A stretch of 64,000 nucleotides of DNA from a virus. Lineage: Duplodnaviria; Caudoviricetes. Below, one piece after another: positions 1 to 64,000 of this stretch. Below the pieces are notes generated by a model. It was not told where the DNA came from, made no database searches, and worked only from the letters and a program-made list of their open reading frames with translations. Position 1 is the stretch's first letter. Every line of letters begins with the position of its first letter. The stretch lies in the IMG/VR virus record IMGVR_UViG_3300046678_000067, positions 32,001 to 96,000 of that record. One strand, written 5' to 3'. Made by a program: the position numbers and the translations under genes.

Positions 1-2098
1 TAGCTGCCGCATTGGTATTAGTAGAAGCCGTCAGCGTAGTGATCAAGTCCGATAGCGAACTATCTGCCGCTTGTCGGGCCGTGGCTTCAGCCGTCACTGC
101 AGCACCACGATTATTCGCTTCAGTTAGAACCGCCGCCGCGACTGCATCATTTAGACTACTTGCAGAAGCCAGAATCGCGTTATTGTAGTCAATCGTAACC
201 TGTGCAACTTGAGAGTCGGTATATGCTCTAGAGGATGACGGATCGTTTACTTGCGCCCAGCTAGTTCCATCGCTAATATGCAATTGACCTACGCCAGATA
301 CAGGATCGACAATAATATGCAAGTTGTTCTGATAAAGAGTTGGATCAGGCTCCGAACCCGGAACTGATTGGCTCAATAGAACAGGCTTATCGAACGTCAC
401 ATGCTTTAGGAATACCGGCGTTTGATTCGATGCGGCATAAGTCTGTGAATTGATATTACCAACCGCCGTAGCCATCGCATTAGCGACTGCTGGATCAGGA
501 TCGTTAGTCTTAATCAAAGAACTAACTGCTGCTGCCACTCCCAATGCACCAATACCAACCGCTGCTAGGTCAGATACTCTGAACCCCTTACCGGCCTCAG
601 GCGGGATATCAGGATCAGAGCTAGAGAACCCTGAACTTGTACCATCACCAGACACCGTAGCTGAAGTTGTTGTACCCGCCGCTGATGCGCCGCCACTTAG
701 GTTATTCAATCCACCTGTAGTAGAATCATTACCTGGAGTTGGAGTGCCCGCATTAGCCGGAACCCCGTTGGTCACCCAATTCCTACCGCTCGGAGATTTC
801 TTAGATAGGTTATTGGTTAGCTGAGAGTCCGCAGAACCAGCCGCAGTCGGGTCAGTATTCGAACCCGATGTAAAGCCTAGGGCACCCCCAAGCATCGGTG
901 CTCCGCCATCCCTAAGATCGTAGGCAACCAGGGATTCTCGTGATAGCATATCTCCATAAGAGAATCCGCCGCTCATCCCACCGAACATAGACGCGTTGAC
1001 AGATGGAGAATTGATTTCTCCTGATACTGCCAACATACCAGTGTTCATCTGAACCTTACCAGCCGTCACGAAGAAGTTGCCGCCAGTCTTGAAGATCATA
1101 TCCCCGCTAGACTGACGATATGCCTGTCCGGATACTTGCTGGGTATAATTACCACCGACATAATCATAAGAATCATTCTTGGTGATCTTATAGGAATCCA
1201 TCACCGACTTATGGGTGAAGGTGCCTAGAGGGTTGATCTCCCAATATGATCCGGTGCGGTGCGTCATATTCAAACGTTCGGCGCCGGGCGTGTCATCAAC
1301 TTCCGAATAGTGTCCAGAACGCGACTCAGTAACGAAGTTCCAGGGATACTTTGCGGCATTCCCGGACACCCCCCGTGGTTCTACGATAGACGAATTTTGA
1401 GCAGCAGGAGTTTTTTGCTCCGACACCGGCGCTGTCGTATCCGGTGTCGGCTCAACTTTTTTTACTGCGTCGTCCGTTGGCTCTTGATCTGAAAGTACCA
1501 CTAGGGCAATCTTATAAAGCGCCATACGGTCGTCTTGACCGTTTAGACCGCCGTTAATACGCTTGGTGATACTCACCATATCGCTACGGTCTGCGTATGC
1601 GTTTAGCCCCTTAGAGTTCCAGAACCAACCTGCGCTCATCGCTGCTAGTTGAGGCTGAGCTACTGCATCTGGGTTGCTAACGCAGTCAGTTCCACACGAT
1701 TGTGATAGAGCCGAATAGTTAGACTTACCTGTGCATTGAATCAAGCCGCGACCGCGATAGTTCCAACCGTCTCCAGAATCAGCCGAACCGTTACCCATAC
1801 GATTTGCATATACAACGTTAGCAATCTTCTGGGGATTACGGGCGCACTGAGCCGCTAGAGTCGCATCGAAACGATTAGGCCAAGTACCTTGTAGGCCAGC
1901 AGCAGAGTAGTTAAGGTTTTCACTAACCGCCGATAGTCGGCCAGATTCGTGTCCAACTTGCGCGATAAACGCAGCTAGTCGGAGTTTTGTGTTAATTTGG
2001 TATTGTGCGCAAGCAGCGTTGATTGCGTCGAAATACTTTGCTTCTGTAGCTGCAGAGCAGCCCAGAATCTTGGCAATTTGCCCTTGTTTGAATTGCAT
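1..2098 (-). CDS. GH19-type lytic domain fused to gp5 C-terminal part, with long low-complexity/coiled-coil extension (runs off left edge)
   Basis: Not in the ORF track (no stop in window). Manual translation from ATG 2098 (TAATG overlap with gp25 stop): MQFKQGQIAKILG..AAFIAQVGHESG..ENLNYS..GDGWNYRGRGLIQCTGKSNY..ITKRINGGLNG (GH19 motifs), then YPWNFVTESRSGHYSEVDDTPGAERLNMTHRTGSYWEI (T4 gp5 C-terminal-like). Confidence 0.85.
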   Translation of the reverse strand, partial: MQFKQGQIAKILGCSAATEAKYFDAINAACAQYQINTKLRLAAFIAQVGHESGRLSAVSENLNYSAAGLQGTWPNRFDATLAAQCARNPQKIANVVYANRMGNGSADSGDGWNYRGRGLIQCTGKSNYSALSQSCGTDCVSNPDAVAQPQLAAMSAGWFWNSKGLNAYADRSDMVSITKRINGGLNGQDDRMALYKIALVVLSDQEPTDDAVKKVEPTPDTTAPVSEQKTPAAQNSSIVEPRGVSGNAAKYPWNFVTESRSGHYSEVDDTPGAERLNMTHRTGSYWEINPLGTFTHKSVMDSYKITKNDSYDYVGGNYTQQVSGQAYRQSSGDMIFKTGGNFFVTAGKVQMNTGMLAVSGEINSPSVNASMFGGMSGGFSYGDMLSRESLVAYDLRDGGAPMLGGALGFTSGSNTDPTAAGSADSQLTNNLSKKSPSGRNWVTNGVPANAGTPTPGNDSTTGGLNNLSGGASAAGTTTSATVSGDGTSSGFSSSDPDIPPEAGKGFRVSDLAAVGIGALGVAAAVSSLIKTNDPDPAVANAMATAVGNINSQTYAASNQTPVFLKHVTFDKPVLLSQSVPGSEPDPTLYQNNLHIIVDPVSGVGQLHISDGTSWAQVNDPSSSRAYTDSQVAQVTIDYNNAILASASSLNDAVAAAVLTEANNRGAAVTAEATARQAADSSLSDLITTLTASTNTNAAA

Positions 2099-2490
2099 TA
2101 TCTAATCCTCTTGATTGGAATAGTTTCATTAATTACCTGAGGGTAATTTAAAGCGTAGAACGTGAGATTGATATAGATACCGTATCCATTCTCGAATCGC
2201 TGGATATCTATAGATACAATCTCGACTCTAGGCTCAAATCTGTCAATCGTAGTTTTGATCCTATCATAAAGCTGCATCCGCATCATATTATCGTTAGGCT
2301 CAAATAGCAATTCCCCCACACCGCCGCCCATATATGGCGACCAAAGGAACTCACCAGCTGAGGTCATAACTAGATTACGGATAGATTGAATGATTGAAGC
2401 AATATCTGTCTTCATCACTAGATCGCCCGTCACCGGATGAGTAGCAAAATCTAGTGAGAAGTCTCTATATGTATAGCTTGGAGTCGCCAT
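2098..2490 (-). CDS. 25: Baseplate wedge subunit gp25
   Basis: YRDFSLDFATHPVTGDL..SIIQSIRNLVMT..GE..LLFEP..TIDRFEPRVEI; start taken at MATPSY. Confidence 0.9.
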   Translation of the reverse strand: MATPSYTYRDFSLDFATHPVTGDLVMKTDIASIIQSIRNLVMTSAGEFLWSPYMGGGVGELLFEPNDNMMRMQLYDRIKTTIDRFEPRVEIVSIDIQRFENGYGIYINLTFYALNYPQVINETIPIKRIR

Positions 2491-2491
2491 A

Positions 2492-3451
2492 TCACTTTCC
2501 TTGTAGGTTTGTCGGGAATACACAGTCCAGGAGAACTAGACTGGAACCGTTCTTGGGGATATTCGATTTAGATACCATCCCGCCAGAACGGTGAGACTTA
2601 TCCGATTGGTTTCCGCCAATACAGGTTAGCGTGCTTCCGTTATCTTGAGACACAAAAGCTACGTGACCTGAGCCTGAGTTCGGCACTCCGAAAACTGCAA
2701 TTGCCCCGAAAGGTACATTTGTTGTCCCTACAGACTTACCGTAATTCAGATATGACCTTGATGAAGCGCTTCTAGTCCCGGTGATACTAACTTGAGATAA
2801 GCACCAACCAACGAACGCCGCACACCAGGCAACGGTCGGTTCTCTCATTAGACCGCCGCCAACTTGGTGATACGTTCTAATCGTATCGGCATTATCCAGT
2901 TCATTAATACCCAATTGAGACTGAGCGACCGGCATCCAAGGAGTATCCTTATATGCGTTCGGATCAAGAGTCTTTGGAGGAACTTCTGGATCAGTCGAAC
3001 CTGGAATGGTTGATTGAACTACACTATTACTTACGTTGAAGCTTGAACCCGTATCGCCGTTGCCGCCAGCCTTAACGTTGATGTCGCCCGCTACTCCAGC
3101 GCGCGGATAATTCCCGTTTGGATCATTGAACCCTGAACTAGAATTACCGAACATTGCTCTATTTCCACCCATTGTACCTAGGATGATAAACTCTTGCATA
3201 CCATCGTCAGCAGGGAGTCCTAGAACCATTGTGCCTGGAACCATACCTACGGGCGCCAATCCGACCCCAGAAATAAATGCTGAGTTGATAGTCCCCAGAG
3301 GCTGGCACCAAGGTAGTAGATTTGTGGGTAGAACAGTTTTATCATCAGAGTGAATACCGATCCAACGAACTCTCACCCGACCTAGCTGTACTGGATCCAT
3401 GACGTCTTCAACAATCCCATATAGGAATGTATTGTTTGCCATTGGAATCAT
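2492..3451 (-). CDS. 5: Baseplate hub gp5 N-terminal OB domain fused to a TIGR02594/NlpC-P60(CHAP)-like amidase domain
   Basis: N-term GIVEDVMDPVQLGRVRVRWIGIH..LPWCQP; C-term WMPVAQSQLG..AWCAAFVGWCL..GHVAFV..GGNQSD. Confidence 0.85.
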   Translation of the reverse strand: MIPMANNTFLYGIVEDVMDPVQLGRVRVRWIGIHSDDKTVLPTNLLPWCQPLGTINSAFISGVGLAPVGMVPGTMVLGLPADDGMQEFIILGTMGGNRAMFGNSSSGFNDPNGNYPRAGVAGDINVKAGGNGDTGSSFNVSNSVVQSTIPGSTDPEVPPKTLDPNAYKDTPWMPVAQSQLGINELDNADTIRTYHQVGGGLMREPTVAWCAAFVGWCLSQVSITGTRSASSRSYLNYGKSVGTTNVPFGAIAVFGVPNSGSGHVAFVSQDNGSTLTCIGGNQSDKSHRSGGMVSKSNIPKNGSSLVLLDCVFPTNLQGK

Positions 3452-3792
3452 TTTAGCCAGACCTCACCGTAATTGATAACTAGAGTATTACCAGATGAGT
3501 CTGTCGCTAACACTCTCCAGTAAACTTTTGATTCCCGAACGCTTGAGGTAATATCCTCTTTAGGGAATTTGATGGTCATATACCATTGGCCGTCTACCTG
3601 AGCACTTGTAACAGTGAAGGTGAAATCAGGAGTTTCGTTTGTATATGCTAGACGCCCTTCACAGGTAATCGTATATTGGCCAGGAATGAACACTGAGCCG
3701 CTATCTAGCGTATATTGAAATTGATGAGTAGCATCCGTGCCACGAAACATCACGAAGATGTCTTTATTTTGATCTGAGTAATCTTTTAGCAT
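3448..3792 (-). CDS. Hypothetical beta-rich virion protein
   Basis: ORF coupled to gp5N; beta-strand-rich. Confidence 0.6.
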   Translation of the reverse strand: MLKDYSDQNKDIFVMFRGTDATHQFQYTLDSGSVFIPGQYTITCEGRLAYTNETPDFTFTVTSAQVDGQWYMTIKFPKEDITSSVRESKVYWRVLATDSSGNTLVINYGEVWLK

Positions 3793-3842
3793 CGCACATA
3801 CCTTTAGGTAAAAGTTGTCTACTTTTATTTAAAGGCAAAATA

Positions 3843-3869
3843 AAAAAGCCTTCCCGAAGGAAGGCTTTT
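3843..3869 (-). terminator. Rho-independent terminator after phoH
   Basis: AAAAGCCTTCC-CGAA-GGAAGGCTTTT hairpin with A/T tracts. Confidence 0.8.
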
Positions 3870-3888
3870 GCGAAAGAAATTTGTATTT

Positions 3889-4659
3889 TTACTTTTGCTT
3901 CAATTCGCTATAGAGTGCTGTGAGGAACTCTTTGACAAGCGAGCTACGAACAATATGTTCTAGCCCAAACTTAATTACCGGATAATTAAGCTCATGGCGA
4001 TTCGAGAATTTCTCCAACCAATCAAGTCCATTCAAGCCCTTAATATCAGTCTGGAAATTATCGCCAAGGAATAGAATGCGACCCGATTCATAACGCGTCA
4101 CAAGGGCTTGCACTTCTTCAACGGTAAGGTTTTGTGCCTCATCGATGATCAAGAATGTATCACGGAAAGAATTACCGCGAATATATTCAATCGGTTGCAT
4201 TACAATTTTCTGCTTAGCTAGATTGTAGCCATACAGACCATCGCCCATACGTTCTCTTAGGACTGCCAGGATTGGAGCTAGCAACGGTTCCATCTTATCC
4301 GTTACTGAGCCAGGCAACATACCTAGAGATTTACCAACGTGTACGTTTGCTCGCGTTAGGATGATCTTATCGACCGAACCTTCAGCAAGGAATTTAGCAG
4401 CCATACTACCTGAGATGAATGTTTTACCACAACCTGCCGGCGCTTCCGCAATAACGATTGAGCTGGTATTAATAGCCTTGATCATTTCTTCTTGCTTTTC
4501 ATTCTTCGGCTGAAGATGAAAACTGGGGCGAGCCTTTGGAGTTGGAGCATACTGATTCGTGATTTCTCTCGGGTCCAATAGGGCGCCACGGCTATCCCTA
4601 GGTAGACCACGCGGATCACGTTCTTCTCTTGTAGAGGCTCTGCGCATCTTCTTTCCCAT
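3889..4659 (-). CDS. phoH: PhoH-like ATPase
   Basis: APAGCGKT, LGMLPGS..KM, EYIRGNSF, IIDEAQN, LGDNFQTDI, IVRSSLV. Confidence 0.93.
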   Translation of the reverse strand: MGKKMRRASTREERDPRGLPRDSRGALLDPREITNQYAPTPKARPSFHLQPKNEKQEEMIKAINTSSIVIAEAPAGCGKTFISGSMAAKFLAEGSVDKIILTRANVHVGKSLGMLPGSVTDKMEPLLAPILAVLRERMGDGLYGYNLAKQKIVMQPIEYIRGNSFRDTFLIIDEAQNLTVEEVQALVTRYESGRILFLGDNFQTDIKGLNGLDWLEKFSNRHELNYPVIKFGLEHIVRSSLVKEFLTALYSELKQK

Positions 4660-4689
4660 ATCAATCCTTTAATGGGTTATTACAACTGC

Positions 4690-5223
4690 TTAAAAACAGA
4701 TACTATCGTCAGTCACTAGAGAGACCATCAATCCCATACGGAATGATTGGCCGTTATCTACTGGCTGTATACCGCGTTGATATTCAAAAATCCTACGCGA
4801 CTCAGTATCTACGCGAAACACCTTAATACCTTTGTTCAAAAGGAAATTGATTCCTGTAACAACCCGATATTCGCGATCAAAAACAACAGCGGCAATCCCA
4901 GCTTCCGCAATATCAACTGCGCAGTTTGGACATGGAGAATCGGTAATGAACATTACCGATCCAACTGCTGACTCGTTTGACCTAATGAGCTTCCTGAGTG
5001 CATTAGGTTCCGCGTGTCTAACCCTTGGGTCTGTAGAACCATCTTCTAGTTCACAAACATTTGGCTCTCCAGAAGGCATCCCATTATATCCAAATGAGAT
5101 GATACGCTCGTCTTTTACAATAAGCGCACCAACCTTCAGTCTTACACAATATGATAGTTCGTCAGCATAGCTGCGCGCTGCTTTCATATGCGCGAACACG
5201 AACTTGTTCTTAAGTTTATTCAA
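4690..5223 (-). CDS. cd: dCMP deaminase
   Basis: KVGALIVK..SFGYNGMPSG, HAE, SPCPNCA zinc motifs. Confidence 0.92.
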   Translation of the reverse strand: MNKLKNKFVFAHMKAARSYADELSYCVRLKVGALIVKDERIISFGYNGMPSGEPNVCELEDGSTDPRVRHAEPNALRKLIRSNESAVGSVMFITDSPCPNCAVDIAEAGIAAVVFDREYRVVTGINFLLNKGIKVFRVDTESRRIFEYQRGIQPVDNGQSFRMGLMVSLVTDDSICF

Positions 5224-5836
5224 TTTCTTCCGTTTCGTCTACTTCATCGCTTCCAGCGCTTAGACGTTCTACAATATCAGAACCCAACAAATAAACATCG
5301 ACACCCTTACGAATATCAGCACGTTCATCGTCGGTCAAGATACCGATAGTCAGATCATCTAGTAGAGACTCAACGATGCGTTCAGTTGCCGTTGTACTAT
5401 TCTTGATGTCTGCCGTCTTGGCGTGGCCGAAGCCGGTGCTTGCGCCGTGAAGCATAACGCAAACGTGAGTAGAAGCAATTACTTTGTTATGACCTGCCAA
5501 CCAAATCATAGCAGCTGCACTCGCAGCTTCTCCATCTACACAAGTAGTGATATTCGCTTCAGAGGCGTCGATCGCATTAATGATAGATAGACAAGAGTTG
5601 AGATTGCCGCCGGGAGAGTTAATGTGAATCGTAATATCTTGACCTTCAGGCGCGTAACGCAATGCGTGGACAAAATCTACGTAATCAACTTCAGGACCGA
5701 TTTCATCATAGATATAGATAACAAGAGGCGGAACTGCCGGTGCCTCATATCCAATAGGAGAATATGACTTGATATCCTCGATGCTCACAGGAAGGTGTGC
5801 AACGGGCTTGGCTGTTGAGTGACTTCTTAACTTCAT
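5216..5836 (-). CDS. ClpP-like protease
   Basis: HINSPGG, AASAAAMI, VMLHG motifs. Confidence 0.85.
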   Translation of the reverse strand: MKLRSHSTAKPVAHLPVSIEDIKSYSPIGYEAPAVPPLVIYIYDEIGPEVDYVDFVHALRYAPEGQDITIHINSPGGNLNSCLSIINAIDASEANITTCVDGEAASAAAMIWLAGHNKVIASTHVCVMLHGASTGFGHAKTADIKNSTTATERIVESLLDDLTIGILTDDERADIRKGVDVYLLGSDIVERLSAGSDEVDETEEIE

Positions 5837-5905
5837 ACAATTCTCCGGTTTAAATTGTGCAAGGGTGAATCTTTACCCCTCATACTAATTTAGACCGAAG
5901 AACGA

Positions 5906-6511
5906 TTAGTCAGCAATATCCGAATGTAGGCACTTGAAGATGCGCATATGATCTACAGCCGCGTCGTGCAAAGCATTATGATAAGTTGCCCCCTTGAAGT
6001 CGCTAACCCGAACGCCTGCATATCGGTCGTATCCCATAAAGCGGAAAGCCGTTGCGACATCGAACGTATTATGGTAGTTCCAAATCACGTCCTGATCCAA
6101 ATCTTCCTCAAACAGATACTGAAGCTTTGAAAGATCGAAACAGTTGCGGTCGTACCAATCAACCTTCTTGATGTCGATGCCTTTATCCTTAAAGAAACCC
6201 TGTAGATGAGCTTCTAAGCCGTACAGTGACACGTCTAGGGTAGGATTAGGGATCAGTACCTTGCGAGCCTCAGGCGACTGGTCGTACCACCATTTAACCA
6301 CCCTCTGAGAAGCCTTCCTACCTCGATCCAGCTGTTCCTTCAGATCGAACTTCAAATACAAGCCGTTCTGGACCAGAGAATCGAAAGTCTGATCGCGATC
6401 ATCGTATCTTGATATCGTAACACCTAACGATAAAATCGGGGCATCACTACCTACCGCTAGAGTCTCAAGATCAATTACGGCCAGATGATCTTGGAAAACA
6501 TTCTTACTCAT
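5906..6511 (-). CDS. dexA: DEDDh 3'-5' exonuclease (DexA-like)
   Basis: IDLETL, FDLSKL, HNALHDAAVD. Confidence 0.8.
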   Translation of the reverse strand: MSKNVFQDHLAVIDLETLAVGSDAPILSLGVTISRYDDRDQTFDSLVQNGLYLKFDLKEQLDRGRKASQRVVKWWYDQSPEARKVLIPNPTLDVSLYGLEAHLQGFFKDKGIDIKKVDWYDRNCFDLSKLQYLFEEDLDQDVIWNYHNTFDVATAFRFMGYDRYAGVRVSDFKGATYHNALHDAAVDHMRIFKCLHSDIAD

Positions 6512-7585
6512 TTAAAACCCTTCGAACAGATTCACTGATTTATCAACAGCCGGTGCCTTGGCCTTCTTTGCGGCTTTAACTCCAAGGCCGTCATAACTAC
6601 TCTTTCCGCGCGGTTTCTTACCTTCTTGAACCGCAGCCTTACACTTTTGGAACTTCTGAAGTTCGCACATCAGATTCTCGAACGACATGATATTGATATA
6701 TCGATCATAGTCAGGCAAATCGCTGAACAGCTTCTCAGGATCATAACCAAACTTATCGAACATCAATCTCTGGTTGTTCCGCATCCAGAACAAGCATTCC
6801 TCATGCGTCATTCCGTCGCGATCAGCGAATAGGAGATCAACGCCCTTGGTACAACCTGGTCCAGATACCGTGAATTCGTTCTCGCTAAACCAATAATCCT
6901 CGCAGTACGTGAAGTCCACGAACCATTGATAGACTAGGAACTTACCCATCCAAGGGATCGCCGTGAGAATCTCAAACAACTCTTTCGGGCTTTGCGCCGC
7001 TTCCATCTTTTCCCAAAGCTCATCCGTCAGGGCGTACTTTGCGAAGTAGATCGGGGATTGGTCGAAATTCAAATCCTTCGCCGGAATCTTTTGTTGGAAG
7101 TGAATACGCTCTAGCCAGCTACGAACCGGGCAGGTATAGTACGCGCCGCTCCACCAAGTATGATCCCCGTTTGCCGCAATACGATCATTACAAGCTTTGA
7201 AATCTTCGTCGCTCAACGGAAACTTCAACATCTTACCGCCTGTCGCGATTTTATAGGACTCAAACTTATTCCAGAATCGCATCAGGATGATATTGAAGAA
7301 CCGATCTTTCAGGCTCTCCTTTGTCGAGCAAATATTCTCGATCACGTTGCGAGATTCACGGTCGTGCTCTCTACGGACGTTGGTAAACTTGACCTGTAGG
7401 AAAATCGGATTATCCGTCCAAGGTGCAGGCAGTTTCTCAACGTCTTTCTTCTTATGAATCTCGTAACGGTCGTGTACGAACTCGTAAAGGTTGGCCAGCA
7501 CATCCTCGTTTAAAACCGGATTAGCTGCCTTGATCACGTCTTCACGAACTCCGCAATACAGAACGTCTTTTGATCGATTCTTCAT
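6512..7585 (-). CDS. alpha-glutamyl/putrescinyl-thymine pyrophosphorylase clade 1-like (DNA hypermodification)
   Basis: PAPWTDNPIFLQVKFTNVRREHDRES, GKFLVYQWFVDFTY, FTVSGPGCTKG, ENLMCELQKF match recalled aGPT-Pplase1 motifs. Confidence 0.78.
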   Translation of the reverse strand: MKNRSKDVLYCGVREDVIKAANPVLNEDVLANLYEFVHDRYEIHKKKDVEKLPAPWTDNPIFLQVKFTNVRREHDRESRNVIENICSTKESLKDRFFNIILMRFWNKFESYKIATGGKMLKFPLSDEDFKACNDRIAANGDHTWWSGAYYTCPVRSWLERIHFQQKIPAKDLNFDQSPIYFAKYALTDELWEKMEAAQSPKELFEILTAIPWMGKFLVYQWFVDFTYCEDYWFSENEFTVSGPGCTKGVDLLFADRDGMTHEECLFWMRNNQRLMFDKFGYDPEKLFSDLPDYDRYINIMSFENLMCELQKFQKCKAAVQEGKKPRGKSSYDGLGVKAAKKAKAPAVDKSVNLFEGF

Positions 7586-7616
7586 ATCTAATTTCTTGTT
7601 AAGTTAAAAACGAAAT

Positions 7617-8177
7617 TTAGCGGTAGTAATCGTCCCAATTACTCATCTGCTGATACTGCTCACGATCCCGTTCGAAACCATCGGCGCGAATTCCGGTAAA
7701 CAAGATATGGTTGGCCATATAGCGATGCTCGAAACCTAGTTCCATATGTTCCAACTTATCGTCAATCAAGGTGCCATATGCAACGTAGTGCTTTTCGTGC
7801 GTTGCGATGAAACCATCTGCGAAAGGGAAGCATCGTTTCAAAAAGTTGATCTTAGATTGCGTATGTTCCGGGAAACAGGAACTTACGAATACAATTGTTT
7901 CTCCGCCGTCCTTCGCCCGTTGAAGAGCTTCAACCGATCCTTCAACCGGCTGCAACTTATCATACAAATCCGCGTGACGCCAAAACGATAGAGGATCCAC
8001 ATAATTCTTGATCCCACCAGCTTTAGCCAGAATCTCTTTCATCTCAGGAACCAGATTATAGGTCCGAGTTTTATTGAGAACTGGGATATCTGTGAATTGT
8101 TTAAACCATTCCATCCACGGCGTCAGGGAATCGACTACCGTCAAATCCACGTCTACAGCAATAATACTCATCAACAC
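7617..8177 (-). CDS. HAD 5'(3')-deoxyribonucleotidase
   Basis: DVDLTVVD and LIDD motifs. Confidence 0.82.
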   Translation of the reverse strand: MLMSIIAVDVDLTVVDSLTPWMEWFKQFTDIPVLNKTRTYNLVPEMKEILAKAGGIKNYVDPLSFWRHADLYDKLQPVEGSVEALQRAKDGGETIVFVSSCFPEHTQSKINFLKRCFPFADGFIATHEKHYVAYGTLIDDKLEHMELGFEHRYMANHILFTGIRADGFERDREQYQQMSNWDDYYR

Positions 8178-8268
8178 TCCTAATTAACATACTATGGGCT
8201 ATGCTTTATTATACCCTAGAAATGCGAAAGGGAGAACCAGTTTCCCGGTTCTCCCTCTGATCTACATA

Positions 8269-9303
8269 TTACACGCCAGACAACAGACGTTCAAACTCAG
8301 CCATCTCATCCGAATCACCAGCAAGCGGAGCAGCTTCAGACGACTTACCAACCGAAGGGGCCGGAGCAGACTTGGCTTGTTCTGCCGGGGCTTCTTTCGA
8401 ACCACCAGTCATTTCATCAAGCATCTGTTCAGCAGTCTTGGGCTTACCAGCAGCCGGAGCAGCAGAACCGCCTTCAGCGCCAATACCCATAACCTTCTCA
8501 TACTTTGCCTTCAGTTCGTCGTAGGTCTTGAAGTTCTTACGATCATAGAACTCAGCGATGGAATGCGAAGCCTTCCAAATGCGTTCCATCTCAGCTTCAT
8601 CGCCACCAGACAACGGACCTTGAGTAGCCCACTTAACGCTATCGAAGTTAGGCGCATCGATTTCCTTCTCGCCAATCTTCTTCTTAGTGTAAGTCAAGTT
8701 CAGGATCAGGTCTGCACCTTCAAACATATCGAACGGATCGAAAATCGGATCAGTGTCGAATTCAGGCTTATTGCACTTTTCGAGAATCTTACGAATCGTT
8801 TCACCAAATTCGTAGATCATAACCTTGCCGTTGTTCTCAGGATTCGTACCATCCTTGATGATCAGAACGTTGGCGTAATAGGTCGTGCTCGGCAAGCGCT
8901 TCTTCAGAGCATTCTTAAGAATCTCATCGTTGTTCTTCTTGGCAGTACCCCAAAGCGGACCATCATAGGCTCGAACCGGGCAATCTTCACCGAACGTCTG
9001 AAGCGACTTTTCGATGTACCAACCCTTCGGACCTTGAAAACCGTGGCTCAGAATCTTTGCCATCGGGGTCAAGTCTTCAGCCTTGTACTTACCTTCTTCG
9101 ACGCCAACTTCATCCACAAAAGGAATCGGCAGGAATCGGATAATATTCACGGACTTGTTGTCCTTTGCATTACGAGTCGGTTTCCAAATGCGTTCGTCTT
9201 TCTTGAACCCACCGCCATTTTGACCCGTCTTTTCCAGCTTCGTTTGCAGAGCTTGGAAGTTAGTACCTTTACGTGCACGCAATGCGTTAAAATCAATAGC
9301 CAT
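8269..9303 (-). CDS. 32: Single-stranded DNA-binding protein gp32
   Basis: DERIWKP, IIRFLP, HGFQGPKGWYIE, YYANVLIIKD..PENNGKV, DPFDMFEGADL, acidic tail. Confidence 0.95.
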   Translation of the reverse strand: MAIDFNALRARKGTNFQALQTKLEKTGQNGGGFKKDERIWKPTRNAKDNKSVNIIRFLPIPFVDEVGVEEGKYKAEDLTPMAKILSHGFQGPKGWYIEKSLQTFGEDCPVRAYDGPLWGTAKKNNDEILKNALKKRLPSTTYYANVLIIKDGTNPENNGKVMIYEFGETIRKILEKCNKPEFDTDPIFDPFDMFEGADLILNLTYTKKKIGEKEIDAPNFDSVKWATQGPLSGGDEAEMERIWKASHSIAEFYDRKNFKTYDELKAKYEKVMGIGAEGGSAAPAAGKPKTAEQMLDEMTGGSKEAPAEQAKSAPAPSVGKSSEAAPLAGDSDEMAEFERLLSGV

Positions 9304-9439
9304 CTTTATTTCTCACTTACAGTTTTCGTTTAGTTTCATATGATGTCATTCTTTCTTAGGATAAAAACGAGCAATGAGCTTCTGACCTTCTCTTGCCGCT
9401 ATACGTTTATTTAGTCTGGAAATTTACTCCAGACGCATA

Positions 9440-9658
9440 TTATATCGAATTACGCTTAACTTCACGAATTCCTGCTATGAACTTCATATCGCCATAGATA
9501 TAATCGTCAAATGTTTCACCAGGTTCAACTACCACTTCCTTGGTATTATACTGGGCTGGTCCAAATGTTTCACGACCCGAATACATCTTTTCTTTGACTG
9601 AAACTATAACGACATAATCTGCTTCAGCAGGAACTTCTACGATAACTTGAGTCGTCAT
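9440..9658 (-). CDS. Hypothetical protein
   Basis: 72-aa ORF coupled to gp33 stop. Confidence 0.6.
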   Translation of the reverse strand: MTTQVIVEVPAEADYVVIVSVKEKMYSGRETFGPAQYNTKEVVVEPGETFDDYIYGDMKFIAGIREVKRNSI

Positions 9659-9927
9659 TAGAATCCAATAACTGAGCTAGTAGTGTTTCGTTCTTTCAGG
9701 AGTCGCATCTGCATAGCTTCGTTCTTGATCTTATCAAGCAACGAAGGGCTGATCAGCTTACGACCTTCCTCAGCTTCAAGTCCCAGTTCCTCGATGTACT
9801 GAGTTGTATGATAGATATAAGAATCTTCATCCTTATCATCCCAAGTGCGCTTTTCTACTTCAAGCGAGAACTCTTCAGCAGACGGCAAAGCTACCACAAC
9901 TGCGGGTTCCAAAATTACGTTTTCCAT
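9658..9927 (-). CDS. 33: Late promoter transcription coactivator gp33
   Basis: EEFSLEVEK..SYI..KLISPSLLDKIKNEAMQMRLLK; near gp32. Start moved to MENVILE. Confidence 0.75.
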   Translation of the reverse strand: MENVILEPAVVVALPSAEEFSLEVEKRTWDDKDEDSYIYHTTQYIEELGLEAEEGRKLISPSLLDKIKNEAMQMRLLKERNTTSSVIGF

Positions 9928-9928
9928 T

Positions 9929-10210
9929 TTACTTCCTTGCATCGTGTAGGATAAACCAGGGCATATCATCAATCCATACATTGACATTGATGTTTTGCTC
10001 GAACATGAAGTCGTGTTTATTACGACGTTCGGTGAAGAAGATACCGTCAACTTTATCTTTCAAAAGTTTGATGACGTCGGCTCCTTCCTTTTTATATCGC
10101 ATCGTGATGCAATAAACTGTATGACCGCGTTTACGTGCAGCCGCAACAAAAGCATCCCATAGGTCAGGATCACGAGTGTATGTATCATCAAAATCTAAGG
10201 AAAGTACCAT
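9929..10210 (-). CDS. Small HAD-like protein
   Basis: LDFDDTYT, CITMR, WIDD motifs. Confidence 0.65.
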   Translation of the reverse strand: MVLSLDFDDTYTRDPDLWDAFVAAARKRGHTVYCITMRYKKEGADVIKLLKDKVDGIFFTERRNKHDFMFEQNINVNVWIDDMPWFILHDARK

Positions 10211-10248
10211 TTTCTTCACTCCATAACTATATTCATTACAATCGTTCA

Positions 10249-10458
10249 TTATGGACGTTCCTGCCATTGCTTGAAGAAAATAGCCATCTCAACCTTAGCT
10301 TTCTCAGTAGCTTCGACATTCTCTTTGGACATCGGTAGTCCCGCCTTGGCCATACTACAAGGACAAAGCGGTTCTCCGCATTGAGGTCCCATGCAAGCAC
10401 AACACATCATTCTAGTGCCAGGCTTTGCATAAAACTGATCTGATTTGTTATACGTCAA
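10249..10458 (-). CDS. Small Cys-rich hypothetical protein
   Basis: CCACMGPQCGEPLCPC. Confidence 0.55.
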   Translation of the reverse strand: MTYNKSDQFYAKPGTRMMCCACMGPQCGEPLCPCSMAKAGLPMSKENVEATEKAKVEMAIFFKQWQERP

Positions 10459-10702
10459 TCGTACTTGTCCTTCCAGCGGTTTTCTTGATCTCTCTCAGAC
10501 GGTCCTTAAACACATCTGGAACGCCCTTACGGAAATCGCCAACTCCGGCAACAATGCGGCAGGTTGATACTAGACGTTCGATGCCCATAGCCGATTTACA
10601 CGAAGGACACGGAGCGTTCACCGGAGCATCGCGATCATTGATCTTAAGCACGTCACTAAACTCGTGCTCGCAATGCTTACATTTATATTCATACAACGGC
10701 AT
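10448..10702 (-). CDS. FmdB-family zinc-ribbon protein
   Basis: MPLYEYKCKHCEHEF..PCPSC. Confidence 0.85.
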   Translation of the reverse strand: MPLYEYKCKHCEHEFSDVLKINDRDAPVNAPCPSCKSAMGIERLVSTCRIVAGVGDFRKGVPDVFKDRLREIKKTAGRTSTIDV

Positions 10703-10704
10703 AC

Positions 10705-10929
10705 TTAATCCAAATAGTGAGTTTGATGTTGAAACAATTCTCCTACGCACTGGAGATTGTGCTTACCTGCCAACTCCACAGCATAAGCAATGGCTTCGTC
10801 CTTATCTTCATAAGGCCATTGCTTACGGGAAGCAATACAATAATCGCTGAACTCATAATCCCAAGCCAGAGCCATATCCAGCTTGGTCTTATCAGATCGC
10901 GGAAATACTACGATCCATACTTGACTCAT
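10705..10929 (-). CDS. Hypothetical protein
   Basis: 74-aa ORF in packed operon. Confidence 0.6.
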   Translation of the reverse strand: MSQVWIVVFPRSDKTKLDMALAWDYEFSDYCIASRKQWPYEDKDEAIAYAVELAGKHNLQCVGELFQHQTHYLD

Positions 10930-11858
10930 TGATTGAATACCTTATCAACCAGTTGAACGATATACAGCGAGTCAATTTTGATTTCAGGGTTTTCTTCCCG
11001 AGCATTGGCCATAGTGATCAACAAATGATTCATATAGGCCTGATCACATCCGGTCAACTGGTCTTTAACAACCGCAGGATCATTGAGGTCCAGATCGTTG
11101 ACTTGCCATGCCATCTTCAGAATCTCCCCTGCCGAAATGCGCCAGCCGCGCTCAATAAACTTGCGCATACGGAATAGGCTACAAATCGGATACAGCGAAC
11201 CCGTATAATTCAGGGTCTTGCTGAGGATGGATTCAAGCGCGGCTGCATTCAGTTGCAGAGTATCGGTTGCATACTCGTAAACATTCTTGCAATGCTCGAA
11301 GTCGTAATTCTTGTGGATCTCATCAGAGTTACCATAGAAGCGAATTACCAGTTGAATCTTATCCGTCAAGGTAATTGCATTAGCGCTGAGGAATACCGGG
11401 CGATAACGTTCTTTCTTTGCTTCTTCGCTTTGTTGGGGTTTAAGAATGTGATCAGCGATTTGATCTGCGCCGCCTTCTCCCAAACCTTCTTCATATGCGA
11501 ATTCAGGAGTATCTTCGGCGTCGTCGGCTTGAGCTACTCCGTGACTTTGGACGTGAATCTGTACTCGACCATCTTCATCAACCTTTACAACTGGCTGCAT
11601 TCCGTAATCGGCGTTCAGACGCGTAAATGTCTTACAGTAATAATTGGCAATCGCTTCGGTAGTTTCCTTAGTCTTAAAGTAGATGTCGAAATCCTTGATC
11701 TCATCACCCATCAACATTGAGACAATAGAACCGCCCGTTACAATAACATCGCGGCGCAGAAGTCGTTGAACATCTGTATCGTCAACCGATTTAATCCAAT
11801 CACCAATCTTATTCTTCAGAATCTTGCGAATCGACTTACTCTTAAAACCGTGTTCCAT
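10926..11858 (-). CDS. Nucleotidyltransferase-fold protein
   Basis: VTGGSIVSML..IKDFDIYF (GG..DxD) signature, later YDF; start at MEHGF. Confidence 0.6.
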   Translation of the reverse strand: MEHGFKSKSIRKILKNKIGDWIKSVDDTDVQRLLRRDVIVTGGSIVSMLMGDEIKDFDIYFKTKETTEAIANYYCKTFTRLNADYGMQPVVKVDEDGRVQIHVQSHGVAQADDAEDTPEFAYEEGLGEGGADQIADHILKPQQSEEAKKERYRPVFLSANAITLTDKIQLVIRFYGNSDEIHKNYDFEHCKNVYEYATDTLQLNAAALESILSKTLNYTGSLYPICSLFRMRKFIERGWRISAGEILKMAWQVNDLDLNDPAVVKDQLTGCDQAYMNHLLITMANAREENPEIKIDSLYIVQLVDKVFNQ

Positions 11859-11894
11859 TAACACTCCATAGTTAGATGTCTTACAACAGAATCT

Positions 11895-11923
11895 ATTATA
11901 CTATGGAATGTATGGAAAGTAAA
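11895..11923 (-). promoter_or_regulatory. sigma70-type early promoter
   Basis: TTTACT-N17-TATAAT on minus strand; same layout at 20745 and 25854 on plus. Confidence 0.75.
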
Positions 11924-11937
11924 GATATAAAACTGTA

Positions 11938-12426
11938 TTACATATCAGTACGCTTCGGCTTATAGAAATTATGATCACCGATTCTTGTCACTAACCGGAA
12001 ACCTCTGAGCCATTCTCTATTTGTATAAGTCTTTGGATTAACGAAGTATAGAGCACCGTGAGTTGGATCAGCCTTGGAACCTTCCCAAGCCGCCATTGAA
12101 GCCCTAATTGAATCCTCCATTTGTTTCTTTACGCCTGGAACATTTTCTTTAATCCAGACTGGTTTGAAAGTGAATTGACCTTTTTGTTTTACTACCGCAC
12201 ATACATCGTCGGGAAAATTGCTGCTCTTTGTACGGTTGATAATCACATACGCTACAGCGATCTTTCCTTCCATCGGTTGGTTGGATGCTTCAGCGTGAAC
12301 GGCTTGTGAAAGACAAGCCACTTCTTTGAGATTATCTATATTGTCTATGTTAATGGCCGGTTGAGACGCACCAAAATTAAACGCCATGAACATAGATACT
12401 ATCATCGCCTTGAATTGGGCAAGCAT
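11938..12426 (-). CDS. SleB/Hydrolase_2 cell wall hydrolase
   Basis: CLSQAVHAEASNQPMEGKIAVAYVIINR..QKGQF..DPTHGALYF..IGDHNFY. Confidence 0.92.
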   Translation of the reverse strand: MLAQFKAMIVSMFMAFNFGASQPAINIDNIDNLKEVACLSQAVHAEASNQPMEGKIAVAYVIINRTKSSNFPDDVCAVVKQKGQFTFKPVWIKENVPGVKKQMEDSIRASMAAWEGSKADPTHGALYFVNPKTYTNREWLRGFRLVTRIGDHNFYKPKRTDM

Positions 12427-12551
12427 ATACTACTCCTTTATTAATATGATAGATTTGAATTATTTCGCTAGGTTGCCTTAGAAGTATGGATTAGGTTAAA
12501 GTTAGATTATACCCTATTAACGATGTAACGTAAAGGGCGCACAGAAAATGG

Positions 12552-12583
12552 AAAACAGAGGAAACTTTACAGTTTCCTCTGTT
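12552..12583. terminator. Terminator-like hairpin
   Basis: AAACAGAGGAAACT-TTAC-AGTTTCCTCTGTTT perfect inverted repeat. Confidence 0.65.
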
Positions 12584-12680
12584 TGGCGTTTTATATTTTT
12601 GTTATGATTCTAGCCAGCTTTGAAAAACTTCAATTTGACCCGGCGCCAGAATTCAAAATGCCGAGTCTTCAAAGCTGGCT

Positions 12681-13190
12681 TTAGGCTTTTGGGTCTTGGG
12701 GAGTATCCTCTGGAAAGGCGGCTCTGACGACTAACTCGTTGAGTTCCTTCCTATAGTATTTACCCTGAATAATTTCAGCTACTAATTTAGCGTCATCTTT
12801 GTGAAGAGCCGGCAATAGCTGATGTGCAATTCCCCGTTTAGTCCTTGGTCCAGTCGGAAACGTATCATACATACGAGTGACTTGCCTCCACATACTCTGT
12901 AGAGTCTCTGAGCTACCACCTTTAGGTACGTTAGATGGGGCCCAATCTAGGGGTCCAATAGACAACAGTTCCTTAAAAGCGTCCCGACAGAAATAGGCCA
13001 CAATCAGGAAATACTTCAATTCAGGATAGATCGCACTGTAGCGCTGAACTGCCGCTACACGATCTTCAAACTTCTCAGGCTGAACACATAGTTCAATTAG
13101 TTCGCTCAGATCCAGGTCGCGCTTTTTCAAGTTAGCGGCCTGACGATCAGTCAAATAACCTTGTGTGAAAGCTGCAGATGCGCCGCTCAT
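12681..13190 (-). CDS. Hypothetical protein
   Basis: 169-aa ORF coupled to RuvC-like gene. Confidence 0.7.
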   Translation of the reverse strand: MSGASAAFTQGYLTDRQAANLKKRDLDLSELIELCVQPEKFEDRVAAVQRYSAIYPELKYFLIVAYFCRDAFKELLSIGPLDWAPSNVPKGGSSETLQSMWRQVTRMYDTFPTGPRTKRGIAHQLLPALHKDDAKLVAEIIQGKYYRKELNELVVRAAFPEDTPQDPKA

Positions 13191-13744
13191 TATTTTACCT
13201 CTTTGAAAAAGCTGTGACAGCGAAGAACAGCGAGTGAGTCAGCAATATCGTCAATCGGCTTCGCCATTTCTTTAATTCCTAGAATCTCGTGTAGCTTGAC
13301 ACCCATTAGATGGTGAAAGGTATCTACCATCACATCTTTCTTAGCGTTTCCCTTACCAGTGAAATTCTTCTTAACTTGTGAAGGTGGAGGGGTAGTGAAA
13401 GCGATACCATGTAAGTCCATATATTGCTTCAATAGACTTGCATTCTCCGCGATCTGGAATACCAATCCAGAACTCGACCCCAAAGCATATCCTTCAATGC
13501 ATGCTTCTTGAACATGAAATACTTCCAAGATACCACTTGCCCAATCGCAGATATTACGGAACCTTTCTTCAGTAGTTTCATATTCTTTGAATAGATCAAT
13601 GGTGATATTTTGGTAATGCCCAGCTCGACTTTTAGTGCCATTCATATTATAGAACAGCAAGTTATCAAACTTAAATTCTCTTTCTGTATTATACACGCAA
13701 ATAGCGGGACTGGTGTATGAATAGTCGATTCCTGCGATGATCAT
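13190..13744 (-). CDS. RuvC-like resolvase/endonuclease
   Basis: IAGIDYS, IEGYA, PSQVKKNFTGKGNAKKD, DDIADS. Confidence 0.85.
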   Translation of the reverse strand: MIIAGIDYSYTSPAICVYNTEREFKFDNLLFYNMNGTKSRAGHYQNITIDLFKEYETTEERFRNICDWASGILEVFHVQEACIEGYALGSSSGLVFQIAENASLLKQYMDLHGIAFTTPPPSQVKKNFTGKGNAKKDVMVDTFHHLMGVKLHEILGIKEMAKPIDDIADSLAVLRCHSFFKEVK

Positions 13745-13768
13745 AAATTCTCCTTGTATAAGAAGAAC

Positions 13769-13912
13769 TTAGTCTTGCGAATCCTCAGACGATTCAGAGC
13801 CGCAGAAAGGACAAATATTTGGAACTTTTACTTCTTCTGGGTCAACCAGGATAATTGCAACCTTACCACAATCTTCATTATGGCAGGTCATTTCAAATTT
13901 CAGTAGACTCAC
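13769..13912 (-). CDS. 47-aa zinc-ribbon protein (below ORF-track cutoff)
   Basis: GTG start overlapping glutaredoxin stop; ..MTCHNEDCGK..NICPFCGSE. Confidence 0.65.
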   Translation of the reverse strand: MSLLKFEMTCHNEDCGKVAIILVDPEEVKVPNICPFCGSESSEDSQD

Positions 13913-14154
13913 AGCTTTCCCGTTAGCACAGCAACCCGTGCTTCATTAAAGCCGCCAACGAACGTGGAGCCGTTGAATAGCATAGGGAATGAACGGGGTT
14001 GTGGTAGGCCTGCCTGCTCAAATACCGCAGCCAAATCCTCACGAGTATAATCCGTGTCCAACTTCTTTACTTCAAAGGTCTTACCCTTGATCTTCAGCAG
14101 GTTCTCTAGCTGAAGGCATTGCGCGCAAGCGTCTTTCGAATAAACGGTCAGCAT
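13909..14154 (-). CDS. nrdC: Glutaredoxin
   Basis: VYSKDACAQC, RSFPMLF..VGGF. Confidence 0.88.
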   Translation of the reverse strand: MLTVYSKDACAQCLQLENLLKIKGKTFEVKKLDTDYTREDLAAVFEQAGLPQPRSFPMLFNGSTFVGGFNEARVAVLTGKL

Positions 14155-14165
14155 ATCTCTAATCC

Positions 14166-14648
14166 TTATTGGGCAATGATGATCTTCTTTTCTTCTGGAG
14201 AAATGAAATCTCCCATAACATCAACAAAGCTAGTCTTACGTTCAGACTGACGACGTTGTAGGATATCCTGGGCAAACATAAGAATGTTATCTTCTTTCTT
14301 ATTGTATGCATCGGCACCTAGGATAAGAGCGCCAGTATCACCATCCACCGCGAACGGACCATCAAATACAATATCCAATTCGCTGCTGAAAGCATTGAAC
14401 ATATAGATAAGATTCGGCGCGTCAGCATTCACGTGCACAAGAGCGCGAATCGGAGCATCACCATCGACTAGGAAAATGAACGAGGGGAAAGGCCCATAAA
14501 CAATACGACCACTACCAGTAGGACTATCGCCAACTTGCAGTTCGGTATTCGGGTCAATCTTTGCGAAAATTTCTTTCAGAGCCTTTACTTTATTTGTCAT
14601 CGTATTTACAGTTAGTTTCAAAATAGGGAGAGAATAAATCTCTCCCAT
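14166..14648 (-). CDS. Hypothetical protein
   Basis: ORF between nrdA and glutaredoxin; true start may be MTNKVK. Confidence 0.65.
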   Translation of the reverse strand: MGEIYSLPILKLTVNTMTNKVKALKEIFAKIDPNTELQVGDSPTGSGRIVYGPFPSFIFLVDGDAPIRALVHVNADAPNLIYMFNAFSSELDIVFDGPFAVDGDTGALILGADAYNKKEDNILMFAQDILQRRQSERKTSFVDVMGDFISPEEKKIIIAQ

Positions 14649-14663
14649 CGTACTATGATTTAG

Positions 14664-16349
14664 TTACATGCAGGCGATACATTCGCCGCGCGATGCAACG
14701 ATACCAGCTTTGCTATAGTTATAGTATAGGCTAGTAATGAACGGGTCTTTGAATGCAATCTCGTGAATCTCTGAGATATACGCTTCATCTTCATCAGCAT
14801 CGAAGAATAGGTTCACAGACTGGCCTTGATCGACGTACATCTGACGAGCCGAAGCCATCGAGATAATCGCACGCTGATTAATTTCAAACGCCGTCTTAAA
14901 CACTTCCTTCTCGTGATCCGTCAGCCATTCAACCGCCTGTACCGATCCTTGAGCCTTAGCTAGTTCCAACATATGCTCATCATCATACACACCGCGATCT
15001 TTCATCAAGGCTAGTAGGATAGGATTAGCACGATCAACTTCACCAGCAGCTGTCAACTGAGTAAACGTCATCGCCGGATCAGGATTGATACCTTCAGAGA
15101 TACCACCCATAATCAGCGCTGTCGATTTAGTCGGAGCAATAGCCATCAAGTGAGTATTGCGAACACCCAGACCCTTACACCATTCCGGTTCTCCGAATTC
15201 CTTAGCCAAATCGCGCGAAGCCTTATCAGCTTGACCACGAATGTGACCGAACAACTCATCATTGAATTGAATCGCTTCGAAGCTATCGAACGGAATACTA
15301 TGCGACTGTAGGTAAGTGTGGAATCCCGCAACTCCCAAACCTAGAGCACGACCCTTCTCGGTAAATCGTACCGCATTTTCCAGACCGCGAACACCGCGAG
15401 CTTTCTGAAGGAATTCTTCACAGACGCAATCTAGGAATACTGTTGCCGTATGAGCAGCATCTGTATCTTTCCATTCGTCATACTTAGCCGCGTTCATCGA
15501 ACTCAAAACGCAGGTGAAGGTATGATCAGCGTCGCTGAATAGCGCAATCTCAGAACATAGGTTACTAGCCTTAACAAACAGACCATGCGTTACATATGCA
15601 ATCGGACGTAGACGGTTGACTTTGTCCGGGAAGAAGAAATAACCCTTGCCGGTAATCATCTTCAGGACCATCATCGTCTGATAACGGTCTAGGAAGTCTA
15701 GATCACCGTTGTCAAGCGCTTCGATAAAAGCATCGGTAATACACCAGCCAATATTAGCGTCATCAGGATTATTTTTAATGAATGCTGCCAATTCATAAAA
15801 ATCGCCGTGTTCCGGTTCAATATATCCAGCCCAAGCGCCGCGACGGGCAGTACCCTGAGCCACGTCTCGCATCGCTTGTACAAAGTCTTTATAGACTGGA
15901 AGAACGCCACTAGCCTTACCGCCACGAGAGATTTTAGAACCACGGGGACGAATATCTCCAAGATAACCAGAAGTGCCGAAACCCTCTTGAGTCAGTACGC
16001 ATGTTTCCAATTCCGAGGCTTTAAACCCGTAGATCGAATCATCAACGTATTGTCCTGAGCAAGAAACTGGCATACCACGGTTAGTGCCCATATTCGCTAG
16101 AACTGGAGTTGACGGACTGAGCCATCCCTTCCATAGAAGGTTGAAGAACTTACGTTCCCAACGAATCGGGTTGTTTGTATGTTTAGCTGCCGTGCGAGCG
16201 ATACGCTCATATTGATGTCTAGGAGTCGGAGCGTCATATTGATAACGATCCTTAAACATCTGATATCCACCGGTAGTGTACCAATCCGGTAGAAGTCCTT
16301 CAACTTGTAACTTTTTGCGCTCTGCGCTCAATTCTTCATAAATGCTCAT
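14664..16349 (-). CDS. nrdA: Class I ribonucleotide reductase alpha subunit (short, no ATP cone)
   Basis: SPSTPVLAN, PVSC, RRGAWAGY, SNLCSEI, AIAPTKST, C-terminal CIAC. Confidence 0.95.
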   Translation of the reverse strand: MSIYEELSAERKKLQVEGLLPDWYTTGGYQMFKDRYQYDAPTPRHQYERIARTAAKHTNNPIRWERKFFNLLWKGWLSPSTPVLANMGTNRGMPVSCSGQYVDDSIYGFKASELETCVLTQEGFGTSGYLGDIRPRGSKISRGGKASGVLPVYKDFVQAMRDVAQGTARRGAWAGYIEPEHGDFYELAAFIKNNPDDANIGWCITDAFIEALDNGDLDFLDRYQTMMVLKMITGKGYFFFPDKVNRLRPIAYVTHGLFVKASNLCSEIALFSDADHTFTCVLSSMNAAKYDEWKDTDAAHTATVFLDCVCEEFLQKARGVRGLENAVRFTEKGRALGLGVAGFHTYLQSHSIPFDSFEAIQFNDELFGHIRGQADKASRDLAKEFGEPEWCKGLGVRNTHLMAIAPTKSTALIMGGISEGINPDPAMTFTQLTAAGEVDRANPILLALMKDRGVYDDEHMLELAKAQGSVQAVEWLTDHEKEVFKTAFEINQRAIISMASARQMYVDQGQSVNLFFDADEDEAYISEIHEIAFKDPFITSLYYNYSKAGIVASRGECIACM

Positions 16350-17347
16350 AGCGCTTTACCTTTCCAAATAAATCCAGCCTTTTCCCAATCTCTATTATAC
16401 TGATTACCCACTCCGCTGAAGAAGTCGTTAAATTGGAAATCGTTAATACCCTTGTAGAACCATTCTTCGATGGTGTTCTCAGTTTCTTCTGCTGTAAAGA
16501 TCGGTTCAATATCTAGATTCGAGAGACAGAAATTAATACGATGCTTTACGAAAGCCTTCAAGTCATCAGCCGTAATACCGGCAATCTCACCCTTTTCGAA
16601 AATCATATCAACGATACGACTCTCATGCTCAAATACGGTTTTGGCGACTTCCTTAATACGCTTGATCAGTTTCTTTAACTGAGCGGCAGTAAGTTTGAAT
16701 TCATCGCGTACCTTCTTGAACAACCACGCGCCTGCTTCGGAGTGTAGATTCTCGTCACGTACTGAGAAGTTGATTCCTCGAACAAGGTTCATCAACTTAT
16801 TCTTACCGTTACTTTGGAAGTGCTTCAGGAATGCAAACGAGGAATAAAGAACTGCGCCTTCAATCATTGTAAAGGCAGCTAGGGAGACTAGCTCATCTTC
16901 ATCTTCGAGCATAGCCCCAATGAACTTCATACGATCATTGAGAACAGGATCATTGACATACGAGGTATAGAATTCGTCAGTTGCGATACCTAGCTCTTCA
17001 TTCAGCTTGGCATAGAACGGCGCGTGTACGTTTAGTTCGAAGAAAGCGAAGGCACTAGCCATACGTACAATCTCAGGACGCGGATAACGCTTCTTGACGA
17101 CCTCACCCCAATACTCTTCACCTACGAACAACTCATATCGAGTGAACAGCTTAGAAACAGAAATGACCCCATGAGATTCCGATGGGGCCATATTTACTAG
17201 CAGGTCTTGCTTATCTTTCTCTACCTTTACTTCATCGTGGAGCCAAAATACGCTGTTTTGTTTTGCGGCAAACTCGATTGCTTCCGGGTAATCTTTATTC
17301 GTGTAGCTTTCGGTCTGCGTTTTAATTTTAGGAATTGCTTTATTCAT
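16346..17347 (-). CDS. nrdB: Ribonucleotide reductase beta subunit
   Basis: FW, ELNVHAPFY, EGAVLYSSF, VRDENLH, DFF..NQY. Confidence 0.95.
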   Translation of the reverse strand: MNKAIPKIKTQTESYTNKDYPEAIEFAAKQNSVFWLHDEVKVEKDKQDLLVNMAPSESHGVISVSKLFTRYELFVGEEYWGEVVKKRYPRPEIVRMASAFAFFELNVHAPFYAKLNEELGIATDEFYTSYVNDPVLNDRMKFIGAMLEDEDELVSLAAFTMIEGAVLYSSFAFLKHFQSNGKNKLMNLVRGINFSVRDENLHSEAGAWLFKKVRDEFKLTAAQLKKLIKRIKEVAKTVFEHESRIVDMIFEKGEIAGITADDLKAFVKHRINFCLSNLDIEPIFTAEETENTIEEWFYKGINDFQFNDFFSGVGNQYNRDWEKAGFIWKGKAL

Positions 17348-17488
17348 TTCATCACTTTACCTTTGAAATTGGGAATTGCGGTTAGCCGAATATTTAGGTA
17401 AATGGATTCGTACGCATACTTAAAACTCTATTATATATCTTAGTATGCAGCCAGTAAATACCGCCCTAAATTATTTCATACTCTATTA

Positions 17489-18226
17489 ATGAAGGACATT
17501 ATGAACGCTCTACCGATTATCCCTAAGAAAACTTTTGAAGTGAAATCAAAGTTTCTGCCGAAGGGTAAAATCACCCTCACCCCTTTCACGGTAGGGTTAG
17601 AAGATATCCTAATCCAAGTTAAGGATGCAGAGGATGACCGCGAAAAGATGCAAGCAATTAAGCAGGTAGTCCAAGCCTGTTGCCAAACCCCAAATGTCGA
17701 TGTAGATGCTTTACCTCTATTCGTTATTGAGGAAATCTTCCTACGCCTACGTCAACACTCTGTTGGTGAAATTATCGAACAACAGTATCGTTGTGCCAAT
17801 GAGTTTGAAGATAAGGAATGTGGTAATCTATTGCCTTTGAATATCGATATCCGGGAATTCAAGATTGTTGAACCTGAAGGTCATACCAATACTATTGTCA
17901 TCTCAGACCCAATTGGTATTAAATTCCGCTATCCTAGTATCGCAGTTTTGGAAAGCGCAGATTCGGATATGTCTGATGAAATCGAAACGATTCTGAGTTG
18001 TATTGCAGCAATCTTCGATGCTGAGAATGTATACAATGCCGACGAATATACGCGTGACCAACTAAGAGAGTTTTGGAATCAACTAACTTTGATGCAGAAG
18101 AAAGACGTTTATGACCAATTCTTTTCTACGATGCCACACCTACACTACGAGCACAACTTGACCTGTAGTAAGTGCGGGCACGTTCATGAGATTGAGTTTG
18201 ATTCAGTTAAGGAAGTTTTTCAATAA
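17489..18226 (+). CDS. 26: Baseplate hub / tail assembly protein (gp26-like)
   Basis: PFTVGLEDIL, IFLRLRQHSVGE, IKFRYPS, FFSTMP, C-terminal CSKCG. Confidence 0.82.
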   Translation: MKDIMNALPIIPKKTFEVKSKFLPKGKITLTPFTVGLEDILIQVKDAEDDREKMQAIKQVVQACCQTPNVDVDALPLFVIEEIFLRLRQHSVGEIIEQQYRCANEFEDKECGNLLPLNIDIREFKIVEPEGHTNTIVISDPIGIKFRYPSIAVLESADSDMSDEIETILSCIAAIFDAENVYNADEYTRDQLREFWNQLTLMQKKDVYDQFFSTMPHLHYEHNLTCSKCGHVHEIEFDSVKEVFQ

Positions 18227-18420
18227 TTATTGGCGGGACGTTGATTGACCGACTTGAGGTACAACACGTTCTAGTTCGCGACCATAATATGAATCTTGCT
18301 GAAATCATGAACATGACTCCTTGGCAGCTAGATGTGAAGTTACTATTCATTCAACGCGATCTAGACGATCAAGCCGAGAGACTCAAGAAACAGAAAGGGC
18401 AGTTAGATTTGGGTCTGTGA
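18217..18420 (+). CDS. gp51-like small baseplate assembly ORF in -1 frame relative to gp26
   Basis: Manual translation FSIIIGGTLIDRLEVQHVLVRDHNMNLAEIMNMTPWQLDVKLLFIQRDL..; start uncertain (TTG 18241 or frameshift). Confidence 0.7.
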   Translation, partial: FSIIIGGTLIDRLEVQHVLVRDHNMNLAEIMNMTPWQLDVKLLFIQRDLDDQAERLKKQKGQLDLGL

Positions 18421-18470
18421 TTCTATACTATCAAAGAAAAAGGGAGAACCATAAAATGGTTCTCCCTTTC

Positions 18471-19982
18471 TTATTTTATTGCCTCTGTATGTAACTTCAT
18501 TGCGATCTTTTTAAACTCTACAGGGAATTCATCATTCTTGTAGATATCGTGTCTTTCGAAAGCATGCTTCAAGGTGAAGTTAGGTTTTCCATCATACAAG
18601 AAGTTATCAATTAGATCATACACATGAGCACTGGCCTTATCGTTGTGTAGACGTAGAATACGACCAACTGCCTGTAGGGTTCTAATGATAGCCTTCGTAG
18701 GATGAGCGAAGATGAGATTTCTTAGCTTCTTAATAGATAGACCAGTCGAAACGCATCCTGCCGTTCCTAGCACGATTACACCATCTTCCCGCTCAGCGAT
18801 AGCCTTAATAGCCGCTCGCTCATCGCGATCAACAGCGCCGGTAATAACATACACCGACTTCCCGTGATTCATCTTATCAAGAATAGCCTTAACATTCTCA
18901 ATATGCTCAAGTCGGTCGAACATCATCAAGGTATTACCCTTAACCGAAGAAGCCAGAGAAGCAAGAATCTGATTCCGATAGGCGTGGCCTATTAGGAACT
19001 CAATCTCCTTCTGATAATTACAACCAGCTACATACTCACATTCTTCTTGCTTGTAATCTAGCTGGAACATCTTAATATCAACTTCAGTCGCTCGACCGGC
19101 ATCAATCAGTTGCTTAGTTGTAACTACTCGCTTCACTGGTCCGAACAAGCTCATGACCAAGATGGGATGAATCTTCTCAGCCTTAAGCGTACCTGTCATA
19201 CCAATCCGTTGGTAGGCGTTGGTAGCGTTGTTCATAATGTTGGTGATCGACTTTCCGCTGGCTAGGTGGGTCTCATCGTTGATGATACGACCGAACTGCT
19301 TGAAGTATTCCTCATCTTCTTCATAGATAGATTGCCAAGTTGAGATATACACCATCTTATTGGAGTTCTTAGGACGACCCTCCATAATACAATGACACAT
19401 CTCATTAACCTTCCAACCATTGTGACTAGAATAGTCTTGGAAGTCGGAATACATCTGATCTACTAGCATTTGAGACGGCACTAGAATCAAAATCTTCTTT
19501 CCGTCATCATTACTGAGCATTTCATAGTACCGGGTCAACATGTAAGCAATTAGGGACTTACCTGCTGACGTTGCTGCTAGAATAACCATCCGATTAAACT
19601 TGACGCCTAGATACAACGACTCCATCTGATAATCGTATGGGTCGATCGGCATACCGCCAGTATGTAGGTCCAGACTTTTGACCCACTCGGTCAACTCTGG
19701 TCTAGTGACCTTAGAAATATCATTCTTGAAAGCTGTGTCTAGCTCGAATTTCCAACCGTTGGTTTTAGCCAGTTCGATGAGCATCTGAAGGCAACCATAT
19801 GGCAGTAGGTTTCCGCGCCGCTTAAACAGCCGCACTTGACCATTCCACTTGGTCCACTTATTCTTCACGAAGCCCGGTTCATGATATGAGAAGTGGTCTT
19901 CAATGTCCTTGCGGATACCATCATCCTCTGTGTAAATTCTAATGAACGAAGCATTTGCACGTTCGATGACTATATCCGCCAT
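18471..19982 (-). CDS. uvsW: UvsW DNA helicase
   Basis: PYDYQ, ATSAGKS, STWQS, DETH, GMTGT, LQAVGRILR. Confidence 0.95.
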   Translation of the reverse strand: MADIVIERANASFIRIYTEDDGIRKDIEDHFSYHEPGFVKNKWTKWNGQVRLFKRRGNLLPYGCLQMLIELAKTNGWKFELDTAFKNDISKVTRPELTEWVKSLDLHTGGMPIDPYDYQMESLYLGVKFNRMVILAATSAGKSLIAYMLTRYYEMLSNDDGKKILILVPSQMLVDQMYSDFQDYSSHNGWKVNEMCHCIMEGRPKNSNKMVYISTWQSIYEEDEEYFKQFGRIINDETHLASGKSITNIMNNATNAYQRIGMTGTLKAEKIHPILVMSLFGPVKRVVTTKQLIDAGRATEVDIKMFQLDYKQEECEYVAGCNYQKEIEFLIGHAYRNQILASLASSVKGNTLMMFDRLEHIENVKAILDKMNHGKSVYVITGAVDRDERAAIKAIAEREDGVIVLGTAGCVSTGLSIKKLRNLIFAHPTKAIIRTLQAVGRILRLHNDKASAHVYDLIDNFLYDGKPNFTLKHAFERHDIYKNDEFPVEFKKIAMKLHTEAIK

Positions 19983-20019
19983 TATTATTCCTTATTAGTG
20001 CTTAGCAGTGATTAGAGGC

Positions 20020-20271
20020 TCATAGAGCCTTCGCAGCCTCCGCCTCTAGGCGTAGACGTTCGTATTCCAGCGCATCCCGTAGGGCAGCTGCGTAGATGGT
20101 TAGACGGCTCTTTGTCGGCATACCTTCTAGCATCGCCTCTTTGATCATGGGGATAGCTAGTTCAGGATGGTTATGAACTTTCCTAGACGTTTTCTGATCG
20201 AAGTAGACGAAGAAGAATTCAACCACGCTCTGTCTGAGGTAGTTCATTGCATTACGGGTTTCGCGTTTCAT
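20020..20271 (-). CDS. Hypothetical protein
   Basis: 83-aa ORF. Confidence 0.55.
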   Translation of the reverse strand: MKRETRNAMNYLRQSVVEFFFVYFDQKTSRKVHNHPELAIPMIKEAMLEGMPTKSRLTIYAAALRDALEYERLRLEAEAAKAL

Positions 20272-20311
20272 GATTTTTCCGAAGTTTCATATGTAAAATA
20301 ATTTAGCGGAC

Positions 20312-20340
20312 TAGACTTATATGCGTTTACCCCGTATAAT
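20312..20340 (+). promoter_or_regulatory. sigma70-type promoter with no downstream CDS
   Basis: TAGACT-N17-TATAAT. Confidence 0.7.
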
Positions 20341-20346
20341 CGACCG

Positions 20347-20735
20347 TCTAAATTAGTAGACTTGCGTGGTCGGTATGCAGACGGCAGCGCGCAGGTTCGT
20401 TTTACGGCTTACTGTGTTTCGAGCGAAGCCATACCCGCAATCTAGGACTCTTTTTGTCCGGTGTGACCCTGGGTGCTCGACTGTTATGATATTATGACAG
20501 CGCAAGAGGGTGTGACTACTAAGGGAAAATATCTTAACCCTTGGCTGTGGTTGGCTCCGTATATGAGTTAGCTATAGATAGTGGTTCTGTGCCTTACGGG
20601 GCATGGGCCATCTTATCTGTAATTTCACCGGGCTGAGGGTATAGAGGAATTTAATAGAATACTCATACATATTAGCTTGAATCCCTATTTGTAGTTGTAT
20701 CATAGAACCCCGAACTAACCATTCGGGGTTTCATA
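20347..20735 (+). ncRNA. Candidate ~390-nt structured non-coding RNA
   Basis: Promoter, many G-U-rich helices, terminal hairpin 20706-20730, no convincing ORF. Confidence 0.55.
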
Positions 20736-20744
20736 TTTTATAGC

Positions 20745-20773
20745 TTTACTTTTTACATAGTATGCGATATAAT
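20745..20773 (+). promoter_or_regulatory. sigma70-type early promoter
   Basis: TTTACT-N17-TATAAT. Confidence 0.75.
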
Positions 20774-20804
20774 ACGGTTTTCCCTAATAAACGAAGGATT
20801 TGAA

Positions 20805-21728
20805 ATGGATTTTGTACGTCGCTATAACGGTTTCGATATTCGCATCAAGCTTCAAGACAACGTTGCTTACTTCAATATTCTGGATGTAGCCTACGCAGCT
20901 GAATTCTCACGAGCAAGTTCGCTTCGCTATCATACAAAAGGCAAGCGCCGTGAAACGGTAATCGACGGTGCAATCTACCTGACCGTCAAGTCGATGAATA
21001 AGGTTGCCAAGGACGCGATCAAGACTCCTGGTATGAAGCTGTTTGCCGATTGGGCCAAAACGACGCAAGTTGATTTGATCTTCGAAGCGAACAAGCCTAA
21101 GTCAGTTGCTGCTCCAGGATTCCAACTTTGCGTACAAGACTATACTTCTCAAAAGGGATTCCAGAGCAAGACTTCTAAGAAGAAAGTCAAGCTTGGTGTT
21201 GTGACTACGCCTGATATTGTTAAGGCAGCCATCGTTACTGAGAAGTTGTATGGTATCAAGGAAGCGGCAATTCAACTGGGTATGACTGCTCAGCAACTAT
21301 CGAATTGGCTTGTCTCTGAAGGCTATGCCAGCCGTTACAAGGGTAACAACGCGCTGTACTGGAACGCTTGGTTTAAGACCCAAGGTTACGGCAAGCGCCC
21401 GGTCATTACTGATCATAAGGGTCAACGCGAATCTAACGTGGCCAAGTTCACTGCTAAGGGCCTGGAGTTCGTTAAGGCTCGACTGGATTCTCAACGTGAA
21501 TCGAATGTGCTTTCGTTCGCGTCTAAAGAATCTAACGAACGCGTTAAGTTGGAGTCTGAGATCGACGCTCTGATCAAGAATACTTTCAAGGGCGTCAAGA
21601 CTCAAAAGGAATACAGTGCATTGCTAGGTATCTTCGATGCGGAATACTTCATGAAAGAAGCAGTTCTGATCAAGGGTGTCAAGGCAATCCTGGCCGAAGT
21701 TAAACTGAAGGAAAAGGCGAATGTCTGA
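20805..21728 (+). CDS. Bro-N / antirepressor KilAC(ANT)-like DNA-binding protein
   Basis: YFNILDVAYA N-term; YGIKEAAIQLGMTAQQLSNWLVSEGY..KFTAKGLEFV. Confidence 0.7.
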   Translation: MDFVRRYNGFDIRIKLQDNVAYFNILDVAYAAEFSRASSLRYHTKGKRRETVIDGAIYLTVKSMNKVAKDAIKTPGMKLFADWAKTTQVDLIFEANKPKSVAAPGFQLCVQDYTSQKGFQSKTSKKKVKLGVVTTPDIVKAAIVTEKLYGIKEAAIQLGMTAQQLSNWLVSEGYASRYKGNNALYWNAWFKTQGYGKRPVITDHKGQRESNVAKFTAKGLEFVKARLDSQRESNVLSFASKESNERVKLESEIDALIKNTFKGVKTQKEYSALLGIFDAEYFMKEAVLIKGVKAILAEVKLKEKANV

Positions 21729-22164
21729 TTTCAAGGAAATGTCGTATGAAGAAATTGAAGGTGAGGTTGATAAGCTACTTACTATCAATCCTGATGACCT
21801 CGATGGAGAAGCCCTGCGAGGACCCAAAATTTTTACCTCGCTCAACCGTATCTATATCCAGAAGTCCCGACGACTCTCTGAATTGCTCACCGGTCTCCAC
21901 AAGCTTGAGCATAAAAAGAACAGATACTACGGCGGTAAAGACACAGCTGAGTCCTACCGCAAAGAGCCTCTGACCGAAGCGATTCTCAAGACTGATATTC
22001 CTAGCTATATGAATATCGACCCGCTGGTTGTTGAAATGCGGGAGCTTGTGAAGGAAGCCGAACGGATCGTCAAGTTTCTTGAAGACGCTAAGGGTCAGTT
22101 GCGCCAGCGCGGGTTCGACATCAAGAACGCGCTGGAATTCCGTAAAATGATGTTGGGTCTATGA
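21721..22164 (+). CDS. uvsY: Recombination mediator UvsY
   Basis: RYYGGK, ILKTDIPSYMNID, QRGFDIKNALEFRK. Confidence 0.88.
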   Translation: MSDFKEMSYEEIEGEVDKLLTINPDDLDGEALRGPKIFTSLNRIYIQKSRRLSELLTGLHKLEHKKNRYYGGKDTAESYRKEPLTEAILKTDIPSYMNIDPLVVEMRELVKEAERIVKFLEDAKGQLRQRGFDIKNALEFRKMMLGL

Positions 22165-22355
22165 CACCAGTCACAGCGGCTATGGTTGCCAAGTTGAGAC
22201 AAGAGACTAGCGAAACAATGATGGATTGTAAGAAGTATCTTGTCCAATTCGAAGGCGACTTTGATGCCGCCTTGAAGTATATTCAAACAACGCCTTATCA
22301 TATGCGTCGTAGTGCAAGACTAGACGGTAAGCGTTGCCCTTGTTGCGGGAAATAG
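22161..22355 (+). CDS. Stand-alone EF-Ts N-terminal (UBA-like) domain protein
   Basis: VTAAMVAKLRQETSETMMDCKKYLVQFEGDFDAALKYI resembles EF-Ts [24 protein letters not shown]..GDIE.A. Confidence 0.75.
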   Translation: MTPVTAAMVAKLRQETSETMMDCKKYLVQFEGDFDAALKYIQTTPYHMRRSARLDGKRCPCCGK

Positions 22356-22362
22356 GAGATTA

Positions 22363-22905
22363 ATGAAGTATAGCGTCATTCCGGGTTCCGGTGATGCAGA
22401 GTTGATCGTAGTGCGTGGACTTCCCGGTTCTGGAAAGTCCTCATTCGCCAAGACTCTGACGGATACCCTTGTTATTGAATCAGACATGTGGTGGTATCGT
22501 AATCCTCAACTAGAATATCAATTCGATTTCGACCTTCTGAGCCGCGCTCATCGCTGGGCTTTGCAGTCGGCAGAAGCGTTCTTGGCTGACGGTCGATGCG
22601 TTGCAGTAGCAAATACAAACCTGACTTTCCGTGAAGCTAAAGGCTATGTTGCTTTTGCCAAGGCTATCGGTTGCCCTATTTCCGTCTATACGATGGATAA
22701 GGGAGTCAACTATGGAAGCATCCACGGCGTACCGAAAGAAGTGATGGTACGGATGCACAATAAGATGGAATCACACGAAGTATTCATGGAGAAAGCAATT
22801 GCTTATCAACCCGACGGAACTGAAGGAATTTGTCGAGACAAACCCCAAGCTGGTCTCTCGGAAGGAGTCCAAGCGGCATCCGGGTCTGTTCGTACTGAAG
22901 TATAA
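22363..22905 (+). CDS. P-loop kinase (AAA_33 / polynucleotide kinase-like)
   Basis: RGLPGSGKS, VANTN, SIHGVP. Confidence 0.8.
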   Translation: MKYSVIPGSGDAELIVVRGLPGSGKSSFAKTLTDTLVIESDMWWYRNPQLEYQFDFDLLSRAHRWALQSAEAFLADGRCVAVANTNLTFREAKGYVAFAKAIGCPISVYTMDKGVNYGSIHGVPKEVMVRMHNKMESHEVFMEKAIAYQPDGTEGICRDKPQAGLSEGVQAASGSVRTEV

Positions 22906-23722
22906 GAACAACGTATTCTATGATAACCTTTGGCACCTCAGCCCGTTTCTGAATAAGTGCCGAGGATTGGTTGTAGATAAAGACTACAACGTTATCATCA
23001 AACCGTTTACAAAGGTATTCAATCATCATGAGAATGGGACGGACATTGATCGGGACGAGCTTTGCACTGTTGTCCGCAAGGTCAATGGCTTCATGGGCGT
23101 CGCAACTTATGCTCCGAGTTTTTCTGATGACATCATTTACTCTACTACTGGCAGTCTTGACAGTGACTATGTCGATTTGGTTAAGAAGCATGTAGCTCAG
23201 TATGAGGATCGGATTAAGTCTTGCGGTCCATGCACCTTCATCTTTGAGATTTGCGACGAAACCGATCCGCATATCATCAAGGAAGAATTCGGAGCTTGGT
23301 TGATCGGCGGTTCAGTATATCACAACGATCAATCTTATCCGGTGTTGGAGAGCGTACTAGATCATTTGGCATATCACTGGGAATGTAAGCGCCCTGAGCA
23401 TCACCCTTGTCTGAGATTCTCAGAAGTGGTAAAGATGGCCAAGGAATGTAAACACGAAGGTTATATGGTCTATGGTAGGTTTTCAGGCACGTCTCTGAAG
23501 ATCAAATCGCCATATTACCTGGTAACTAAATTCCTTGCTCGTGCAGGAGAAAAGAAATTGCTTGAAGGTGTCCTCTCGGAGAACCGTTATCAGGCAATGC
23601 AGAAATTTGATGAAGAGTTCTATCCGTTGCTAGGGTTTCTGTTTGCCCACAAGGAAGAATTCTTGACCCTAGATGAACAAGCCCGAATCAATATCATTCG
23701 AGGCTATTTGGAGGATAAATGA
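22799..23722 (+). CDS. RNA ligase (Rnl1-like)
   Basis: CRGLVV, PFTKVFN, KVNG (motif I), FIFEI, EGYMV, LKIKSPYY. Confidence 0.85.
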   Translation: MLINPTELKEFVETNPKLVSRKESKRHPGLFVLKYKNNVFYDNLWHLSPFLNKCRGLVVDKDYNVIIKPFTKVFNHHENGTDIDRDELCTVVRKVNGFMGVATYAPSFSDDIIYSTTGSLDSDYVDLVKKHVAQYEDRIKSCGPCTFIFEICDETDPHIIKEEFGAWLIGGSVYHNDQSYPVLESVLDHLAYHWECKRPEHHPCLRFSEVVKMAKECKHEGYMVYGRFSGTSLKIKSPYYLVTKFLARAGEKKLLEGVLSENRYQAMQKFDEEFYPLLGFLFAHKEEFLTLDEQARINIIRGYLEDK

Positions 23723-24264
23723 ATTTGTATGACACTTTCTTTACCAGCGATACGCATTATTACCATAAGCGTATTCAAGAGTTTTGCCCTGATACGCGGG
23801 CTGGTAAGGATGCAGAAGAAATGACTGAGATCATGATCGACAACTGGAATAAGGTTGTTAAGCCTCATGATCGGGTTTACCACTTGGGTGACTTTAGCTT
23901 TGGTAGTTATGCAAAGACGGCAGAGGTTCTTGGACGACTGAACGGCAACATCGAGTTGATTATGGGTAACCATGATGGTAAGACTATCCGTAGTTTGTCT
24001 GGATACTTTGCTTCTATGAAGGACTACGACCATATCAAAATTGGGGATCAATACCTAGTATTGTGTCACTTCCCTATTGAGAATTGGCGTGAGATGAAAC
24101 ACGGTACAATCCATCTTCACGGACACTTGCACGGCGATAGTCACCATGGTGATCGAAAGATTCAAGGTCGCATCGACGTTGGTGTTGATACCCGTAAGGA
24201 TCGACTCATGACACCATACCACTATGACGAAGTTTTGGAGATTGTGAAGAATGGCGGCCATTAA
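23719..24264 (+). CDS. Calcineurin-like metallophosphoesterase
   Basis: SDTH, HLGDF, GNHD, HGHLH. Confidence 0.9.
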   Translation: MNLYDTFFTSDTHYYHKRIQEFCPDTRAGKDAEEMTEIMIDNWNKVVKPHDRVYHLGDFSFGSYAKTAEVLGRLNGNIELIMGNHDGKTIRSLSGYFASMKDYDHIKIGDQYLVLCHFPIENWREMKHGTIHLHGHLHGDSHHGDRKIQGRIDVGVDTRKDRLMTPYHYDEVLEIVKNGGH

Positions 24265-24565
24265 GAAAGTCAAAGTTCCGTTTGATAAAGACGGCAATAT
24301 GTTACATAAAGATCGCGGTAATGCAGCACAATATTCAGAAGTGGATGCCCCATTCAGAGAACATATGACTTTCAAGTCTATCCAGCGTTGGTCGTCTAAC
24401 GTTGTGATATTTGAGAATGGAGTAGGTAATACTTTCTATATGAGCCAAGGTGAATTCGAGAACAATATCAAGTATATGGTTCGCGGGGTTCTGGAAGGTA
24501 GGTTTTACTTCCATAAGCAAGGCCAGTATTTTAGTTTGAAGTATATCCCAGATGCCGTCATTTGA
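24251..24565 (+). CDS. Hypothetical protein
   Basis: 104-aa ORF in packed operon. Confidence 0.65.
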   Translation: MAAIKKVKVPFDKDGNMLHKDRGNAAQYSEVDAPFREHMTFKSIQRWSSNVVIFENGVGNTFYMSQGEFENNIKYMVRGVLEGRFYFHKQGQYFSLKYIPDAVI

Positions 24566-25310
24566 TCTGGTAAAGGCTAGAAAGAATAGCGCTGATAAGC
24601 AGTTTCGGCAGCGCTTTCTAGAGGAATACGATTGCTACAATATTGACTCTCCTACAGGACGCTTATATGTTACGCCAGACGGTAGCCGTTTTCCATCGGT
24701 TACTACCTTTCTCGGTTCTCTTGAGAAGGATGATGGCTGGTTTGAAAGGTGGGCTGAGAAGCTAGGAGGTATTGATAAGGCTAATGCTGAATCTGAGCGA
24801 TGCGCTACGCGCGGAACCGGGGTTCACTTGGCCTTAGAATATCTTCTCAAGAACAACCCAAAGCCTGAAGAGGCAGGTGATTATCAATTCATGTATCGTC
24901 AGATTGAACGTGTAATGCGTATTCACGTCGATGATATCTATGGGTTGGAACTGCCGATGTGGTCTAAGAAGATGGGTCTTGCAGGTCGGGTAGACTGCAT
25001 TGCCAAATACAAAGGCGAGTTGGCCATCATCGACTTTAAGACTGCGACGAAAGAGAAGCTGGCTAAGTTTATTACCAACTACTTCCTTCAAGCTACATGC
25101 TATTCGATTATGCTTGAGGAGCTATACGGTTTGAAAGCCGAGAAGCTAGTCATCATTATCTCTGTTGAGCAAGCGGCTGAAGCTCAAGTCTTTGTTAGGG
25201 ATCGCCGCGACTATATGGTTTTGCTTGCTGAGAAGATCAAGGAATTCCGTGTGATCCAGTCAGAGAAAGAAGCTAAGAAATCAGATGATCTTTTCGCTAT
25301 GTTCGCATAG
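24552..25310 (+). CDS. PD-(D/E)XK exonuclease
   Basis: FPSVTTFL, RGTGVH, AGRVDC, IIDFKT, YFLQATCY. Confidence 0.88.
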   Translation: MPSFDLVKARKNSADKQFRQRFLEEYDCYNIDSPTGRLYVTPDGSRFPSVTTFLGSLEKDDGWFERWAEKLGGIDKANAESERCATRGTGVHLALEYLLKNNPKPEEAGDYQFMYRQIERVMRIHVDDIYGLELPMWSKKMGLAGRVDCIAKYKGELAIIDFKTATKEKLAKFITNYFLQATCYSIMLEELYGLKAEKLVIIISVEQAAEAQVFVRDRRDYMVLLAEKIKEFRVIQSEKEAKKSDDLFAMFA

Positions 25311-25353
25311 TTAGGGTATAATCTCTTTATCGAAACTTACATAGTTAAATGAT

Positions 25354-25836
25354 ATGCCGATAGTTAAAACTGTAAAGGGCGATTTGCTGAAGATGTTCAA
25401 GGATGGAGAATTCGATGCCATCGCCCACGGCTGTAACTGTTTCCATACGATGGGATCGGGAATTGCTGGACAGATCTCAAAGCAATTCCCTATCGCTCTG
25501 GAAGCGGATAAGAAACAGACGTTGATGGGTAACGTCAAGAAGTTGGGTGACTACACCCGCGCATATACGAATCACGGATGGATCATCAATGCGTATACGC
25601 AATATCATCCGGGTTATTCGACAGAAGATGTTCTATATCCGGCCATTGAAAGTGTTTTCACCCGGATAAACAAGTATGTCGCACCTATGCTCGAATTTGT
25701 ATCAGACACTGATCTTAATTTGGGAATTCCTAAAATTGGCGCGGGAATTGCTGGTGGAGATTGGAACCGTATTGAAGGAATTATTAACCGTGTTAGCCCA
25801 AGGCTATCCATAACCCTGGTGGAATGGGACCGGTAA
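25354..25836 (+). CDS. Macrodomain (ADP-ribose processing) protein
   Basis: VKGDLL, IAHGCNCFHTMGSGIA, PKIGAGIAGGDW. Confidence 0.9.
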   Translation: MPIVKTVKGDLLKMFKDGEFDAIAHGCNCFHTMGSGIAGQISKQFPIALEADKKQTLMGNVKKLGDYTRAYTNHGWIINAYTQYHPGYSTEDVLYPAIESVFTRINKYVAPMLEFVSDTDLNLGIPKIGAGIAGGDWNRIEGIINRVSPRLSITLVEWDR

Positions 25837-25853
25837 GATTCAGATGTAAATGC

Positions 25854-25882
25854 TTTACTTTCGCATACTATGCGGATATAAT
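25854..25882 (+). promoter_or_regulatory. sigma70-type promoter of the tRNA region
   Basis: TTTACT-N17-TATAAT just upstream of tRNA-Arg. Confidence 0.78.
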
Positions 25883-25900
25883 AGATGTAAGTTAAACGAT

Positions 25901-25977
25901 GCGCCGGTAGCTCAACCGGATAGAGCAGGGGATTTCTACTCCCCAGGTTGAGGGTTCGAATCCTTTCCGGCGCGCCA
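25901..25977 (+). tRNA. tRNA-Arg(TCT)
   Basis: Cloverleaf; GGGGA-TT-TCT-AC-TCCCC; CCA. Confidence 0.93.
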
Positions 25978-26031
25978 TAAAGTTGCGCAAAAGCTGAGTT
26001 AGTATGGTATAGATACATATTGACTTGGTAC

Positions 26032-26103
26032 TGTTCTGAGGTGTATTGGAGTGCACACCGCCCTTTAAAGGCGGAAGATTTGGTTCGATTCCGAACAGAA
26101 CAA
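26032..26103 (+). tRNA. tRNA with TTA anticodon (ochre-suppressor-like or Lys-derived), no encoded CCA
   Basis: TGTTCTG/CAGAACA acceptor, CCGCC-CTTTAAA-GGCGG anticodon arm, TTCGATT T-loop. Confidence 0.75.
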
Positions 26104-26119
26104 CTTAACAATAAGAGGT

Positions 26120-26569
26120 GTGATGAATGAGTTAATTTGTATTAAGGGTTTTCCGGCCTATCATTTGGAAACCGAAACCCTTAAGGTTATTTCGTATCAC
26201 AAGTCTCACGAGGGCAAATATCGCTCTCTGGAATTTAATGATCGCGGTCAGCACGGCTATACGCTGTATAACAACGGTCATAAAGAATGGTTCTCTCTTG
26301 AAAAACTCCGTGGCTCTGTTGAGCTGCACAAAATTAAAGGAATGGTTGTTCCGATGAAAGATAATGTTCTGAAAAGCGGTTACTGGATCGTTGGTTCGAT
26401 TAGCAAGAGCACCGGCGCGTTCTCGGCAGCTTCAAATCCGAAGCCGCATTCTACTGAATCTGAAGCGCGTGCTGAAGCAGGTCGTCTGGCATCGCTTGAT
26501 TCGAGCAAGAAGTTTACTTGGCTGCGAATCGGCGGTATGGCTTCGGCAGTTGGTATCGTCTACGAATGA
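26120..26569 (+). CDS. Hypothetical protein
   Basis: 149-aa ORF with GAGG RBS. Confidence 0.7.
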   Translation: MMNELICIKGFPAYHLETETLKVISYHKSHEGKYRSLEFNDRGQHGYTLYNNGHKEWFSLEKLRGSVELHKIKGMVVPMKDNVLKSGYWIVGSISKSTGAFSAASNPKPHSTESEARAEAGRLASLDSSKKFTWLRIGGMASAVGIVYE

Positions 26570-26805
26570 GTTTCAATCTTTCGAAGGATGCGGCTCCGAT
26601 ATCAAATACCTCTGTTACTGTTCCGCTAACTTTGGATGTATTGAAGTTGGTTGAGAAGACTGTAACAGATGTGTTGTCCTGCGTCTCTAATTCATTCCAC
26701 TCCAATGGAGTTCTTGCAGAAACTACTGCGGTAAAGAATCTGCATATGATCAAGGGTGAGATGGCGGCGTTGAAGAATCTGTTGGCAGCCATCGATAAGA
26801 CTTAA
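26566..26805 (+). CDS. Hypothetical protein
   Basis: ATGA overlap; starts MSFNLSK. Confidence 0.6.
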   Translation: MSFNLSKDAAPISNTSVTVPLTLDVLKLVEKTVTDVLSCVSNSFHSNGVLAETTAVKNLHMIKGEMAALKNLLAAIDKT

Positions 26806-26824
26806 TAAAAGTTCAAAGGTTAAA

Positions 26825-27217
26825 ATGAAGAAGATTTTCCTTGCGGCTCTGGTTGCTCTTTCGTTGGCTGCTTGCCACGATAATAACTATCCTCAGTATC
26901 AAACTCAGGCTCCTGCCGTTGTGGCTCCGCCCGCTGTAGTCGTGGCCCAGCAACCTAGCGGGAATGGTGGAGTTCTCACCGGAGCACTGCTAGGCGGGGC
27001 TGCTGGATTTATGGCTGGTAAGCTATCTAACCGTGGTGCCGCAGCCGCTCCTGCGCCCGTTTATCATGTTACGAACGTGACCCAGAACGTCACGAAGAAA
27101 GTATATGTGAATAAGCCCGCTGCCGCGCCGGTTGTCGCTGCTCCCGCTCCTAAGCTGTCGTTGTCGAAGCCGGTTAAGACCAGCTCATCGTTCGGCGGAT
27201 TTAATAAACGTAAGTGA
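26825..27217 (+). CDS. Lipoprotein with glycine-zipper segment
   Basis: MKKIFLAALVALSLAAC lipobox; GVLTGALLGGAAGFMAG. Confidence 0.78.
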   Translation: MKKIFLAALVALSLAACHDNNYPQYQTQAPAVVAPPAVVVAQQPSGNGGVLTGALLGGAAGFMAGKLSNRGAAAAPAPVYHVTNVTQNVTKKVYVNKPAAAPVVAAPAPKLSLSKPVKTSSSFGGFNKRK

Positions 27218-27264
27218 ATTTTAACTGGTTTAAGTACCTATACTGAAGAGAAAGAAAGGAAAAT

Positions 27265-27897
27265 ATGAAGATTACTGTAACGCGCGGTTTGGCTGAACTG
27301 AAGACCCTTGATGCTCGCATTCAAAATGCTATCAGTCAAGGAACCTATGTTGCTGTTGTTCGTGGTAACAAAGAAGTCCCGCTGAACGCTGCGGTTTCGA
27401 AGGATGAGCTGGAAAAGAATATCGGCGCGTCCTTTCAGCAAGTGGGTGACCTGATTAAGCGTCGTGATGCTATCAAGCGTGCGATTATCGTTGCGAATTC
27501 GAAAACGGAAGTTTCGATCAGCGGCGCAAAGATGACGGTTGCCGAAGCGATTGAACGTAAGAGTTCGATCCAGTACACGGAGCGATTCATCAATATGCTG
27601 CAAGCTCAGTATAACAACGCTACGGTTCAGGCTAATAACCAGAACGCGCGTGTTGAGGCTGACGTTGAGAAGCGTGTGATGGCTGCATACGGTAACGACA
27701 AAGGCAAGGTTACGGCAGAGCAACATGACCTGATTGCTAAGGCAGTCAAGGGTGAGCAAGAAGCCAAGCTTCTGGACCCGAAGAAGATTGTGGAGCAGAT
27801 CGCCACGCTTCGTCGTGAGTATGAAGATTTTGTGACGGAAGTTGATTTCGTTCTGAGCGAGTCGAATGCTCGGACTGAGATTGAACTGCCCGACTAA
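27265..27897 (+). CDS. Coiled-coil protein, DIP1984/'septicolysin'-annotated family-like
   Basis: LAELKTLDARI, MTVAEAIERK, VDFVLSESNARTEIEL pattern; family recalled, not searched. Confidence 0.65.
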   Translation: MKITVTRGLAELKTLDARIQNAISQGTYVAVVRGNKEVPLNAAVSKDELEKNIGASFQQVGDLIKRRDAIKRAIIVANSKTEVSISGAKMTVAEAIERKSSIQYTERFINMLQAQYNNATVQANNQNARVEADVEKRVMAAYGNDKGKVTAEQHDLIAKAVKGEQEAKLLDPKKIVEQIATLRREYEDFVTEVDFVLSESNARTEIELPD

Positions 27898-27914
27898 GTA
27901 GTTTTGTAGGAAAA

Positions 27915-28230
27915 CTGAACTCATGGTACGCTGAACGCTTCAAAACTTTCGGCGTCCCTTCTCGCTTGGACGTAAAACCGCGAGAGCCAAAATCTACGAT
28001 ACTTGAATTTGCGAACCTATTATCCTCGCAAGGACAATTTGCCCCATAGGGGCTCCATTGTTAAAGTTCAAAGATTAAAGCTAAAGATTCAAAGATTAAA
28101 TTTCTAAAGTTTAAGTCTCAACTTTCAAGATATTAAGTCTTAACGATTCTTTAAATCCTGGGTATGGTGTTGTGGGTGATCATTGAATTGACCCCGAGGT
28201 GTGCCCCAGGCTGGCGTGTCATGAGTTCGG
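27915..28230 (+). ncRNA. Candidate structured ncRNA with pseudoknot and short-repeat tract
   Basis: 27915-27933 pairs with 28212-28230; H-type pseudoknot 27952-27985; repeat tract 28061-28156. Confidence 0.7.
28061..28156 (+). repeat. ~13 degenerate 6-8-nt units, core (T/C)AA(A)G
   Basis: TTAAAG TTCAAAG ATTAAAG CTAAAG ATTCAAAG ATTAAAT TTCTAAAG TTTAAG TCTCAAC TTTCAAG ATATTAAG TCTTAAC .. TTAAAT. Confidence 0.85.
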
Positions 28231-28293
28231 CTGATTGAATATATTCAAACGAGTGTATTCAACAAGCTAACGTTAAACTACAAACAGGTAATT

Positions 28294-28482
28294 ATGTCTC
28301 GTCAAAGTAAGAATGTGAAGAAGCGCGCAGAAGCAAAGCAGATCACCGCGATGCACAAGAAGGGCGAAAAGGGTCCGAAGCAAACCAAGGCTGTACACGG
28401 TAAAGACCCTGCGAAGCGTCTGTATACGAAGTTGAAGCGCGGCCCGAATGATACGTCGCGTGAGAAGGCAAAGACTAAGTAG
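28294..28482 (+). CDS. Small, highly basic protein
   Basis: 62 aa, very K/R-rich; AGGT RBS-like upstream. Confidence 0.7.
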   Translation: MSRQSKNVKKRAEAKQITAMHKKGEKGPKQTKAVHGKDPAKRLYTKLKRGPNDTSREKAKTK

Positions 28483-28491
28483 TTTTACTGA

Positions 28492-28575
28492 GGATAGGTT
28501 GCTGAGTGGTCAAAAGCGCCGGATTGCAAACCCGGTTCGAAAGATTCGTGGGTTCGAATCCCTCTCTATCCTCCA
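28492..28575 (+). tRNA. tRNA-Cys(GCA) with long variable region
   Basis: CCGGA-TT-GCA-AA-CCCGG; T73; CCA. Confidence 0.88.
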
Positions 28576-28577
28576 AT

Positions 28578-28653
28578 CGAGAAGTAGCTCAGTCGGTAGA
28601 GCAACGGATTCATATTCCGTGTGTCGGCGGTTCGATCCCGCCTTTCTCGACCA
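28578..28653 (+). tRNA. tRNA-Met/Ile2(CAT)
   Basis: ACGGA-TT-CAT-AT-TCCGT; CCA. Confidence 0.9.
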
Positions 28654-28658
28654 AATCT

Positions 28659-28787
28659 CGGAACTTATCCAAGTGGTAAGGAAACCCGTGTGTATCGGGA
28701 AGTAATGAAATTCAAACGGCGTCGGAGTACGATACGAGTTGAGTAGTGAAAATGAAATTGCTAGTTCGATTCTAGCAGTTCCGACCA
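28659..28787 (+). ncRNA. tRNA-like RNA with ~80-nt insert replacing the anticodon arm
   Basis: CGGAACT/AGTTCCG-A-CCA, D-arm, GCTAG-TTCGATT-CTAGC T-arm. Confidence 0.75.
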
Positions 28788-28792
28788 GTTTA

Positions 28793-28907
28793 GATTGTGT
28801 GTCAAGGCGACCACTATACAGGATGATGTGGGGAAGCGACAAAACAGGCGTCGGTCCTTCCAGGTATAGCGTTCCACAGATAGGTTCGATTCCTTACGCA
28901 ATCACCA
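28793..28907 (+). ncRNA. tRNA-like RNA with long internal hairpin
   Basis: GATTGTG/CGCAATC-A-CCA, AGGTTCGATTCCT T-arm; CTATAC/GTATAG, GGAAG/CTTCC, CGAC/GTCG inner helices. Confidence 0.72.
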
Positions 28908-28915
28908 AGTTTTAT

Positions 28916-28990
28916 CCCGCGTTCGTTTATTGGTAGGATGGGCGATATGTTCATCGTCAGAATGAGGTTCGATTCCTTGACGCGGGGCCA
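28916..28990 (+). tRNA. tRNA-sized RNA with non-canonical anticodon loop (undetermined)
   Basis: CCCGCGT/ACGCGGG-G-CCA; GGCGAT-ATGTTC-ATCGTC arm lacks a 7-nt loop. Confidence 0.7.
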
Positions 28991-29010
28991 GTACTAAGTA
29001 TTATTACAAT

Positions 29011-29086
29011 ACCAGGGTAACTCAGTTGGTAGAGTAGCGGACCGATAATCCGTTAGTCGCAGGTTCGAGTCCTGCCCCTGGTACCA
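29011..29086 (+). tRNA. tRNA-Ile(GAT)
   Basis: GCGGA-CC-GAT-AA-TCCGT; CCA. Confidence 0.92.
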
Positions 29087-29102
29087 AATTTGAAAGGATG
29101 AT

Positions 29103-29357
29103 ATGGGAAAGTTTTCTGAATTGCATGAACGTATTGAGGAACCGGATGAATCTGGTTTCATTCATAATGCTACTGCTCAAGCTAGACATCCTGGATCTAT
29201 CCGGCATGAAGCAAGGGTAAAGCCGGTTGGTTCTAAGTACCGGGTTACTCATTATCAAAACGGCAAGTATCAAGGCAAAGCCTCTGATCGGCATTTTGAT
29301 GATAAAGACGAAGCGATCAATCACGCTAACACTCACGTGCAGCGAAACGTTCGCTAA
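29103..29357 (+). CDS. Hypothetical protein
   Basis: 84-aa ORF with AAGGA RBS. Confidence 0.65.
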   Translation: MGKFSELHERIEEPDESGFIHNATAQARHPGSIRHEARVKPVGSKYRVTHYQNGKYQGKASDRHFDDKDEAINHANTHVQRNVR

Positions 29358-29367
29358 GTAATTTTAT

Positions 29368-29457
29368 GGAAATGTGGCAGAGAGGTCTATTGCACCTGCC
29401 TAGAAAGCAGACGGTCGGTTCGCTGGCCCGTGAGTTCGAATCTCACCGTTTCCGCCA
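29368..29457 (+). tRNA. tRNA-Ser(AGA)
   Basis: Ser-type body (long variable arm, G73); loop CT-AGA-AA. Confidence 0.85.
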
Positions 29458-29464
29458 AGTTTAT

Positions 29465-29553
29465 GGAAGTTTGCCAGAGTGGCTTATTGGGTCTCCCTGC
29501 TAAGGAGCACGCTGGAAAACGGCACGAAGGTTCGAATCCTTCAACTTCCGCCA
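29465..29553 (+). tRNA. tRNA-Ser(GCT)
   Basis: CTCC-CT-GCT-AA-GGAG; long variable arm; CCA. Confidence 0.92.
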
Positions 29554-29627
29554 ATTAGGAGATTTATGTTTATTGTTCATCATTATAAGGCTTCTCATAT
29601 AGGTAACTAACCTTATGAGGAGCAAAA

Positions 29628-30062
29628 ATGAGCAGAACCTTTCGACGTAAGAATATTGAAGATACATACGGTTGCAGTTGGAACCGTCGCGGTCGTAAGT
29701 CGGGTGGCTTCTATAGCACCTATGATGCTGGTGAGATGGGCAAGAAGCGTTTCACCAAGCGACATGAATATGAAGAAGATGGTTTGATCTTCATCGAATG
29801 TAAGACTGGGTGGACTTGGAAACGAGATTGCCCAACTTATCGTCCGATGACTGATGCTGAGCGTAATGATCGCTTTCGCCGGTTACACGGAGAAAGCCGC
29901 AGCCGTAATGCTTGGACTCCTGGTCGATCCTATCGTCATGCGCGTGAAGTAAGATTGAGGACTCACAATAAGCAGGAGTTGATTCGTTATATGAAAGACC
30001 CTGAGAATTATGAGCCTATGGTGTTTGAGAATCCCGAGAGTCATATGTGGGATTGGTCGTAA
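29628..30062 (+). CDS. Basic hypothetical protein
   Basis: 144 aa, GAGGAG RBS, MSRTFRRK start. Confidence 0.75.
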   Translation: MSRTFRRKNIEDTYGCSWNRRGRKSGGFYSTYDAGEMGKKRFTKRHEYEEDGLIFIECKTGWTWKRDCPTYRPMTDAERNDRFRRLHGESRSRNAWTPGRSYRHAREVRLRTHNKQELIRYMKDPENYEPMVFENPESHMWDWS

Positions 30063-30225
30063 AGAGTACAATCGACAGTCAGCGGGCTTTAAACTCCCGC
30101 CTAATGCAAGCTGAAGTTACAGCTGATTCCCCTTGGACGCTTGGGGATACGATATGCTTAAGAGAAGCCACCCGGCACCTTGAAGTGTCTACGGGACGAT
30201 GGTACCCCGTCCGAATTAACAAAGG

Positions 30226-31056
30226 ATGAGAATGAAAAAGCTACTTGCTGCACTATTGATCGCCGCTGGCGTATTTGGTCTAGTTGACGGTTCTACCGCA
30301 GCTACAAATGAAGTTGGACAAACGTCTAGTATTGCTGTTGAGGCACCTTTTGGTCTACCGACTGACAACGTAGATGGTACGATTGTAGCTCACAAGGCTT
30401 TCGTATTGAAGCACGATAATGCGGCCAAGATTCCGGTTTGGGTTGCTTATACCCTAACTCCTCAACATACTGAAGGGTTAGTTGCACGTCAGGATAGTTT
30501 TAAGGCCGATGCTCTTCTACACGAAGGTCAACGGGCTGAACTGAATGACTATCGCAATAGCGGCTATGACAAGGGCCATTTGGCTAACAATGCAGATATG
30601 GCTTGGGAACTAGATGTCGACCAGGACAGTTTCCTGTTGTCTAATATGGCACCTCAACTACATGCTTTCAATGCAGGTATTTGGGAGGAACTGGAAGAAA
30701 ATGTTCGCGGTTGGGCGTTTAATCGTCAACACACGATGCTAGTATATGATGGTCCAATCTACAATAAGCAAGATAAGACTATCGGCGCTGATCACGTAGT
30801 TGTCCCGCATTCGTTCTATAAGATCGTTGTGGATGAAGTAACTAAAGAGTCTATGACTTTTGTGTTCCCTCATCAGGCTATCTCGATTAAAGCTGATATG
30901 ACGCCTTATCTGGTATCTGTCGATGCGGTTGAGAAAGCGACTGGCGTTTCATTCCCGGTTCCTGGTAGTAAGACAGTGGTTGCTAAGGTTGTATGGCCGG
31001 ATGATCTATCGAAGTTTAAAGCCGATAAATCAGCGAAAAAAGCAGCCGCTAAGTAA
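30226..31056 (+). CDS. DNA/RNA non-specific endonuclease with signal peptide
   Basis: PVWVAYTL, SGYDKGHL, LSNMAPQ..FNAGIW..LE, VPHSFYK; MKKLLAALLIAAG leader. Confidence 0.92.
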   Translation: MRMKKLLAALLIAAGVFGLVDGSTAATNEVGQTSSIAVEAPFGLPTDNVDGTIVAHKAFVLKHDNAAKIPVWVAYTLTPQHTEGLVARQDSFKADALLHEGQRAELNDYRNSGYDKGHLANNADMAWELDVDQDSFLLSNMAPQLHAFNAGIWEELEENVRGWAFNRQHTMLVYDGPIYNKQDKTIGADHVVVPHSFYKIVVDEVTKESMTFVFPHQAISIKADMTPYLVSVDAVEKATGVSFPVPGSKTVVAKVVWPDDLSKFKADKSAKKAAAK

Positions 31057-31074
31057 TTTTGTAAGAAAGAAAAT

Positions 31075-31150
31075 GACGCGTTAACTCAGCTGGTAGAGTG
31101 CTAGACTGTCTATCTGGAAGTCAGGGGTTCGAATCCCCTACGCGTCGCCA
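31075..31150 (+). tRNA. tRNA-Asp(GTC)
   Basis: Cloverleaf, CT-GTC-TA loop, CCA. Confidence 0.92.
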
Positions 31151-31157
31151 AATTAAT

Positions 31158-31231
31158 GCAGGTGTGGTATAGAGGTTGTGCCTTGGACTTCCACTCCAAT
31201 GAGACGGGTTCGAATCCTGTCACCTGCTCCA
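31158..31231 (+). tRNA. tRNA-Gly(TCC)
   Basis: TTGGA-CT-TCC-AC-TCCAA; CCA. Confidence 0.92.
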
Positions 31232-31241
31232 AATAGGAAAT

Positions 31242-31451
31242 GTGATGTATCGTTACAAAGATATGGTTGCTGCTGGTACTTCGGTTCTGGGAACTCTCAT
31301 CAAAGAGAAAGCGCATCCTTCTGTAATTGAGACAGTATATCAACGCGCTAATGCGGATTTTCTGAAAAGCTATCCGCAATGCGATGATGCTTGGTTTATG
31401 AGGATGAATAATGGGATCGTTAGTAAAGCTGATCAAAGACTGTCTAACTGA
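31242..31451 (+). CDS. Hypothetical protein
   Basis: 69-aa ORF with AGGA RBS. Confidence 0.5.
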   Translation: MMYRYKDMVAAGTSVLGTLIKEKAHPSVIETVYQRANADFLKSYPQCDDAWFMRMNNGIVSKADQRLSN

Positions 31452-31662
31452 AAATGATGGCGTGTCTTATTGTCCTTTCCGCGTAGCTGGTGCAGCTTTG
31501 GCCACTTCTGGAATTCCGGCTTTCGTCGGTGGGGCTATCGTTGATATCTATAAGCACGGTACTCTTGATTATGTAACATTCGGCACTGGTTTCGGTGCTA
31601 TGATGGCCGGTCTTGCTGCCCTAGCTGGCGGCGTAGCTTTTAAAGCGAAAACCGACCGTTAA
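31411..31662 (+). CDS. Small two-helix membrane protein
   Basis: Two hydrophobic Gly/Ala-rich segments; GAGGA RBS. Confidence 0.65.
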   Translation: MGSLVKLIKDCLTENDGVSYCPFRVAGAALATSGIPAFVGGAIVDIYKHGTLDYVTFGTGFGAMMAGLAALAGGVAFKAKTDR

Positions 31663-31726
31663 TGTTGTACTAAGTATTTTTTGTAGAGTCTCCTTAAGGG
31701 ATGATTCTTCAAGCTCATACTTAGGA

Positions 31727-31799
31727 GTGGCTATATCTTAATTGGTAAAGAACTGGACTGTGAATCCGGTAAATATGGGTTCAAGCCCCATTAGTCACC
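31727..31799 (+). tRNA. tRNA-His(GTG), no encoded G-1 or CCA
   Basis: CTGGA-CT-GTG-AA-TCCGG; GTGGCTA/TAGTCAC-C then CCT. Confidence 0.88.
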
Positions 31800-31830
31800 C
31801 CTAAGTAAGTTTATGTAGTTGTTTTACTAT

Positions 31831-31906
31831 TCCTCAGTAGCTCAGTTGGTAGAGCGTCGCACTGTTAATGCGTTGGTCGTAGGTTCAAGTCCTGCCTGGG
31901 GAGCCA
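31831..31906 (+). tRNA. tRNA-Asn(GTT)
   Basis: CT-GTT-AA loop; CCA. Confidence 0.92.
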
Positions 31907-31925
31907 GATTTTTGTAGTAACCTGT

Positions 31926-31997
31926 TGCGGGTTCCCAAGGGGGACTGCGGTCTCATAAGCCGTCTGGGAGTGGGTTCGATTCCTGCGCCCGCAACCA
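31926..31997 (+). tRNA. tRNA-Met(CAT), initiator-like with reduced D-arm
   Basis: GCGGT-CT-CAT-AA-GCCGT; GCCCGCA-A-CCA. Confidence 0.8.
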
Positions 31998-32007
31998 AAG
32001 TTTCATT

Positions 32008-32083
32008 CCGCGAGTAGCTCAATTGGTAGAGCGCTACCCTGAAGAGGTAGGCGTTGGAGGTTCAAGTCCTTCCTTGCGGACCA
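32008..32083 (+). tRNA. tRNA-Phe(GAA)
   Basis: CTACC-CT-GAA-GA-GGTAG; CCA. Confidence 0.92.
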
Positions 32084-32092
32084 AGTTTCAAT

Positions 32093-32171
32093 CCTCGGTT
32101 TAGTGTAGAGGCCAAGCACAGTTGGGCGTCTAGTCCCTTCAGACATGGGTTCGAATCCCATAACCAGAGGT
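32093..32171 (+). tRNA. Degenerate tRNA-like element with TCTAG in an enlarged loop
   Basis: Intact D-arm and ATGGG-TTCGAAT-CCCAT T-arm; bulged acceptor; GGG-CGTCTAGT-CCC; no CCA. Confidence 0.55.
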
Positions 32172-32182
32172 CCGAGTTTAAT

Positions 32183-32258
32183 CAGGGTGTAATGTCAGCG
32201 GTAGACGGCGTGCTTTGGAAGCATGAGGCCGTAGGTTCGATCCCTACCACCCTGACCA
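32183..32258 (+). tRNA. tRNA-Pro(TGG)
   Basis: CGTGC-TT-TGG-AA-GCATG; CCA. Confidence 0.92.
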
Positions 32259-32266
32259 AGTTTTAT

Positions 32267-32351
32267 GCGCGAGTGATGGAATTGGTAGTCTTGTCCGCCT
32301 TAGAAGCGGATGCCGTGAGGCGTGTCGGTTCGAGTCCGACCTTGCGCACCA
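32267..32351 (+). tRNA. tRNA-Leu(TAG)
   Basis: TCCGC-CT-TAG-AA-GCGGA; long variable arm; CCA. Confidence 0.92.
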
Positions 32352-32457
32352 AGTTTTAAAGAATTTGCCTTGCCACCAGTGGCGGTAAATGAAGACCGTT
32401 TGAGGAGATAATCGCGGCGCCAGTTCCCCGAAGTTACTGGTTTCTCCACTAATTATT

Positions 32458-32542
32458 GCCAGAGTGGTGTAATAGGTAGATGCAGCGGATTCAAAATCCG
32501 CCGTCGAAAGGCGTGCCGGTTCGAATCCGGCCTTTGGCACCA
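32458..32542 (+). tRNA. tRNA-Leu(CAA)
   Basis: GCGGA-TT-CAA-AA-TCCGC; CCA. Confidence 0.92.
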
Positions 32543-32605
32543 AATTCCTCATGTTCGGGAAAATATGGGAAGGGATCGTTGACGGGCAACGTTAAAATCC
32601 GCAAT

Positions 32606-32682
32606 GCCCCGTTAGCTCAGTTGGCCAGAGCGTCTGCCTTGTAAGCAGAGGGTCGGCGGTTCGAATCCGTCACGTGGCACCA
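32606..32682 (+). tRNA. tRNA-Thr(TGT)
   Basis: TCTGC-CT-TGT-AA-GCAGA; CCA. Confidence 0.92.
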
Positions 32683-32699
32683 GAATTATGTTTTACTGT

Positions 32700-32775
32700 T
32701 GGGGTGTCGCCTAGAGGCCCAAGGCAATCGGCTTTGACCCGGTTATCGTAGGTTCGAATCCTACCGCCCCTGCCA
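32700..32775 (+). tRNA. tRNA-Gln(TTG)
   Basis: ATCGG-CT-TTG-AC-CCGGT; CCA. Confidence 0.92.
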
Positions 32776-32860
32776 ATTTCAGGCGATTCACCGCCTTAAG
32801 TGTGAACTTGAAATAGTATGATTGTGTTCGCCGGTACACGTAAAATAACGGCACGATTTT

Positions 32861-32939
32861 GGGCTTTGGGACTGCTTGGAGTGGTCGCCTGCTTTGCAAG
32901 CAGGATAACAGGTCGGTTCGAATCCGACAAGGTCCACCA
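32861..32939 (+). tRNA. tRNA-Ala(TGC)
   Basis: CCTGC-TT-TGC-AA-GCAGG; G3:U70; CCA. Confidence 0.9.
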
Positions 32940-32945
32940 AGATTC

Positions 32946-33032
32946 GGAGTGGAAGCATCAACGGTGATGCAGCGGACTGTAAATCCGCCGCCCCAACGGG
33001 CACGCCTGGTTCGATCCCAGGACACTCCACCA
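32946..33032 (+). tRNA. tRNA-Tyr(GTA)
   Basis: GCGGA-CT-GTA-AA-TCCGC; long variable arm; CCA. Confidence 0.92.
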
Positions 33033-33037
33033 ATTAT

Positions 33038-33177
33038 GGGATGATCTACACAAGTATATTGTGGAACCTTTTCTGCTAGCGCTGGCCGCATCGGAGAAGC
33101 AATATATTTGCTCCGGTGCACGTAGAATGCTGGGTTGATCTCCAGCTGGGTTGGTTCGACTCCTTCTCATCCCTCCG
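33038..33177 (+). ncRNA. tRNA-like RNA with large insert
   Basis: GGGATGA/TCATCCC acceptor-like stem, GGTTCGACTCC T-loop, inner CCGGAG.AAGCAA/TTGCTCCGG-type hairpin; ends TCCG. Confidence 0.6.
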
Positions 33178-33220
33178 TATTAGGCTCACCGGATGCCGCA
33201 TTAGAAAATTCGGTACCAAT

Positions 33221-33295
33221 GTCGCATTCGTCTATCGGTTAGGACATCAGGTTTTCAACCTGGTAAGGCGGGTTCAACTCCCGCATGCGACTCCA
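33221..33295 (+). tRNA. tRNA-Glu(TTC)
   Basis: TCAGG-TT-TTC-AA-CCTGG; CCA. Confidence 0.92.
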
Positions 33296-33345
33296 AATTA
33301 ACAACGCTGCTGACGCCTCTTTACAATGCGAAACACAGCAGAAAT

Positions 33346-33421
33346 GAGTGGTTGTTCTAACTGGTAAGATGCTGGCCTCCAAAGCCATGCGATCAGGGTT
33401 CAAATCCTTGGCTGCTCGCCA
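33346..33421 (+). tRNA. tRNA-Trp(CCA)
   Basis: TGGC-CT-CCA-AA-GCCA; CCA end. Confidence 0.88.
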
Positions 33422-33456
33422 ATTTTGTATAATAAACTTTCATATATGGTTCATTT

Positions 33457-33490
33457 AAGCCCTGGGGAAACTCAGGGCTTTTTCTTTTTC
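33457..33490 (+). terminator. Terminator of the tRNA cluster
   Basis: AAGCCCTGGG-GAAA-CTCAGGGCTT followed by T tract. Confidence 0.85.
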
Positions 33491-33546
33491 TTTTCCGCAT
33501 ATTAGGGTATAATAGATGTATCCTAACGATGGAGAGTATGTAAAAG

Positions 33547-33813
33547 ATGGCTGAAGCTAAAAGTATTAAAGTCTCTCGTGTGGTTGAGATTCCGGGAGTT
33601 CAACTAGACATGGATGTCGATGAAGCTATGATGCTTCGTGATGTTCTGTATAAGGTTGGTGGGTTTGAAGCTAGTCGAAGGATTCATGCAGATAGAATTC
33701 TGCAGGTTCTCGACAAACTTGTTCCTGTAAAGACCTGGTCCGATAAACCCGACTTGGTAGTCAGCAATGATGGATTGTGGTTCAAGTCGCCTAGTGAAAT
33801 GGAAGGGAGTTAA
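33547..33813 (+). CDS. Hypothetical protein
   Basis: 88-aa ORF downstream of TAGGGTATAAT promoter element. Confidence 0.65.
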   Translation: MAEAKSIKVSRVVEIPGVQLDMDVDEAMMLRDVLYKVGGFEASRRIHADRILQVLDKLVPVKTWSDKPDLVVSNDGLWFKSPSEMEGS

Positions 33814-33815
33814 TT

Positions 33816-34889
33816 TTGAGTAAGCGTATTGGTGTATTGGCAGGGCGTTTCGCAGGTTATCATTTGAGTCATCACGAGCACGTTGTTCGTGCGGCCAACG
33901 AGAATGATGTTGTAGTGATTCTTTTGGGTTCGAGCAATCGTCGCATTTCGATTAAGAATCCATTCACGGTTGATCAGCGTCGTGAGATGATCATGGCGAA
34001 TATTAATAGCGATTTCAATATTCCCCATAAGGTCAAGTTCGTATTCAAGGAACTGCCGGATAATCCTTTTGATAACTATGCCTGGGCGCAAACCGTTCGT
34101 CATCTGGTTAACTCTCAAGCTCGTTGGGAAGACAAGATCACGTTGTACGGTAGCGATAAGGATGAATCGACGTTCTATCTGAAGATGTTCCCGGAATGGA
34201 ATCAGGGTCTGACTGAAGCAACTAGCAACTTTGATGCATCTGCTCTGCGTAAGGCCTGGTTCGAAGGGCATCAAACTGATCGTTTCTTCAAGGATTTGCG
34301 CGATAAGGTTCCTTACGCAACGATGGACTTTCTCCGCTCGCTGAAGTTCAATGAAGACCTTCAAGACGAATGGAAGTATTATCAAGATGAAGCGCTTCGT
34401 TTCAAGTGTTATCCGTATGCTGACACGCTGAACTTCTGCTGCGGTGATGCTATTGTTCGTTGGCGCGATTACATCTTGTTCATCCGTCGCGGCCGCACTC
34501 CTGGTAAGGGTTGTTTGGCTACTCCAGGCGGATTCAAGAATCGCGATGAGACGTATATGCAAGCTGCGATTCGGGAATTCTATGAGGAATGTCGTCCCAA
34601 TATTCCTCCTGCGGCTCTGGAGAAGTGTATCAAGACTTCTCATCTGTATGATGATGTTAGCCGTTCATTGGGTATTCCGCGTAATACGTTGGGCGTGTAT
34701 TTCGATCTCACCCCTATGTTTGATGATTTCCCTGAAATCTACCCGGCTGATGATGCGGCAAGCCACGAATGGATCCATATCGGTCAACTTGACGATGTAG
34801 CCAAAGAGACGTATGATGACCACGTCTTCATGGTGAAAGACCTGATTAAAAAATCAGACGATATTGACGAACTTCTGCTTCAACTTTAA
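33816..34889 (+). CDS. Bifunctional NMN adenylyltransferase / Nudix ADP-ribose pyrophosphatase (NadM-Nudix, NatV-like)
   Basis: GRFAGYHLSH, KNPFT..R, KDESTFYLKMFPEW; Nudix box PGGF..ETYMQAAIREFYEE; ADDA. Confidence 0.92.
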   Translation: MSKRIGVLAGRFAGYHLSHHEHVVRAANENDVVVILLGSSNRRISIKNPFTVDQRREMIMANINSDFNIPHKVKFVFKELPDNPFDNYAWAQTVRHLVNSQARWEDKITLYGSDKDESTFYLKMFPEWNQGLTEATSNFDASALRKAWFEGHQTDRFFKDLRDKVPYATMDFLRSLKFNEDLQDEWKYYQDEALRFKCYPYADTLNFCCGDAIVRWRDYILFIRRGRTPGKGCLATPGGFKNRDETYMQAAIREFYEECRPNIPPAALEKCIKTSHLYDDVSRSLGIPRNTLGVYFDLTPMFDDFPEIYPADDAASHEWIHIGQLDDVAKETYDDHVFMVKDLIKKSDDIDELLLQL

Positions 34890-34902
34890 TAGGAAATAAC
34901 AA

Positions 34903-36342
34903 ATGTCTTTGAATACGATTCTGGCGGCAAACTTCATTCTTCTGTGCGACTCGTATAAGCTGCACCACTTTGCTGAGTATCCCGATGATACGGAATACAT
35001 CTACTCGACGGTGGTCCCGCGCAAGGCTTCTAGCTACACGAATGAGATTGTTGCAACTGGCGCGACTTTCGTTGCCGCTCAGCTGGCTGCAGTTCGCATC
35101 ACGCAAGAAATGATTGACGAAGCCGAACAGGAAGTCAACGCCTACGGTTATGAGTTCAACCGTAAGGATTGGGAAACGATTGTTCGTGAATATGAAGGTC
35201 GTCTGCCGTTGAATATCTTCGGTGTGGAAGAAGGTACTGTGGTTAAGCCCAATACTCCGATTCTGGGTATTGTGAATACTGACCCGCGTTTCTTCTGGCT
35301 CGTTTCCTACGTTGAAACCATTGTTCAACGTATTATGTGGAAGATGACCACAGTTGCCTCGATCAGCCGTTATTGCTACAAGGCTCTTGAAGCTGCTACG
35401 GAGCGCACCGGCGCGACTGAGGCTCTCCTGGAATACAAGCTGCATAACTTTGGTGATCGCGGTGCTGATGGCGAAGATAGCGCGATTATGGCTGGTATCG
35501 CTCACGCAACTCTATTCAGCGGTTCGGACTGTTTGAGCGCAGGCCGTTACATCAAGAAGCTGTATCGCACCGGCAAGAACTATCTCAGTTCGGTTGATGC
35601 TACGGAACATAGCGTGATGTGCTCGCACTCGGACGCTAAGGCCAAGGATGACTTTGGTGCAGCTGAGATGTCGGTTACGCGTTTGGAAGAAGCAGTTAAG
35701 CGTACCCAGCGTGGCATTGGTATTCCGTTGCAGTCGGTTGTGATCGACACGTATGATGACGAGCGTTTCGTCAAGGAATATCTGGGCGAACGTCTGGCTG
35801 ACCGTATTATCAAGTCTGGTGGAGTTCTCGTTGCGCGTCCTGATTCTGGCGACCCGCTGACAAAGCCGATTGAAGTGATCGAGTGGCTGGAAGAGAAGTT
35901 TGGTTCCTCCAGAAACGACAAGGGTTTCCGGGTTCTGAATCCTGCGGTTCGTGTTATCCAAGGCGACGGCATCAATCAAGATTCTCTCGTGAAGATTCTG
36001 GAGAATCTGGTTGAATCGGGTTACTCGCTCGACAACCTGACATTCGGTATGGGTGGTGGTTTGACTCACGGTCCTGGCCGCGATGAGTTCTCGTTCTCGA
36101 TGAAGGCAACGGCGCGTCTGGGTGGTAGCGGTTGGGTTAATCTTCTGAAGGAACCTAAGACGGACGCATCGAAGAAGTCGCTGACCGGTCTTGCTCACAC
36201 GGTATACAGCGATGACGAACTGATCGTAGTTTCGGATTACACGGTATTCCAAGACCAGATCGGTTGGAAGCGTTACTTCCAAGAAGGTTATGTGGAGTAT
36301 GTTCCGAAGTTTGAAGCGGTTCGTGAACGTGCCCGAGCGTAA
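34903..36342 (+). CDS. nadV: Nicotinamide phosphoribosyltransferase
   Basis: DSYKLHH..YP, LHNFGDRG, ATEHSVM, VIDTYD, RPDSGDP, VIQGDGI, FGMGGGL. Confidence 0.95.
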   Translation: MSLNTILAANFILLCDSYKLHHFAEYPDDTEYIYSTVVPRKASSYTNEIVATGATFVAAQLAAVRITQEMIDEAEQEVNAYGYEFNRKDWETIVREYEGRLPLNIFGVEEGTVVKPNTPILGIVNTDPRFFWLVSYVETIVQRIMWKMTTVASISRYCYKALEAATERTGATEALLEYKLHNFGDRGADGEDSAIMAGIAHATLFSGSDCLSAGRYIKKLYRTGKNYLSSVDATEHSVMCSHSDAKAKDDFGAAEMSVTRLEEAVKRTQRGIGIPLQSVVIDTYDDERFVKEYLGERLADRIIKSGGVLVARPDSGDPLTKPIEVIEWLEEKFGSSRNDKGFRVLNPAVRVIQGDGINQDSLVKILENLVESGYSLDNLTFGMGGGLTHGPGRDEFSFSMKATARLGGSGWVNLLKEPKTDASKKSLTGLAHTVYSDDELIVVSDYTVFQDQIGWKRYFQEGYVEYVPKFEAVRERARA

Positions 36343-36382
36343 GGTTATTTGCGTAGAATACAAGTCTTTCGACTTTAGGAGT

Positions 36383-36580
36383 ATGAACCATGGAGTCGAA
36401 AGACGTAAGGCGATCATTGATCATATTCTACAATCCTCTAATGGCCTATGCGTAAATCGTAAGTATTGTCTTCAGATTGATGAAGATTCTGATCTGAAGT
36501 ATCTATTGAAGAAAGGTATTCTCACCAGAGATCGTTGGGGATTCCGAGGCACCAAAAACACATACTTGATTCTCAAATAG
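36383..36580 (+). CDS. Hypothetical protein
   Basis: AGGAG RBS before MNHGVERRK. Confidence 0.6.
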   Translation: MNHGVERRKAIIDHILQSSNGLCVNRKYCLQIDEDSDLKYLLKKGILTRDRWGFRGTKNTYLILK

Positions 36581-36581
36581 C

Positions 36582-36613
36582 AAAAAGCCCCTCTGTGAAG
36601 AGGGGCTTTTCTT
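36582..36613. terminator. Bidirectional terminator between early and late blocks
   Basis: AAAAAGCCCCTCT-GTGA-AGAGGGGCTTTT. Confidence 0.85.
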
Positions 36614-36925
36614 TTAGGTCGCTAGGACAACGTTAGCTACTGCGCCTGTACCCGTAATTGCAGTTACGTTAGCAAGTACATAAGCGTAAGCATCCGTAGA
36701 TGTAAACACTTGAGTAGGAGCAGTATTGGTTAGCGTAAAGGTATTCAAAGTGAACCAAAATACGCCATCGTTAGAAACTTGGATTTGAACCGTAGCAGAA
36801 TAGGTTCCGGTTCCGCCTAGAGTTGCTTGATAAGAACGAACGTTACCAAGACCAGAGATTTGAGTTGCAGGGACTGCGCCGGTTACTGTTGCTCCGGCTA
36901 GAATTTGTTTGATGCGAAAAGACAT
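36614..36925 (-). CDS. Small beta-rich virion (possibly decoration) protein
   Basis: Directly after capsid gene; VQIQVSNDGVFW. Confidence 0.6.
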   Translation of the reverse strand: MSFRIKQILAGATVTGAVPATQISGLGNVRSYQATLGGTGTYSATVQIQVSNDGVFWFTLNTFTLTNTAPTQVFTSTDAYAYVLANVTAITGTGAVANVVLAT

Positions 36926-37018
36926 ATAATTTCTCCAATTCTATTAGACAAAAACCCTCAGGACTTCTCCTGAGGGTTTCTTTTGTTTCTATAAGAAGCG
37001 GGGCGAACCCCGCATTTC

Positions 37019-38314
37019 TTAGAACAACTTCGTTACGACAGCCTTGCGGTAGAAACCGTTTTCGCCTTGGCCTAGACCAGCGCCAGTAGCAGGAGTACCC
37101 GTAGCATCTTGCTTGTAGAACGGGTTAGCAGAGATTGCATAACGCGTCTTAAAGCCCATTCTTGGGTTAAAATTGTCTTCACCAACAGTACGGTACATTT
37201 CCAACGGAGTGTACGGGCTGTAGAAAATACCAGCGTCCATTTCGTTAGCGCCCTTGTAAGCTACGCAGTAGAACTCGCGATCAGCATACGGGTCGATGTG
37301 TACGCGCATACCGTTAGCCAATACACCGGCGAACGTGCTAGACGTAGAATCAACCTTGATAGACGTTGCTAGGTTCGGGTTGTACTCTAGAACACCAGCC
37401 ATTGCCAAAGCAGAAGCGACGTTCGGAGAAACTAGCAAACGATTACCCTTACCACGCTTCGTATCGATAGCGATAGCGTTAGCGTCCAATTCGATTTGGA
37501 ACAATAGACCCTTCCAACGTTCCATCATCCAACGACCGTCAGTATCAACAGTTACGTCGAATAGACCAGCCTTCGTTGCACCAGCAGCGCCGTATTTAGC
37601 AGCGATCAACATCGTGCGGATGAACTCACGGTTCATTTCAGCTTGGATTTCGGTCACTAGCATTTCGCTTAGGATCGAGTCAACTTCAAGACCGTGAACA
37701 GCTTGCATGTCTTGACGTAGTTCGTGCGTGTAGTCAGCGAATAGACCACGAGCCTTTGCAGACACGGTCGTCTTTTCGATGCTGAAAGCCATCTGCGCCC
37801 AAGGAGTCGTAGACCCTAGAGATTCAGCAGTAGCCGTAGCCATACCAGTACCAGCAGAAGGATCAACAGCTGGGTTGCCAGCGGCTTGGTAGCCAGCAGG
37901 TAGACCAGTCGTAGAACCAGCTTGCGCACCTGCACCAGAGAATGCAGAGTTAGCTTCGTTGAATAGAGCTTCAGCGCCGGTTTGGTTCGTGTAACGCGAA
38001 CGCATTGCGAATACTAGACCATCAGGAGTCTTTAGCGGTTGTACGCCGAAGAATTCCATGCTGATAAGCATCGGAGGCAAACGCTTTGCCATCTTGATAA
38101 GAACGGGAGACCACGTAGCAACAGACGTGCCAGTAGCATTGGTCGAAGCAGCAGTTTCCAATAGGAATTGCTGATTAGACTTACACCAGTTTTCTTGGTT
38201 TTCCAAGAGACGTGCGGCGATCTTCGCTTGGTTTAGTTCAGCAGCTGATTGAGAGTCGGTGGACTCAATAACAGGCTTCCACTTGTTTAGCATTTCTTCA
38301 GTGACGAGTGCCAT
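37019..38314 (-). CDS. 23: Major capsid protein gp23
   Basis: KWKPVI, LLENQ, GVQPL..P.GLVFAMRSRY, ELRQDMQAVHG, YSPYTPL, GFKTRY. Confidence 0.97.
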   Translation of the reverse strand: MALVTEEMLNKWKPVIESTDSQSAAELNQAKIAARLLENQENWCKSNQQFLLETAASTNATGTSVATWSPVLIKMAKRLPPMLISMEFFGVQPLKTPDGLVFAMRSRYTNQTGAEALFNEANSAFSGAGAQAGSTTGLPAGYQAAGNPAVDPSAGTGMATATAESLGSTTPWAQMAFSIEKTTVSAKARGLFADYTHELRQDMQAVHGLEVDSILSEMLVTEIQAEMNREFIRTMLIAAKYGAAGATKAGLFDVTVDTDGRWMMERWKGLLFQIELDANAIAIDTKRGKGNRLLVSPNVASALAMAGVLEYNPNLATSIKVDSTSSTFAGVLANGMRVHIDPYADREFYCVAYKGANEMDAGIFYSPYTPLEMYRTVGEDNFNPRMGFKTRYAISANPFYKQDATGTPATGAGLGQGENGFYRKAVVTKLF

Positions 38315-38570
38315 TTGTATTTCCTATTAAAGTTTTAACATACAACTATATTTAGAGGATGTTTTGCAAACGCCATCCTCATAGGTTTCTAATCGAGTCC
38401 AATACTCAAAGAGAATTTTTATAAAGGGAGGTTTGCGCTCCCTTTTGATTCATATCTACTAATACTTAGTTCTCTAAGCAGAAGATTGAATCGAAACAAA
38501 AACGGGGAGGGTTACTCCCCGTGCGATAGTCTTGTACTTCCCTATCGCCTCAAAGATATTTAGTTGCCGA

Positions 38571-39464
38571 TTACTTGAACAACTTCAACGTTTCTGCAAC
38601 CATATCCGCTTCGAAGTGAGGCGCATAGTTATCGCGTGCGTGTTGGTAAGCTTCAGTTACTGGATCCTTCACGACTGCGCCCTTACCAGTTGCACCTTCA
38701 GCAGAGCCGGTAGCTCCACCTTCAGCACCAGCTGGCTTTGTTACTAGAACACCTTCAGGATTTTCAACGCCAGTAGAGGCAGAGTCAATCGGGCTAGTAG
38801 CAATAGGAGTCTTGTCATCAGTTACTGCAACAACAGTACCGTCAGTGTTGAATGTACCCTTGATGGTCTTGCCACCAACAGCTTCAACAACTAGAGCAGC
38901 CTTAGCACGGAAGTCATCTTCAGACTTGAAGTCAAATGCTTCCAATAGCTTAGAAACGCGATGAATTTGCGTGTCGGCTAGACCTTCGGTAACTTGACCG
39001 ATGATTTCCTTAACCTTGATTTGGACGAGCTTAGATTCAGCTTCGACTAGAGCAGTCTTAGCAGCAGTCGCTTCAGCAACTAGAGCAGCATTAGCTTCTT
39101 GTAGCTTGACTAGTTCCTTACCAGCGGTGTCGCCAGTTAGTTCAATGTCAGCCTTTTCGAAAACGCCTTTTAGACCTTGTAGGAATGACTCAGCGATCTG
39201 ACCCTTGATTTGAGAGTCTAGAGCAACTGCGTTTTCCTTGGCCCATTCTAGGACGGTTTCTTCAACTAGCGCATCAACGGTCTTAACCGCTTCAGCAGCA
39301 AATTCAGCCTTAGCTTCAACTAGCTTTGCATCGTATGATTCTTGGATCTTAACGAGTTCAGCCTTGACGCTTTCGTCAACAGCAGCTTCGAAAAGAGTCG
39401 TTGTCTTTTCTTTGAAATCTGCTGGAAGTTCAGCGTTTTCAAAAAGGGCTTTTAGTAGTTCCAT
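38571..39464 (-). CDS. 22: Prohead scaffold gp22
   Basis: FKEKTTTLFEAAV, EWAKENAVAL, AESFLQGLKGVF. Confidence 0.9.
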   Translation of the reverse strand: MELLKALFENAELPADFKEKTTTLFEAAVDESVKAELVKIQESYDAKLVEAKAEFAAEAVKTVDALVEETVLEWAKENAVALDSQIKGQIAESFLQGLKGVFEKADIELTGDTAGKELVKLQEANAALVAEATAAKTALVEAESKLVQIKVKEIIGQVTEGLADTQIHRVSKLLEAFDFKSEDDFRAKAALVVEAVGGKTIKGTFNTDGTVVAVTDDKTPIATSPIDSASTGVENPEGVLVTKPAGAEGGATGSAEGATGKGAVVKDPVTEAYQHARDNYAPHFEADMVAETLKLFK

Positions 39465-39525
39465 TTTTGTTCCTTGAGGTAATTCGTTTATAGAGAATAT
39501 TTAGTTGGGATTTTAACCCACCCGA

Positions 39526-40155
39526 TTATTTAGACTTCTTGATTTCTTGAATCAATTGTTCAAACTTTTCCAAGAATAGTGCTTGAGCCTTTTCTCGGTT
39601 CTCTTTCTCAACCCAAATTCCGCCTTCCTGAACCCACTCAGTAGATTCCTTTAGGGCGTTCATATAGCAGTTTTGTCCCGAAGGCATATCAACTGCATCA
39701 ATGGCGTTGAGCATATATTCTGTGACATACTTCTGGCCTGAACGTTCTACAACGTTACCAAGACCGCGAGTAGACATCCCCATGCGGAAGCCAGCTTCCA
39801 CTAGAGATTTAATTTGTTGTCCGTGAATATTATTTAGTACGCGTGCTTTACCAATAACATCAGTCCCTTGCCAAGTAAGAGATTCGATGTAGACAGCCGC
39901 TTCTTTGATATTAGGGAAAGGATAATCAGGGTGATTTAGTTCACCAATCGCACGATTAGCATTTAGGTAGGTTTGGATGTAAGAATCAACCGAACTTTCC
40001 ATCATTGCTTTTTCGTAGATACGACCGTTGCGGTTACGCTTTTCGGTCATGATCATTGGACCTTCCAAGTATAGAACCTTACCGTCAGAAGTCTGCTCGG
40101 TAAGGGTTTCCATATTCGGTGCCCATTCTCTTAGAAAGAGCATCGGCTTGTTCAT
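39526..40155 (-). CDS. 21: Prohead protease gp21
   Basis: NRNGRIY, GELNHP, GMSTRGLG, DAVDMPS. Confidence 0.95.
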   Translation of the reverse strand: MNKPMLFLREWAPNMETLTEQTSDGKVLYLEGPMIMTEKRNRNGRIYEKAMMESSVDSYIQTYLNANRAIGELNHPDYPFPNIKEAAVYIESLTWQGTDVIGKARVLNNIHGQQIKSLVEAGFRMGMSTRGLGNVVERSGQKYVTEYMLNAIDAVDMPSGQNCYMNALKESTEWVQEGGIWVEKENREKAQALFLEKFEQLIQEIKKSK

Positions 40156-40157
40156 GA

Positions 40158-40592
40158 TTAAGCCTTAACGCCAGGAGGCGTTCCGCCCGGTGGCGTGAAT
40201 CCACCTTCTTGCTTATATAGCCCATTTCCAACGGTAGCCTTTCCGCCGTCAGTCTTGACACCAGGAGCAACTCCGCCTTCAGGAGTGAAATCGCCAGCAG
40301 CTTTGTATAGAGTACCACCATCGACAGTTAGAAGTTCTAGTATACCATCACCAAGAACTTGCTTAACGATAACCTTAGCACCAGCAGCGTTTACGCCGTA
40401 GTCGCCAACCTTAATACCAGGCGGCTGGAAGGTCATTTCGCCTTCAAACAAAGATTTAGCTACGAATTTTGTACTATCTGCGCGGAACTGACCGGCACGT
40501 GCATCCAAAAGCGCCTTTAGAGCAGTCTTGGCTTCAGTTACCTTAGTTGCATCACCAGACAGAAACGAATTGATGATTTCTTGATTTTCCAT
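40158..40592 (-). CDS. Prohead core protein (gp67/68 position)
   Basis: Between portal and protease; start MENQEII. Confidence 0.6.
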   Translation of the reverse strand: MENQEIINSFLSGDATKVTEAKTALKALLDARAGQFRADSTKFVAKSLFEGEMTFQPPGIKVGDYGVNAAGAKVIVKQVLGDGILELLTVDGGTLYKAAGDFTPEGGVAPGVKTDGGKATVGNGLYKQEGGFTPPGGTPPGVKA

Positions 40593-40602
40593 AATGATTC
40601 CT

Positions 40603-42276
40603 TTATTTAGCTTTGGGTGCAGGAGGTTTAGTTGCCTTAGCAACTTTGATCTGCGCATCTAGTTGGTCGTCGTGGATACCTGCATCCATATCGGCTTGAT
40701 CTTGTGGGGACATATATTCACCAGCTGCGATTTCTTCATCAATCTCAGACTTGGTTTCCGCAATTTCCTCATCCGTCATTCTCAGAATCTTCTTCTGTAC
40801 TTGACGTTTAGAGAAGTATTTACCAACATATTCATCAGCTTGAGCAAGAGCTTCCAAGCGACCTTCCATGATCTGAGCTTCTTGTTCTTCCTTAACAAAC
40901 TCATCCGAAGCATACTGGAAGGTGATTAGAGGTAGAACAATATCATCCCAATCGTCAGCAGTCGTGATACCCTTAAGGATCAATTGAGTACGCAGCAAGT
41001 CCAAGAACAATCCGTTGAAGCGGCGACGTAGGCGCTGTACAAACTTATTGAACTTGATTTCGTCACGGTTAATTTCTGTCGCGCGATTACCGATGGAGAT
41101 AGTTGCTTCGTTTTCCAAACGAGACTTCGGCACATTCAGAGACTCTAGGAGTTTCTTCTGGAAGTAGCGCAAGTCATCAATCTGACCTAGGTTCTCACCC
41201 GCAGGCAATGTATCGATCTCAGTTCCTCGCCCACCTTCACGGCGCGGCAACCAATAATCTTCCATCATTGAAACTTGATGCGAGTTGCCCTTTACCTTAC
41301 CAGTCGTGCCGTCATAAACCAATTTAGTCTTGTATTTATTGATCAGGCTCATCATGTATTCTTCAGCACCCTTCTTAGGAAGTGTACCAACGTCTACATA
41401 GAAAATACGACGTTCAGGCGCGCGTGTAATACGATAGATTACACAAGCGTCTTCAAGCATACGCAAGTTATTTAGCGGCTTTCTAGCCTTCTCAAGATGA
41501 CCTAGGATAAGGTTACCAGAGTCACCAGAGATAATCCCGCTATGCACGAATGCGATGGTGTCTAGGCTGAGCTCTAGAGCCTGGTTTACGCGGCTGACTA
41601 GGTTAGACCTAGCTCCGGTATCGTTCGATGTCGTAGAGGCGTAGGAAGGGTCATATAGGAAGTAGGAGCGGGTGTCTACGATGCGATCAACCTGAGTCGT
41701 CGGATCGGTTTCCGTTGCAATTTCCTTGATCTTCTTAATAGCACGAGAATCTAGGTTGACCAGTTTAAGAATGCCCTTCTTAGGTGCATTCGGGTCAATA
41801 ATTTTGTGGTAGTAGAGTCTACCATCAACGTAGAATTGTTTGAAGATTTCGTAAGAGCGTAGGTCAAACTTTAGCAGACGAACAAGATAATCAAACTCTT
41901 TGGTAATCTTATCTTTCGTGTCTTGAGATAGACCATCCTGCTTATCATCAATCTGAATAGCAACCGGGCCTTCATCAGCGTCTGCGGTTACAGCTTCGTT
42001 GATAATATCGTCTACTGCGCGATCCACTTCTGAGTGGATTACCATAGAGCGATATTCATTGATGACTTCAGCCTGATTACGCAGGTCTAGCGAATTAGCA
42101 AAACCTGATGTGTAATAATGGTTTACGTCAATTAGATCGGACGCATCATCGTTCTCGACAGCCACAAGGGTCTGCTTCTGGATGATCTTCTGTTCTGCTT
42201 CGCGCTCTGGATTTGCAAACTCGGTGCCTAGGAATAGGCGTGAGAAGCCGTTGCGAATAGATGATTGGAGTGCCAT
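40603..42276 (-). CDS. 20: Portal protein gp20
   Basis: YRITRAPERRIFYVDVG, MMEDYWLPRREGGRGTEI. Confidence 0.97.
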   Translation of the reverse strand: MALQSSIRNGFSRLFLGTEFANPEREAEQKIIQKQTLVAVENDDASDLIDVNHYYTSGFANSLDLRNQAEVINEYRSMVIHSEVDRAVDDIINEAVTADADEGPVAIQIDDKQDGLSQDTKDKITKEFDYLVRLLKFDLRSYEIFKQFYVDGRLYYHKIIDPNAPKKGILKLVNLDSRAIKKIKEIATETDPTTQVDRIVDTRSYFLYDPSYASTTSNDTGARSNLVSRVNQALELSLDTIAFVHSGIISGDSGNLILGHLEKARKPLNNLRMLEDACVIYRITRAPERRIFYVDVGTLPKKGAEEYMMSLINKYKTKLVYDGTTGKVKGNSHQVSMMEDYWLPRREGGRGTEIDTLPAGENLGQIDDLRYFQKKLLESLNVPKSRLENEATISIGNRATEINRDEIKFNKFVQRLRRRFNGLFLDLLRTQLILKGITTADDWDDIVLPLITFQYASDEFVKEEQEAQIMEGRLEALAQADEYVGKYFSKRQVQKKILRMTDEEIAETKSEIDEEIAAGEYMSPQDQADMDAGIHDDQLDAQIKVAKATKPPAPKAK

Positions 42277-42361
42277 AGTGCCCTCGTTAATGTAGTATTA
42301 ATATTTAGGGCAATCCTCAAATCAAAAGGGACTCGTGAGAATCCCTTTCTTTATTTGAAGA

Positions 42362-42889
42362 TTACAGCGTAACGTTAGGCTGGCTGTAGTTGACGTAACG
42401 GAAAGTCACATCATACTGGGCATAGCCGTCCATTTCACCCGAATCCATAGACATCTGACCAACCGTAGCGGGCCAAGCATCATGTAGGACATAGGTCTTA
42501 GTTACTTGATCGTTCACGTCTAGAAGTTCTAGCGTGATGTCGTTCATAATCTGGTCAAGAGCGGTTAGGCCAGTGTTGCTGTCGGAACCGTTGATGTTTT
42601 CGGACCATTTCTGGAACGCGTTATATACATTCTGGTCGTTTACACCAATGAACGTAATAGCGAATTCTTCATAGGTACGATCACCAGGAACCGGCAAAGT
42701 ACGACCACCCCAAGTTAGTTCGATAACGCCTACCGCCGCAGAGGGAGTAGAAGTTGTACGAGCTAGCAAAGAGGCTTGTTGAGCATCAGCTTGACTACCG
42801 GCATAACCAGGTAGATTGATGGTGACGCGCCAACGGTTGGTACGAACTAGACCAGACTTGACCGCTTGACGTAGTTGAGAAATCTGCAT
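42362..42889 (-). CDS. 19: Tail tube gp19
   Basis: RTNRWRV, VPGDRTYEE, AWPATVG. Confidence 0.92.
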   Translation of the reverse strand: MQISQLRQAVKSGLVRTNRWRVTINLPGYAGSQADAQQASLLARTTSTPSAAVGVIELTWGGRTLPVPGDRTYEEFAITFIGVNDQNVYNAFQKWSENINGSDSNTGLTALDQIMNDITLELLDVNDQVTKTYVLHDAWPATVGQMSMDSGEMDGYAQYDVTFRYVNYSQPNVTL

Positions 42890-42930
42890 TTTATATCCTT
42901 TTAAAAAGGGGAGACAAGCTCCCCATCAGA

Positions 42931-44787
42931 TTACGAGTTTTCCGTGAAAGCAACGTCAGGGCGAACAGCTGACAAGTTCAACACGACCCAGTTGATAGAG
43001 TATGTTGGCTTTAGTAGCAACTGAACAACCATCTTGTTCTGCAAGCGCGTATCAGCGTCGTTGTTGACTTCGTTACAGATGACACGGAAGTCTTCAAAAG
43101 CGCGTTGGTTCATCATGTTACGCAGGAACGGAGTCGCAGCGTTAACAAATTGAGAACGTGTGATAGCGTCGTTGATTTCAAACAAGAAGTAACGAGCCAT
43201 AGAAGCAACGCTCTCTTTCGCTACGATGAATGCCCAACGGACATTAACGCGGCTGAAAGCAGAAGGACGTTGAGTCAAAGTCTTATCGCCGTATAGAACA
43301 ATACCGTCAGCCGGGAAGGTAACGATGCTGTTGATACCAAACGGATATAGCGCGTCGCGGTCGCCTTGAGCTGCAGACCATGCCATCTTCGTGTAGTTCA
43401 AGTACTTGCCGCGAGTCAAACCAGCTGGAGAAGTCCAAGGAGTTTGATTAACGAACGTGCGAGCGAAGATACCTGCGGTTCCGCCAGTAGCAGGAATCCA
43501 ACGGTAAACATCGTTGTACTTGTCGTAGATGTAACCCCAGTTGTCTACTGCGAAGCCGTAGTTAGAGTCACGAACTAGACGGTTCTTACGCCAATCTAGA
43601 ACAGAAGCAACTTCATTACCACGATTATTCACAACGTCAGACATACGCGGAGCTACGAACGGCATGCAGTTAGCGCGAATTTCAGCAACGTCGATAATAG
43701 CAGCTTGTTCAGCTTCAGAGCAATCAGGAGCGATTAGGAACTGAATGTCATAGGCTTCGCTGTTCTCGAATAGTTGGAAACCTTCAGTTACGTTAATAAC
43801 TTGGTCATCAACACCGTTAGTAAGCGTTGTAATACGGTTAGATAGAGCAACTGACTTATCTCCTACGCGAACGTAAGAAGAACCCTTGTTGATCGCATCA
43901 GCGAAGTACTGGGTAGTACCGTCATCCAAGCGAGCAGTCGGGTTAGACGTCATCAATTCAAACTTTTCTAGAACACCACCTAGCGAACCAGAGCTAACAA
44001 TAGTCGTTACGAATGTTAGACCATTTTGCGCAGCCGGTGCTGGAGTCACAGTAGAGTAACCAACGTTCTTTTCAACGTAAGTCACAACTGCGCCAACGGC
44101 AGTAACAGAAGCGAACAGCGCTTGAATGCCAGCAGTAGCTGCGATCTTAGCGGCCACTTGAGCAGCAGTATCGTTTACAGCAACGGTAACAGGAACGCCA
44201 AAAATTGTAATGCTGGTAGCTGCCGTAGCAGAACCGCTTACATATAGATTTTCTTTTTGAGCTGCAGCAGCAGAACCAGTCCAATATCCGGCAGTGTCTA
44301 GAACAGCAATAGCGTATTCATTAGCTTGCGGAGTATAGGTGAAGTGTTGCTGTAGTTCGTGTCCGGCAAAGTGAGCGTTGTCGATTAGAACAACAGCAAG
44401 ACCATTACCTGCGACACCTGGGAACTTAGCAAGGAAGTCAACACCGGCGAAAGTGCCTTGTTCAAAGTCTGCGTCGTTCTTCACTAATTTGGCCGTTTGG
44501 CCAGTAGGGAATGCGTTGCGCGCTGCAGTGCCTACTTGACGGTTGACAATCGCTGCATTAGAATATGCAAAGAAGTCAATCATTGGCATTACATACGGCC
44601 ACGTTAGGCTATCAGGAATACCGAATTTGGCTACAAATTCCTTTTCGCCTAGAGTGATTTGAGTGGGTTCGTCAACCGGACCCCACTGGAATGCACCAGA
44701 AATAGCACCAACTTTGTTCGCTACTTGCTGGGTATATAGGGTTTGATCGCTCTCAGAAGTGAGAACAGCTGGCGATAAAAATAGCAT
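42931..44787 (-). CDS. 18: Tail sheath gp18
   Basis: LSPAV, FQWGP, YDKYND..RWIP, SPAGLTRG, LYGDKT, RVNVR. Confidence 0.96.
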   Translation of the reverse strand: MLFLSPAVLTSESDQTLYTQQVANKVGAISGAFQWGPVDEPTQITLGEKEFVAKFGIPDSLTWPYVMPMIDFFAYSNAAIVNRQVGTAARNAFPTGQTAKLVKNDADFEQGTFAGVDFLAKFPGVAGNGLAVVLIDNAHFAGHELQQHFTYTPQANEYAIAVLDTAGYWTGSAAAAQKENLYVSGSATAATSITIFGVPVTVAVNDTAAQVAAKIAATAGIQALFASVTAVGAVVTYVEKNVGYSTVTPAPAAQNGLTFVTTIVSSGSLGGVLEKFELMTSNPTARLDDGTTQYFADAINKGSSYVRVGDKSVALSNRITTLTNGVDDQVINVTEGFQLFENSEAYDIQFLIAPDCSEAEQAAIIDVAEIRANCMPFVAPRMSDVVNNRGNEVASVLDWRKNRLVRDSNYGFAVDNWGYIYDKYNDVYRWIPATGGTAGIFARTFVNQTPWTSPAGLTRGKYLNYTKMAWSAAQGDRDALYPFGINSIVTFPADGIVLYGDKTLTQRPSAFSRVNVRWAFIVAKESVASMARYFLFEINDAITRSQFVNAATPFLRNMMNQRAFEDFRVICNEVNNDADTRLQNKMVVQLLLKPTYSINWVVLNLSAVRPDVAFTENS

Positions 44788-44827
44788 AAATCTTCCTTTA
44801 TCTTGTGTTTAGGGTACAACCTAGTAA

Positions 44828-44834
44828 TATTTAG
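44828..44834 (-). promoter_or_regulatory. Late promoter motif CTAAATA (representative copy)
   Basis: Same motif upstream of late genes at 38349, 38557, 39498, 42302, 48643, 54800, also 9408 and 17391. Confidence 0.75.
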
Positions 44835-44837
44835 ACG

Positions 44838-46586
44838 CTACAAGGCCATCCATTGTTCAAACGTCATAGCATAATTTTCGGTTACGTTCATTGTGTGGCC
44901 GCCGATATTCCGGCTATACTCCTGAACCTCGGGGTCTGCAACTTGGATATAACCAAATGGCAGAATACTTTCCATCGCAATACCGACATTTCTCTTGTAA
45001 AGGTCAGTACCGATATTACTACCGCAATATTCATTGAAAAGCTCGGTCTTGATAAACCAAGAGAATAGCACCAACGGCATAACCGTATCGTCGTGACACT
45101 CATCATCGGCTTCGTAGCTTGCGCCCTTAGCGATGAATGTGCCCAACTCTTCAATAGTTTCCTGATCCTCAATAATCAGATACTCATTTTCTAGTAGAGT
45201 CTTGAGGTTAGAACAACCAATGGATTTAACCTTCTTGGTAGTCTTTACGCCAGGTAGAGCAGCATTACCCTTACCGCCTTCTCTCAATCCGCCGATGGCT
45301 CGCTCAGAGTTAGAGGTGAGAATCACGTTCTCATATTCAAGTTCGTAATACAAGATATACGTTACTTGGCCACCAACGTCATTATTGGCTTCTACAAGAA
45401 CAGGACAACTGCCGTAAGTCATACATATATTTAGAATGGTATGCGGGAACAGCAATGGACTGATATTGTTATTCCTATATTTAGCGGCGATCTTATAGGG
45501 ATATTCAGTTACATCCAATACTGTACATACCGAATAATCTTGACCTAGACCACCAGCAGGATCAGAAATAGCAAGATATTTGCGATTTTCTTCCGGGTCA
45601 AATTCTTTATATACCTTGAAAGATTCATCTTCAGATTCCTTAATAGCGTTGATCCACTGCATTCTTTCCAATACTTCAGTTGGAACTAACGTACCTGAAG
45701 AGCCTTGGAACTTACAAGCAAACTCTTGTGCAAATCTAGAGTAACCGATGTTAGCAATAGTTTCTTCTTTCCAACGTTCGTCGCGCTTAGGATGAGCATC
45801 CCAAATTACTTCAAGTCGTGTATAGAAGTTGCGATCAGCCATCGAATCTCGCCAGAGCATATAGAACATACCACGAGCACCACGAGGCGTTGTCGTCATG
45901 ATAACGCGTGATTCCTTACCAGATGTAATAACCGGGTAAGTTGATTCGTAGAATGTCAAGTCGTTTTCGATGAAAGCAGCTTCGTCAATATAACAAAGAT
46001 CGACAGAACGGCCGCGAATACCAGAAGCTGAAGTTGCCGCCGAGAAGATGATCGAACCGTTGTCGAATTCGATACGACGCTTGTTGTATACCTTGACGCC
46101 GTGTTGTAGGAAGAAAGGCAAGTATTCGAAAGCCATACGAATACGGTCCATAATTTCCTGAGCCTGTTCACCCTTGTTAGCAAGAACCGCAATGGTCTTA
46201 GTCGGGTGGAAAATAGCAAACCAAAGAATGAAGGCGGCCATCGCAGCAGTCTTACCCATCTGACGTGCAGTAAGGGTTAGACTGAAACGATTCTCCGCAT
46301 ACATCTTGATCATTTCTTTCTGATAATCGAATAGCTTGAAAGGAATGATACCGTCATCTAGAGAAACAATACGACAATAGTTCTCGATGAAGTAAATTGG
46401 ATCTTGTTCGCACTTAGCCGCTTCGATGATGTGTTCCATCGAAAGCTCAGACTTTACGAACGCTTTCTTGATTAGAATGTTACCGTTGTAAGTGTCCTTA
46501 TACGGCAGCATGATATCATCAACCGGAAAAGGATGACCCGCGCCATCCTTATACGGAGCAAATTGAACTGCTTTCTTCTCAAACAT
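44838..46586 (-). CDS. 17: Terminase large subunit gp17
   Basis: DPIYFIENY, RQMGKT, IDEAAFI, FAQEF, HDDTVM. Confidence 0.97.
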   Translation of the reverse strand: MFEKKAVQFAPYKDGAGHPFPVDDIMLPYKDTYNGNILIKKAFVKSELSMEHIIEAAKCEQDPIYFIENYCRIVSLDDGIIPFKLFDYQKEMIKMYAENRFSLTLTARQMGKTAAMAAFILWFAIFHPTKTIAVLANKGEQAQEIMDRIRMAFEYLPFFLQHGVKVYNKRRIEFDNGSIIFSAATSASGIRGRSVDLCYIDEAAFIENDLTFYESTYPVITSGKESRVIMTTTPRGARGMFYMLWRDSMADRNFYTRLEVIWDAHPKRDERWKEETIANIGYSRFAQEFACKFQGSSGTLVPTEVLERMQWINAIKESEDESFKVYKEFDPEENRKYLAISDPAGGLGQDYSVCTVLDVTEYPYKIAAKYRNNNISPLLFPHTILNICMTYGSCPVLVEANNDVGGQVTYILYYELEYENVILTSNSERAIGGLREGGKGNAALPGVKTTKKVKSIGCSNLKTLLENEYLIIEDQETIEELGTFIAKGASYEADDECHDDTVMPLVLFSWFIKTELFNEYCGSNIGTDLYKRNVGIAMESILPFGYIQVADPEVQEYSRNIGGHTMNVTENYAMTFEQWMAL

Positions 46587-47154
46587 CAATAACCTCATCT
46601 ACTGGTTGTACTGCTTGAGGAGGATTTTCCTTAAGCATTTTCAACACTTCTGATAGAGAAGCATTGGTTGTGATGTTAGTTACATTGTTCTGCGTAACAC
46701 TACCTGCGGCCTTTTCAGCTGCTGCTCTCGCTGCTTTCTCTGCCGAAATTTCCTTGTAGATTTTCTGCATCTCAAGCAAGTCTTTAGATAGGCCGCGCAT
46801 CGTAGTTGCTAGCTCATTAAAGACAGTATAAGCCTTTGGGTGCTGAGTCTCAATAGCTACGCTTAGGGCACCTTCAAGAGCACTGCCTGCCATATCAATC
46901 AAGGTATGGGTAATGTTTCTTGAAGTGATGTAGTCGTCCCGAATATCTGAATTCTCAGTTTCAGGAACAGACGTAGCAATCTCTTTTGGTTTAAACGGGA
47001 TGACCGCTCCCCCGTTTCCACCGCTTCCCGGATGACCGCCAATCACACCATCTTCATCAATATCAAATTCTGTACTTGGGCTACGTTTGATCTCAACGCC
47101 GCGAGATTCCAACATACCCAAGGTATCTTTTAACCTATCGGACATTGTAGTCAT
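46579..47154 (-). CDS. 16: Terminase small subunit gp16
   Basis: DDYITSR, HPKAYTVF; position upstream of gp17. Confidence 0.85.
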   Translation of the reverse strand: MTTMSDRLKDTLGMLESRGVEIKRSPSTEFDIDEDGVIGGHPGSGGNGGAVIPFKPKEIATSVPETENSDIRDDYITSRNITHTLIDMAGSALEGALSVAIETQHPKAYTVFNELATTMRGLSKDLLEMQKIYKEISAEKAARAAAEKAAGSVTQNNVTNITTNASLSEVLKMLKENPPQAVQPVDEVIDV

Positions 47155-47166
47155 TTTTATTCCTTA

Positions 47167-47946
47167 TTATATGAGGTTTTCCGTAAACAAACTGAATTTG
47201 TCTAGGTTATCTCGAACTCCTTGAATCGGAGTCTGGTCTGTAATTACATCAGTTTCCATAACGTAGGCATCAGGCCACAACGCTTTCTGGATATCAACTT
47301 CACGAATCACTAGGCTAGATTGGGTTTTCTTATAGAGATAGCCCTTCAACTCAAACGTGATCTTATATTCAATAAGACGCGTTTGCATTTCTTCGTTATA
47401 GTCATCATGCATATCAATCTCTTCAATAGAAATGATGATGTCCTGTTCTACAGCAACTCCTGTCGTATCCTGAATAGTCACAGACAAATTACCATCGAAC
47501 GCTGGAATAACTTGCTCAACGATCTGTAGCATGTCATCCATATTCTTAGTTCTGATGGTCAGGTCGAATAGGAAGTTGTATGGGATTCGGTTAAACTGGA
47601 ACTGTTTCTGACCGGTTGAATCTAGAGTCGTGTTAACAATTCTATTCATCGGGTTGGTCTTTCTACTTACATCCTTGTAGATATTATCCAGGTTAAACGC
47701 CATTGCTGGAAGAATACGACTAATCTGCTTCTGTTCTCTGATGGCTGGATCTTGCGAAGCCTTCAAATACATATTACCGGCAGCATACTGAATCGGCACC
47801 TTAACGGTATCTTGTTTAGTACCGTCAGCGGACGTTCTCTGAATATATACATCAGAGAAGATCGTCCCAAATAGTGCCACATAACGACGAACAGATGCGT
47901 GATAGAAGAAGTTGTCCAGACCAAAAATAGCAGCGGTATCACTCAT
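47167..47946 (-). CDS. 15: Tail completion gp15
   Basis: FYHASVRRYVALFGTIF, VPIQY, LPAMAF, LQIVEQVIP. Confidence 0.92.
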   Translation of the reverse strand: MSDTAAIFGLDNFFYHASVRRYVALFGTIFSDVYIQRTSADGTKQDTVKVPIQYAAGNMYLKASQDPAIREQKQISRILPAMAFNLDNIYKDVSRKTNPMNRIVNTTLDSTGQKQFQFNRIPYNFLFDLTIRTKNMDDMLQIVEQVIPAFDGNLSVTIQDTTGVAVEQDIIISIEEIDMHDDYNEEMQTRLIEYKITFELKGYLYKKTQSSLVIREVDIQKALWPDAYVMETDVITDQTPIQGVRDNLDKFSLFTENLI

Positions 47947-47954
47947 TTATCACC

Positions 47955-48617
47955 TCAAAATCCAAACGTGTCTGTGGACGGCTGAACATCATAAGGAGCA
48001 AAAGCCTCTTGAATGTGTCCATTCTCATCAATCTCTTCACCAGGACCGACTTCCAATAGACGTTTCAATCCTGCATCATCCAAATCTGTAACGGTTGAAT
48101 ACGTAGAGAAATCGCTTTCCGGGTTGTTGATTTCTTCGTGGCTGTATTCGAATAGCTTACAAACCAAACGGTAAGTGTAGTTACGGCCCATCTGATAATA
48201 CTTAAGATCCATCTTCACCTTAGTGATTTCCCAAAGGGAATCAGAGAAAGGAAGATAGATCAAATCACCTTCTCTTGGTCGTTCAACTTCAGTCGCTTCT
48301 TTATTGCTTGTAACTTCCAAGCGGAATTTCCTAACTCCGACTTGGAAGATAGAAGAGTCAACCTTGTTAATACCAAACTCATCGAATACATCACCGTTGC
48401 CGTTAAAGTGTTCAACTGACTCCACGAACATCGGCAACTCATATCCTTGTTTAAAGTCAGACATAGTTGATTCGCCAAATAGCTCATCGGGGTTCAGCAG
48501 GTCACGTAGAATATAACGGACTTGTACCCCGCGTTGCTCGATTGCCTCTTCAATCAGATTAGCAACCAAATCTTGCTCGTTGGGCCGTTTGTACTGCCCC
48601 ATAATATTCATAGCCAT
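47955..48617 (-). CDS. 14: Neck protein gp14
   Basis: EQDLVANLIEEAI, RPREGDLIYLP, LFEYSHE. Confidence 0.92.
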   Translation of the reverse strand: MAMNIMGQYKRPNEQDLVANLIEEAIEQRGVQVRYILRDLLNPDELFGESTMSDFKQGYELPMFVESVEHFNGNGDVFDEFGINKVDSSIFQVGVRKFRLEVTSNKEATEVERPREGDLIYLPFSDSLWEITKVKMDLKYYQMGRNYTYRLVCKLFEYSHEEINNPESDFSTYSTVTDLDDAGLKRLLEVGPGEEIDENGHIQEAFAPYDVQPSTDTFGF

Positions 48618-48645
48618 GCTGAATCTCCTTGCGTATATCTATTAT

Positions 48646-48900
48646 TTAGGAAGCAACAGCCACATCGGTCGAGAACACTCTCCAAGCTCCGTGACTAAAA
48701 TACACAGGAACCCCGGTGCCTTGACCTGCTAGTTCACCAGCCTTTCTTCCGTTGGAAGCGAATGCAATTGTGCCTTCAGTCGGCACCGGCGAACTCGGTA
48801 GATTGGCTACGGTATAAGAACCAGAGTTGTCGATTTTATTCTTGATTGAAGATAGAATAAGGTCAATCTCTTGACCACTGTAAATTGATCTATAGCTCAT
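48646..48900 (-). CDS. Small virion-associated hypothetical protein
   Basis: YTVANLP..GTIAFASNG..GTGVPVYF motif typical of fibre/appendage domains. Confidence 0.6.
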   Translation of the reverse strand: MSYRSIYSGQEIDLILSSIKNKIDNSGSYTVANLPSSPVPTEGTIAFASNGRKAGELAGQGTGVPVYFSHGAWRVFSTDVAVAS

Positions 48901-48904
48901 ATCA

Positions 48905-49675
48905 TTAGCCCATGAAGAAGTCCATCGGACTTGAATTTAGCATTTCTCTTGTTGCTCCATCCCACTCGCTCTTACCTTCTTCATACAACTTCTGGCCGTC
49001 TAGCGCAACCCCGCCTGGAAGGATAACCTGACCGAACTTCTTCAGAACATTACCCCAAAGAACCTTACACTCAGCCGTAGCCAGTTGTAGAAGTAGTTCA
49101 TCGTCCCATAGGTCAGCAGAGGCGATTACCTTAGAAGGATCGATACCAACGTCAGCCGCTTCAGGATCGACGTTCTCATATACGCGCAAGGCGATTGTTC
49201 CGCCAGACACTAGATCGAAGTTAGGGATGAGACGGCGCTGATAGCGGACGAATTCAAACGAGAATGGTGATTGAATAATACTCATAGTATTCTCTAGGCG
49301 CTGACGCAACGTAACGAAGTCCACTAGGGAAACGTTGTTGAATCGCATACCTGCCATGAATGTTTCGCGGGTCATCTGATACTCTGCGGTAGCAAATGAT
49401 AGATCGCTGAGGGTATTACCCGCTTGAATTACCTCAACCACCGCATCGATTGTGCGAGGGATGGGGATATAACCGTTGGTCACATCCTGGTCAGTAATTG
49501 TGTAAGTATAGTGATTCTCAAAAGAGCCGTATGGGCTATATTTGAAGAAGTGACGTAGGGACGTATCAATCGCCATATCAATATGTTCGTCGGAAAGATC
49601 GACGTTGATATATGGGTGACCCAACCCTAGTAGAATTTTGTGCTTTAGCTCTGCACGAGACTGTACACGCTTCAT
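48905..49675 (-). CDS. 13: Neck protein gp13
   Basis: LGHPYINVDL, WGNVLKKF..LPGGVALDG, PMDFFMG. Confidence 0.92.
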   Translation of the reverse strand: MKRVQSRAELKHKILLGLGHPYINVDLSDEHIDMAIDTSLRHFFKYSPYGSFENHYTYTITDQDVTNGYIPIPRTIDAVVEVIQAGNTLSDLSFATAEYQMTRETFMAGMRFNNVSLVDFVTLRQRLENTMSIIQSPFSFEFVRYQRRLIPNFDLVSGGTIALRVYENVDPEAADVGIDPSKVIASADLWDDELLLQLATAECKVLWGNVLKKFGQVILPGGVALDGQKLYEEGKSEWDGATREMLNSSPMDFFMG

Positions 49676-49676
49676 A

Positions 49677-49883
49677 TTACTTCCTTTCTGTCAATAGCTG
49701 TAGAATAGTTGCTAGTGTGTTATTGATATTAGCAACTTCATTTTCTAGCCTATCCAGCCTATTGCGATTCTCCATAATAGACTTACGTTTGGCGATGTAT
49801 GATTGGTATGCATCTTGGTTGACGTTCTGGATGACCCCGTAGGTCGTTCTGGCCAAATCTGGCTCGCCTTCAACTCTAAGCAT
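49677..49883 (-). CDS. Small coiled-coil hypothetical protein
   Basis: 68 aa, usual position upstream of gp13. Confidence 0.7.
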   Translation of the reverse strand: MLRVEGEPDLARTTYGVIQNVNQDAYQSYIAKRKSIMENRNRLDRLENEVANINNTLATILQLLTERK

Positions 49884-49941
49884 TTGAATTTCTCCTGTGG
49901 AAATAGGGACTAGGTTTTCACCTAGTCCCTTATTCTCTTAT

Positions 49942-52900
49942 TTAAGCAAAAGCAAGCGCTCTAATATCAGCTAGAGCGGGAGGGGTATTATTGCTTCCCA
50001 GCAACTCCACCTTTAGCTTAAAGCCGACAAAAGTACCGTCATAGTCATATTCGTATTCAACGAAGTTTTGACTGTTAGAGATCGGAGTAGTCGGGTTCAA
50101 CTTCACCCAAGCCGTAGCAGCAACGTTCTGGTCCGTAGAATCAATTTCCTTGATATAGAAATTCATCTGAGAAGAACCGGGCAACTGCGCACCAACGAAG
50201 AATCTAGCGTGGTTGGTCGGGTTATTGAACAAGATATTCTGTGATACATAGTTGAAAATCTTCTTCGTAGAGTCAACCCGCAAGCTAATGACGATAGCGT
50301 TGATACCAGAACTTTCGATACAAGGAGACAAGTTATCCTTTGTTGTGGACATCGTTGCTCTGTACTGGAAGTCACTAGCTGCTCTCACAACCCCTTCAGA
50401 CGGCAAGGTTACGTTATCGCCCGGATTGAACTTAATCCAACCAGACTTAACGCGAGTAGCTTGAGAGGTGTACTGATATTCCCAAGTGATGCTAGAACCA
50501 TCCGGTACGAACGTATCAACGTTTCCGCTGAAGATGTTGAACGGGAAGTTAGCTGCAAGGGTCATCGCACTACCGCCAATCGAGCCAGTAGCATTCGCTG
50601 TCGTCGGAGCCTGGATCGTGAACGTATCCACATCAGACAACAAGACAGTAAATTGCACGCCGTTGATACCTGAAGCGTTGATGTTATTGCCCGTTACCAA
50701 TCCGTTGATAGTTACCTTATCGCCAGGAACCAAACCGTGAGATTGTTTAGTCACAACCAAGTTATTAGAGCCGCTGGTTGTAGCAACTGCGTTGAACGTC
50801 AGCGGAGTAACCATAGGAGCAGCGTTATCAAACACTACCACACCCGGATTTACCGTTGAGAATACCGCGCGATACACATCAAACTTCAAGTCAGCCGTCT
50901 GATCAGGCGTCCACGTAGAGCTATTTGAAGACGTCAGGAATACGCCAGTATAGGCTTGCTTAGAAAGCGCCATCGGTTGACCAATAACATCTTGTCCTTG
51001 GCGTGCAATATACACGTTATAGGATTGAGTATCAGCGGTCAATACTAGAGCATATTCAGAACCTTCTTGTAGATACACCGGATCATCAAAGATGAATGCC
51101 GTAGGAACCGAACCATCACCAGACGTGTTAACTTGGCTAGGAAGCAACGTTTTCGAAGCTAGAACTGTAGAACTCGGTAGACCTGAGCTAGCAGTTCTCA
51201 ATTCCAATGTTACCGGAATCGTACTAGACTTAGTTGCGAAGTAGATGTTGATTCTAGTTGCGAACGAGCCACCCTTAGAAGGCATCATGAACGTTTGGGC
51301 AATCGGGTCAATATATCGAACTTGACCAGTCTGAACCGCTACTGTCGATGCAGTCAATACCTTAGTGTTAGTAACCGTAATCTGACGACCTTCAGCAATA
51401 CCACCAGAACTGAACGTGGTAGAACCTGAAGAGGTCACAACGTTAGGATCAGTGCCGTTGTTAGGATCATCCGATACTGCGAACACCGAGGTGCCAACCG
51501 GGAATCTTACATTAGCGTTACACGGAACCAAATATACCCCAACCAACGAACCGTTAGCATCAGTCACTAGCGCATCACCGTAGTTACCGTATTGAGGCTT
51601 ACAGTAAGCAGAAATCGCCACGTTATCGAAGAACGGATACATTCTTGTGTATGGTCGGAATCCAGTACAAGTGAATGTAATAGGAATCGAACGCATAAAC
51701 GGAATCAACGACGTAGAGACCATATTGTCGGTTTGCGTGCTGAAGTCCTGAGTGTATGTCGTAGTTTGGTATTGGTACAGATAACTAACCATCTGGGACT
51801 TTTTCCAGTCCTTGTGACCACCCAACATATCCCGAGTCACGTGCTGCCAAGAACCCCAGAAAGTACCTTGAGGTTGACCGCCCGTATAATCAAGCGTGTT
51901 GTTAATGATGATCGGTTGGTTGTAATAAACGTCCGTCCAATAATCTCTATCTGGCGTTAGTGCAATACTACCAACCCAAGCATATACCGCATACGGATTG
52001 ATATTGATCGTCGTCGTCGCATACGGTTGAGAAACCGCAGCTGCTTCAGAGTACGATTGCAAAAATACCTTGCTAGGCTTAACTGCGGCAGAAACCGCGC
52101 TAACATATAGATCAACACCGTTTTCAGCAAAAGACGGATTCAACTGACCTACATTCACATCCATTGAAGCTGACCACTCAGGCGAATTAGCATCAGCCAT
52201 TGCGAAGTTCGTAAACCCATCCGCTGCGAAACCATTCTTGAAACGGTTTAGTCCGGTTGTAGGATCCAGAACCTCAACATTGTTAGCCTTATTCTCTAGA
52301 GAGGATAGCGACGTGTAATATTCAACGTTGGCAATACGCGTTTCCAGAGCACCAATATCTCGCATAGTGTAGCGGCGATTATCAACCGACTTGATAGAAA
52401 CGTCAGCCGTGCTTGCCGTGTATGCGTTTAGATAAAGCTCATACAACTTCATCGAGTCTTGCGGTACATCAGGAACCACAGGGCTCAGGCTAGGAATACC
52501 GCGAACATCTTTGAACTCACCCTTCGAGTTAACAACAATGATGTCTGCACGAGGCAAGTAATACGTGATATCCGCACGGATCGTTGAGCTAGGCTGAATG
52601 ACTTCGCCGTAGACCGTAGATGACGTAAAGTTACCGCTTGCATCCTTACGCGGACGGAAGTCAATATAGTCGCCTAGATTGTTACCGTTGTAGGTAGGAA
52701 GCTGATTACGCGTCATACCGCTATAGGAGTCAATCGAGAAGTAATCGCCAGCCGAATGCGAGAAGTACTGATACGTGACCTTAAGCGTAGCAATTACCAA
52801 CTGACCGTCAGCACGAATCAACTTACCGCTTTCGTACCAGTTATCGCGCTGTCCGTTGTCGAAAGTATATTGTGCCGTAACGTCTGCACCAGTCGTATTA

Positions 52901-54753
52901 TCAACAATCGATACGATCTGATAGATGTCGGAGTTAGCCATCGCTTGTTGATTTGTCGTAACGAAGCTGATAAGCTCGTTAGTAACAGTCAACAAAGTCT
53001 TTGTCTTCTGAGTCGTTACCGTCTTCAGGACCGGGGCAATAACCTTGATAGCCTCATTAGCATTACCAATACCTAGTGCGATATTCATGGTCGTGCCAAT
53101 AATAGTTCCGCCTAGCGTAATAGAAGCAACAGGGTCAAATAGCGTACCTACGCTGGCCGAGCCAGTCAAACCAACAATATACGAGTTACCGTCAACCGTA
53201 CCGAAGAACTCATTAGCTCCGCAAGATGCAGAAACGTTGCCGTTAGAATCGGTCGTTAGGTTGAATGTACGCAGAACCGTGTATGAAGTATCTCCACCGA
53301 CACCAGCCTGGAACAAAGACTTAATCGCGGGAACCGGCAACTTAAACAATAGATTGCTGTTGCTGGTGTTATACAACTGAGCCGGTAGCGTTGCGATATT
53401 AGCCGTAAACAAGCTTGACGCGTCTGTGTACTTGATAGACACAACGTTGGAGATAGCCTTACCCAAGTTCATATTCGTATCGAATACATAAACTCGGTAG
53501 TTGGTGCCATCTTTACGCATCGCGCGGACGCGAGCCGTACCAATTTGTGCGTTACCTGCATCTAGCAATAGAATCTGCTTCTTAATGTCGATATCAGGAA
53601 TAGACTTTACCGTGTTGACTAGGAAGTATTGACCGTAGTCCGCATTATAAGCAGCGTTGTTCAGGAATGCAGTATCACGAGCCTTGTCGAATACCACGTT
53701 TTGAATACCGATGTTCTCAACGCGATAGCCCTTAACATAACCGACACCCGGCTTCATCGCAGCAACTAGCTTAGTCTCATCACCACCGCTCGCAGCATCA
53801 TAGACACCGCCGTTGTTGCCAACCTTCAAATCTTCCTTGATATCCATACCGAAAACGTCAACGATGTAGTCGCCGTTGGTTTCATAGGTACGTTGAGCAA
53901 TAGCTTGTTCAATCAAAGAATAGCTGGTATAGTCGATAACCGCTGCTAGAGAACCGCCATCGAAACGTGCAATTTCGATGAAGTTGCTATCTACAGCGTT
54001 GATGTCTAGGCCCGTTAGCTTTAGGGTAATCTTTAGACGTTGTGCGCCAGGAGCATTCTGATTAGGGAATCCGGTAGCATTAGAGTACAATGATACATCG
54101 TCGGTAGCCGACACTATAGATTCATTTACCTCAAAACCAACCTTCATAGTGGTTGAGGTGTTGTACTTTGCAACTACGAAGTCTTGATCATCTGTACGAA
54201 CGAACATACCGCGAACGAAGTAGATACCAGCTTGAACCTTCATCCAAGCGCCTTCGCCCAATTCTGTAGGCGTAGCTAGTGCTAGTGCCTGGGCAGTACC
54301 GTTGCTTGCGTACGTAAAAATCTGTAGCTGTTCACCAATCGTGAAAACCTTCTCCTGATTAGTACCAGGGGTTAGCAAGTCGATGAACAATGTAACTGGG
54401 TCTGTGCTGTTAGCGTCGAAAGTCTTAGCGACTTGGAAGATCACGCCTGTATTAACCGACTTGATGTATAGATCAGAAACACCTGAGAAGTCGGTGTAGG
54501 CCGAACCAGTATTCAAAGTTAGTTTGACGTAATCTTGCGACTCAATAGCCTTGATACCACCCGGAACCACCATCGAACCTTCGGTGAACAGATGCTTACC
54601 GATTCTCTCAATCTGAGACTGTAGAATCGTTTGGGCCTGAGTCAATTCACGCGCTTGAATGGCATTGCCAGCGTTGAATAGAATCCGGTGATAATTCTTT
54701 GTCTCATCGAAGTCATCGAAGATTGGAGAAATATTAGTGTTTGTCTTTTGCAT
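49942..54753 (-). CDS. Large virion structural protein (DUF4815/VrlC-like)
   Basis: DDFDETKNYHRILF..QARELTQAQTILQ, RRYTMRDIG.LE.RI, DPIAQTF. Confidence 0.85.
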   Translation of the reverse strand: MQKTNTNISPIFDDFDETKNYHRILFNAGNAIQARELTQAQTILQSQIERIGKHLFTEGSMVVPGGIKAIESQDYVKLTLNTGSAYTDFSGVSDLYIKSVNTGVIFQVAKTFDANSTDPVTLFIDLLTPGTNQEKVFTIGEQLQIFTYASNGTAQALALATPTELGEGAWMKVQAGIYFVRGMFVRTDDQDFVVAKYNTSTTMKVGFEVNESIVSATDDVSLYSNATGFPNQNAPGAQRLKITLKLTGLDINAVDSNFIEIARFDGGSLAAVIDYTSYSLIEQAIAQRTYETNGDYIVDVFGMDIKEDLKVGNNGGVYDAASGGDETKLVAAMKPGVGYVKGYRVENIGIQNVVFDKARDTAFLNNAAYNADYGQYFLVNTVKSIPDIDIKKQILLLDAGNAQIGTARVRAMRKDGTNYRVYVFDTNMNLGKAISNVVSIKYTDASSLFTANIATLPAQLYNTSNSNLLFKLPVPAIKSLFQAGVGGDTSYTVLRTFNLTTDSNGNVSASCGANEFFGTVDGNSYIVGLTGSASVGTLFDPVASITLGGTIIGTTMNIALGIGNANEAIKVIAPVLKTVTTQKTKTLLTVTNELISFVTTNQQAMANSDIYQIVSIVDNTTGADVTAQYTFDNGQRDNWYESGKLIRADGQLVIATLKVTYQYFSHSAGDYFSIDSYSGMTRNQLPTYNGNNLGDYIDFRPRKDASGNFTSSTVYGEVIQPSSTIRADITYYLPRADIIVVNSKGEFKDVRGIPSLSPVVPDVPQDSMKLYELYLNAYTASTADVSIKSVDNRRYTMRDIGALETRIANVEYYTSLSSLENKANNVEVLDPTTGLNRFKNGFAADGFTNFAMADANSPEWSASMDVNVGQLNPSFAENGVDLYVSAVSAAVKPSKVFLQSYSEAAAVSQPYATTTININPYAVYAWVGSIALTPDRDYWTDVYYNQPIIINNTLDYTGGQPQGTFWGSWQHVTRDMLGGHKDWKKSQMVSYLYQYQTTTYTQDFSTQTDNMVSTSLIPFMRSIPITFTCTGFRPYTRMYPFFDNVAISAYCKPQYGNYGDALVTDANGSLVGVYLVPCNANVRFPVGTSVFAVSDDPNNGTDPNVVTSSGSTTFSSGGIAEGRQITVTNTKVLTASTVAVQTGQVRYIDPIAQTFMMPSKGGSFATRINIYFATKSSTIPVTLELRTASSGLPSSTVLASKTLLPSQVNTSGDGSVPTAFIFDDPVYLQEGSEYALVLTADTQSYNVYIARQGQDVIGQPMALSKQAYTGVFLTSSNSSTWTPDQTADLKFDVYRAVFSTVNPGVVVFDNAAPMVTPLTFNAVATTSGSNNLVVTKQSHGLVPGDKVTINGLVTGNNINASGINGVQFTVLLSDVDTFTIQAPTTANATGSIGGSAMTLAANFPFNIFSGNVDTFVPDGSSITWEYQYTSQATRVKSGWIKFNPGDNVTLPSEGVVRAASDFQYRATMSTTKDNLSPCIESSGINAIVISLRVDSTKKIFNYVSQNILFNNPTNHARFFVGAQLPGSSQMNFYIKEIDSTDQNVAATAWVKLNPTTPISNSQNFVEYEYDYDGTFVGFKLKVELLGSNNTPPALADIRALAFA

Positions 54754-54849
54754 ATCCTATTCCTTGGAGGAAAGTGTAATCATATCCGTTCATATAGTTT
54801 ATTTAGTGGATAACAAAAAGGAGACACGAATTAACGTGTCTCCTTTCTT

Positions 54850-55020
54850 TTATGCCGTCGGAGCTTGGGCCGTGTTGACCTGAGCTTGCGCTTCGCTAGT
54901 AATTCTACCAATCAAGCTGTTGGATAGTCTATAAGGCATTTCTTGAAGACCAGACAAGATTAGATTAACATCATCCAACGATAGATTAGACAGCGATAGT
55001 ACAATTTGTTTATCGGACAT
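54850..55020 (-). CDS. 56-aa hypothetical protein (below ORF-track cutoff)
   Basis: MSDKQIVLSLSNLSLDDVNLILSGLQEMPYRLSNSLIGRITSEAQAQV.. Confidence 0.65.
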   Translation of the reverse strand: MSDKQIVLSLSNLSLDDVNLILSGLQEMPYRLSNSLIGRITSEAQAQVNTAQAPTA

Positions 55021-55049
55021 TACAGAATTTCCAAAGGGTTAATATATAG

Positions 55050-55589
55050 TTACTTAGTGAACAGGGATTTAATTCCAGCTAGACTAGGGGTGAAGCAAAT
55101 CGGAGTACGCCATTCCGGTCCCCAAGGAGCAGTTTTCCATTGCGGCTTTCCGTCAGCATCTAGACCTAGGAAGTAATTCCAAGCTTTCCAGCCTAGCTTA
55201 GTTCCAGTTGCGGTCATGATGTTGAAATACTTACCGTCAATAGAATGGGCCTTGAAGCTGGCCGTTCCATCAGAGTTTTTGATATACGAATCCACTACCC
55301 ATTTAGTAGGGTCGAACGGAATACCGATTGCCCAGTAGCAGAATCCATAAGCCGGATTACGCCACAACCACTTAGTACGATTCCACCACTTTGAAGAGGC
55401 AGGATCAAATCCAGGATATTTGTCGTTTACTCCAGCATCTAGCGGAGCATCGAACGTCTGAAACCAGGATAGCCATTTAGGGAGATAACCATCATCCTTA
55501 CAGAACAATGCAACTAGCGGAGCTAGAGCATAGGCAAGTCCCGTAAAGATGACGTTAGCAATAGTCAATAGAATATATTTTAGGATCAT
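55050..55589 (-). CDS. Trp-rich membrane-anchored hypothetical protein
   Basis: N-terminal hydrophobic helix; LPKWLSWFQTFD, WLWRNPAYGF. Confidence 0.7.
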   Translation of the reverse strand: MILKYILLTIANVIFTGLAYALAPLVALFCKDDGYLPKWLSWFQTFDAPLDAGVNDKYPGFDPASSKWWNRTKWLWRNPAYGFCYWAIGIPFDPTKWVVDSYIKNSDGTASFKAHSIDGKYFNIMTATGTKLGWKAWNYFLGLDADGKPQWKTAPWGPEWRTPICFTPSLAGIKSLFTK

Positions 55590-56170
55590 GCCGGAGTTAC
55601 GCCAGCCTCAGCATACGTTGGATTCCAACCCGATGCGGCATCGAACGTAGCCGGATCAGTAACTGCATTCAACGCCACACGCTTTGATTCTGCCGTAGCG
55701 AATAGAATAGCATCCAAGTCCTTAGTGGCCTGAACAACATCAAAGGCTAGTTGGACCGTCACTGGAACAAACGCCCCAGATAGAGTTTTCCATAGCAAAT
55801 TTTGATTTTGGATCTGGATAGCGTCCGTCATCTTGCCGCCTGCCGCAAGCACATCGCGAGCAGAATCCTTAATACCAATCCATTGAATACGACTGGCGTC
55901 GTCGGTGTGGTACCAATTACCATCCACCAATACTCCACCTGCCTTACGATTATCGCGTTGTACCTTAATATATTCCCACTTACGGTTACGCACCAAATCT
56001 ACAGACATATTTGGATCTGGATCAGGAGTATTTCCAGCAGCAACCCAAGTTAGATACGTAGCATAATCTGTGTTGTTTGGGTCTAGTGGGATATATGTAT
56101 TGTCTGAAGTTCGATTGATAGACAATAGTGATCCATCAATCATACTTCTAGCTTCACGGTATAGTTGCAT
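55586..56170 (-). CDS. Tail fibre assembly-type protein (DUF4376-like)
   Basis: IPLDPNNTDYATYLTWVAAGNTP; GGVLVDGNWYHTDDASR..WKT. Confidence 0.75.
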   Translation of the reverse strand: MQLYREARSMIDGSLLSINRTSDNTYIPLDPNNTDYATYLTWVAAGNTPDPDPNMSVDLVRNRKWEYIKVQRDNRKAGGVLVDGNWYHTDDASRIQWIGIKDSARDVLAAGGKMTDAIQIQNQNLLWKTLSGAFVPVTVQLAFDVVQATKDLDAILFATAESKRVALNAVTDPATFDAASGWNPTYAEAGVTPA

Positions 56171-56227
56171 TTTGTTCCTTCAAATAGTTACGCTTAATCT
56201 AATTTAACTAGCTAATATATGCCTGTA

Positions 56228-57400
56228 TTATAATTCAGAGATAATTTCGATATATGATCCTGACTGGTCTTCAAGTACTGCTGCCCCGCCAGACGCGCCG
56301 CTTGAACCATGGGTGACCGATGCCAATACTTGACGAATAGTGCTTGTAGGCCAGCTTAGTGCTGTTACTGCAAGATTACCATTACCATTATATAGATAGA
56401 ATGTGCCTACTGCAGAAGATGACACAGATGGGGCGGCTCGCTTGGGGATTTGGAACGTAATGTTCACATACGATAGGGTTGCACTGTTCTGTGATCCAAC
56501 ACCATAGTTACCGGTCGTTAGTCGTTCGTAATACCGCATACACTGATTCAGAACCATTGGGTATGTGAGACGTTCGAATGGAGTTGCAGTGCCAGTTTCG
56601 AACTGTAGTTCAGTCATAGCAATAGTATTACCGTTCGTTGCTCCCCAATTAGTTACCCCCGACGCACTAATATAGTTACCGCTCACAAACTGGTTCAATG
56701 TGCTACCCATGAACGTACCTTGGTTCAGCGTTCCGATCCAAATGAACATACCAACACTATTATTGGCAAATGTATTCAGAGTCGTCGGCAATGCTGGGTA
56801 GTTCAAGATAATCTTAGTTGGCGTATTGGCCGCTACAGTGAATGTCGTCAAATATGAGTTGGCTTGGTTACCATCTTGTAGGGATACCGAATATGTACCC
56901 GCCACACTAGCCTTGAAGATAAACGAGATTGCAACCGGCTGACCCAACATGTCGTAACAGTTGAAGCCTTCAATCTTCTGGACGAATCCAGAAAAATAGT
57001 TACCTGCCGTGTATGAAGCTACAGCAGTAGTGACAGTTTGTACAATAGCTTGCTTAACTACTCCGCCATAGGTGATAGTACCTGTAGACTGTGTGAACGC
57101 GCCAGCGCCGATTTCAGCGAACCAATAACGGTCTGGGCCTCCATACAACCCAGAGCCGTTAATTGACGCCACCGAGGTTGCGCGTTGCACGACAGACATT
57201 GCTCCGTTGATGACTCGATTGCGACCCATATCAGTCACACCGCGAGTGTAGCCATCAGGCATCGTTAGTGTAGTACCGATTGACACTGAACCGTCAGGGT
57301 TGACGGTCAGGTTTCCATATAGCTTAGTTGGATCGGCGGTCGCAGGATTACCGAACAGGTCGATTAATCGGGCTTGTAGTTCTGTAGGTTGTGCTGGCAT
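56228..57400 (-). CDS. Short tail fibre / receptor-binding protein
   Basis: RNRVINGAM.V.QR, QFETGTATPFE..QCMRYYE; shared N-terminal peptide. Confidence 0.78.
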   Translation of the reverse strand: MPAQPTELQARLIDLFGNPATADPTKLYGNLTVNPDGSVSIGTTLTMPDGYTRGVTDMGRNRVINGAMSVVQRATSVASINGSGLYGGPDRYWFAEIGAGAFTQSTGTITYGGVVKQAIVQTVTTAVASYTAGNYFSGFVQKIEGFNCYDMLGQPVAISFIFKASVAGTYSVSLQDGNQANSYLTTFTVAANTPTKIILNYPALPTTLNTFANNSVGMFIWIGTLNQGTFMGSTLNQFVSGNYISASGVTNWGATNGNTIAMTELQFETGTATPFERLTYPMVLNQCMRYYERLTTGNYGVGSQNSATLSYVNITFQIPKRAAPSVSSSAVGTFYLYNGNGNLAVTALSWPTSTIRQVLASVTHGSSGASGGAAVLEDQSGSYIEIISEL

Positions 57401-58602
57401 TATTCCTTACCTTTCAATTGTTCTTTGAGTGACTTTACTTCTGCACTCAGTTGTTGGATAGCGTGCAGTGCCGTCATCAACATTTCGTGATGCTTCAGGA
57501 ACCGAGCATCCTCAAATTCTCCGTTGTTGTGTTCAGATACCCATTGAGGGGCATACTGTTCCACCTGTTGAGCGATAACCCCAGCATTGATATGACCGCC
57601 TTTCTTATAGTCATACGATACGAATTCTGTCTGATCTATGATAGACAAAGAATCCTGTACAATCGGTTCGATGTTTTCCTTAATACGAACATCAGATGCG
57701 TTCTGGTGGATATAGGCAACGAACGTTGTATCGACCGTGATGTTGATGTTGGATTGTGAGCCGTCCCATTGGAACGTGAACGCATTCCCCGCTGCCTTGG
57801 CAGGAGTTGAGACGCCGCCCACTGAACTAGCAGTAGCCGCGTTACCTGAACAACTACCTGCTGTTCCGGCACTATTTGCATAGTTGACAGAGAAGTTAGA
57901 TGGGTTATACACATACATATTTGCCCCATCAGAACCGCCCCATACCCAAGGCGGTTGACCGCCTTGTCCCGCCCAGTTCCATGCGGTATCGCCACCTCCG
58001 CCCGTGCCTAGACGCAAGCGGTTAGCGGAATACGCAACACACGATGCGGCCATATTAGCTGTGTGGATCACATAGCCTCCAGCACCTCTATTGATATCAG
58101 TATTACCGAATGTCCAGGCGCTAGTTTGGTTAGCCACGTGCATGACGATGGACGGCTGAGTCGAACCGCTACCGCCTTCATATGCGTCGATAGCCGCAAG
58201 ATGGCGACCTCCCCAACGGGTCCATCGGATACCACCATATGCCGCAGTAAATGCAGGCGCATCTACTTGGATTGGATATCCACGGTTTGCTTGATTGTTC
58301 CAATCAACAAACGAGCCACCTAGGTCGAAGGTTGTGCGTAATACTCCAAAGTTGGCTATCGGACTGGCGCTGGATACAATCGAACCTCCAACCGTATTCA
58401 GACCAGTTGTAGTTAGCGCGCCAGTAATCTTGGTGGGTCCTGTCACCTGTAGCTTATTTGTCGCATCATCCGTGCTGGTGCCAACCAATACATTACCATT
58501 AGATGATACACCAAGATTACCCAGCAGCTTCGCCGGGTTAGCCGTTGCTGGTGATCCAAATAGATCAACCAATCTTGCAGTTAGTTGAGAAATACTAGCC
58601 AT
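57400..58602 (-). CDS. Tail fibre with C-terminal S74 intramolecular chaperone
   Basis: SDVRIKENI..GVIAQQV..AIQQL. Confidence 0.85.
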   Translation of the reverse strand: MASISQLTARLVDLFGSPATANPAKLLGNLGVSSNGNVLVGTSTDDATNKLQVTGPTKITGALTTTGLNTVGGSIVSSASPIANFGVLRTTFDLGGSFVDWNNQANRGYPIQVDAPAFTAAYGGIRWTRWGGRHLAAIDAYEGGSGSTQPSIVMHVANQTSAWTFGNTDINRGAGGYVIHTANMAASCVAYSANRLRLGTGGGGDTAWNWAGQGGQPPWVWGGSDGANMYVYNPSNFSVNYANSAGTAGSCSGNAATASSVGGVSTPAKAAGNAFTFQWDGSQSNINITVDTTFVAYIHQNASDVRIKENIEPIVQDSLSIIDQTEFVSYDYKKGGHINAGVIAQQVEQYAPQWVSEHNNGEFEDARFLKHHEMLMTALHAIQQLSAEVKSLKEQLKGKE

Positions 58603-59765
58603 TATTTATTCACCTTTAATTCTTCTAGTTCAGACTTAACCAAATCTAATTCACGCTTCAGTTCCTGTATCGCAGACACCAGATATGGAACCATACCGAT
58701 ATAGTTGACAGACTGTAGGTCAGGGACTACAACATCTTGTTCAACTGGCGGGACATACCCTTCAGGCTCTTCACCGGGCCTGTATGGAGTTTTATCTCCC
58801 ACAAGTTGCTTGACCGTCTTGACTGCATCCTTCTCGCCAGTCACCAGTAACGGGAACACTTCCTGAATCTCATGTGCAATGAAACCGATATGTTCTTCTC
58901 CGTCAGCGTGTTCATCTGTTCGGTCATAAGTCACCGGACGCAATGCGAGGACGCCCGTCAGAGCATCTTGCGATTTAATAGTCGCCACATTTGTCTTAAT
59001 TCGATAGTCCGAATTTTGCGCTAGTGCACCAGAGAATTGAGCGTTTCCGTTGTCATAGAAATAGAACTGTGGGGAGGAAACGCTATTCAATATAAGCGCA
59101 ATTGAACATACTGAGGATGTGGTACCACCTTCATAAGCGGCAATGGCCGCGACGTGGCGAGCGCCCCAATGCGTCCATCGCATTCCAACATAGGCAGCAG
59201 CAGCATTCGGAGAATCGTGTTGAACCGCCACCGCGCCTGTGCCATACCAGCTGGCCCAACCCATCCCCAAATCCTGAGTTACGTGGAATGCACCACTCGC
59301 ACTCAGTGCATTGGTAGAGTTGGCGACAAAGTTATATGCGCCAGTACCGCAAGTGATCGTCCCACCACTCGTCAGGTTGCCACCAGCGTTGGTATTTGCG
59401 CCATCACCAGCAATAGTCACTGCACCAGTACTAAGATTCCATTGAAACGGACGAAGCGCATTATATGTGCCATACGGTGTTCCAGATGCCGTGGACAGAA
59501 AGTAGCAGGATGATCCATCCTGCCGAATCATGACACCATAGTTGCCCGCCACCACTCTCATGTTTGCGCCAGTGGTATCATAACCATTCAAGGATAGCCC
59601 GCTATTGACCTGAAGCTTGGCGCTAGTATTATCCGTAGAACTACCCACCAACACGTTACCGTTGGGCGATACCTGAAGGTTATTCAGCAGTTTCGCGGGA
59701 TTTGCCGTGCTTGGTGAACCGAATAGGTCCACCAGCCGTGCTGTAAGTTGAGAAATTGTTGCCAT
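58602..59765 (-). CDS. Tail fibre with C-terminal S74 intramolecular chaperone
   Basis: SDYRIKTNV..LRPVTY..GFIAHEIQ..LVSAIQEL. Confidence 0.87.
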   Translation of the reverse strand: MATISQLTARLVDLFGSPSTANPAKLLNNLQVSPNGNVLVGSSTDNTSAKLQVNSGLSLNGYDTTGANMRVVAGNYGVMIRQDGSSCYFLSTASGTPYGTYNALRPFQWNLSTGAVTIAGDGANTNAGGNLTSGGTITCGTGAYNFVANSTNALSASGAFHVTQDLGMGWASWYGTGAVAVQHDSPNAAAAYVGMRWTHWGARHVAAIAAYEGGTTSSVCSIALILNSVSSPQFYFYDNGNAQFSGALAQNSDYRIKTNVATIKSQDALTGVLALRPVTYDRTDEHADGEEHIGFIAHEIQEVFPLLVTGEKDAVKTVKQLVGDKTPYRPGEEPEGYVPPVEQDVVVPDLQSVNYIGMVPYLVSAIQELKRELDLVKSELEELKVNK

Positions 59766-59776
59766 ACACTAATCCT

Positions 59777-62700
59777 TTATAGTTCGGCTGAGAACGCCAT
59801 ATATGCCGGAGAGCCGCCAATAATTCGGCCGCAAGTCCCAGCTGCGCCACCGCCAGTACCAGTCAAGTTTATCATCACCACATTTGGCGTAATGCGGTCA
59901 ATAGATAATGCTTGGCCAGCAGTCGGACAGTTTTCATATGTGTTACCAGTCAATGAATAGTTCAATGATGGACCCACACGTTTCTGCGTATTGAAAGGCA
60001 CGTTAAACAAAGATACTGTTGTAGTCTGGTTATAGGTAACGAAACCACCAAACGGCACAACTTCATAGTACCGTTGACATTGTGCAAATTCAGTTTGCGG
60101 ATGAATCTGTTCGAATGGCGTACAAGACTTACCAGGCTCCAACTGTAGTTCAGTCAACGCGATGAAGTTACCGTTGGTCGTAGCCCAGTTAGTAGCACCG
60201 GAGGCGGAAATCAGGTTACCAGTCTGCCAAGCGTTTAGTGTAGCGGTCTGATAAGACGGACCTGTGATCGAACCAATAGACAGCAACAACCCCAATGCAT
60301 TAGTGTTAGGAATACCAAGCGATGATGGGAACGGAATCGCCGGAATCGTCACACGAGTTGGAGTGTTTGCCGTCGCGCTGAACGTGGTCACATAACTGTT
60401 ACCGCCCACAGGTTCAAACAACTGGATAGAGAACGTACCAGTGACGTTTGTATTCCAGATGAAAGACAGCGACCCGTAACCGTTCAAGAAGTCGTGTACT
60501 TGCTGACCCTCAAGACGGGTTTGAATACCAAGCCATAGGTTAGTCGTTGTGAATGCAGCCCCGGTCGTGGTTACCGTCTGAACGACAGCCTTACGCAAGT
60601 TACTGTTATAGGTGATTGAACCCGAGGTTTGTGTGAATACACCACCAGCCGTGTTGTTCGTAGTGAACATATCAACACCACTATACCCAGATACGCCATT
60701 ACCATACGAACCCGCGCCGCGTTGTGTGACGCGGCATGAACCGTTAGTAATACGGTTACGACCAGATTGAGTCTGCGTCTGAGTAAAGCCGTCAGGCATA
60801 ACCAAGCCCTGAGATAGCGTAACCAAGCCAGTGTTACGATAGATATACAAAGGATTATCAATTACCGTACCATTGTCTGCATAGCGGCTGACGAACCAGT
60901 TGGCGCCCACATTAGAACCAGGTTCCGCGCCGTTATCTACACCTTCAACCCAACGAGTAGAACCCGATGTCTGGTACACCGTATCGCGGTAGTAGCCAGC
61001 ATTGGTATTCATATAGTTAGTGCTATCCGCCGCGCCAGTTGACTGAGTGATACCGCCAGTCATCGTACCGCCAGTTAACGGCAACATACCGTTGGCAGCA
61101 AACGCGGTAAACGTCACTACTTCATAAACGTCGGTGGCGCTATCAGAAACGTTGGTCAACGTGATAGACGTACCGTTGGTTGCAGTATAGTCCGCAGGCA
61201 ACAACTTCAAGTTGTTCTTGAACACCCACAAACAACTAACGTTGTAGTTGACAGTCATTACTGATTGACCAACACCAAGCGTAAAGGTCTTACTAACAGG
61301 AGCAAATACCGCCGATGGGCTATATACAACTGAAGTCAATACTTCATAGCGGTCACGACCAGTAGCTGCCGTTGTTAGCTGAACCGTTACGCCATCCGTT
61401 GCAGTAAAGTCAATCGTCGGGATCAAACGCAGGTTATTCTTGAATACTTGTACAAACCCTAAGTTATAACCACCAGTCGTGATAGACGTTGCAGCTGCCG
61501 CAGGCGTATACACAACGCTGTTAGGTGCCGTTACGCCGTTGGCCGTAGTCTGAGTAGTACCGTCAGGGAAAACAAACCCGCCAGTCAGAGACTTAATCGT
61601 ACCGTTGACCTGTAGCTTATCAACTCCGTTATCCGTGTTGGTGCCAACTACAACATTACCGCCCGTTGGCATCAACTGAAGGTAAGATAGGTTAAAGCTA
61701 GTTGAACGGTAGACTGCCAACGCATATTGTGCCGCGCTATATGCATCGTTTACTGTACGTACCCCAAAAGATCCATCGCTTCCTTGTAGGAGTTCCCAGG
61801 ACTTCTGGTCTGTTGGTCCACCAACTCTAGTCAGCTTAACTGATGTCTGACCAGCGCCGGTGCCGTTAGTTGCAACAAGAGCACCATTGGCTGAAGTACC
61901 AGTTACCGCGCCACCTGCCGTAAATGTGCCAGAGACAGAACCTGTACCAGTAACTTGTAGCTTATCAATACCGTTGTCCGTAGCTCCACCAAACAATGCC
62001 ACCGGAGCAGAAACGCTAGTTTTGAAAGACGGGGTATAGGGGTTGCTATACCAAGACGTCAACCACTTGCTAACGTTATCTGAAGTCAGGAAATAACCAT
62101 CGTTCGGCAACATCGTCAACGGTAACGCAACTTCGCCAGTATCAGATCCAGAGCCGTTCTTGACTACAGTGATATTTCCGTTAGAAAGGTTGTGAATAAA
62201 CACGCCCGCGCCTGCCGGATAACCGTTGGCCAAAGGTAGAGTGATCGTTACGCCAGCGGTCGTCACAACAACGATAGAACCAAGATAGCTCAAATCTAGC
62301 GCAGTGCTAGACGTAATATTGAACTGCTTGGCAAACTGAACGCCAGTAGTTGAAGACGTAGCATAAACGCCAGTCGTATCACAATACAACGAGTTAGCCT
62401 TATTCTGCACGACTTGAACGCTAGGAGTCATACCCGCAGACTTAATCGTCAACGTGTAAGAACCCGTAGTGTTGTTAGCGGCAATAAATGCGTGAGCTGT
62501 ATTCGGAACTGTAACCGTAGTATTACCAGTCAATGCTCCAGTGAACACGATCATCGAGTTTGAATATTCCGCCGCCGTTAGTGTCACGGCAGTGGAGGTC
62601 AAATTCTTAGTGATGATAGACGTAGAGCCAGACGCTGCGATAGCCGCATTAACCCAAGACGTGTTAGGAATAACGCTGCTGTTATCGTTTGCTGCCGGAG

Positions 62701-64000
62701 TCGGAACCGTAGGAGCGCCAGTGAATACCGGTGAGGCCAAACCTGCTGCCTTATTCGGCGTGATCGGGCCAGTCTTAACCGTATCAAAAGTAGTGACGTA
62801 AGAAACCGCCCAACCGCTCAACCAAGATGCAGACAACCCAGTATTGCCTAGAGTTACGTTGGTGATCTGGATCTGAGGTGTAGTCCAAACATCGGCTAGT
62901 TCACCAACCCAAACGCAACACGTAGTACCGTCATTACCGAATCTAACGTTGGGGATTCGACTAGCAACACCGCCTGCTACATATGCAGTAACGAATTGCC
63001 AAGTGCTATCGCCACGGTTCATACCGCTTACACGTAGACGCAAAGCTGAGTCGGTAGTCGCTTCATTAAGGTTTACATCAAAGCTAATCTGAGTACCAGT
63101 GTAGGCGACAGGCAGCTTGATCTTGACCGAACCCGTAACGGATGCAGCCGATGTAGTGTAGTTCCCGTTAGATGGGAAAGGAACGCAAGCAAAATCGCCG
63201 GTGCTCAACCCGCCACCAGTTACAGTCATATTTCCGGTGAAAGCCGGATTTGCGATGTTAGCCTTTAGAGCCGCGATAGCATCTGCGTAAGCCGTGGACG
63301 CAGCCTGCGTAGAGTTAGTATTAGGCGCTGCGGTCGGGACCGTAGGAACGCCCGTAAACGCGGGAGAATCGGTGAAGGCTACTTCTCTCCAGGCGGTCCA
63401 GGCGGTAGTCGTCCATGCACGCGACCACATTCTAGAAGTGGTGTTGTCCATATACAACTGGTGCGCGGTAAGGCCAGCAGCTTCACGACCAACCAATAGG
63501 TGACCATAGGTATCGCCTGGAGGCATAGTACCAGTGTTCGTTGAGGTCACATAATATAGACCAGTCGGAATCGTGGAGTCATCAATAGTTGCAGTAGTGG
63601 CGCCAGGAATCGGAGCTGAAGTTCCGCCAATACCAGCGGCCGCCAACGCGGCTTTAACATAAGCCGTGTTTGCAATTAGAGTAGAGTTATCGCCAAATGT
63701 CGCAGTCGGTGCCGTTGGAGTGCCGGTCAAAGCTGGAGAGATAAGCGGTGCTCTAGTTGTATCAATCGGGTGAACGTGATCCTGTCTAGACCAACGAGTG
63801 CTAGTACCGGCTGAAGCCACACCTGCCATTAGAGGCGCGTTGTCACCCGCCTGCGCTAGCACGAATGCTGCGGTGGCGATCTGAGTTGTATTCGTATCCA
63901 AACCTGGGGTCGGAGACGTAGGAATACCAGACAAGGCGGGCGAAGCTAGAGTTGCGTACAACTGATTCTTGACGTATTGAGTCGTTGCTACCAACGAGCT
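59777..64000 (-). CDS. Long tail fibre (frame open to the right edge, start outside the window)
   Basis: Repeated SPALTGTPTAPT..ATTAFV units, DHVHP, TDNGVDKLQV repeats. Confidence 0.88.
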   Translation of the reverse strand, partial: SSLVATTQYVKNQLYATLASPALSGIPTSPTPGLDTNTTQIATAAFVLAQAGDNAPLMAGVASAGTSTRWSRQDHVHPIDTTRAPLISPALTGTPTAPTATFGDNSTLIANTAYVKAALAAAGIGGTSAPIPGATTATIDDSTIPTGLYYVTSTNTGTMPPGDTYGHLLVGREAAGLTAHQLYMDNTTSRMWSRAWTTTAWTAWREVAFTDSPAFTGVPTVPTAAPNTNSTQAASTAYADAIAALKANIANPAFTGNMTVTGGGLSTGDFACVPFPSNGNYTTSAASVTGSVKIKLPVAYTGTQISFDVNLNEATTDSALRLRVSGMNRGDSTWQFVTAYVAGGVASRIPNVRFGNDGTTCCVWVGELADVWTTPQIQITNVTLGNTGLSASWLSGWAVSYVTTFDTVKTGPITPNKAAGLASPVFTGAPTVPTPAANDNSSVIPNTSWVNAAIAASGSTSIITKNLTSTAVTLTAAEYSNSMIVFTGALTGNTTVTVPNTAHAFIAANNTTGSYTLTIKSAGMTPSVQVVQNKANSLYCDTTGVYATSSTTGVQFAKQFNITSSTALDLSYLGSIVVVTTAGVTITLPLANGYPAGAGVFIHNLSNGNITVVKNGSGSDTGEVALPLTMLPNDGYFLTSDNVSKWLTSWYSNPYTPSFKTSVSAPVALFGGATDNGIDKLQVTGTGSVSGTFTAGGAVTGTSANGALVATNGTGAGQTSVKLTRVGGPTDQKSWELLQGSDGSFGVRTVNDAYSAAQYALAVYRSTSFNLSYLQLMPTGGNVVVGTNTDNGVDKLQVNGTIKSLTGGFVFPDGTTQTTANGVTAPNSVVYTPAAAATSITTGGYNLGFVQVFKNNLRLIPTIDFTATDGVTVQLTTAATGRDRYEVLTSVVYSPSAVFAPVSKTFTLGVGQSVMTVNYNVSCLWVFKNNLKLLPADYTATNGTSITLTNVSDSATDVYEVVTFTAFAANGMLPLTGGTMTGGITQSTGAADSTNYMNTNAGYYRDTVYQTSGSTRWVEGVDNGAEPGSNVGANWFVSRYADNGTVIDNPLYIYRNTGLVTLSQGLVMPDGFTQTQTQSGRNRITNGSCRVTQRGAGSYGNGVSGYSGVDMFTTNNTAGGVFTQTSGSITYNSNLRKAVVQTVTTTGAAFTTTNLWLGIQTRLEGQQVHDFLNGYGSLSFIWNTNVTGTFSIQLFEPVGGNSYVTTFSATANTPTRVTIPAIPFPSSLGIPNTNALGLLLSIGSITGPSYQTATLNAWQTGNLISASGATNWATTNGNFIALTELQLEPGKSCTPFEQIHPQTEFAQCQRYYEVVPFGGFVTYNQTTTVSLFNVPFNTQKRVGPSLNYSLTGNTYENCPTAGQALSIDRITPNVVMINLTGTGGGAAGTCGRIIGGSPAYMAFSAEL

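Follow-up and report, generated by a model that had tools for sequence, protein, structure and literature searches.

The locus considered here lies in a stretch of 64,000 nucleotides, hereafter the window, taken from a 116.8-kb IMG/VR virus record that is 74% complete and derives from an uncultured T4-like phage. Within the window, a gene-free gap (20272-20804) separates genes on the minus strand, to the left, from genes on the plus strand, to the right. On the left are a gene for a UvsW-type helicase of 503 aa (18471-19982, minus strand), recognized by tblastn through 44–51% identity to the UvsW-annotated helicases of Delftia phage PhiW-14, Vibrio phage YC, and Ralstonia phage RSP15, and an 83-aa ORF (20020-20271, minus strand), which is divergent from the RNA gene described below and has no match in Pfam and PHROG searches. 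On the right are a gene for a 307-aa protein with a KilAC/ANT domain (20805-21728, plus strand; PF03374, 5.8e-6) and uvsY (21721-22164, plus strand; PF11056, 4.8e-14). The flanking genes are thus those named, uvsW and uvsY, in a preliminary description of this DNA made from its letters alone.

Inside the gap, a consensus scan finds a sigma-70-type promoter, TAGACT-17-TATAAT (20312-20340, plus strand; 10 of 12 matches), whose −10 box is kept in orthologues. It precedes a structured core free of ORFs (20359-20641), which is followed by an AT-rich spacer that sequence comparison finds non-conserved (20642-20704) and by an intrinsic terminator made of a 10-bp stem and a T-rich tail (20705-20731, plus strand). 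The downstream operon then has a separate promoter, TTTACT-17-TATAAT (20745-20773, plus strand). Promoter, core, and terminator form one predicted transcription unit, with a conserved core of ~285 nt and a predicted primary transcript of ~385 nt. The scan therefore recovers the TAGACT-N17-TATAAT promoter, the terminal hairpin (20706-20730), and the promoter of the next gene (20745) of the preliminary description. Its late-like CTAAATT at 20348, and with it a late promoter at this point, is without support, as the related word TCTAARTA occurs in the window at chance frequency.

Orthologues were sought in viral contigs, first through UvsW and later by DNA patterns. This gave three loci (L003, L004, and L121) in which the RNA has the same place, beside uvsW and the 83-aa ORF, whose conservation next to the RNA is seen in L003 and L121. 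The AT-rich spacer is missing in L004, and in L003 and L121 a small ORF (88–105 aa) with a ribosome-binding site stands there instead, after the RNA (L003:4511-4828 (−) and the L121 equivalent).

In addition to the RNA in the window (copy A), the phage's own record carries a paralogue outside the window, copy B (G000:C1:102,050-102,350 (−), the same as L002:1370-1670 (−)), with a TTTACT-17-TATAAT promoter and a bidirectional terminator of its own. The neighbors of copy B are a gene for an SGNH-esterase-like virion protein and an RNase H gene, the latter followed by a late sigma factor gene; L007 is an orthologue of this copy. A complete relative, G006 (170,684 bp, including L121), has three copies (L148, L150, and L151), located at 64.5 kb (by uvsW), at 15.5 kb (by the genes for RNase H and the late sigma factor), and at 153.7 kb. 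In copies B and C the spacer is missing and the terminator directly follows the core. R1, a model built from the first 159 positions, finds exactly two copies on the phage's own record; with that record 74% complete, the third may be missing from it. Neither R1 nor the Rfam family RF02932, discussed below, finds a copy in the five nearest cultured relatives (RSP15, Cygsa01, PhiW-14, YC, and Bakedbeans), and a weak model match in Pseudomonas phage Cygsa01 was not counted because the family motifs are missing from it. A blastn search of 50,697 phage records with copy A and two family representatives gave no match, and pattern scans of viral and metagenome contigs with the invariant blocks of this subfamily returned only the same four contigs.

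These relatives bear on the possibility that the region holds a small protein gene, or that its structure arose by chance, which is so improbable that it can practically be set aside. ORFs of 27–50 aa do occur in the window, but none of the five short ORFs of this stretch stays open in the orthologues, where stops and frameshifts break every one and rule out a conserved small ORF. The earlier statement that the region has no ORF is accurate in this sense. Moreover, the substitutions track base pairs rather than codons. Regarding the fold, the plus strand has a minimum free energy of −133.8 kcal/mol, beating dinucleotide-shuffled controls (z = −3.3) as the preliminary description had expected, compared with z = −1.7 for the minus strand; the plus strand is also taken as the folded one because of the many G-U pairs. 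Across six sequences, 12 helices are paired in 93.8% of the cells, against 75.4 ± 1.3% in column shuffles and 34–42% in controls with slid partners. Compensatory pairs, changed on both sides, number 49 out of 76, with a shuffle mean of 22.7 and no shuffle as high (0 of 500). When two extra paralogues from the complete relative are added to give eight sequences, 88.8% of the cells are paired, with 51 compensatory pairs, and the first ten helices are 91–100% paired, except P2 at 73%.

Four of the 12 helices cross others: two are loop–loop pseudoknots, a third is an H-type pseudoknot, and the fourth is a kissing loop. The RNA opens with the P1 hairpin (20359-20368 with 20388-20397), which aligns to P1 of RF02932 and has 8 of its 10 pairs compensatory; its loop carries GUCGG and ACGGCAG, two family motifs that vary little or not at all among the eight sequences. 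The P2 hairpin (20405-20410 with 20426-20431; 4 of 6 pairs compensatory) matches P2 of the same family. Their loops meet in PK1, where GCAG (20384-20387) of the P1 loop pairs with CUGU (20412-20415) of the P2 loop; it is 100% paired, includes two compensatory pairs, and appears as GCAG/CUGU, GUGG/CCAC, or GUAG/CUAU. The P2 loop is also engaged in PK2, through UCGAGC (20419-20424) and GCUCGA (20475-20480), a partner segment 55 nt downstream of the loop; this helix, which also occurs in variant forms, is 100% paired as well, with 3 compensatory pairs in eight sequences. Inside PK2 are P3 (20433-20437 with 20470-20474; 97–100% paired) and the P3a hairpin (20445-20448 with 20456-20459; 100% paired). 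P4, formed by ACCC (20466-20469) and GGGU (20508-20511), crosses P3 as the H-type pseudoknot and encloses P5; it is 100% paired, with 3 compensatory pairs in eight sequences and the variants ACCC/GGGU, AUCC/GGAU, ACUC/GAGU, and GUCC/GGAC. The P5 hairpin (20481-20487 with 20494-20500) is 93% paired, with 5 compensatory pairs, and its loop GAUA (20488-20491) kisses the loop UAUC (20530-20533) of the P6 hairpin (20519-20527 with 20534-20544). All four pairs of this contact (20488-20544 with its hairpin arm) and 8 of the 9 pairs of P6 are compensatory.

The 3′ part of the RNA contains GGCUCC in a hairpin loop (20553-20558), followed by a short core, AUGAG (20563-20567); GGCUCCG is invariant in 8 of 8 sequences. 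Then comes a long 3′ hairpin (20573-20592 with 20601-20621; 83–87% paired, with compensatory pairs present). The conserved RNA ends with the stretch 20624-20641, made up of a UUCACC element (20624-20629), the counterpart of the (Y)UCACC(A) of the wider family, and of the core CUGAG (20633-20637) after it. Of the eight aligned sequences, 7 have the CACC (20626-20629) of this element, and in the remaining one, L004, the row is shifted there. A further helix, P7 (20514-20518 with 20582-20586; 100% paired, 2 compensatory), is an alternative to part of the 3′ hairpin. The two pairings are mutually exclusive, each has some covariation support, and together they point faintly to switching between two states, for which a simple scaffold model has no explanation.

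Several of the helices first proposed for this region, namely ACCCT/AGGGT (P4), CTGTTAT/ATGACAG (P5), AAGGG/CCCTT (P6), and TGGTTCTGTGCC/GGGCATGGGCCA, are kept with compensatory changes. The CTGTGGTT/AGCTATAG helix forms in the window and has counterparts in the relatives in shifted registers, while only the GGUG/CACC part of CCGGTG/CACCGG stands, in some sequences, and the remainder falls away. Unconserved are TTGCG/CGCAA and GGTATG/CATACC, in whose place P1, P2, and the two pseudoknots are found. PK2 and P5 are flanked by two exact copies of an 8-nt sequence, GGTGTGAC, in direct orientation (20460-20467 and 20509-20516); this repeat is probably incidental because the orthologues do not have it identically.

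The place of this RNA ahead of an operon raises the question of whether it is a cis-regulatory leader or processing element for the ANT-like gene and the uvsY operon, acting on read-through, stability, or translation. Such a role would agree with the two exclusive pairings of the 3′ domain, with the L004 locus, where the core abuts the next gene and the terminator is absent, with the small ORF and its ribosome-binding site directly after the RNA in L003 and L121, and with the RF02932-type lineages that place the RNA between cistrons, 6–13 nt past a Toprim gene. It is nevertheless quite improbable: in the window the next gene is set off from the RNA by a strong terminator and has a separate promoter, copies B and C are stand-alone and either convergent with or divergent from their neighbors, the downstream genes differ in nearly every lineage, and Rfam returned no riboswitch or leader match.

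What Rfam does return, with the whole window searched at the gathering threshold and this region at E ≤ 10, is only tRNAs and a weak match to RF02932 (Betaproteobacteria-1, listed as a candidate sRNA); ARAGORN found no tmRNA. The comparison with Rfam, to which the preliminary description had pointed, thus yields an end-to-end alignment of the family to the first ~116 nt (20359-20474), but at 22.6 bits, below the curated gathering cut-off of 49.4 bits. L004 scores 22.2 bits, and copy B and L003 are not reported. Common to RF02932 and the RNA in the window are the two hairpins, P1 with its GUCGG...ACGGCAG loop and P2 with its CUGUG loop, the contact between these loops (PK1 in the window), apparently a GC(G)AA-N-CUAG junction, and the character of a phage-borne, stand-alone gene. 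From the junction on, the comparison is mixed: RF02932 has a GGUGGCGAAG junction, a 6-bp P3 hairpin with a 16-nt loop, and a 3′ GGGU, whereas the window has CCCGCAAUCUAGG and a rebuilt region of P3, P3a, and P4, in which the GGGU is used by P4 ~35 nt beyond its RF02932 position. A P3 register like that of Rfam is possible in the window RNA, with one-sided changes only. The window RNA also differs in adding two kissing hairpins and a 3′ domain of ~100 nt, and in coming from a T4-like phage.

A search with the motif pattern returned more than 119 viral contigs, ~68 of them with the P1 stem, in ~29 sequence clusters. The RF02932 cut-off is passed by 4 of 17 tested loci (85–104 bits), and R1 aligns full-length to a dozen other family members with 20–49 bits. 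These family members extend ~150–200 nt past the Rfam model and contain GGCUCC in the loop of one hairpin, another hairpin that is long, and (Y)UCACC(A); GGCUCC with (Y)UCACC 50–100 nt downstream occurs in 25 of 33 lineage representatives and in the window. One cluster is identical to a gap left without annotation in 45 cultured phages of Acinetobacter (genus Obolenskvirus). In AbP2 (L145, MF346584: 21,801-22,131), this long-form member occupies such a gap amid structural genes, and it has at least 90% identity in 44 of the 45 phages and at least 99% in 28; these carriers are a ready experimental system.

Since the window RNA combines an RF02932-type 5′ domain with long-form 3′ elements, below the catalogue threshold, we regard it as a diverged long form, and the alignments are read as those of a diverged and enlarged relative of the RF02932 family. 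With the long form of Obolenskvirus phages (AbP2, Abp9, BUCT628, and others) and of the viral contigs it has in common the 5′ domain, the GGCUCC loop, the 3′ hairpin, the (Y)UCACC element, an overall size of ~300 nt, and, often, a promoter or terminator of its own. The already known part is RF02932, which covers the first third; the long form is uncatalogued, and the copy in the window is a variant of it. In the literature, Betaproteobacteria-1 was found only as a catalogue entry, and no description of the RNA in the window was found. Rfam models only about one-third of the RNA. Falling below its cut-off, the copy in the window shows how far the family can diverge, and which parts, GUCGG, ACGGCAG, GCAA-N-CUA, GGCUCC, and CACC, stay fixed despite the divergence.

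The other lineages have a feature that sets them apart from the subfamily of the window. In 21 of 25 of their representatives, the 7–12 nt after GGCUCC(R) recur exactly after UCACC(A), at a spacing of 51–57 or 80–94 nt and with a sequence that differs between lineages (examples of carriers, among L011-L128, are L021:350-460 and L040:1975-2085 (−)). This private repeat is a clean handle on sequence identity and on action of the RNA on its own DNA. In the subfamily of the window, instead, no word longer than 5 nt is shared in the window (P = 0.14), and none longer than 4 nt in L003 or L121 (P = 0.14–0.5 across the subfamily). What is shared there is a purine-rich core, UGAG, CGAG, or UGGG, which matches within each RNA and is not significant alone, and no other positional direct repeat was found in this subfamily. 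In 20 of 20 lineages, the 60 nt past the second repeat have a higher A+T content than their locus.

Several explanations of the repeat were tried and rejected. Pairing of the second repeat (X2) with the 5′ leader to close the molecule was ruled out, no consistent internal complement of the repeat was found elsewhere in the RNA, and two complete genomes have no further exact copies of it. A rolling reverse-transcription ORF unit of the DRT2/Neo type is incompatible with spacings of 51–94 nt that are not multiples of three, and the ~30 neighbor proteins scanned include no reverse transcriptase. On reading, a Shine-Dalgarno or CsrA site fits only about one-fourth of the lineages. Pairing of UGGU in P1 with ACCA was discarded, as its U and G lie inside the P1 stem of Rfam and the fourth base varies uncompensated in the present RNAs.

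The same elements could be processing sites. Cleavage at the two C-N-C-C-R sites, whether self-cleavage or the work of RNase P or a different endonuclease, would then set free a small RNA consisting of the 3′ hairpin; in the short form, this hairpin would be comparable to a tRNA acceptor minihelix ending in ACCA. On reading, the short-form hairpin of 11–12 bp does run directly into a single-stranded (C)ACCA, and the same sequence after both sites would provide identical cleavage contexts. We consider this very unlikely: the element of the subfamily is CACCG, CACCA, CACCU, or CACCC rather than a CCA end and stands 8 nt from the hairpin, and the logic of P4 CI and P1 C4, in which the excised antisense RNA is complementary to the flanking repeats, was rejected by the segments between the copies (Fisher p = 0.42).

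A role in replication calls for a longer discussion, as the preliminary description had mentioned an R-loop primer RNA and the transcription-primed T4 origin at uvsY. According to this explanation, which is possible but unlikely, the RNA, folding as it is transcribed, would stay hybridized to its own template and open the duplex or prime leading-strand synthesis, in the manner of ColE1 RNA II or T4 oriF and oriG; UvsW and RNase H, whose genes adjoin copies A and B, would process the R-loops, and the copies would amount to two or three origins. The genes around the RNA are suggestive: UvsW and UvsY adjoin copy A, RNase H adjoins copy B in this phage and in G006, and other lineages have Toprim primase-like genes, a primase-helicase with ERF, or a replication-initiation protein. 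Other members of the family, however, adjoin repressors, HNH endonucleases, and methyltransferases, those of the Acinetobacter phages sit among structural genes, and the five nearest cultured phages have the same uvsW and uvsY genes without the RNA.

The position of copy A can be read in two ways. Both in its own record (at 52.0 kb) and in G006 (at 65.0 kb), no more than about 0.5 kb separates it from the global minimum of cumulative GC skew, as would be fitting for an origin. The skew minima need no origin, though, because switches of gene orientation at the same points explain them, and copies B and C are away from the minima. The minimum (51.5-52 kb in the phage's own record, 65.0 kb in G006) coincides with the main divergent switch of gene orientation.

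T4 oriF and oriG consist of a MotA-dependent middle promoter and an adjacent AT-rich unwinding element. The locus in the window resembles oriF(uvsY) and oriG(34) in its site near uvsY and uvsW and in having, within the origin region, a promoter from which transcription would begin. It departs from them in having a conserved RNA fold, absent there, together with a −35/−10 promoter and a terminator. On reading, this promoter (TAGACT, 17-bp spacing) has no TGCTT MotA box near −30; it is followed by a core of 52–56% G+C with no unwinding element adjoining, and the AT-rich tract at 20642-20704 comes ~290 nt downstream and is unconserved in orthologues, copies B and C having terminators directly past the core. 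A T4-type origin with an R-loop primer, as first proposed, is accordingly doubtful.

The comparison with ColE1 brings in the private repeat. RNA II reportedly has its rG run far upstream, as Masukata and Tomizawa are said to have described in 1990. Like RNA II, the RNA is promoter-driven, structured, several hundred nt long, and ORF-free, and a segment of the RNA that, in the wider family, recurs further downstream could, by analogy, pair with the template strand there; differently from RNA II, it has pseudoknots rather than simple stem-loops, its repeat is degenerate in the window, no antisense RNA I is seen, and there is no homology of sequence or structure. The persistent hybrid of ColE1 needs a stretch of rG in RNA II paired with a stretch of dC in the template (PMC4412123). 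Identity without complementarity, as found in 21 of the 25 other lineages, would likewise be required by a mechanism of template pairing. The family can be imagined from this as a portable origin-activating RNA, whose loop, through its private sequence, would seize the template past the 3′ hairpin and set up a replication R-loop; we regard this as improbable, and the repeat of 4–5 nt in the subfamily of the window speaks against it. The AT-rich 60 nt past the second repeat would suit such a mechanism, but AT-rich DNA after genes is a common intergenic trait, and the count of 20 out of 20 was obtained by comparison with the own locus only. One lineage also has, directly after the RNA (L126:395-470 (−)), about eight short direct repeats, three of TACTGTAGT and then five of TACCTAGT; the array looks iteron-like and appears to resemble part of the 3′ hairpin of its own RNA. 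A last point against an origin is that dense contacts of tertiary type are typical for RNAs that act as folded molecules. If the RNA does act on its own DNA, it would provide a defined sequence signature by which phage replication origins, usually difficult to locate, could be recognized.

Given these points against a role as an origin, we rank above it a gene for a compact, heavily pseudoknotted noncoding RNA, which would act as a free molecule through its fold. We give this reading, based on comparison of sequences, a probability of roughly one-half. That a large noncoding RNA is encoded here, as the preliminary description had suggested, is supported by the conservation, the compensatory changes, the promoter and terminator of its own, the paralogue, and the lack of a conserved ORF. 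The RNA would be made early in infection from its early-type sigma-70 promoter and, remaining free, would work through its three-dimensional fold by binding a component kept in widely differing hosts and phages, whether as a decoy, a cofactor, or part of a small ribonucleoprotein. This component most plausibly belongs to nucleic-acid metabolism because the neighbors are usually helicase, primase, RNase H, and recombination genes. The RNA would then behave as an optional cargo gene, and not as a fixed part of the uvsW–uvsY module; family members do occur in many unrelated contexts, as a self-contained cargo gene would. On the other side, the replication-gene neighbors, the site of copy A, and the exact repeat would fit a cis-acting role on the DNA at least as well.

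Whatever the RNA does is almost certainly something important: a large lytic phage keeps, as two or three long-diverged copies, an RNA of ~300 nt with four pseudoknotted contacts, and related RNAs occur in very different phages, including therapeutic Acinetobacter phages. Among known RNAs, GOLLD and ROOL are similarly ornate, ORF-free, rich in pseudoknots, carried by phages or prophages, and sporadic in distribution. The RNA in the window is much smaller, has no Rfam match to either, and is known here from its sequence, which does not indicate the formation of multimers.

The surroundings of the RNA gene include other elements related to RNA. At 22363-23722 of the window, 1.6 kb past the RNA gene, a gene for a P-loop kinase (AAA_33) overlaps the start of a 307-aa ORF that we presume, on reading of its sequence, to resemble an RNA ligase; the kinase and the putative ligase would be comparable to an RNA repair pair of the T4 style. 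The window also has a cluster of 23 tRNA genes, within which ARAGORN predicts a tRNA with the anticodon UUA, of the ochre-suppressor type (26032-26104), and a tRNA-like gene whose anticodon loop is irregular (28916-28990).

Follow-up and report, generated by a model that had tools for sequence, protein, structure and literature searches.

Three tandem elements (E1, E2 and E3), which lie within the tRNA island of an uncultured large phage, each carry the upper half of a tRNA on a lower half that has been rebuilt in its own way. Comparison with relatives shows selection on the upper half, which is kept tRNA-like, as well as on the rebuilt lower halves and, to judge from their sequences, E1-E3 are almost certainly incapable of reading codons. 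We tentatively view them as trans-acting, non-decoding 'tRNA-shell' RNAs that would serve as ligands, a reading that falls a little short of probable and in which both expression and function are putative.

The 64,000-nt stretch of DNA that was analysed (the window) is part of the 116.8-kb IMG/VR virus record IMGVR_UViG_3300046678_000067, which is estimated to be 74% complete. The phage has a T4-type gp23 capsid protein, a scaffold protein and a prohead protease but stands nearest to Ackermannviridae-like phages, its nearest cultured relatives being Delftia phage PhiW-14 (58%) and Ralstonia phage RSP15 (63%, classed in Ackermannviridae). In RSP15 the synteny of capsid and NAD-salvage genes is kept, but the stretch has no annotated tRNA genes. 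By ARAGORN, the part of the window from 25.9 to 33.4 kb holds 23 tRNA genes on the + strand. The island is preceded by an RNA-repair-like cassette that encodes a Pnk-like kinase/ATPase, an Rnl1-type RNA ligase (with a TTG start, a GGAG site and a 107-nt overlap with the kinase gene), a phosphoesterase, a PD-(D/E)XK nuclease and a macro-domain phosphatase, while genes for NAD salvage (NAMPT and NMNAT-Nudix) lie downstream of E1-E3.

Two ordinary tRNAs, tRNA-Cys and tRNA-Met, head a tight array in which E1-E3 follow directly 3' (Table 1), on the same strand as the cluster tRNAs, as is the case for the stable RNAs of T4 and T5. The gaps are 5 nt (tRNA-Met/E1), 5 nt (E1/E2) and 8 nt (E2/E3), E3 is followed by a 20-nt spacer and tRNA-Ile, and no terminator was found within the one-strand array of Cys, Met and E1-E3 (spacing 2-8 nt). 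The CTAAGTA motif directly upstream of tRNA-Cys, eight of whose 12 copies in the window are on the + strand within 27.9-31.8 kb, that is, concentrated in the RNA island, is probably the start of the transcription unit carrying E1-E3, its role as a promoter being putative. The two promoter-like signals between E3 and tRNA-Ile probably mark the start of the next unit, which would make E3 the last gene of its own.

Table 1. Positions of E1-E3, their parts and neighbouring features in the window.
Feature	Position	Strand	Remarks
RNA-repair-like cassette	22363-25836		directly upstream of the tRNA island
tRNA with UUA anticodon	26032-26104		no encoded CCA
Gene for 62-aa protein	28294-28482		lysine-rich
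CTAAGTA promoter-like motif	28475-28481	+	directly 5' of tRNA-Cys
tRNA-Cys(GCA)	28492-28575	+	ARAGORN; Rfam 50.1 bits
tRNA-Met(CAU)	28578-28653	+	ARAGORN; Rfam 64.9 bits
E1	28659-28787	+	class-II-like tRNA shell, 129 nt
E1 acceptor stem	28659-28665 / 28777-28783	+	
E1 D arm	28668-28682	+	
E1 anticodon-like hairpin	28684-28700	+	loop 28689-28695
E1 variable-region insert	28701-28759	+	59 nt; contains covarying hairpin 28720-28731
Near copy of E2 loop motif in E1 insert	28714-28723	+	AAACGGCGUC
E1 T arm	28760-28776	+	
E1 ACCA	28784-28787	+	
E2	28793-28907	+	tRNA top half and rebuilt lower half, 115 nt
E2 acceptor stem	28793-28799 / 28897-28903	+	
E2 mini D arm	28801-28811	+	3-4 bp, loop with GG
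E2 helix P3	28814-28819 / 28864-28869	+	6 bp
E2 pseudoknot	28827-28831 / 28874-28878	+	just 5' of P4 / variable-region position; crosses P3
E2 hairpin P4	28832-28861	+	8-9 bp, 11-13-nt loop
E2 invariant apical-loop motif	28842-28852	+	AAACAGGCGUC, 11 nt
E2 T arm	28880-28896	+	
E2 ACCA	28904-28907	+	
E3	28916-28990	+	complete cloverleaf, 75 nt, 21 pairs; ends GCCA
E3 anticodon loop	28946-28953	+	UAUGUUCA, 8 nt; closed by 5-bp stem
Sigma-70-like promoter match (10/12)	28977-29004	+	between E3 and tRNA-Ile; consensus match only
Second CTAAGTA	28994-29000	+	between E3 and tRNA-Ile; consensus match only
tRNA-like gene with CAU loop	31926-31997		72 nt
Spacer between two tRNA-Leu genes	32352-32457		106 nt
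Fourth long tRNA-like element	33038-33174		137 nt

Inspection of the sequence places all three elements exactly where the preliminary description had them, and the acceptor stem, T arm and NCCA end that it claimed for the first two are present in all three. E1, E2 and E3 all have a perfect acceptor stem (seven of seven pairs) abutting a T arm with a UUCGAUU loop, GG in the D loop, and a discriminator followed by an encoded CCA, and hence every feature of a canonical tRNA upper half (7-bp acceptor, UUCRA T loop, D-loop GG, 3' NCCA). What they lack is a canonical anticodon loop (7 nt, U33, three-base anticodon): E1 has G33, E2 has no such loop and E3 has one of 8 nt. As a check against chance, the whole 116.8-kb record was scanned by script on both strands for seven of seven acceptor pairs abutting a T arm with a UUCRA loop. 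Matches ending in CCA are confined to the tRNA cluster, E1, E2 and E3 among them, and the few matches outside it all have weak T stems and no CCA. In the dedicated tRNA searches that the preliminary description had proposed, ARAGORN reports E3 alone among the three elements, as 'tRNA-???' with a two-base anticodon, and the Rfam model RF00005 (gathering threshold 29 bits), which 21 neighbouring tRNAs pass, gives no match for E1, E2 or E3 at E ≤ 10. Searches of E1-E3 with other Rfam families returned nothing at E ≤ 10 except T-loop fragments, and, folded singly, the three elements have unremarkable MFE z-scores (-1.7, -0.7 and -0.8). That tRNA finders silently pass over a whole class of phage RNA genes is a caution for annotators.

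Relatives were sought by scans of IMG/VR and JGI metagenomes and by blastn of the locus against GenBank phages, and only two related genomes were found there: a 28-kb contig (L002/G002), in which a neighbouring protein is 93% identical, and a complete 170.7-kb genome (L003/G001), in which it is 72% identical. E2 is present in all three genomes, each time between tRNA-Met and tRNA-Ile, and E1 and E3 in the window and L002 only, L003 being without both. Covariation was thus assessed on three sequences for E2 and two each for E1 and E3, which are few and related. The neutral level was taken from the four-fold degenerate sites of a neighbouring 210-aa gene, 66 of 94 of which (70%) are identical between the window and L002. 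Between the same two genomes the true tRNAs are 88-97% identical, E3 96%, E1 86% and E2 61.5%. The perfect acceptor stem, NCCA, canonical T loop and D-loop GG are retained in the relatives' copies as well. The discriminator varies between relatives in all three elements (A/G in E1, G/A in E3), which argues against one fixed synthetase as their partner and is neutral on a role as decoys.

E1 resembles a class II tRNA. It has U8-A9, a 3-bp D stem, a D loop of the A14/GG/A21 type and a perfect T arm, and the best outside matches to the model built from it (R2) are class II tRNA-Ser genes (35 and 29 bits). The preliminary description had E1 carry its insert in place of the anticodon arm, which does not hold: an anticodon-like hairpin is kept (four stem pairs in the window, five in L002) and the 59-nt insert sits in the variable region. 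The 7-nt loop of this hairpin, UGUGUAU, has G at the position of U33, a nucleotide that is universal in tRNA anticodon loops. Between the window and L002, four of 25 pairs are changed on both sides (none in slid controls) and 98% of cells are paired, so that eight of the 18 differences form four compensatory pairs, of which one is in the anticodon-like stem, two are in the T stem and one is in the insert hairpin. The inserts of E1 and E2, which had been described as unrelated, turn out to have in common the motif AAAC(A)GGCGUCGG, at 13 of 14 positions, a similarity equalled in score by 34 of 2000 shuffles. The resulting near copy of the E2 loop in E1 is partly paired, inside the covarying local hairpin.

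Three further leads in E1 were followed and dropped. A 9-nt direct repeat flanks the insert in the window and resembles an insertion footprint; it is degenerate in L002 (six of nine positions) and is mentioned as a remark only. Kissing between the anticodon-like loop and the insert, for which five pairs are possible, is not claimed, with about one such match expected by chance and no covariation. Finally, E1 and the region of E. coli 23S rRNA around 1899-1962 (domain IV) have an 8-mer and a 10-mer in common, in the same order, but the alignment score is ordinary (47 of 200 shuffles score as high) and the structural contexts differ, which points to chance.

In E2 the anticodon arm is indeed replaced, as had been proposed, its place being occupied by a module that consists of helix P3, a purine-rich joiner, a 5-nt pseudoknot strand and the P4 hairpin. 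The T stem has three Watson-Crick pairs plus U.U and A.A. Model R1 finds E2 once in the window and once in each of the contigs L003 and L002. In the alignment of these three sequences, which was fitted by the model, 13 of 27 pairs have changes on both strands of the helix, with 98.7% of cells paired, values reached by none of 500 shuffles (slid controls, 0-1). The pseudoknot, UGUGG/CCACA in the window and L003, has become CCCGA/UCGGG in L002, with four of its five pairs changed on both sides and 100% paired in an alignment likewise fitted by the model. The copies of the window and L003 are nearly identical in the inner module and have compensatory changes in the acceptor, D and P3 stems, while in L002 the inner module is largely rewritten, with the architecture and the loop retained. 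The P4 loop motif is identical in all three genomes while its flanking stems change, and this invariant 11-nt loop and the pseudoknot offer a concrete handle for mutagenesis and pull-downs. The 9-bp acceptor/3-bp T-stem geometry of allo-tRNAs (PMC5389517) was considered for E2, whose acceptor might be lengthened by U8-A and G9.U in the window and in L003; such an extension is impossible in L002 and competes with the covarying D stem.

E3 has the size and the complete fold of a tRNA, with three G.U pairs in the D stem and a 4-nt variable loop. The 6/8-nt loop noticed earlier is a normal 5-bp stem with an 8-nt loop, which may alternatively be drawn as 6 bp with a 6-nt loop. Only three differences separate it from the copy in L002, that is, one compensatory pair beside the loop (A-U to G-C) and the discriminator, and all 21 pairs are kept. 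The D arm and the variable loop resemble those of Glu/Trp-type tRNAs, and no close parent was found for E3 among 281 phage tRNAs. The anticodon loop begins U-A, which puts U33 out of register.

The selection for function that the preliminary description had suspected is borne out by these comparisons, since the stems covary and are kept in relatives, and E1 and E3 are on a par with the true tRNAs in conservation (86% and 96% identity against a neutral level of ~70%). Random decay of the stems in relatives was looked for and compensated stems were found instead; covariation together with above-neutral identity removes the random-decay scenario. The further possibility that the inserts are spliced out to give ordinary tRNAs is answered in part, at the level of sequence: no splicing scenario yields an ordinary tRNA, since the 5-8-nt spacers contain no exon pieces and excision of the inserts leaves no canonical anticodon loop, and the insert of E2 is its best-conserved part.

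As far as their sequences tell, E1-E3 belong with the 'tRNA-like stable RNAs' of T4 and T5 in kind, without homology to them. The parallel with T4 RNA C and D drawn in the preliminary description is apt, and T5 RNA1 and RNA2 are an even closer described analogue. All four are expressed stable RNAs from tRNA clusters (PMC9697503), and the roles of RNA C and D are still called unknown in reviews and in a 2022 omics study (PMC3014915, PMC9697503). In GenBank AY543070 (T5), RNA1 (30501-30644, 144 nt) and RNA2 (32959-33083, 125 nt) are labelled misc_RNA, 'tRNA-like stable RNA with unknown functions', and other stable RNAs are annotated too. Like E1-E3, RNA1 and RNA2 lie inside the tRNA cluster and have the anticodon region replaced by an unrelated structure, and in their folds a foreign middle is surrounded by an acceptor-like terminal helix, a hairpin resembling a D arm, and a canonical T arm; unlike E1-E3, they have, as annotated, no clean discriminator and CCA end. 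Neither a pseudoknot and invariant loop of the E2 type nor an 8-nt-loop cloverleaf of the E3 type is annotated in T5. T4 rnaC and rnaD (species 1 and 2; NC_000866 70908-71171) are stable RNAs in tandem, 139 and 119 nt long, with which the tRNA cluster ends. Of these, rnaC has a canonical T arm, as E1-E3 do, but its terminal helix is imperfect (five of seven pairs by our reading) and it has no encoded CCA, and rnaD has no T loop. Models R1 and R2, run over the tRNA regions of T5 and T4, matched true tRNAs only and left the stable RNAs of both phages unmatched. To our knowledge, none of these T4 and T5 RNAs, although known for decades, has an assigned function, and to these the present locus adds three new designs, each unlike the other two and each clearly under selection.

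Two other families of tRNA-like RNAs invite comparison. In tmRNA, as in E2, a long helix and a pseudoknot take the place of the anticodon arm below a tRNA top half (acceptor, T arm and CCA), but E2 lacks both G3.U70 and a tag reading frame, and its length is only 115 nt. Pair 3-70 is G-C in E1, U-A in E2 and C-G in E3, ARAGORN reports no tmRNA, and tmRNA models match T-loop fragments only (7-8 bits); with neither G3.U70 nor a tag frame, and with ARAGORN negative, E1-E3 are not tmRNAs. YrlA and the bacterial Y RNAs (RF02553) are non-coding, have a tRNA-like module and are phage-borne too, and they have been proposed as ligands of tRNA-acting enzymes. In YrlA, however, the tRNA-like part lies inside the RNA, whose ends make the Ro-binding stem, whereas the ends of E1-E3 form the acceptor stem and CCA. 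RF02553 matches only neighbouring true tRNAs (15-20 bits against a cut-off of 69), and a YrlA-like identity was rejected on both grounds.

How such RNAs might be made and used can be sketched as follows: (i) E1-E3 would be transcribed in one precursor with tRNA-Cys and tRNA-Met; (ii) host RNase P, as the anatomy suggests, would recognise each acceptor/T minihelix and cut at its 5' end, the 5-8-nt trailers then being trimmed by exonucleases to the encoded CCA; (iii) the acceptor, T arm and D-loop/T-loop elbow, as conservation indicates, are kept tRNA-like under selection, while the lower half is rebuilt in a way that precludes a normal anticodon (by G33 and a structured 59-nt variable arm in E1, by a pseudoknot-locked 6-bp helix and a long hairpin with the invariant loop in E2, and by the 8-nt loop in E3); and (iv) the shell would provide maturation, stability and access to tRNA-binding proteins, and the rebuilt arm specificity. 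The most probable use of such ligands would be competitive binding, as decoys or inhibitors, of host factors that act on tRNAs, which would suit an island whose other genes serve to sustain translation under attack. With E1-E3 beside a full tRNA set, RNA repair and NAD salvage, a role in the defence of translation becomes testable.

A narrower version, in which E1-E3 are counter-defence decoys, abundant CCA-ended look-alikes that soak up or inhibit tRNA-attacking host enzymes, is unlikely. The targets, no more probable in themselves, would be anticodon nucleases or acceptor-end-modifying toxins, with the E2 loop as a specific inhibitor module, and the RNAs would act together with the adjacent kinase/ligase tRNA-repair cassette. 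A decoy for an anticodon nuclease is expected to copy a real anticodon loop, however, which E1-E3 do not, and this counts against it. If true, it would give the T4/T5-type 'tRNA-like stable RNAs' their first assigned function.

Explanations without a protein ligand were weighed against the same evidence. The E2 loop and its copy in E1 could be an antisense seed, the tRNA shell being a stabilising scaffold for a small regulatory RNA, in line with an unpaired 11-nt loop that is identical in three genomes on a covarying closing stem and with the similar motif in the E1 insert. We consider this unlikely, as the rest of the 116.8-kb phage record has no site complementary to the E2 loop over at least 9 nt, its one 11-nt complement of the E1 motif is within chance expectation, and the motif in E1 is partly paired. 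One or more of the elements might instead be unusual working tRNAs, with E3 as an expanded-loop tRNA for four-base decoding or +1 frameshifting, or as a nuclease-resistant isoacceptor, and E1 as a class II tRNA whose variable arm is unusually large. The cloverleaf of E3 is full, with every tertiary hallmark and a strictly conserved loop, 8-nt anticodon loops are the hallmark of frameshift-suppressor tRNAs, ARAGORN finds neither tRNA-Lys nor tRNA-Val in the window, and class II tRNA-Ser genes score best with R2 among outsiders. Nevertheless, such a decoding role is quite unlikely: neither E1 nor E3 offers U33 with an in-register anticodon, and a Lys or Val anticodon is in neither loop; a discriminator that changes between relatives is odd for a fixed amino-acid identity; the Rfam tRNA model does not match; and in E2 the anticodon loop is entirely absent and the T stem has 3 bp. 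The sufD-type frameshift suppressors, like E3, have a normal cloverleaf with one extra anticodon-loop nucleotide, but the loop of E3 does not start with pyrimidine-32/U33 followed by a four-base anticodon, and we know of no matching programmed site. At the kinase/ligase overlap, the sole site inspected, there is no gene that requires frameshifting; a +1 frameshift there as a client of E3 was rejected, the ligase having its own TTG start and GGAG ribosome site.

Nor would E1-E3 need an existence after release if they were cis-only processing punctuation, recognised by RNase P or RNase E, for the neighbouring tRNAs. RNase P requires only the top half of a tRNA, and the elements are tightly placed inside a polycistronic array, but punctuation leaves the selection on the lower halves unexplained (the pseudoknot, P4 and loop of E2, the stem and insert hairpin of E1, the anticodon arm of E3), and true tRNAs adjoin without such spacers (Cys and Met are 2 nt apart), which makes it distinctly unlikely. 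Least of all do E1-E3 look like tRNA pseudogenes, damaged by insertion and drifting towards loss. The failure of tRNA models on E1-E3, the footprint-like repeat in E1 and the absence of E1 and E3 from L003 would be expected of such relics. Compensatory changes in every helix class, identity far above neutral, and acceptor stems that are perfect and followed by CCA in all copies would not, and we hold this reading, which covariation largely refutes, to be highly improbable.

Several other features of the island and its relatives deserve mention. The fourth long tRNA-like element has a perfect 7-bp terminal helix, a UUCGACU T loop on a weak stem and no CCA, and is 85% identical in L002 (folding z-score -3.2). 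The 72-nt tRNA-like gene, made up of 68 nt, the discriminator and CCA, has a very small D arm and a CAU anticodon loop. ARAGORN misses it in the window but calls its homologue in L002 tRNA-Met, and its Rfam score of 17.9 bits is below the cut-off; T5 has related 'UGCGGG...CAU' genes, as does another phage contig, where the gene (L151:1244-1341) carries an insert in the D arm. The 106-nt spacer between two tRNA-Leu genes, 95% identical to L002 and 86% to L003, outdoes several tRNAs in conservation, which suggests another non-coding RNA, with no strong fold (z-score 0.09). The tRNA with a UUA anticodon would read ochre codons. L003 has tRNAs for Lys(UUU), Lys(CUU) and Val(UAC) and one with an amber-reading CUA anticodon, and by ARAGORN the window is without Lys and Val; L003 also has a 124-nt structured spacer between tRNA-Tyr and tRNA-Met (L003:7335-7458), with a 7-bp terminal helix and no T arm.

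The 62-aa lysine-rich protein encoded just upstream of tRNA-Cys (MSRQSK...) belongs to no Pfam or PHROG family and has ten homologues in other assemblies by protein search, with an invariant N-terminus. In several unrelated phage contigs of 48-360 kb (L149-L151 and L153) its gene has tRNA genes around it or close by; two others of 230-330 kb (L146 and L147) also carry the gene, but no tRNA was called in the stretch examined. In L002 an extra gene (L002:6549-7233) with a GIY-YIG-type N-terminus, by eye a likely homing endonuclease, separates the 62-aa gene from the upstream non-coding RNA; this insertion is absent from the window. In a second T5 entry, AY587007 (28000-44100; L136), the listed tRNA coordinates are 68 nt off the positions given by ARAGORN and the models, those of AY543070 being normal. 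Finally, tRNA-shell elements of 153-162 nt occur in other large phages reached via the neighbouring 210-aa protein (L037:4209-4361, L038:3869-4021 and L132:4786-4947), with R2 scores of 14-26 bits, and one of them has a U1-A72 Gln-like shell around a middle of ~80 nt.
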